Below are positions 1 to 24,523 of a stretch of 24,523 nucleotides of DNA, one piece after another. The position numbers and the translations under genes are program-made. The DNA is from a virus. Its lineage: Duplodnaviria > Caudoviricetes. The notes beneath the pieces are model-generated. The model ran no database searches. It was not told the origin of the DNA and worked only from the letters and a program-made list of their open reading frames with translations. The DNA is taken from IMG/VR virus record IMGVR_UViG_3300048574_000541, positions 1 to 24,523 of that record. One strand, given 5' to 3'. Each line of letters begins with the position of its first letter. Positions within the stretch are counted from its first letter, which is position 1.

Positions 1-315
1 ATGGTCGAGGCGGTGAAAAAGCTTGCTGTGGATGAGGGCACGCGCGGCAACATCGGCACCAGGTTCATCCCGCAGGCCATCACCTGGTTGAACCAGCAGC
101 GCTGGGCAGATCATGCTGCCGTCGCGGTGATGCAGCAATCCGCCGCTGCCGAGCGTTTATCTACCAAGGTCCACGTCAAGGCCGATACGCCGCAATGGCG
201 GGCGTGGGCGCAACATCTTGGCCGCGAGCCGCCTCAGGACAGGCATTTCGGCTGGAGTTTCGACTCGGAGTGGCCGCCGGGACATGAGGCTTCCGTTTCG
301 GAAGCTTCACTTTGA
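1..315 (+). CDS. C-terminal part of a phage replication/HTH-type protein (5' truncated by window)
   Basis: Motifs 'FIPQAITWLNQQRW' and 'TPQWRAW...GWSFDSEWPPG' resemble C-termini of alphaproteobacterial phage replication proteins; located upstream of the late regulator. Confidence 0.6.
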   Translation: MVEAVKKLAVDEGTRGNIGTRFIPQAITWLNQQRWADHAAVAVMQQSAAAERLSTKVHVKADTPQWRAWAQHLGREPPQDRHFGWSFDSEWPPGHEASVSEASL

Positions 316-383
316 GGGCCGTAATGATCGGGTTGACGTGGTCACGCGAGTTTATCCGCCACAAACGAGGGACGATTCAGATC

Positions 384-827
384 ATGGTGGGGCGACCGAG
401 AAAAAAAGGATACCGGGCACCTAGCGGCAGGTTCTCACGAGCGGATGAAGAGCCGCCTATGCGTAGGCTGGATGGTGCCATGTTCGAGCCAACGGCAATT
501 TACGTGATGGATGCGCCTCCGCTGGTTAAAATTGGAATTTCGATAAATCCTCATAAACGGATTCGGGGACTGCAAACCTCCAATGGGCAGATCGTTCGGT
601 TGTATTGGTATCGCTGGATGCACGGTCCTGATGCGAAGTTCTTGGAGCAAACGATCCATCGTGAAAGCAAGAACACAGTCGGTCATGCTCATGGAGAATG
701 GTATTATTTCAGCCCAGCAAAGGCGGTTGATCTGATTTTGAATAACCTTCGCAAGCTGGAGCTTTATTCAATCCATGAAGGTCACAATCAGGAAGTGGAG
801 TCATATCCGCTTAGGGTGGCATCATGA
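384..827 (+). CDS. T5orf172/MUG113-like GIY-YIG-superfamily protein
   Basis: IYVM...VKIGISINPHKRIRGLQTSN...LEQTIH...GEWY motif; ATG at 384 with GAGGG upstream (ORF track starts at TTG 312); ATGA overlap with the next gene. Confidence 0.8.
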   Translation: MVGRPRKKGYRAPSGRFSRADEEPPMRRLDGAMFEPTAIYVMDAPPLVKIGISINPHKRIRGLQTSNGQIVRLYWYRWMHGPDAKFLEQTIHRESKNTVGHAHGEWYYFSPAKAVDLILNNLRKLELYSIHEGHNQEVESYPLRVAS

Positions 828-1561
828 AGAGCGGATCAAAAAAGCGGACACCTTACCTGTCGCATGGGTCTGATGGACGCGTCGAATTGGGAAACCGAGT
901 TATCGATGATCCGATGGAGCCGGGCCGAAGATACGAGGCTGCGGCGAATGTCAGGGAATCGTCTATCGATCATATGGCGTCGCGTGGTCGAATTGACGCA
1001 TCGCAGAAGTTGGCTGGCGATCGTTTCCGCAAGTTGTGGGAGATGGCTGCAGTTGGGCAAAACAAAGCGATGGATACCAGCAAGGAGCCTGTAGACGGCG
1101 GCGGGATTGGCGATCCTATTTCGGACGATCTGATCCGCGCTTCACAGGAGCTATCGCGTGTTATGAGCGAACTCGGGCCGGTTGGCTCGAAAATGATGAT
1201 TGCTCTGGTGGGAGAAGGGCAGAGGATCGAAGATGTCGCGGTCAATTGGTCGCAGACTGGAGGCTCTCTCTCTGGTCGAAGGGCTGAGGGGTATGTCTCA
1301 GGCAGGATGATTGAAGCGCTTGACGATCTCGTCAGGTTCTGGAAGCTTGAAAGTGCGCCAATCGCTCCCAACAAGCCGAAAACGTATCGCCGCAACGGAG
1401 AGCTAATCGAAGTTCATGATGACATTCGTTCGTCGGTGGAAGGCTGGACTGGTCCAGCGACAGAAGTCAGCGTCGGTCGATTTGGGGATATCATCGAGAC
1501 CCAAAAGCGTGGACTTGACAGGGGGCCGTTGATGATTCAGTCTTCGGCTAATGGGAAGTGA
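824..1561 (+). CDS. DUF6456-like putative late-gene regulator (Q-position antiterminator/activator)
   Basis: 'SIDHMASRGRIDASQKLAGDRFRKLWE' and 'VDGGG' motifs plus a C-terminal HTH-like segment; occupies the Q position just before the late operon. Confidence 0.6.
   Translation: MKSGSKKRTPYLSHGSDGRVELGNRVIDDPMEPGRRYEAAANVRESSIDHMASRGRIDASQKLAGDRFRKLWEMAAVGQNKAMDTSKEPVDGGGIGDPISDDLIRASQELSRVMSELGPVGSKMMIALVGEGQRIEDVAVNWSQTGGSLSGRRAEGYVSGRMIEALDDLVRFWKLESAPIAPNKPKTYRRNGELIEVHDDIRSSVEGWTGPATEVSVGRFGDIIETQKRGLDRGPLMIQSSANGK
1515..1543 (+). promoter_or_regulatory. Putative late promoter (pR'-like), TTGACA-17 bp-CAGTCT
   Basis: Perfect -35 TTGACA at 1515-1520, 17 bp spacer, -10 retaining -11A and -7T; lies in the last codons of the regulator gene just before terminators. 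Confidence 0.5.
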
Positions 1562-1568
1562 TTTGCCC

Positions 1569-1602
1569 AAACCGCCGCAGAGCTATCTGTCGGCGGTTTT
1601 TT
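1569..1602 (+). terminator. Intrinsic terminator 1 of the late leader
   Basis: AAACCGCCG-CAGA..TCTG-T-CGGCGGTTT stem followed by a T-run. Confidence 0.75.
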
Positions 1603-1619
1603 AATGCAGATGCAGAATT

Positions 1620-1650
1620 GCGCCCGCCGGGATGACAGAGCGGGCGTTTT
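1620..1650 (+). terminator. Hairpin/weak terminator 2 of the late leader
   Basis: GCGCCCGC...GCGGGCGT stem followed by TTT. Confidence 0.5.
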
Positions 1651-1657
1651 CATATCC

Positions 1658-1695
1658 AGCCCGCCCGGTCGTTTGATCGCGGCGGGTTTTGTTTT
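1658..1695 (+). terminator. Intrinsic terminator 3 of the late leader
   Basis: AGCCCGCC-CGGTC..GATCG-C-GGCGGGTT stem followed by TTGTTTT. Confidence 0.6.
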
Positions 1696-1708
1696 GGGGA
1701 AAGCTCTA

Positions 1709-2104
1709 ATGTCCGTTGGAAGGCCGACAGATTTCAAGCCCGCCATGGGCGATGAGATACTGTCCCTCATGTCGGAAGGGCTTTCGCTCGCTGCATCGGC
1801 CGCTGTGATCGGCATCCATAGGCAGCGCGTCTATGAGTGGATGGAGCGGCATCCTGAATTTGCGGACACTGTAAAGCTGGCACAGGTCAAACGGCAGCTA
1901 TTTCTTGAGCGCAGGTTGCTGTCGGCCGACACAGGACCGGTGGTTACGTCCACCATTTTTGCGTTGAAGAACGCCGGTCCGGAAGATTGGCGTGACAAGG
2001 TCTCGCAGGAGTTCTCCGGTCCTGACGGTGGCCCGATCCAGCACAACGTCACGCACATCGAGCTTGTTCCATTGACCTCCGGTGATGACGAAAACACGGA
2101 TTGA
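1709..2104 (+). CDS. terS: Terminase small subunit
   Basis: N-terminal 'GRPTDF' plus HTH, 'IFALKN...WRDK', 'SGPDGGPI' motifs; directly upstream of terL; ATG 1709 preferred over 1604. Confidence 0.85.
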   Translation: MSVGRPTDFKPAMGDEILSLMSEGLSLAASAAVIGIHRQRVYEWMERHPEFADTVKLAQVKRQLFLERRLLSADTGPVVTSTIFALKNAGPEDWRDKVSQEFSGPDGGPIQHNVTHIELVPLTSGDDENTD

Positions 2105-3392
2105 ACTGCCGCCAAAGCTCATTCCTGTATTCCATGGCGAGGCGGACGTTCGTGGCGCACATGGCGGACGCGGATCGGCAAAGACCAGAAGCTTCGCCAA
2201 GATGACCGCGGTGCGCGCGTTTATGTGGGACGCGGCCGGGCGCGAGGGCGTCATACTTTGCGGCCGTCAGTACATGAACTCGCTGGCGGATTCGTCGCTG
2301 GAGGAGATCAAGGCGGCGATCCGGTCGGAAGCGTGGTTGCTGCCTCACTTCGAGATCGGAGAAAAGTACATCAGGACCAGGAGCGGCCGCATTTCATATG
2401 CGTTCGCCGGTCTTGATCTGAGTATCGATAGCATCAAGTCGAAGGCTCGGATCCTGCTCTGCTGGGTCGATGAGGCGGAGCCGGTGACCGACTCGGCCTG
2501 GACCACCCTGATTCCGACGCTGCGAGAGGAAGACAGCGAGCTTTGGGTGACTTGGAATCCAAAGAGCAGAAAGAGCGCGACGCACAAGAGGTTTCGCGAG
2601 GTCAGCGACCCTCGATACAAGGTCGTCGAGATGAACTGGCGCGACAATCCGCGCTTCCCCGCCAAGCTGGAGCGAGACAGGCAGCGCGACATTCGCGACA
2701 GGCCGGAACAGGTTGACCATATCTGGGAAGGTGGCTTCGTGACGGTTGTTGAGGGCGCGTACTTCGCCAAGTACCTGCTCGAGGCAAAGGAGCAAGGTCG
2801 GATTGGACGTGTCGCGTTTGATCCTCTGTTGCGGGTCAAGGTATTTTGCGATCTCGGCGGCACCGGCGCCCGTGCTGACGCTTTCACGATGTGGCCGGCG
2901 CAATTCGTCGGCCGTGAGATCAGGACTCGCAACTATTACGAGGCGCAGGGCCAGCCGCTCGCAACACATATCGAATGGCTGCACTCAAAAGGATATTCGC
3001 CCAAGCGGGCGGACATCGTTCTCCCGCACGACGGCGAGACGAACGACCGCGTGATTGACGTTTCGTTCGAGAGCGCGTTCCGCGACGCCGGCTACGACGT
3101 GACTGTCATTCCAAATCAGGGAAAGGGGGCCGCCAAGATGCGAATTGAATCGGCGCGTCGTCTGTTCCCATCGATCTGGTTTGATGAGGAAAGCACAACG
3201 GCCGGCCGTGACGCGCTTGGCTGGTATCACGAGAAGAAATCCGAAGATGATAGGAACATCGGGCTCGGGCCAAACCATGATTGGTCGAGCCACGCGAGCG
3301 ATGGATTCGGACTGATGTGCGTGGCTTATGAGCCGCCGAACGACGAACCCGTGAGGCGTCGTCGACAATCCTCGGGCTGGATGAGCGCATAA
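2082..3392 (+). CDS. terL: Terminase large subunit, PBSX/Terminase_3 type
   Basis: Walker A GGRGSAKT, Walker B CWVDEAE, 'WNP', 'LPHDG' and C-terminal 'HDWSSHASDGF' nuclease motifs. Confidence 0.95.
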   Translation: MMTKTRIELPPKLIPVFHGEADVRGAHGGRGSAKTRSFAKMTAVRAFMWDAAGREGVILCGRQYMNSLADSSLEEIKAAIRSEAWLLPHFEIGEKYIRTRSGRISYAFAGLDLSIDSIKSKARILLCWVDEAEPVTDSAWTTLIPTLREEDSELWVTWNPKSRKSATHKRFREVSDPRYKVVEMNWRDNPRFPAKLERDRQRDIRDRPEQVDHIWEGGFVTVVEGAYFAKYLLEAKEQGRIGRVAFDPLLRVKVFCDLGGTGARADAFTMWPAQFVGREIRTRNYYEAQGQPLATHIEWLHSKGYSPKRADIVLPHDGETNDRVIDVSFESAFRDAGYDVTVIPNQGKGAAKMRIESARRLFPSIWFDEESTTAGRDALGWYHEKKSEDDRNIGLGPNHDWSSHASDGFGLMCVAYEPPNDEPVRRRRQSSGWMSA

Positions 3393-3395
3393 TTC

Positions 3396-5633
3396 ATGTC
3401 AGATGAAGCATTGGACAACGTCGGCGGCGATTCCGGCGAACGCAAAGCCGTGTCCAAATCTGACTGGGATGACGTTCACGCGCGGGCTATGGAGGAGTAT
3501 GCGCGTGATTATGAGCATGATCGCCGTAACATCGAAATGGCTTATGCCGACTTGGCATTCCGCCGCGGCGAGATTGAGGACCAGTGGGACCCGCAGGCGC
3601 TGAAAGCGCGTCAAGGCCGCCCAACGCATGTGCTCAATCAGATACCGCAGTTTGTCCGGCAGGTGACCGGCGACATGCGGCAGGCAAAGCCTGGGATCAA
3701 GGTCATCCCGGTTGATAGCGTGGCCGATCCAAAGACCGCCGACGTTCTGGCTGGCATGGTCCGCTACATTGAGAACAGGTCTTACGCGCAAAGCGTCTAC
3801 ACGCAGGCCGCCGACAGTCAGGTGACATGCGGGGTCGGCCATTGGCGCGTCACCACGGAATACGCGAGTTCGACGACGTTCAATCAGGAGATCAGAATTG
3901 CATCAATCAGCGATGGCGTAGCGGTTATCTGGGATGCTGATGCTATCCTGCCGACACGCGAAGATGCCATGCACGTCTTTGTGCCGGTCGATATGTCCCG
4001 CGAAAAGTTCAAGCAGCAGTGGCAGAACGCGCGATATGAGGGTTTTGAGATCAAAGAAGGCCAGCCATTCTATGACTGGCACGGCGACGATTTTATCCGC
4101 GTAGCGGAATACTGGGTCAAGAGGCCGGTCAAGCGGCTGCTAGTGATGGCCCCGGACGGCGCTGTCAGCGACCTGACGGATACCGTCAAGGACCAGCCGA
4201 AAGAAGCTATTGAAGCTTATATTGCGCAGGTTCAACAGATGGGTGGCCGCGCGGAGTGGCGCGATAGCTTCAAGGTTGTTCAATACAAGATCACCTGCGC
4301 GGAGGTCTTGGAAGAGAACGAGTGGCCGGGACTGCATATCCCGATTGTGCCGATCTTGGGCGAGGAGGTTTGCATCGGGCGCAACACCTATCGCCATGGC
4401 ATGGTTAGGTACGCCAAAGAACCGCAGCGCATGTTAAACTATTACGCCTCGGCGGAAACAGAGGTGATCGCGTTGCAGCCGAAAGCGCCGTGGATCGGCA
4501 CGCGCAAGATGTTCGAGAAGAACTACGATATCTGGGAGACGGCGAATACCGAGAACCATCCATTCCTAGAATACACGCCGGATGGGGCCGCGCCCAGCGG
4601 TCCGCAGCGCGTGCAGCCTCCCGTTGCCTCGCAGGCCATTCAGCTAGGGCGACAGCAGGCTTCTGACAGCATCCGCGCAGTGATCGGCATCTATGATGCA
4701 TCACTCGGTGCGAAATCGAACGAGACCAGCGGCATTGCCATTCGCCGCCGTGAATCTCAGGCTGATACCGGAACGTTTGTCTATCACGCAAACTTCTCGC
4801 TCGGCATCCAGCGCACCGGCCAGATTATCGTTGATCTCATTCCGCACATCTACGATTCGCGGCGCACCGTCCGGATTGTCGGCTTCGACGGGAAGCAGGA
4901 AACAACGGACATTAACAAGCCTACGCTGAAAGATGGCAGCGAGATTGTCGAAAACGATGTGACGGCAGGGTCGTATGACGTCGTGATGGTTGCCGGTCCG
5001 AGCTACGCCACGCGCAGGCAAGAGGCGAGCGACGGGATTACCGCATTCCTGCAAGCGTATCCCGCCGCCGCACCTGTGCTCGGAGATATCTACGCCAAGA
5101 TGCAGGATTGGCCGGACGCAGAGGAAATTGGCGAACGTCTCGAAACGCTGTTGCCGCCTGCGATCAAGGCGCAGTTGAAACAGCGCCAGCAGGAGACGGG
5201 CGCGAATCCGGAGCCGCCGACGCCGGAAGAACAGCAGGCCGCGCAGGAAGCCCAGATCAAGCAGCGCGCCGTCATGATTGAGCTTGAAGGCAAGGAGCTG
5301 GATAACCAGCAGAAGAAGGTCAATATAGCCGCCAAGGCGCAGGAGGTTCAAAACCCCGGCATCGCCGATCAGTCCGCCGCGATCAAGGCTCATGCCGAGA
5401 TAGCGAGGGCCGAGAACGATGCGCGCATGGCTGAACTTGAATATCAGGCAAAGAAGATCGAACTTGAGCAAAAGCAGCGCATGGCTGCGGTCGAGCTTGA
5501 AATCAAGATGGTCGAGCTTGATGCAAAGCGGGCTGGCGTTATGCATTCGCGCGAGCGTCACGAAACACAGATGTATCACGACGCTGAGCGTCATGTGCAG
5601 GAGCAGGAACGCGAGTTAGAGCCTGCCGAATAG
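3396..5633 (+). CDS. P22-like portal protein
   Basis: 745 aa directly after terL; 'QW...GRP...N.I', 'GMVRYAKEPQRMLNY', 'SNETSGIAI' motifs; Q/E/K-rich C-terminal coiled coil like the P22 portal barrel. Confidence 0.93.
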   Translation: MSDEALDNVGGDSGERKAVSKSDWDDVHARAMEEYARDYEHDRRNIEMAYADLAFRRGEIEDQWDPQALKARQGRPTHVLNQIPQFVRQVTGDMRQAKPGIKVIPVDSVADPKTADVLAGMVRYIENRSYAQSVYTQAADSQVTCGVGHWRVTTEYASSTTFNQEIRIASISDGVAVIWDADAILPTREDAMHVFVPVDMSREKFKQQWQNARYEGFEIKEGQPFYDWHGDDFIRVAEYWVKRPVKRLLVMAPDGAVSDLTDTVKDQPKEAIEAYIAQVQQMGGRAEWRDSFKVVQYKITCAEVLEENEWPGLHIPIVPILGEEVCIGRNTYRHGMVRYAKEPQRMLNYYASAETEVIALQPKAPWIGTRKMFEKNYDIWETANTENHPFLEYTPDGAAPSGPQRVQPPVASQAIQLGRQQASDSIRAVIGIYDASLGAKSNETSGIAIRRRESQADTGTFVYHANFSLGIQRTGQIIVDLIPHIYDSRRTVRIVGFDGKQETTDINKPTLKDGSEIVENDVTAGSYDVVMVAGPSYATRRQEASDGITAFLQAYPAAAPVLGDIYAKMQDWPDAEEIGERLETLLPPAIKAQLKQRQQETGANPEPPTPEEQQAAQEAQIKQRAVMIELEGKELDNQQKKVNIAAKAQEVQNPGIADQSAAIKAHAEIARAENDARMAELEYQAKKIELEQKQRMAAVELEIKMVELDAKRAGVMHSRERHETQMYHDAERHVQEQERELEPAE

Positions 5634-5678
5634 GTCATCCGATGGCTGGCGCATGATGCGCCGGACGCGATGAGAGCA

Positions 5679-5699
5679 CCGCCTTCGGGCGGCTTTTTT
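5679..5699 (+). terminator. Intrinsic terminator/hairpin between portal and scaffold
   Basis: CCGCC-TTCG-GGCGG (cUUCGg tetraloop) followed by CTTTTTT. Confidence 0.65.
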
Positions 5700-5711
5700 A
5701 TGGAAAAACCA

Positions 5712-6542
5712 ATGGCTGACGAAACCACGCTGGCGGCATCGCCGGGCGATGAAATCGTGAATCTCGATCAGGCGGAAGAAACCTCGACGGGGGTTGAAAT
5801 CAAGCCTGACGATACGGAATCGGAAAAGGCGGAAAGCGCTGGCGACAATGCCGGTGATGATGCCGGTGCCGATGATGACAAGCCAAAGAAGCTATCCGGT
5901 TCTCGCCGCGAGAAACTTCGCAATGAGGTATTGCGGCGCGAGAATGCCGCGCTGATGGAGCGCCTTGAGCAGATTGAGCGCGCGCAGAAGGAAAGTCAGG
6001 CGGGAGCGGATAGAGAGCCGCAGGAAGCCGATTTTAACGGCGATATCTTCGCCTATGAGCGGGCAATCAACGCCTACAACACGCGGAAGATTATCCGTGA
6101 GGAAAATTCGCTGGCGGATCAGCGCCGGTCGGAAGCACAGCGAAACGACACATGGCGAGATGCTGTTGTTGCTCATGAGGAGCGCGTCGAGGAAGCGCGA
6201 GATAGCATCACTGACTATGACCAGATTTTGGCGTCATCGCGAACGCCGGTTAATCCGGAAGTAGGTCGTGAGATTATCGCGTCCGACAAGAGCGCTTTGC
6301 TTTCGTACTACCTCGCCAAAAACCCTGACAAGTTGCAGGCACTGAACGGAATGACCGGAAAGGAGCTGGCTCGCGAGATCGGCCGGCTTGAAGGCGCTGT
6401 TCGGATGCCCGCGTCAAATCGCAAAACCAATGCTCCGTCTCCGATCCAGCCTTTGAAGGGTGGCGCAGCGCCTGCATTCGATCCGTCGAAGTTGTCGATG
6501 GAAGATTACATCGCAAAGCGAACTTCAGGTTGGAGCGGCTAG
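5712..6542 (+). CDS. Capsid scaffolding protein
   Basis: Acidic disordered N-terminus, coiled coil, 'YYLAKNP', 'REIGRLE', C-terminal 'LSMEDYIAKR'; between portal and coat; ATG 5712 after GGAAAA. Confidence 0.85.
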   Translation: MADETTLAASPGDEIVNLDQAEETSTGVEIKPDDTESEKAESAGDNAGDDAGADDDKPKKLSGSRREKLRNEVLRRENAALMERLEQIERAQKESQAGADREPQEADFNGDIFAYERAINAYNTRKIIREENSLADQRRSEAQRNDTWRDAVVAHEERVEEARDSITDYDQILASSRTPVNPEVGREIIASDKSALLSYYLAKNPDKLQALNGMTGKELAREIGRLEGAVRMPASNRKTNAPSPIQPLKGGAAPAFDPSKLSMEDYIAKRTSGWSG

Positions 6543-6630
6543 GGGCCGATCCAAACCAGCTTGCCCGTCGTGATGACGCGCAGCCCAGAGCGGCACGCAG
6601 TGATGCGCCCCGCCAGAAGGACCTTAAAAC

Positions 6631-7887
6631 ATGGCTACCAATACCACTCTGACCGCCGATATCATCGCCAAAGAGGCGTTGATGCATCTCGACAACAACC
6701 TTGTGTTCGCGAAGCAGGTTTATCGCGGATACGAAAACGAGTTCTCCAAGAAGGTCAACGGCTACGAAGTGGGTGAAACCATTTCGATTCGCCGCCCGAC
6801 TGACTTCACGGTTCGCACCAACGCCACCATGGCGACGCAGGATGTGACCGAGGGCAAGGTTGCGCTGACCGTCAATCAGCGCCGCGGCGTGGACTTTGAG
6901 TTCACCTCGCAGGACCTGACCCTCAATATCGGTGAACTTGGCGAGCGTGTCATCAAGCCTGCAATGATCCAGCTTGCGAACTCTGTCGATACGTTCCTGT
7001 CGGGAATGTATGCCAGCGTTCCGAACTGGGTCGGCACCTCGACGAAGAAAATCGGTTCTTATGCCGACTTCGCCAAGGCTCCGGAGCGTCTTGACGAATT
7101 GGCCGTCCCGCAGGACACCCGTTCTGCCATCCTGTCTCCGTCGGATCATTGGGCTTTGCTAGGCTCCCAGACCAGTCTCTACATTCAGGATGCTGCGAAG
7201 GGCGCTTATCGCAAGGGATCGCTTGGCGAGATCGGCGGCGTTGACACTCTGATGTCTCAGAACGTGTTGACGCATACCGCTGGCACTCGCACCAACGGCG
7301 CGGTTGACCAGTCGCTGACGACGTCGACTGTCAGCTATGCGACCGTCAAGGATACGATGACTCAGACCATTCATATGGATGGTCTCGGCACGACCAAGAC
7401 CGTCAAGAAGGGTGACGTGTTCACCATCGCCGACGTGTACGCCGTCAATCCGGTGACCAAAGCGCCGCTCCCGTTCCTGAAACAGTTCGTTGTCGTGTCG
7501 GATGTTTCCTCTGACGCGGTGACGACTGGCGACGCGGATGTCGTCGTGTATCCGGCCCTGATCTGGACCGGTGCATTCCAGAACGTGGCGGTTACGTCGG
7601 GCGTCACCGATCTAAATGACAAGGTGGTAACCTGGTTCTCGGCAGCGGGCGCCCAGGATCGTCAGAACCTGGTGTTCCACAAGAACGCCTTCGCTCTGGT
7701 GATGGTCCCGCTTGTCAAGCCGCCGGGCGCGGTTGACGTGTCTCGCCAGTCCTACAAGGGGACCAGCGTCCGCGTCATCCCGGTCTATGATGGCACGAAC
7801 GACGTATCCAAGTGGCGTCTGGATATCCTGTTCGGTGGTACTGCCATCGATCCGCGTCTTGCCACGCGCATCAATGGCTCAGCCTGA
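6631..7887 (+). CDS. Major capsid protein, P22 gp5 coat family
   Basis: 'GETISIRRP', 'IKPAMIQLAN', 'KKGDVFTIADVYAVNPVTK', 'QNLVFHKNAFALV', 'RLDILFG' coat motifs. Confidence 0.95.
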   Translation: MATNTTLTADIIAKEALMHLDNNLVFAKQVYRGYENEFSKKVNGYEVGETISIRRPTDFTVRTNATMATQDVTEGKVALTVNQRRGVDFEFTSQDLTLNIGELGERVIKPAMIQLANSVDTFLSGMYASVPNWVGTSTKKIGSYADFAKAPERLDELAVPQDTRSAILSPSDHWALLGSQTSLYIQDAAKGAYRKGSLGEIGGVDTLMSQNVLTHTAGTRTNGAVDQSLTTSTVSYATVKDTMTQTIHMDGLGTTKTVKKGDVFTIADVYAVNPVTKAPLPFLKQFVVVSDVSSDAVTTGDADVVVYPALIWTGAFQNVAVTSGVTDLNDKVVTWFSAAGAQDRQNLVFHKNAFALVMVPLVKPPGAVDVSRQSYKGTSVRVIPVYDGTNDVSKWRLDILFGGTAIDPRLATRINGSA

Positions 7888-7903
7888 TCATCATGTTGCC
7901 AAC

Positions 7904-7927
7904 GGCGGCGGCCTACGGGCCGCTGCC
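7904..7927 (+). other. Stable hairpin after the coat gene (cUACGg loop, no U-tract)
   Basis: GGCGGCGGCC-TACG-GGCCGCTGCC; probably stabilises mRNA or partially attenuates. Confidence 0.55.
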
Positions 7928-7945
7928 TATCTATGAGGGCGCGCT

Positions 7946-8314
7946 ATGTCAAAAACCGCAGATGATCTAATCTATGAGGCGGCTGGTATCCTTGGCCGGC
8001 ACGTTGTCGGCGAGGCACTTGGTGATGTTGAATATCAGACCATCAGCAATCAGGTGGACAATGCTCTCGCGACGGTCGGAGATATCGTTTACCTGGACAG
8101 GGACGATATTCCAGACAGGTTGTTTAACGCTGTTGCTGACATAGTTGCGGCGTTATCAGCGGCAAAATTCAGTCAGTCGAAGGTTGACCCGGCGTCGATA
8201 GAGGTGCTGGAAGATCGGCTGCGCTATCTTGTTGCCCCGAGTCGCACGCGCAACACACTGCGGATTGATCCGGCGTTCGGACCATACCGGCGCAATTACT
8301 ACGGCGGGCGCTGA
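7946..8314 (+). CDS. Head-to-tail adaptor (P22 gp4 position)
   Basis: 122 aa helical protein between coat and gp10-like gene; GAGG RBS; TGATG coupling to the next gene. Confidence 0.7.
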   Translation: MSKTADDLIYEAAGILGRHVVGEALGDVEYQTISNQVDNALATVGDIVYLDRDDIPDRLFNAVADIVAALSAAKFSQSKVDPASIEVLEDRLRYLVAPSRTRNTLRIDPAFGPYRRNYYGGR

Positions 8315-9729
8315 TGACGGCGATCCCGTTTCCGATCATTTCCGCTCCCGGACGACATCCGCAGGCATCCGGTGGACGGCTGATTAACTGCTACCCGGAC
8401 AAGCTTGCGGAAACGGCCGGCCAGAAGCTGGCATACTGGCGTGTACCGGGATTGAAGGCATTTGCCGAAAGCACGGGCACGGTGTTTCGCGGCGCGCTTG
8501 AAGTCGGCAACCTTGTCTATGCGGTATTCGGGACGAAGTGCTGGACGTTTTCGTCAAGCGGCACCGCGACGGAATTGACCGGCACCGTTCCGGGGACCGT
8601 GCCCGTCTTTATGGCGCGGGATAATGCGACGACGCCTCATATCGTAATCGTGTCGCCAGGTGACGGCGCGGTTTCTGTTTCGGCCGGAGCGGTGGTGAGC
8701 TATCCAGACATTGACGTTGGACAGCCGAATGCCGTCACAAACCTGAAAAGCTTTTTCATCTTCACCTATGGCGACGCCAAGGTCATCAGTTCCGATTCCA
8801 ATTCGCTGAACATCAATGCGCTGAATAACGCATCCGCTGAGAGCAAGCCTGACATGCTTTACTGTCCGGTCCCGCTCGGCAACGGTCAATTGTTGCTATG
8901 CGGTTCGGCGTCCTGCGAGGTGTGGGGCGGCGTCAACGATACCGGGTTTATCTTTTCCTATATTGCCACGATCAACCGTGGCATCGTCGGTCCTTATGCC
9001 ATCGCTGGCGCGGAGGATGGCTTTGGCAAGGGCCTGTTCGCGGTCACGGACGATTTTACGGTATCGCGGCTCGACGGCTATCAGTGGGTGACGATATCGT
9101 CGCCTGACGTTGACGACGCGATTGCCGCCGAAACAAACAAGTCATCGATCGTCGTTTCGGTCTATGTCTCACGCGGCCGTGGCTTTGTGACGGTTTCCGG
9201 CTCTGGGTGGTGCTGGGAATTTGATACGAAGCTACAGACATGGCACGAGCGGCAAAGCTATCTGCGCAGCGACTGGCGCGGGCTTTATCCGTTCAAGGCG
9301 TTCGACAAGTGGCTTTGTGGCGACAAGCTGTCGGGCCGCATTCTTGAGATTGACGGACCGACGCAGGACGAAACCGGAAACCCGCTGCGGATACGCATTG
9401 AAACGGGACCGTTCGGCGCTTTCCCCAGCCCGATCAGGATCAACGGGATTGAGCTTTATCTGACGAAGGGTGTCGGCATCGCGCCGGGAGACGATCCGAC
9501 ACAGACAAATCCCGACATTGAAGTCGCCATCTCGAAGGACGGCGGGAATACGTGGTCGCCATCACGATCGATCAATGTCGGGAGGCAGGCGCTATCGTCC
9601 GGCAGGGTCCGCGCCGCGCTATGGGGAACATGCGACGATCCGCAGGGCGTCCGCTGGCGGTTTGACGAATCCAGCAACGTGAACTTCGGCTTTATGGGAG
9701 CCGATATGCAGGCGGATAAACTGCGGTGA
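8314..9729 (+). CDS. Tail hub/DNA stabilisation protein (P22 gp10-like)
   Basis: 471 aa beta-rich protein; 'LINCYP', 'PGL', 'SAESKPD', 'WHER.S', 'SKDGGNTWS' motifs typical of gp10. Confidence 0.88.
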   Translation: MTAIPFPIISAPGRHPQASGGRLINCYPDKLAETAGQKLAYWRVPGLKAFAESTGTVFRGALEVGNLVYAVFGTKCWTFSSSGTATELTGTVPGTVPVFMARDNATTPHIVIVSPGDGAVSVSAGAVVSYPDIDVGQPNAVTNLKSFFIFTYGDAKVISSDSNSLNINALNNASAESKPDMLYCPVPLGNGQLLLCGSASCEVWGGVNDTGFIFSYIATINRGIVGPYAIAGAEDGFGKGLFAVTDDFTVSRLDGYQWVTISSPDVDDAIAAETNKSSIVVSVYVSRGRGFVTVSGSGWCWEFDTKLQTWHERQSYLRSDWRGLYPFKAFDKWLCGDKLSGRILEIDGPTQDETGNPLRIRIETGPFGAFPSPIRINGIELYLTKGVGIAPGDDPTQTNPDIEVAISKDGGNTWSPSRSINVGRQALSSGRVRAALWGTCDDPQGVRWRFDESSNVNFGFMGADMQADKLR

Positions 9730-10196
9730 CGATAGCGCCTTCGATCCCGGAAATGCCGGGCCAGAATGTTGGTATCGACGTCGGACAATCGCAGGTAAAT
9801 CCGGCTTGGTATGGATATTTCTACGGCCTGAAGAAGCTCTACGACTTCGTCAAGACGATCCAGCCGGATACGAAGTCGAACATCCTGCGGGACGTCAACG
9901 CCCAAACCGGAACGTCCTACACGTTCGGGCTTACCGATTCCGGTAATGTCTGCACGTTCGATAATTCATCGGCTGTCACGGTGACCGTTCCGCCGAACTC
10001 GGCGGTCGCGTTTGATATTGGCACTCAAATAGACGCTATCCAGCTCGGCGCGGGAAAGGTGACCTTCGCGCAGGGTTCTGGCGTCACGATCCGGTCCGTC
10101 GATTCCAACAAGGCGATTGCAGCGCGGTACGGGGCCGCGACGTTGCTCAAGATTGGCACGGACGAGTGGGTTCTGTTCGGCGCTCTTGACGCATGA
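9726..10196 (+). CDS. Tail needle-position adaptor with a C-terminal fibre-type beta domain
   Basis: GTGA overlap; N-terminal 'VNPAWYGYF' anchor-like motif; C-terminal 'NAQTGTSYT...VTVPPN..VAF.IGT.I...Q.GAG.VT...WVLFG' domain seen in phage fibre proteins. Confidence 0.6.
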   Translation: MTIAPSIPEMPGQNVGIDVGQSQVNPAWYGYFYGLKKLYDFVKTIQPDTKSNILRDVNAQTGTSYTFGLTDSGNVCTFDNSSAVTVTVPPNSAVAFDIGTQIDAIQLGAGKVTFAQGSGVTIRSVDSNKAIAARYGAATLLKIGTDEWVLFGALDA

Positions 10197-11050
10197 CGCA
10201 TTTCAGCTTTGGCACTGCATCGCAGGTCAGGAAGTTCATCACCGCGACCGGCGGAACGGTCACGATCGATGGCAAATACAAGATCCACACTTTCACCGGT
10301 AGCGGGTCGTTCGTCATCACGGATGCGCCGGCCAGCGCGACCGTTGAGTTTCTGATTGTCGGCGGTGGCGGATCGGGAGGCGGCGGGGCCTACACCGGCA
10401 GCGGTAGTAACGCGGGCGGGGCTGGCGGCGGTGGCGGCGGCCTTCTGTCTGGGACGGCATCCGTTTCAGTCACCACCTATTCAATTGTTGTCGGTGCTGG
10501 CGGTACATCCGCCTCCGCGATGGGGGGCACGCCGGGAAATGCGGGCGGGGATTCATCGTTCAACGGACTGACGGCCGCAGGCGGCGGTGGCGGTGCTGGC
10601 GGCGGGACAACGACCGGAAAGTCGGGCGGCAGTGGCGGGGGGGCCATCGCTAGCGGTTCTGGCGGCACTGGAACATCCGGGCAGGGACACGCGGGCGGCA
10701 CCGCGTCCGGCAGCGGGCAGGGCGGCGGCGGCGGTGCTGGGGGGGCCGGCGGGAATGGATCGTCGGGCACCGGCGGCACCGGCGGCACGGGCATCAATAA
10801 TTCAATCACGGGCACATCGGTCAACTACGCGGCCGGCGGCGGTGGAGCGGCCTATGCGAGCGGAACGCGCGGCGGCGCTGGTGGAGCGAGCGCTGGCGGC
10901 GGCGGGTCGGTCGGCGTTGCGGGGGCCGGTGCGGGCGTCGCAAACACCGGCGGCGGCGGCGGCGGCGGTGGTGGCCCATCCGGTGTCACTTATCTGCCCG
11001 GCGGTGCCGGTGGTTCCGGCGTCGTGATCATTCGGTATCGTTTTCAATAG
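10193..11050 (+). CDS. Glycine-rich domain virion protein (putative adhesin)
   Basis: 'ATGGT...YKIHTFTGSG...VEFLIVGGGGSGG...GGAGGSGVVIIRY' glycine-rich domain pattern; ATGA coupling. Confidence 0.8.
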   Translation: MTHFSFGTASQVRKFITATGGTVTIDGKYKIHTFTGSGSFVITDAPASATVEFLIVGGGGSGGGGAYTGSGSNAGGAGGGGGGLLSGTASVSVTTYSIVVGAGGTSASAMGGTPGNAGGDSSFNGLTAAGGGGGAGGGTTTGKSGGSGGGAIASGSGGTGTSGQGHAGGTASGSGQGGGGGAGGAGGNGSSGTGGTGGTGINNSITGTSVNYAAGGGGAAYASGTRGGAGGASAGGGGSVGVAGAGAGVANTGGGGGGGGGPSGVTYLPGGAGGSGVVIIRYRFQ

Positions 11051-11061
11051 GACAAACAGCG

Positions 11062-11778
11062 ATGGCATCATTCCTATCGACACTCTTTGGAGGAGGTGCG
11101 GAGAAAGAAGCAGCGGACAAAAACCGTGCGCTCTATTCCGACTACCTGAACAAGGGTACCGGCGCTCTCGATAAGGCTTATGGCAACAGCCAAGGCTATC
11201 TGAACAGCGCGCTTGGCGCTTATACGCCGCTGTCAGATTTGGCCGGCCAGTATCGGCAAGGTACGGACCTTTACTTGAATGCGCTTGGCGTGAACGGGCC
11301 GGCGGGGACGCAGGCCGCGCAGGACGCTTTCACGTCGTCTCCCGGTTATCAGTTCTCGCTCGATCAGGGCCTTGATGCGATCAACCGCCGCCGCGCCACG
11401 GGCGGCATGTTGAACAGCGGGAATGCCGATATTGACGCCCTCAAGTTCGGGCAGGGCCTCGCCAGTCAGGATTACGGTAACTGGCTACAAAACCTTGCTG
11501 GCGTGAACCAGAACGCGCTTTCGGCTACGAGCGGAACGGCGCAGGGGCAGGCCGGTGCGTATGGCGCGCTGTCAGACCTTTCGCAGAGTGATGCGGCAAA
11601 CCGGATCGGGCTTTACGGCAATTACACGTCCGGCAACGCAAGCGCCAACAATCAGCAAGCTGCCGGCGAGGCTGCCGGCGCGAAGAACCTGCTCGGCGGC
11701 GCCCTGTCGCTCGCACAGCTCGGCCTGACCGCTGGCGGTGTCGGCGGGTTTGGCGCTGGCTTCAAGAAGGCGTTCTAA
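11062..11778 (+). CDS. DNA ejection/transfer protein (P22 gp7-like)
   Basis: G/A/N/Q-rich; 'SPGYQFSLDQG...A.GG.LNSG...L.FGQGLASQDY' motif; first of three ejection genes. Confidence 0.8.
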   Translation: MASFLSTLFGGGAEKEAADKNRALYSDYLNKGTGALDKAYGNSQGYLNSALGAYTPLSDLAGQYRQGTDLYLNALGVNGPAGTQAAQDAFTSSPGYQFSLDQGLDAINRRRATGGMLNSGNADIDALKFGQGLASQDYGNWLQNLAGVNQNALSATSGTAQGQAGAYGALSDLSQSDAANRIGLYGNYTSGNASANNQQAAGEAAGAKNLLGGALSLAQLGLTAGGVGGFGAGFKKAF

Positions 11779-11780
11779 CC

Positions 11781-12917
11781 ATGGCGATTGCACCGCTCAA
11801 TATCCCCGGTTACGCGCAGCCGCAGACGTTGGATTGGACGCCGCTGGCTGATCTTGGGAAGACGATCCAGACGCAGCGCAAGCAGGCCGCGCTTGGCGAT
11901 ATCATGTCGCAAGCCGATTTTAATAACCCGCAATCGTTGCAGGCGCTCGCCACGCAGGCATATGGCATTGATCCGTCAACCGGGATGACGCTGGCGAATC
12001 TTGGCATCCAGCAGGCCAACACACAGAAGAATGACGCTTGGAGGCGCGAGGAATCGGAACGCGCGCAGCGCAATGCAGATAGGTCTTACGGGTTGCAGGC
12101 GCAGGCGGCGGCGCAAGCGAAAGCTAACGCGGATCGCGAATGGAATTATGATCCAATTGAGGAGAGGGCGCAGCAAGCGCAGGCTTATGGGCTTGATCGT
12201 AATTCGCCAGAGGGAAGGGCGTTCATCCTAAATGGCAAGCTTCCAGAGAGCAACACCACAATTCAAAACCAAGTTGAGCAGCGCAAGGCGGCGGCAGCAA
12301 GTCTAGGACTAACACCGGAGCATCCTGCCTATAACAGCTTCGTTCTCACCAATAAGATGCCGCGTGAAGATCAGGCCCCGCTGACCGCGACCGACAAGAA
12401 AGCCATCCTAGAAGCTGACGAAGCCGTGATGACGGCAAAGTCCGCAATTGACGCGCTATCAAAGGCCAAGGAGCTTTCTCCTAAAGCGCTCGGATTTAAG
12501 GGCGCGGGCAACGTGGCATCGCTTGGCGCGTTGCTTGGAAATCAGGCTTCGGTAGATACCGTTGAGCTTGATAATACCATCACGTCTAACGCTCTCACGC
12601 AGCTCAAGTCTATCTTTGGTGGGAATCCGACTGAGGGTGAGCGGAAGATCATGCTCGAAATTCAGGGATCGTCGTCGATGCCTGATAATGTCCGACAGAG
12701 GATTTATGATCGCGCAATCGGAATGGCTCAAAATCGTCTGAAGTTTAATGAACAGCGCGCATCTGAGATGCGGGGAGGGCAGTTTTATAAGCCACAAGGC
12801 GGCATGACGAGAGCACCTATCCAGCAGTCGCAGGGTATCACGCAGCAGCAGTATGAATCACTCCCGTCCGGATCGGTTTTCACTGCGCCGGATGGCACGC
12901 AAAGGATTAAGCCCTGA
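11781..12917 (+). CDS. DNA ejection protein (gp20 position)
   Basis: Q/A-rich helical protein; 'FGGNPTEGER'; C-terminal 'YESLPSGSVFTAPDGTQRIKP'; synteny. Confidence 0.65.
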   Translation: MAIAPLNIPGYAQPQTLDWTPLADLGKTIQTQRKQAALGDIMSQADFNNPQSLQALATQAYGIDPSTGMTLANLGIQQANTQKNDAWRREESERAQRNADRSYGLQAQAAAQAKANADREWNYDPIEERAQQAQAYGLDRNSPEGRAFILNGKLPESNTTIQNQVEQRKAAAASLGLTPEHPAYNSFVLTNKMPREDQAPLTATDKKAILEADEAVMTAKSAIDALSKAKELSPKALGFKGAGNVASLGALLGNQASVDTVELDNTITSNALTQLKSIFGGNPTEGERKIMLEIQGSSSMPDNVRQRIYDRAIGMAQNRLKFNEQRASEMRGGQFYKPQGGMTRAPIQQSQGITQQQYESLPSGSVFTAPDGTQRIKP

Positions 12918-15037
12918 TGGCTGAATGGTGGGAATCCGCGCCGCTGGCAGAGCCGTCAAAGACGCCTGCGGCTGCCGGAAACTGGTGGGATGCTGCGCCT
13001 TTTGCCAAGGGTGATACCGGATTTGCAAATCCGGTGCAGTCGTCGCAGGGGCAGGCCGCGCCGACGCGCGTCACAATGGATATGACAAAAGCGGATCGCG
13101 GCGTTGTCGATGCCGCCGCGCGCGGTGTAGCGCAGGGATTGACGGCGAATTTCAGCGATGAGTTGCGCGGGCTTGTAGAGGCGGGCGGGACAAATCCTAA
13201 TGAACCGGCCAGCCTTGGCGCGCTTCTCAGCGGATCGCTAAAATATTGGTCGGGAGATCAGGATGCAAAGAAGCGATACGATGACGCAGTTTCCCGCGAT
13301 CGTGGCTTAAACAAAGACGCGGAAGATCAGCATCCGATTGCCTCAACATTAGGAAATGTCGCCGGTGCTGTTGTTCTCCCGCTCGGTGCGGCCTCCAAAG
13401 CCGCAACGCTACCATCCAGGATGGCGACAGGCGCAGCCGTCGGGGCCGGGTTAGGCGCGGCATCCGGCGTGGGCGAAGGACAGGGCGTCGCCGATAGCCT
13501 ATCCCGTGGTGTAACTGGCGCAGGATTCGGCAGTGTACTTGGCGGGATCGCTCCCGCTGCGGTGGAAGGTGTCATTCGTGGCGCTCGCAGCATTTCAGGT
13601 CCGGTTGCGAATGCCATCCGTGGCATTAGAAATGCCGATGATGAGGCTGCACGCCGCGTCGCCATGGCAATCGAGCGTGATATTCATGCTGATCCAACGG
13701 CGGCATCGCGGCTTACGTCACAGGAATTTGCGGCCAACATTCAGAATGGCGGCCCGGCGACAATTATGGATATGGGAGGCGAGACTACTCGCGCCCTAGC
13801 AAGATCAGCCGCGAATACATCTCCGGAAGGTAGGGCATCTTTAAACCAATCAATTAATAATCGTTTTGAGGGCCAGAACGAGCGTGTAACGGGATGGTTG
13901 CGCGATACATTCCATTATCCTGATGCGGCGGCTCAGTCGAAAGCTATAACTGAAGCGGCGAAGGACTTGAACGGACCGGCATATGCATTGGCCCGCGCGG
14001 AAGGCCGCGCGGGCATCTGGGACGCCGAACTATACGAACTGTCTCAAGCTCCGGTCATGAAGGATGCTGTTAGCGCTGCCCTCAAGCAGGCGCAGAACAA
14101 ATCAGCCGGAGGGAAGCTGGATGAATCCACACTCTCCCGCTGGATGAATAGCGGCAAGCCGACGCTTGAGTTCTGGGATTTGGTAAAACGCCAGATAGAT
14201 CAGGAAATCAACGTCGCCAAGCGCGCAGGTAAGAACGAGGATGTAGGAACGTTAACAGAGATAAAAAATGTTCTTGTCGGCAAGCTCGATCAGGCCGTGC
14301 CGAGCTATGCGAAAGCCCGCGCAGGCGCGGCGCAGATGTTTGACGCTCAGGACGCGCTTGAAGCGGGCAGGAAATATCTTACCAAGCACGTTCCGAATGA
14401 TGATGTGCGGCGCGCAATGACCCGCATGACACCGACAGAACGCCAGCTATTTCAGGATGGATTTGTTTCTGAGTTCGTTGATAGCCTTAACAAGATTGGT
14501 GACCGTCGATCCATTTTGAACAAGATCGCGGACTCGCCAGCCGCTCGGGAAAAGCTCAATATCGCACTCGGCCGGGATAAGGCCGCTGAATTGGAGGCCG
14601 GGCTTCGAGTGGAGGGAATTATGGACCTAGCGCGTAGGGCGGTTCAAGATAACTCGACAACGGCGCGTCAACTGGTAGAACTCGGGTTAGCCGGTGGCAC
14701 ATATGGCATCGGTACGGGCTGGGATGTTTTTAATCCTAATAAATCCGCGATTATGAATGCCGCGCTTGTCTATGGTGCTGCGCGTGGCAAGAGCAAAATC
14801 AATGAGAACGTATCACGCAAGGTCGCGGAACTTCTCGTATCAAATGATCATGCGAAGATGTTGCAGGGAATCCGCGTTGTCGCTCGCAATCAGAATATGT
14901 TCAATGCGCTACGGTCGGCAGATAAGGGGCTTGCGCGCATTGGCGGCGAACAATCATCTGGGATCGGCGCCTTTCAGGCAGCAGGCGTAGGCAGGGCCGA
15001 TAACCAGCCAGACGTTCCACGGCCACCAGCCCAATAG
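12917..15037 (+). CDS. Large DNA ejection protein (gp16 position)
   Basis: 706 aa A/G-rich helical protein with 'WW..AP' N-terminal repeats and glycine-zipper-like segments; TGATG coupling; synteny. Confidence 0.65.
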   Translation: MAEWWESAPLAEPSKTPAAAGNWWDAAPFAKGDTGFANPVQSSQGQAAPTRVTMDMTKADRGVVDAAARGVAQGLTANFSDELRGLVEAGGTNPNEPASLGALLSGSLKYWSGDQDAKKRYDDAVSRDRGLNKDAEDQHPIASTLGNVAGAVVLPLGAASKAATLPSRMATGAAVGAGLGAASGVGEGQGVADSLSRGVTGAGFGSVLGGIAPAAVEGVIRGARSISGPVANAIRGIRNADDEAARRVAMAIERDIHADPTAASRLTSQEFAANIQNGGPATIMDMGGETTRALARSAANTSPEGRASLNQSINNRFEGQNERVTGWLRDTFHYPDAAAQSKAITEAAKDLNGPAYALARAEGRAGIWDAELYELSQAPVMKDAVSAALKQAQNKSAGGKLDESTLSRWMNSGKPTLEFWDLVKRQIDQEINVAKRAGKNEDVGTLTEIKNVLVGKLDQAVPSYAKARAGAAQMFDAQDALEAGRKYLTKHVPNDDVRRAMTRMTPTERQLFQDGFVSEFVDSLNKIGDRRSILNKIADSPAAREKLNIALGRDKAAELEAGLRVEGIMDLARRAVQDNSTTARQLVELGLAGGTYGIGTGWDVFNPNKSAIMNAALVYGAARGKSKINENVSRKVAELLVSNDHAKMLQGIRVVARNQNMFNALRSADKGLARIGGEQSSGIGAFQAAGVGRADNQPDVPRPPAQ

Positions 15038-15130
15038 CATCACGGCGACGAAATAAACCAGCATCGTGGCGCGCGGGAGATATCGCCGCGATTCCCGTTG
15101 GCAACTATCCCGCTCAAGAGGATCGGTCAT
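14954..15130 (-). CDS. Putative small antisense membrane protein (58 aa)
   Basis: MTDPLERDSCQRESRRYLPRATMLVYFVAVMLLGWWPWNVWLVIGPAYACCLKGADPR: charged N-terminus then hydrophobic W-rich segment; CATAAT 6 nt upstream of the ATG. Confidence 0.4.
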   Translation of the reverse strand: MTDPLERDSCQRESRRYLPRATMLVYFVAVMLLGWWPWNVWLVIGPAYACCLKGADPR

Positions 15131-15182
15131 AAGGCAATTATGGCATCTTCTTTGGCGCAATACGAGATTTAACATTTCCAAT

Positions 15183-15209
15183 GGGCCGCATCTGCGGCCC
15201 TTTTCTTTT
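15183..15209 (+). terminator. Intrinsic terminator after the ejection genes
   Basis: GGGCCGC-ATCT-GCGGCCC followed by TTTTCTTTT. Confidence 0.75.
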
Positions 15210-15220
15210 GAGGGCTAAGA

Positions 15221-16216
15221 ATGGCCGGAAGTATAAGCCTGTCTCTGTCGCAACAGTTCGATGAATACGGCAAGCCGCTGTCCGGTGGCCTGCTGTACAC
15301 AATTCAGGCTGGCACGACGGCAACGCCGCAAAACGCATTCAAGGATTACGGGCTTTCGATTGTCCATCCGAACCCGATCATTCTTGACGCGGCCGGCCGC
15401 GTGCCGGCGTTCTATCTTGCCGACGGGCAGATTAAAATCAGGCTCACGGACAAGAATGGCGTCGATCAGATTGTGCAAGACAACCTGCTGGTAATCGGGC
15501 CTTCAAGCGGTGGCGGCGGTGGCGGCGGCGGTGTTGACGCTACGACCGTGATGGCAACCGGAGACATCAAGGCGAGGTACGGGACAGGCGCGCTTGCCGG
15601 TTTTGTCCGGCTTAATGGCCGCACGATTGGCTCCTCGGTGTCCGGCGCGAACGAGCGCGCAAACATCGACTGCGGCCCGCTGTTTCAATATCTATGGGGC
15701 GCGGACACAAGCTTGACGGTTTCCGGTGGTCGCGGGGCGTCGGCGGTCGCGGACTGGCTCGCGAACAAGACGTTGACGCTGCCTGATGCGCGCAACAGGG
15801 GTCTCGCCGGCCTTGGTGACATGGGCAATAGCGATGCCGGACTATTCTCAGGGTTGTCTTTTTCGAAAGGGAACGGCGTCACGCTCGGCTCCATTCTCGC
15901 GGGGACGGTGACGCTTGATGCAACCAATATCCCGGCGCATGCGCATGGCGTGTATCTCAATGATCCCGGCCACACTCATGACTTCTCAAACTGGCCCGAC
16001 AACAGAACACAGGCGATAAACTTGGCCGGCTCGACGGTCAAACTCGGAATCTACGATAAGTCTACGGTTCAAACGCAGTCCGCTACAACCGGCGTCACGA
16101 TTTGGAGTGGCGCAGGGGGAACCGGGACGCAGAACAGCACTGCGCAGACTGGAGACGGGGCAGCGTTCAAAGTAGCGCAGCCCACCATCCTGATAACCAT
16201 CTACATAAAACTGTAG
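15221..16216 (+). CDS. Tail fibre protein with virion-binding N-terminal domain and collar-like domain
   Basis: 'GKPLSGGLLY..AGTT...NPIILDAAGR' attachment domain, poly-Gly linker, 'TGDIK...GFVRLNGRTIG...LPDARNR' collar-like domain, His pairs (HAH, HTH), C-terminal 'QPTILITIYIKL'. Confidence 0.8.
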   Translation: MAGSISLSLSQQFDEYGKPLSGGLLYTIQAGTTATPQNAFKDYGLSIVHPNPIILDAAGRVPAFYLADGQIKIRLTDKNGVDQIVQDNLLVIGPSSGGGGGGGGVDATTVMATGDIKARYGTGALAGFVRLNGRTIGSSVSGANERANIDCGPLFQYLWGADTSLTVSGGRGASAVADWLANKTLTLPDARNRGLAGLGDMGNSDAGLFSGLSFSKGNGVTLGSILAGTVTLDATNIPAHAHGVYLNDPGHTHDFSNWPDNRTQAINLAGSTVKLGIYDKSTVQTQSATTGVTIWSGAGGTGTQNSTAQTGDGAAFKVAQPTILITIYIKL

Positions 16217-16222
16217 AAAATC

Positions 16223-16732
16223 ATGAGAAAAATCAGATACTTGGATGTATCGCGGCTTCGCGAGTTGTTTTCTTATGATCCCATCACGGGAATATTGACT
16301 CGGCGCACAACACATCGCGCCGGGCAACCGTGCGGCACGGTTTTCAGCACGGGTCATATGCAAGTAAGCGTTGATGGAAAAATGACTGGCGTCCATCGGA
16401 TCGCATGGGCACTTCATTCCGGAAAATATCCAGCAGTTGAAGTTGATCACGTCAACGGTAACGGCTCCGACAACCGCATTTGTAATCTTCGTATCGCGAC
16501 TTCCGCTCAGAACAATCAAAATCGGCGTCTTAGCTCTCGAAATAAATCGGGAGTTAAGGGCGTTTTTCGCATCAAAAATTGGGCTGGTAAAAAAGTTTGG
16601 CGAGTAGATATCGGCCATAACCAAGGCGAGCACTACATCACGCATTTTGATTGTTTTGGCCAAGCAGTCAGCCACGCGCACGAGATGCGGAAAATACTTC
16701 ATGGCGACTTCGCCAGCACAGGGGTCGCATAA
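16223..16732 (+). CDS. HNH homing endonuclease (HNH_3 plus AP2-like C-terminus)
   Basis: 'FSYDPITG', 'HRIAW', 'VDHVNGNGSDNRICNLRIATSAQNNQN', 'NKSGVKGV' motifs; visibly more AT-rich than its neighbours. Confidence 0.92.
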   Translation: MRKIRYLDVSRLRELFSYDPITGILTRRTTHRAGQPCGTVFSTGHMQVSVDGKMTGVHRIAWALHSGKYPAVEVDHVNGNGSDNRICNLRIATSAQNNQNRRLSSRNKSGVKGVFRIKNWAGKKVWRVDIGHNQGEHYITHFDCFGQAVSHAHEMRKILHGDFASTGVA

Positions 16733-17073
16733 TGGGCATCATAATCAACGACACGGCCACGAACAACGCTGACTGGAACATGCAAATCCATGTCACGGAT
16801 GCTGACAGTGGCGCGCCTATCGATTTCACCGGTGCCACCATTGAGATCGAGGTGAAAGACGCGAATGGCTGCCGAAAGCTTGAGGGCTCAGTTGCTGACG
16901 GTCGCGTGACGTTGCCCGACGCCGGAGTAATCGAGTGGCTATTCCCCGCCACTGTCATGAATGGGCTGTGCCCAGGCTCCTATAACATGGGCGCCGTATA
17001 TCAGATGAACGGAGCAACAGTATCTCTGTTCACCGGACAACTGGTCATCATTGACGGGGTGGCCCGCATATGA
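16732..17073 (+). CDS. Small beta-sandwich fibre adaptor protein (BppU N-terminal-like)
   Basis: 'PIDFTGATIEIEVKD...GVIEW.FPA..M..L.PG.Y' pattern; TAATG and ATGA coupling on either side; start 16732. Confidence 0.65.
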   Translation: MGIIINDTATNNADWNMQIHVTDADSGAPIDFTGATIEIEVKDANGCRKLEGSVADGRVTLPDAGVIEWLFPATVMNGLCPGSYNMGAVYQMNGATVSLFTGQLVIIDGVARI

Positions 17074-18815
17074 GCGTGAAGATTAAGCTGCTGCCAAAAC
17101 CTGTTGTCCAGGTGAAGGCGCTGTTGCAAATCCCGGCTCAGGTGTCAGTGGATTCAGTCACGACAGGTGCGGCAGGATCGAATGCGAGCGTCGATAACGT
17201 TGGGACCCCTGGGAATGCTCGGCTGAGATTCACGATACCGCGCGGGGACAAGGGCGAAACTGGACCGGTTGGTCCAAAGGGTGATGTCGGCCCGAATGGA
17301 CCGATTGGTGACACCGGCGCGCAAGGCCCGGAAGGTCCAGCTGGTCCCGCGAACACACTCTCTATCGGCACGGTAACGGACGGCGCATCTGCTGATGCGA
17401 CCATTACCGGTACGGCACCAAATCAGACGCTTAACCTCATATTGCCGAAGGGGGATAAGGGCGAACCTGGGTCGGATGGCGCCCCCGGTGCGCCCGGTGC
17501 TGATGGGGCCCCCGGTGCCGATGGGGCGGCGGGTGCAGACGGTGTTGTCCAATCCTTGGTCGCCGGCTCAAACATCACTATCGACGCGACTGATCCCGCC
17601 AATCCGATTATCAACTCGACGGCCAGCGGCTCCGGGACTGTCACGTCGGTCGATGCAACCGTTCCGACCGGGCTGAGTGTTTCTGGCGGCCCGATCACCG
17701 CGAGCGGCACCTTGACGTTCACGTGGTCGGCTGGATATCAGGGCTACACTTCGGCGGAAGCATCAAAGCTTGCAGGCATTGCTGCCGGCGCCAATGTTGT
17801 CGGTCCCGCGAGCGCAACGGACGGTCATGTCGTGCAGTTTGATGGCACGACGGGAAAGCTGATCAAGGGTGGAAAGGCTACTCCATCAGGTAATTTTGTT
17901 GGCACCAGCGACACGCAAACGTTGACCAATAAAACCGTTACGTCGTTACTTGGATCGGCGGCGTCGTCATTCACTGCGACTACTCAATCGAGTCGTGACA
18001 ATTCGACGAGGCTGGCGACTACTTCTTACGTTGATAGGACAACAAGGGAACTTCTCACCGCAGACCGCACCTACTACGTGCGCACCGACGGAAGCGACGG
18101 CAATACCGGCCTCGCCAATACGTCCGGCGGGGCGTTCGCCACCATCCAGAAGGCTGTCGATGTCGCGCTCGGAACGCTCGATTTCTACGGGTACACCGTC
18201 ACAGTTCAGGTGGCTGACGGAACTTACAGCGCCGGAGGACGGATCGGTACCGGCGTCGGCATCACCGCGGCATCGAAATTTGTCATCAAGGGAAATTCCG
18301 GAACGCCAGGCAACGTCATCGTCTCGGTGACGTCCAGCGATGCTTTCGCGGCAGAGTCCGGAGGCATTGTCACCGTCAAGGACATGGAATTGCGAACCGC
18401 CACGTCAGGCAGTTGTCTCGCGACGTTGACGTCCGGCCATATCGAGTTCGGCAACATCAGGTTCGGGACATGCGCGCAACGCCATATGTTCACGCAGAGC
18501 CTGGGAAAGATTTTCGCGGTCGCAAATTATGCGATCGTGGGGGGCGGCGAGTGTCACATGCGGGCATCGGGCGGCGTGATCAGAACGTCGAATTACGGCA
18601 TCACGATCACGGGAACGCCGGCATTCTCAGGCGCGTTCGCTTGGGCGGAGCGCGCCGCGCTCGTCGATGCCTTCAGTATGACGATCTCCGGATCGGCGAC
18701 GGGAAAACGCTACGACGTCAGCGGAAATGGCGTTGTCTTCACCGCAGGCGGCGGCTCCACATATTTTCCGGGCAGCGTCAGCGGTGCGACCGCGACGGGA
18801 GGGCAATATCTGTGA
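17070..18815 (+). CDS. Tail fibre/tailspike with collagen-like repeats and a C-terminal beta-helix-like domain
   Basis: Two Gly-X-Y runs, fibre modules ('[22 protein letters not shown]', 'TQTLTNKT', '[12 protein letters not shown]'), then '[16 protein letters not shown]...AFATIQKA' cap of a beta-helix. Confidence 0.85.
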
Positions 18816-19201
18816 GCTATGATCCGAAAGACTGGCACTGGATCATTGGCGGTGATGCGGCTCAGGCCTATTCGAGCCGCGCTCAGGGCTACGTACCAAT
18901 CGATCAGGCACCCGAAGGTGCGACGCGCATCGCGTCGATGGACGAACTGATCGAGGTACTTCGCGCGGCGAACGTGCCGCCCTATCACTCGGTTTCGCCG
19001 TATCGGATCGTTCGGCGGCTAGAGGCGGCCGGGCTTTCGCAGCAGGCTCTTGCGGTGCTTGAAGCTCCGCAAAATGCCGTTCTTAAAGCGAGATTTTACA
19101 CGCTCGCCGGCGTCGGCGGCGTTCCGGCTGATGATCAGGACGCCATTGCCTTTGTCGTTGCTGCCGGCGGCGATCCTGCCGAGATTCTAGCGCCGGAGTA
19201 G
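18812..19201 (+). CDS. Putative tail fibre assembly chaperone
   Basis: GTG start overlapping the fibre stop (GTGA), GGAGG RBS; 129 aa, [10 protein letters not shown]...DPAEILAPE; position directly after the fibre. Confidence 0.6.
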   Translation: MSYDPKDWHWIIGGDAAQAYSSRAQGYVPIDQAPEGATRIASMDELIEVLRAANVPPYHSVSPYRIVRRLEAAGLSQQALAVLEAPQNAVLKARFYTLAGVGGVPADDQDAIAFVVAAGGDPAEILAPE

Positions 19202-19247
19202 GTGCGGCCGGTCCGTCCCGACTGATCTTTTCAAACTGGAGAATCCC

Positions 19248-19805
19248 ATGTCCCCCGCAGCCCTTCCGGCGGCGCGCTCGGCGCTGCCCGCTCGTTATGC
19301 CTGGCTCAACAAAGAGCCGGGGCCGAAGATGCTCAAGGAAGCGCTCGCGCTTTACGGCACGGTTGAGGCGCCGGGCGCGAAGGACAATCCCGTCATCCTC
19401 GCGTGGGCGCGCGAGACGGGACTCAGCAGGGATTACAACCACGACTCCATCCCGTGGTGCGGCCTGTTCATGGCCGTGGTGGCGCAGCGCGCGGGCAAGC
19501 CGGTGGTCAAGAGCCCGCTGTGGGCGCTGTCGTGGGCGGATTTCGGCAAGCCCGCGCCCAAGCCGATGCTGGGCGATGTACTGACCTTCAAGCGCAGCGG
19601 CGGCGGCCATGTCGCGCTCTATGTCGGCGAGGACGCAACCGCCTATCACGTCCTCGGCGGCAATCAATCTGACAGCGTGTGCATCACGCGCATCGCCAAG
19701 GCGCGGCTCTATCGCGCGCGCCGGCCGGCCTACAACGTCAAGCCCGACAACGTCCGCAAGGTGATGCTGGCCTCGAGCGGCAAGCTCTCGACCAACGAAG
19801 CGTAA
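19248..19805 (+). CDS. Endolysin, TIGR02594/NlpC-P60-like peptidoglycan peptidase
   Basis: 'DNPVILAWA', 'DSIPWCGLF' (catalytic Cys), 'GGGHV' (His), 'VLGGNQSD.V'; GGAG RBS. Confidence 0.9.
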   Translation: MSPAALPAARSALPARYAWLNKEPGPKMLKEALALYGTVEAPGAKDNPVILAWARETGLSRDYNHDSIPWCGLFMAVVAQRAGKPVVKSPLWALSWADFGKPAPKPMLGDVLTFKRSGGGHVALYVGEDATAYHVLGGNQSDSVCITRIAKARLYRARRPAYNVKPDNVRKVMLASSGKLSTNEA

Positions 19806-19851
19806 ACCGCGCCGGGCGGTCACCCGGCAAACCCAAAACAGGAGAGTCAAA

Positions 19852-20079
19852 ATGACTTCTGTGCAAAGCACGTCCGACGAAAGGACCGTGAACAATACGA
19901 TGCGTCATGCCTATCGCGTCCTGACCGACGCCGAGAAAGCAACCATGTCGGCAATCAAGGACAAGGGATTGGAGTTTCACGAATTGATCTCTGGAATTGG
20001 GAACAGTCGTGAAGTCTCGATTGCCAAGATCAAGATCGAAGAAGCCGTTATGTGGGCTGTCAAGCACATCACGGCTTAA
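19852..20079 (+). CDS. Acb2/Tad1-like helical-hairpin protein (putative cyclic-nucleotide sponge, anti-CBASS/Thoeris)
   Basis: 'YRVLTDAEKATMSAIKDKG' resembles the Acb2 N-terminal YRxLS..E...M...K..G motif; 'SREVSIAKIKIEEAVMWA' resembles the Acb2/Tad1 hairpin; AGGAG RBS. Confidence 0.75.
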   Translation: MTSVQSTSDERTVNNTMRHAYRVLTDAEKATMSAIKDKGLEFHELISGIGNSREVSIAKIKIEEAVMWAVKHITA

Positions 20080-20109
20080 GCAACATTCCTCACATCATCG
20101 GAGAATTAC

Positions 20110-20286
20110 ATGACCTGGGATTCCATCCAGCAGGTGCTGCGCATCGTGCTGAACGCGGCCGGCGGCGTGCTGATCGGCAAGGGCTACCTCACCGAGGAAA
20201 TGAGCACCACGCTGATCGGCGGCCTGCTGTCGCTCGGTTCGGTTGGCTGGTGGTTCGCATGGGACCGCAAGCGAACGGCCGCCTAA
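20110..20286 (+). CDS. Putative holin (58 aa, two hydrophobic segments)
   Basis: MTWDSIQQVLRIVLNAAGGVLIGKGYLTEEMSTTLIGGLLSLGSVGWWFAWDRKRTAA; basic C-terminus; GGAG RBS; not in ORF track (<60 aa). Confidence 0.7.
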   Translation: MTWDSIQQVLRIVLNAAGGVLIGKGYLTEEMSTTLIGGLLSLGSVGWWFAWDRKRTAA

Positions 20287-20526
20287 ATGACGGCATCGGC
20301 CATCATCGGCGTTGTCTCGGCGCTGCTGTCCATCATTCGGCTGATCGCGGATTACGCGGTCAGCCGGAAGTGGATGGACGCCGGGACGGCGCAAGCCATC
20401 GCGAAAGGACTCACAGATGCGAACGATGCCATCGCGCGGGCTACTGCGGCCCGTGACCTTGTGCGGGCTGATCTTGCTCGCGATCCATCTGGCGTCCTGT
20501 CAGACGACGGGTTCCGGCGCGATTGA
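20287..20526 (+). CDS. Putative i-spanin (Rz-like)
   Basis: N-terminal hydrophobic anchor, Ala-rich helical region, C-terminal 'DDGFRRD'; overlaps a lipoprotein gene. Confidence 0.7.
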   Translation: MTASAIIGVVSALLSIIRLIADYAVSRKWMDAGTAQAIAKGLTDANDAIARATAARDLVRADLARDPSGVLSDDGFRRD

Positions 20527-20659
20527 CCCGGCGCTGGTGGCCTGCGCCTCGTTCAAGCCGGTGTACTGGTCGAAGGCCGACACGCCGGCGACCGTTGCGC
20601 AGGTGAAGGAAAACAACGCTGCTGGGAAGGCGCTGTGCGGGTGGGGCGCGGCGAAATGA
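20417..20659 (+). CDS. Putative o-spanin (Rz1-like lipoprotein)
   Basis: Signal peptide with lipobox LASC, two further Cys ('ACASFKPVYWSKADT...LCGW'); starts in the +1 frame inside the i-spanin; AAGGA RBS. Confidence 0.75.
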   Translation: MRTMPSRGLLRPVTLCGLILLAIHLASCQTTGSGAIDPALVACASFKPVYWSKADTPATVAQVKENNAAGKALCGWGAAK

Positions 20660-20889
20660 GCGACATCAAAAAGTTCGACGACCTCCCCGAAAAGACCAAG
20701 CTCTTTCTGAGCAATTTGCGCGAGGATGAGGTGGACACCCTCAACGATGGAATCCGATTGGTCGGCTCCATCAAGACGGTCGGCACCTTCATCAAGTGGG
20801 TCATTATCGGCGTGCTCGGCATCGTGTCCGGCGTCGTCATGTTCGCCGAATCTATCGGCAAATTCCTCGCTTGGTTCAAGGCGGGCTGA
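20656..20889 (+). CDS. Small membrane protein of the lysis region (77 aa)
   Basis: ATGA overlap with o-spanin; charged N-terminus and one long hydrophobic segment WVIIGVLGIVSGVVMFA. Confidence 0.7.
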   Translation: MSDIKKFDDLPEKTKLFLSNLREDEVDTLNDGIRLVGSIKTVGTFIKWVIIGVLGIVSGVVMFAESIGKFLAWFKAG

Positions 20890-20890
20890 C

Positions 20891-20965
20891 ATGCCGGTAT
20901 TGCCGTTAACGCCATTTGATCTGTGGATGGCGTGGTGGCTGTTGTGGCTAGAGCCACAGGATTAA
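20891..20965 (+). CDS. Possible 24 aa W/L-rich peptide
   Basis: MPVLPLTPFDLWMAWWLLWLEPQD; starts 1 nt after the previous stop and fills the intergenic gap. Confidence 0.3.
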   Translation: MPVLPLTPFDLWMAWWLLWLEPQD

Positions 20966-20991
20966 TCCCGTCAACAAATCATGAGGTTCAA

Positions 20992-21564
20992 ATGATCCGC
21001 GCCATCGCGGCGGGGCTCGGCTTGGCCGTGGCCGCGCTGTTCACGCTTTTGCTTGTGTCCGGCCTGGTATCCGTTCCCGGATGGTCGGCCGGGCTGCATC
21101 CGGACTGCAATGTCACCATGCCATGCGATGCGCCGGCCGCAGCCGGCAGCGCGAGGGACAGGGTCCGCATTGCCCGTGCGGCGCGATTCAGTCGCGCGGA
21201 TTTCGGCGGCCCGATGTATCCGCCGGAGACGCAGAAGTCGTTCCTGCGCCACGGGACGGCGATCCTGCCCCATCCTGCGGGCTGTCCGCGCCGCGCGTTC
21301 TGTGGGTGCGGCGCGGCCGTCGAGGTGTTCGGCCGTCCCGTCCGCTCTCTCTGGCTGGCGGCCAACTGGCTGCGCTTCCCGCGCGCCGCGCCAGCTCCCG
21401 GCATGGTGGCTGCACGACGCGGCCATGTGTTCGTGATCAGGCAGGTTCTCGGGGAAGGGAAGGTGCTGGCCTACGATGCAAACTCGGGCGGGCGCAAGAC
21501 GCGCCTGCATGTCCGATCGCTTGCTGGCTTTGTGGTGGTGAATCCCCATGGCGGAGAGGGCTGA
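20992..21564 (+). CDS. Exported CHAP/NlpC-P60-like putative cell-wall amidase/peptidase
   Basis: N-terminal signal/TM segment; 'GCPRRAFCGCGA', 'LWLAANW', 'PGMVAARRGHVF', 'DANSGG' give a Cys-His-Asn arrangement; GAGGT RBS before ATG 20992. Confidence 0.65.
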   Translation: MIRAIAAGLGLAVAALFTLLLVSGLVSVPGWSAGLHPDCNVTMPCDAPAAAGSARDRVRIARAARFSRADFGGPMYPPETQKSFLRHGTAILPHPAGCPRRAFCGCGAAVEVFGRPVRSLWLAANWLRFPRAAPAPGMVAARRGHVFVIRQVLGEGKVLAYDANSGGRKTRLHVRSLAGFVVVNPHGGEG

Positions 21565-21800
21565 TGCACATTCTCTGGGATGATGACGCGCACGAGACTG
21601 TCGTTCACTCTCGTCCATGCACGTCATGCGCAGGCCAGATGGGGAAGTGTCGGGGCATTGGTTGCAATGGTTCATTCGGGATCGGATCACGGCCGCGTGG
21701 TCCTGACGAGATCAGGGCAATCAAGGCAGAGCGTCAACGCAAGCACGAAGATGCAGTGCTGGCGGAGGCCAACGCTATCCGCGCAAGGCGCTCAACATGA
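21564..21800 (+). CDS. Hypothetical protein with four Cys (possible Zn-binding), 78 aa
   Basis: TGATG coupling; CTSC...C....C followed by a charged helix. Confidence 0.6.
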   Translation: MHILWDDDAHETVVHSRPCTSCAGQMGKCRGIGCNGSFGIGSRPRGPDEIRAIKAERQRKHEDAVLAEANAIRARRST

Positions 21801-21880
21801 ACTTCCCCCACGCCCGCATCTACGGGACGGTCATGGCACTGACGGTCGCAATCATTCTCGTTTGCTCAAATCTGAGGTGA
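21797..21880 (+). CDS. Possible 27 aa single-TM peptide
   Basis: ATGA overlap; MNFPHARIYGTVMALTVAIILVCSNLR. Confidence 0.4.
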   Translation: MNFPHARIYGTVMALTVAIILVCSNLR

Positions 21881-21897
21881 TCCGCGCCGGACGGAAC

Positions 21898-22065
21898 CTA
21901 GCGCTTCTTAGCCTTCTCTTTCTCCCGGCGGGTCAGCTCACGCTCGACGGCCTCCCGGATAAATCCAGCCATCCCGCTGTCGCCGACAAGCGCCCGAATC
22001 CGCTCCCGGACCTCTTCCGAGAGACGAACTAGCGTCGGCTTGATCCCCAGCGGCGGTCTCCCCAT
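21898..22065 (-). CDS. Ribbon-helix-helix (Arc/CopG-like) DNA-binding protein, 55 aa
   Basis: MGRPPLGIKPTLVRLSEEVRERIRALVGDSGMAGFIREAVERELTRRE: alternating beta-ribbon then two helices. Confidence 0.85.
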   Translation of the reverse strand: MGRPPLGIKPTLVRLSEEVRERIRALVGDSGMAGFIREAVERELTRREKEKAKKR

Positions 22066-22072
22066 GCGCCGG

Positions 22073-22101
22073 GAAGTATCCGATATCGGAATTTCTGTCA
22101 A
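22073..22101 (-). promoter_or_regulatory. Leftward promoter for the RHH gene (leaderless), TTGACA-17-TACTTC
   Basis: Minus strand reads TTGACA gaaattccgatatcgga TACTTC ccggcgc ATG; no SD; operator box 1 lies in the spacer. Confidence 0.65.
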
Positions 22102-22170
22102 AATCGTCTCCAAAAGCGATATCGCTTATTGACGCCATAAACGGTATCGCTTATATAAACGATATCGGTT
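22079..22170. repeat. Four palindromic operator boxes (core CGATATCG)
   Basis: TCCGATATCGGA 22079-22090, AAGCGATATCGCTT 22114-22127, AAACGGTATCGCTT 22139-22152, AAACGATATCGGTT 22157-22170. Confidence 0.85.
22128..22157 (+). promoter_or_regulatory. Rightward promoter, TTGACG-17-TATATA
   Basis: ATTGAC-N17-TTATAT matches the rhizobial sigma70 consensus CTTGAC-N17-CTATAT at 5/6 in each box; GGGAG RBS precedes ATG 22186. Confidence 0.75.
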
Positions 22171-22185
22171 ACGGGAGCAAGAGAC

Positions 22186-22521
22186 ATGGCCAGCACATCA
22201 ACAACCATCGCCTTCAAGGCCTGCGAAGAAATCACCATCATCGGCGCTGAGACGGAATGCGAGTGCTCGCACTGTGGCAGGCCATTGAAAGTCGGTGTTC
22301 GCCTCGAAGGTTTCTGCGGCGTGTTCGGATCGGACTGCCTCGCCCGCGCCGCTGAAAAGCAAAAGGTTGGTCCCTACGTCCAGAAACTCTCGGGCCAGTC
22401 CATCAAGGAGCGCGCGATCATCGCTCGCAAGGGCGCTGAGTATGCCTCGCGGATGTACGGCTGGCAGCTCGGCGGCGCCAACTTCAAGCTGGTCCTCAAA
22501 TCAGAATTGAGGAGCATCTAA
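22186..22521 (+). CDS. Hypothetical Cys-rich protein (putative Zn finger)
   Basis: 'CECSHCGRPLK...FGSDC' pattern; own promoter and RBS. Confidence 0.75.
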   Translation: MASTSTTIAFKACEEITIIGAETECECSHCGRPLKVGVRLEGFCGVFGSDCLARAAEKQKVGPYVQKLSGQSIKERAIIARKGAEYASRMYGWQLGGANFKLVLKSELRSI

Positions 22522-22522
22522 G

Positions 22523-22780
22523 GTGCAGCCACGTCCTCTCCAAGACTTGATGATTTCGGTCGGAGAGAAGGCGCGGGTTTGCCCCGTTCCAGATCGTTAT
22601 ATGTGGATCGCGGTCTGGTGGCATTTGCATTCACGAGAGACGAAGACGCCGGATGAATGCCTTCGATATGCGAAGGGACAAATGCGCCTCGCCAAGGATA
22701 TGGCCGCCCGACCCGATCATTATCTTTCCAAGCCGATCGATAGAACCGACTGGGAATGGTCGGGTTTAGCAGGAGCATAA
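22523..22780 (+). CDS. Hypothetical protein (85 aa)
   Basis: GAGGAG 8 nt upstream of the GTG start; ends before the terminator. Confidence 0.55.
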   Translation: MQPRPLQDLMISVGEKARVCPVPDRYMWIAVWWHLHSRETKTPDECLRYAKGQMRLAKDMAARPDHYLSKPIDRTDWEWSGLAGA

Positions 22781-22825
22781 TCGCTCCCGCGGCAGGCCGG
22801 GTCACGCCTGCACCTCCCTAGACTT

Positions 22826-22859
22826 GACCGCGCTCCTTAATCGGGGCGCGGTCTTTTTT
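22826..22859 (+). terminator. Intrinsic terminator between converging operons
   Basis: GACCGCGCTCC-TTAATC-GGGGCGCGGTC followed by TTTTTT. Confidence 0.85.
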
Positions 22860-22863
22860 GCGT

Positions 22864-23073
22864 CTAAAGTCCGTCATCCTTCAAGCCGCGCTCCAGTCGC
22901 GCCCATGATTCCACGTCGTCCCGCCGAGTTTCATTCATCGCGACGTCGAAAGCGGATGGCCCTTTGAGGATTCCGGTCTGCTCCACCACCCGCGTGAAGT
23001 CATCGACGGCCTTGTCGTCGGCGTGGCGGGATTTGGTGCGGCGAGGGATGAAGTTCAGCAGCTTGCCAAGCAT
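22864..23073 (-). CDS. Hypothetical protein, last gene of the leftward operon
   Basis: GGAGAGG RBS; TGATG coupling; stop abuts the terminator. Confidence 0.55.
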   Translation of the reverse strand: MLGKLLNFIPRRTKSRHADDKAVDDFTRVVEQTGILKGPSAFDVAMNETRRDDVESWARLERGLKDDGL

Positions 23074-23171
23074 CACTTCCTCTCCTTGGCCGGCCTATCC
23101 CTTGACCCATGCTCAGCGACGTAGCCTAGGCGAGGCTTGTTGGTGATTTTTGTCAGCGGATTGCGCTTCAT
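23073..23171 (-). CDS. Possible 32 aa basic peptide
   Basis: MKRNPLTKITNKPRLGYVAEHGSRDRPAKERK; ATGA overlap upstream and TGATG overlap downstream exactly fill the gap. Confidence 0.45.
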   Translation of the reverse strand: MKRNPLTKITNKPRLGYVAEHGSRDRPAKERK

Positions 23172-23377
23172 TCGTAGTGCTCGTCGTTGCCATTCACCGG
23201 CGATACTGGCTGATCTTGATCGCCCTTGGCAAACACTATCACGTCGCCTTCGGCTATCTCACGCCGCGCTCTGCGGTCCCATAAACGGTGCAGGAAGTCG
23301 GGCGGCCAAAACACGCGAACGGCGTTCTGAAACTGCCGCCCGTGGTTGTCAGGAAACCGGACGAAGTGCAGGGCCAT
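23168..23377 (-). CDS. Conserved small phage hypothetical protein
   Basis: 'LHFVRF...AVRVF.PPDFLH..WD.RA..E...GD.IVFA' resembles a recurrent small phage family; GGAG RBS before ATG 23377. Confidence 0.7.
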   Translation of the reverse strand: MALHFVRFPDNHGRQFQNAVRVFWPPDFLHRLWDRRARREIAEGDVIVFAKGDQDQPVSPVNGNDEHYE

Positions 23378-23387
23378 TCTCTCCATC

Positions 23388-23618
23388 CTAGCCCGGATCG
23401 GTGGGGGTGTCAGGTTCCGGCATCAGCGCCGTTTGAATTTCGAGAGCCGCGCTGGCGATGTGCAGAACCATCTTTTCGGCTTCGTCGACTAGATTGCGCA
23501 GCGCCTCAGCTTCGGTCGCTCCATAGGCGTAGATATCGCCGCTGTTAGGCAAATCCATCGTGGCGCACCAACTCTGCCACTTTCCTTTGCCGTCATCCTC
23601 CGTCCGAAATAGTGCCAT
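23388..23618 (-). CDS. Hypothetical protein with a HicB-N-terminal-like motif
   Basis: 'W.AT.DLP....AYGATEAEALRNL.DE' resembles the HicB N-terminal partial RNase H fold; GGGGAG RBS. Confidence 0.55.
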   Translation of the reverse strand: MALFRTEDDGKGKWQSWCATMDLPNSGDIYAYGATEAEALRNLVDEAEKMVLHIASAALEIQTALMPEPDTPTDPG

Positions 23619-23621
23619 GAT

Positions 23622-24158
23622 CTACTCCCCCTCCTTGGAGGGCGGGGAGGGGCCAAGTTCCCCGCGTGCCATCATGGCTTTCAGTCGATCTCTACCGGCG
23701 CCCCAGCGTTCATCTTCTTTCTTCTGATCCTCCGGATAGAGCCGAAACAGGATCGGGCGGGAAGGCCACACGTCGCCGTCGTAAACCCACCACGAACCAT
23801 TCGGCCATTCACCCGTATAGTTCGCGTCGTGAATGCCGGTGCTGCCGGCCTCGATAACCTGAAAGTGGGTGCCATCCTTCGGACAATACGATGCTTCGCG
23901 CCAGCCAAGTTCCTTGAGCCGCGTATAGGCGTCGTGCATCGCGTCCAACGCCGCCTTTACGTCTGGCATCCGCTCCGCCCGGCTGGCTTTGGCAGTTTCG
24001 GCGGCCTTCCAAAACCTATCGGCTTCGGCGCGCGTCAGAGGTTCATGACGCAGCTTCGGGAATCTCGTTCCCGGGTCGATCTCGCCAGTATCGAAGGTCT
24101 TGTGGCCGACAACGTCGTCAGGCCGCCCCTCCGTCCCGATATCCTGCCAGGTGGTCAT
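23622..24158 (-). CDS. Phage accessory protein, DUF551-like
   Basis: 'WQDIGT' N-terminus and 'GWREASYCPKDGTHF' motif; ATGA coupling. Confidence 0.65.
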   Translation of the reverse strand: MTTWQDIGTEGRPDDVVGHKTFDTGEIDPGTRFPKLRHEPLTRAEADRFWKAAETAKASRAERMPDVKAALDAMHDAYTRLKELGWREASYCPKDGTHFQVIEAGSTGIHDANYTGEWPNGSWWVYDGDVWPSRPILFRLYPEDQKKEDERWGAGRDRLKAMMARGELGPSPPSKEGE

Positions 24159-24508
24159 GGGGTGCGTCCTTCGGCCTTGGCGATGGCGGCATCAATCTGC
24201 CCCGAGATGGATTTACTTTCTTCGGGATCGGCCGGAATACCGGTTTCCAGCCAGCGGCTGATGTTAGCTTGCTGCCGCTTCAGCGCTGTCAGCAACTCAG
24301 GCGCAGCCGCGATCAGCCGAGCGTTGGCCTCGCACTCCGCATTGAACGCCGCATAGTCGGTGTCCGACACGTCGGGGTATGCCTTCTTGGGCATCCACGA
24401 CACGTTGCAGATGCTACGGCCCATTGGTCCAACAACCGGCCAGCCGACCACGCTTGACGGTCCGTCAGCCGCCATCCACGGACCCGCCGTATGCTTCACG
24501 CCGCTCAT
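24155..24508 (-). CDS. Phage early accessory protein of the 'HTPGPW...ANARLIAAAPELL' family
   Basis: KHTAGPW and EANARLIAAAPELLTALK motifs; likely start ATG 24508 after a G-rich RBS. Confidence 0.75.
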   Translation of the reverse strand: MSGVKHTAGPWMAADGPSSVVGWPVVGPMGRSICNVSWMPKKAYPDVSDTDYAAFNAECEANARLIAAAPELLTALKRQQANISRWLETGIPADPEESKSISGQIDAAIAKAEGRTP

Positions 24509-24523
24509 CTTCCCCACCCCCAT

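Follow-up and report, generated by a model that had tools for sequence, protein, structure and literature searches.

The closest described systems to the locus studied here are the cyclic-nucleotide sponges Acb2 and Tad1. Acb2 of phage PaMx33 (p26; PDB 8H2J, 8IXZ) and Vs.4 of phage T4 (7UQ2) are two-helix hairpins with a Y-R-x-L motif. In PaMx33 Acb2, Y11 and K26 are required for cGAMP/dinucleotide binding and R67 and T74 for cA3 binding, and the T74A substitution lowers the cA3 affinity to about 291 nM (PMC10312549). The trinucleotide pair is not universal: T4 and CHI14 Acb2 each lack one of the two residues and show no cA3 binding, CHI14 Acb2 having R67 alone (PMC10312549). Compact forms are also on record: Table S2 of Hadary et al. 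(2025, PMC12393519) has 44 rows of Acb2 homologs, and 27 of these do not exceed 80 aa. Tad1 (CbTad1/CmTad1; PDB 7UAV, 8KBB) is longer, at ~125 aa, and builds its gcADPR pocket from an N-terminal region and a C-terminal extension. Its hexamer-interface residues are K96, Q98, E99, M102, W103 and K106 (PMC10680739).

The window, by which we mean the whole stretch of DNA analyzed, is a provirus record of 24,523 nucleotides from a member of the Caudoviricetes (IMG/VR record IMGVR_UViG_3300048574_000541, ~61% complete), and it contains a single PF24729 match. This match lies within a lysis cassette that has the following features:

19248..19805, plus strand: endolysin candidate of the TIGR02594 family, CHAP/NlpC-P60-like (E 2.9e-28), with its role assigned from family and position
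19811..19828, plus strand: 6-bp GC hairpin without a U-tract, just left of the insertion point and present in the empty-site relative too
19830..20086, no strand: 257-bp insert made up of the RBS, the ORF, and 7 nt; L406, a sister cassette, and the empty-site contigs of five runs lack it
19840..19844, plus strand: ribosome-binding site AGGAG, read from the sequence, 7 nt 5' of the ATG and part of the insert
19852..20079, plus strand: putative Acb2-family sponge ORF of 75 aa (PF24729 match), with a predicted dinucleotide pocket (Y21/L24/K36) and a predicted trinucleotide pocket (R53/I60)
20110..20286, plus strand: holin of the Pam3 gp28 family (PF23987, E 2e-13), preceded by an RBS of its own that is not part of the insert
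20287..20526, plus strand: membrane protein, from its position likely the inner-membrane spanin (weak match to phrog_21554, E 0.0066)
20417..20659, plus strand: Rz-like spanin ORF overlapping the preceding gene (phrog_1275, E 1.5e-8)

The sponge ORF is located 46 bp 3' of the endolysin candidate and 30 bp 5' of the holin, with the spanin-like ORFs beyond, and the family matches bear out this arrangement as it was given in the preliminary description. The AGGAG RBS, the Y21-R-x-L-T motif, K36, and the hairpin motif reported there were also located, and the translated ORF contains Y21-R22-V23-L24-T25, K36, R53, I60, and a C-terminal S-R-E...KIEEAVMWA. A promoter/terminator scan returned 1 and 1 sites, which is no more than the shuffle expectation. 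The RNA runs consist of contigs only and have no bearing on expression; metatranscriptome X19 leaves most of the ORF uncovered. Elsewhere in the window, a second CHAP-like and probably exported protein is encoded after the spanins (20992-21564, plus strand), CHAP being assigned by Atlas to 52% of one cluster (0.92), and the same gene occurs in L406. An HNH endonuclease (PF13392) is inserted amid the tail genes (16223-16732, plus strand).

To assign the 75-aa product to a family, we combined profile, conservation, and structural evidence. The PF24729 match in the Pfam scan has an E-value of 3e-18 and a score of 66.2 bits against a cut-off of 27. A protein search returned 3338 relatives (clusters) out of 3338 candidates, and the relatives with names are mostly prophages of Alphaproteobacteria. 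Among the best 120 of these 3338 relatives, which are 77-91% identical to the window protein, Y21 is conserved in 118/120 and K36 in 120/120, and R11, N15, M17, R18, and H19 of an N-terminal extension are invariant (120/120). In the AlphaFold model (mean pLDDT 83.9), a short N-terminal helix accompanies a helical hairpin whose two long antiparallel helices span residues 26-47 and 53-74. The structural match to Acb2 that the preliminary description anticipated is seen with Foldseek, where the top seven rows are all Acb2/Vs.4 chains (prob 0.98-1.00, TM 0.59-0.64, E 0.14-0.33), with zero matches for the model at E<=0.001. With VIA, Vs.4 (7uq2) ranked fourth (Z 6.5, rmsd 2.6, 60 aligned) among unrelated helical hairpins that score equally or higher (Z 6.9). 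At the sequence level, a single-sequence search of the PDB did not find Acb2 at E<=1, and a profile of 121 close sequences reached Acb2_43, Vs.4, Tad1, and PaMx33 Acb2 at E 0.017-0.14 only. A 26-row profile gave 1e-14, a value partly inflated by the deliberate inclusion of PaMx33-like rows, and made the register readable from the alignment. Based on the 66-bit PF24729 match, the Acb2/Vs.4 rows in Foldseek, and the conservation of Y21 and K36, the 75-aa product is, as judged from its sequence, a member of the known Acb2 family.

The residue register given in the preliminary description (Y11/K26 and R67/T74) holds in both the profile alignment and a structural alignment to 8h2j, which pairs residues 16-75 of the model with chain positions 6-89. 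The equivalences with PaMx33 Acb2 are Y21=Y11, L24=L14, K36=K26, R53=R67, and I60=T74. The conservation of Y21 and K36 therefore bears on the ligand, since their counterparts are the residues that PaMx33 Acb2 needs for cGAMP binding. The trinucleotide pocket is only half retained, with R53 present and Ile60 in place of Thr, which bears on ligand range rather than on family membership. Beyond this substitution, the window protein differs from PaMx33 Acb2 and Vs.4 in being ~24 central residues shorter, in ending at residue 75 without a counterpart of the P90 contact, and in carrying the conserved N-terminal extension. The preliminary description of a compact sponge without the central segment is thus right as to the missing residues, but the idea that this compact form is new was rejected because 27/44 published, tested homologs are of 80 aa or less. 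The compact Acb2_13, Acb2_18, and Acb2_43 (PDB 9PTQ), of 68-80 aa, have the same short hairpin (PMC12393519), although Acb2_43 has T4-H5-L6-V7 in its N-terminal pocket where the window protein has Y21-R22 (PMC12393519). Acb2_13 is the most similar tested homolog seen, at 23/59 identical residues by hand count (PMC12393519). We read its row in Table S2 as inhibiting cUA- and cGAMP-CBASS as well as type I Thoeris; the same column reading yields 10 anti-Thoeris rows, in agreement with the text of that paper (PMC12393519). A string search of Table S1 of the same source with ten clade motif strings turned up no clade member, one string having matched two unrelated rows (PMC12393519). The clade of the window protein thus appears, from these motif strings, to be unsampled in the largest published Acb2 survey. 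In the text of that survey, a term search found neither genomic context nor fusions (PMC12393519).

The likeness to Tad1 is more restricted. The C-terminal helix motif and the hexamer/trinucleotide residues are in register with Tad1, as the preliminary description had it for the hairpin, but the match is limited to the last ~25 residues (profile positions 48-74) and the N-terminus is of the Acb2 type rather than the Tad1 type. The regions that form the gcADPR pocket of Tad1 are absent. Identity as a Tad1 is ruled out by the length of 75 aa and by the confinement of the match to those positions. In the alignment, K61, E63, E64, M67, W68, and K71 correspond to the six Tad1 hexamer-interface residues, and this conservation leads us to expect a homohexamer.

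Position 60 sets the window copy apart from its relatives. Thr is found there in 119/120 of the closest homologs, and across 178 loci there are 171 Thr and 4 Ile, with Ile encoded by two different codons. Contigs that cover position 20030 carry a Thr codon in runs X1, X9, X2, X5, and X10, save one depth-2 contig of X5, which is identical to the window across 130 letters and is perhaps itself source data. An assembly error is unlikely. Because Thr is present in nearly all homologs, loci, and covering contigs, Ile60 is a rare allele, and by analogy with PaMx33 Acb2 it would weaken the trinucleotide (cA3) site only. The preliminary description had placed Ile at the T74 position correctly, but the residue is not a clade feature, and the proposal that Ile60 defines a shifted subfamily was rejected on the same counts (119/120 and 4/178). 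The natural Thr/Ile pair offers a test of ligand range against cA3-based type II Panoptes.

Whether the sponge gene belongs to the lysis machinery can be judged from related cassettes. L406 lacks exactly positions 19830-20086, while its endolysin (92%), holin (86%), and spanin-like ORFs (92-94%) are closely similar in identity to those of the window, and its record (76% complete) contains no PF24729 match. In contigs of runs X9, X2, X5, X10, and X11, position 19829 is joined to the holin leader or the holin start; the short sides of these empty-site contigs are 24-28 letters, and we take them as related phages rather than the window strain. The filled form is present on other contigs of X9 and X2. 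Among 37 loci (30 dereplicated) of the window's endolysin family, none has Acb2 within 1.5 kb. The sponge ORF has a GC content of 50%, against 65-67% in its two neighbors. The sponge gene is an optional insert and not core lysis machinery, because it is absent from L406, from 37/37 loci of the endolysin family, and from the empty-site contigs of five runs. A holin, an antiholin, or a lysis regulator at the core of lysis would be expected in cassettes with the same endolysin and holin, and the sponge gene is missing from these. For this reason, the cyclic-nucleotide control of lysis timing that the preliminary description had raised is unsupported at the window locus, and only the holin-like fusions described below keep the idea alive.

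To determine whether the post-endolysin position recurs, we assembled 80 viral and 56 genome loci, which gave 119 after dereplication. For the neighbor scan, 300 of 337 representatives were compared with PHROGs, leaving out 37 second-rank neighbors, and two shadow ORFs were replaced by the overlapping larger ORF. An endolysin, TerL, portal, or capsid gene is present in the flank of 71/119 loci. Endolysins from this first set served as BLAST seeds, and a locus was scored as adjacent if an endolysin ended <=600 bp upstream on the same strand, with the 113 loci that have >=700 bp of flank as the denominator. By this criterion, endolysin adjacency was found in 21/113 loci, as compared to 9 for portal, 9 for capsid, and 2 for TerL. 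Since the seeds came from the first set, the count was repeated on a held-out set of metagenome loci; of the 80 fetched, 59 were new, and 38 had enough flank. Here an endolysin is upstream in 8/38 loci by the seeds and in 11/38 once a Pfam scan added three, with 0 for both portal and capsid by the seeds. With the same seeds, another Acb2 clade gave 1/61 and a GapR-like small phage gene 0/76. The comparison of 11/38 with 1/61 has a Fisher p of 8e-5, and by Pfam alone a lysin is the upstream ORF in 9/34 versus 1/51 (p 9e-4; 4 and 10 loci without a scannable ORF), kinship being ignored in both values. PaMx33-type Acb2, as a second control, gave 1/6 adjacent loci (7 loci, 6 dereplicated), a number too small for a control and one that does not support strict clade specificity. 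The upstream endolysins belong to ten families (phrog_7, 315, 181, 894, 1794, 822, 17001, 465, PF11860, and TIGR02594), and the order endolysin-Acb2-holin/membrane protein is repeated across loci, one annotated record among them. The survey of synteny with lysis genes that the preliminary description had called for thus reveals an association that is repeated, and the preference of the clade for the post-endolysin slot is real. We found no earlier report of such a preference for Acb2 in the literature searched, which was mostly without subscription journals.

Several observations from the survey concern other positions and sources. About four fifths of the loci are not after an endolysin, often lying in head, portal, or neck modules and in some cases in replication/recombination regions. 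A second recurrent slot lies in the gap that separates the major capsid gene from the neck genes in Mu-like prophages, and in that from head-tail adaptor to stopper (L101, L107, L113, L120, L121, L123, L129, L130, L133, L136; L138). In the last of these, Sinorhizobium phage Aussie, gp37 is a clade member among the neck genes. L140 (NC_023841), which is deposited under an algal host as Dunaliella viridis virus SI2, has a cassette of a bacteriophage-type GH19-like lysin, Acb2, and a holin. Among 401 genomes of the class around G001, 8 have a match, too few for context statistics.

Two explanations of the preference differ from mere placement for late expression. The first is that the post-endolysin gap is a tolerant spot, in which one or a few old insertions were spread by module shuffling and the Ile60 copy is perhaps partly decayed. 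Consistent with this, adjacency is partly inherited on the gene tree, with 27 changes where shuffles gave 31 (range 26-35); support for this tree is poor (14/136 branches starred). The sponge gene is less GC-rich than the upstream DNA in 30/31 adjacent loci, for which amino-acid composition is a possible cause, and Ile60 departs from a nearly invariant Thr. However, the GapR-like control and the other Acb2 clade are nearly devoid of adjacency, and adjacency is found at every identity level (3/11, 8/41, 8/48, and 12/38). Moreover, the window copy retains its own RBS and 20/20 residues that are invariant among close homologs, and Ile recurs at four loci with two different codons. We therefore regard a neutral position as improbable. 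The second explanation holds that the same sponge is selected for the slot beside the holin and endolysin itself, where it would block premature holin triggering by membrane-disrupting CBASS effectors or delay exposure to Panoptes. Holins trigger on membrane depolarization. In the Panoptes variant, sponge synthesis would be delayed so that guards that detect the sponge fire once progeny and endolysin are ready. CapV, Cap15, and OptE act by disrupting the membrane, and Panoptes is set off by Acb2 (PMC13712596, PMC13577387), which together with the held-out excess over the other clade and the ten endolysin families speaks for selection of the slot. Against it, 92/113 loci of the first set are not lysin-adjacent, empty-site cassettes are common, and the counts are non-independent, as 52% of adjacent copies have an adjacent nearest neighbor, versus 22% in shuffles. 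On balance, we consider selection of the slot itself unlikely.

Fusions were found among the 104 longer homologs. In 11 of these, the Acb2 C-terminus leads without a break into a hydrophobic segment that resembles a signal peptide, as judged by eye; a representative search added two, for a total of 13. The remainder is one holin-like membrane family in 8/13, and the other five are fused to porin-like, lipoprotein-like, or other exported proteins. Together with links to other sponge families, these are:

L007:4001-4729, L014:4001-4693, and L200:772-1503: in-frame fusions of Acb2, a signal-like segment, and a holin-like domain, 230-267 aa (proteins P0123, P0124, P0127, P0129, P0130, P0132, P0135, P0226)
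P0122, P0131, P0133, P0221, and P0247: porin-like, lipoprotein-like, and other exported proteins joined to Acb2 through this same junction, with L005:4327-5118 as a locus where the porin-like gene is unfused
L110:2660-3028, L115:1041-1388, and L122:96-311: RyR-domain genes (PF02026) adjoining or fused to members of the clade, and a PF21825-Acb2 fusion (P0176, P0223, P0160)

The last group has precedents in sponge-sponge fusion genes (Acb4-Tad2 and PF21825 fusions; PMC12265669) and in RyR-like domains, which are a sponge family (PMC13251945). The N-terminal RyR and PF21825 fusions tie the clade to other sponge families in small multi-sponge clusters. PF21825 goes by the name Sequestin. Two further N-terminal domains recur and are candidates for additional anti-defense domains: one in 10 members (P0139, P0159, P0163, P0169, P0172-P0174, P0195, P0209, and P0210), with no family match in the one scanned, and a second group with phrog_11049/872, of unknown function (P0177, P0192, P0200, P0211, P0215, P0222, and L022:3593-4219). 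For Acb2 joined by a signal-peptide-like junction to an exported protein, holin-like or other, no such precedent was found among sponge fusions, and no earlier report of an Acb2 fusion to a holin-like membrane protein was found in a literature search mostly without subscription journals. On inspection by eye, two fused genes, in L007 and L014, have hairpins like that at 19811-19828 ahead of their Acb2 RBS.

The holin-like fusions could mean that the sponge, or the fusion itself, is a direct regulator that couples cyclic-nucleotide binding to holin activity and shifts the lysis time upon host alarm. In favor of this, the eight in-frame fusions have an intact Acb2 domain, a signal-peptide-like segment, and a holin-like domain. 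One is from a named isolate, Methylovirgula ligni, and two of the loci are directly downstream of endolysins. Identity is 72-91% among the Acb2 parts but 20-44% among the domains fused to them, apart from one pair at 78%. The unfused relatives of the holin-like domain have their own leader, with an endolysin in the flank of 4/9 stand-alone loci, and the closest relatives of the C-domain of P0123 (70-76%) are unfused. In a tree test for repeated origin of the fusions, a single origin was not rejected (3 changes; p-AU 0.557; long branches). That the fused domain is a holin is a lead only, from PF09682 (LL-H-type holin) on 20% of the fused-domain cluster at 0.88 (Atlas); the domain gave no Pfam match in two fusions and no NCBIfam match in three proteins, and it matches phrog_17576, a family with no assigned function. 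Arguing further against a direct regulator, the window gene is unfused and optional, the membrane proteins downstream vary among loci, and five fusions share the junction with unrelated exported proteins; in L005, the porin-like gene is unfused and directly 3' of Acb2. In addition, PaMx33 Acb2 does not change conformation upon trinucleotide binding (PMC10312549). Met67 of the fusions lies behind a purine-rich GAGGA/GAAGAG run and could act as an internal start of the downstream gene, so the fusions may be compact overlap rather than functional coupling. We rate direct regulation as very unlikely. In a bolder version, the clade was recruited to lysis cassettes, and in at least eight phages fused to a holin-like protein, because it links the cyclic-nucleotide alarm of the host to lysis. 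It would then form a phage-encoded holin module gated by nucleotides, a counterpart of the bacterial CBASS effectors that combine a sensor with a membrane part, and could hold or advance lysis once immunity fires; we consider this equally unlikely.

Taken together, the evidence leads us to favor, with good confidence, an Acb2-family gene on an optional insert of 257 bp, whose product is predicted to act as a hexamer that captures the cyclic dinucleotides of CBASS and which is likely placed for late expression rather than for a need in lysis. The product would form a hexameric sponge that binds 3'3'-cGAMP/cUA through Y21/K36 and might bind 3'cADPR, by analogy with Acb2_13; cA3 binding would be weakened by Ile60. 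The gene would be cotranscribed with the lysis genes, so that the late operon supplies an abundant, stoichiometric sponge when CBASS fires. A role against Thoeris in addition to CBASS is possibly present. The late-gene position supports the late coexpression put forward in the preliminary description, but this is not new, since T4 acb2 is reported to be expressed middle/late (PMC13478754). Late expression alone incompletely predicts the excess of endolysin over portal and capsid upstream, or the eight holin-like fusions.

The window protein itself is an ordinary Acb2, and what is useful is its genomic setting: the clade, which is large (3338 clusters) and well conserved, is found repeatedly in the gap after unrelated endolysins, with filled and empty alleles and holin-like fusions. 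Sinorhizobium phage Aussie (gp37) and its host form a cultured pair, and the Methylovirgula ligni isolate provides a fusion. With this pattern it becomes possible to test whether when and where the sponge is made is adjusted to late activation of CBASS, to holins that trigger too early, or to detection by Panoptes.
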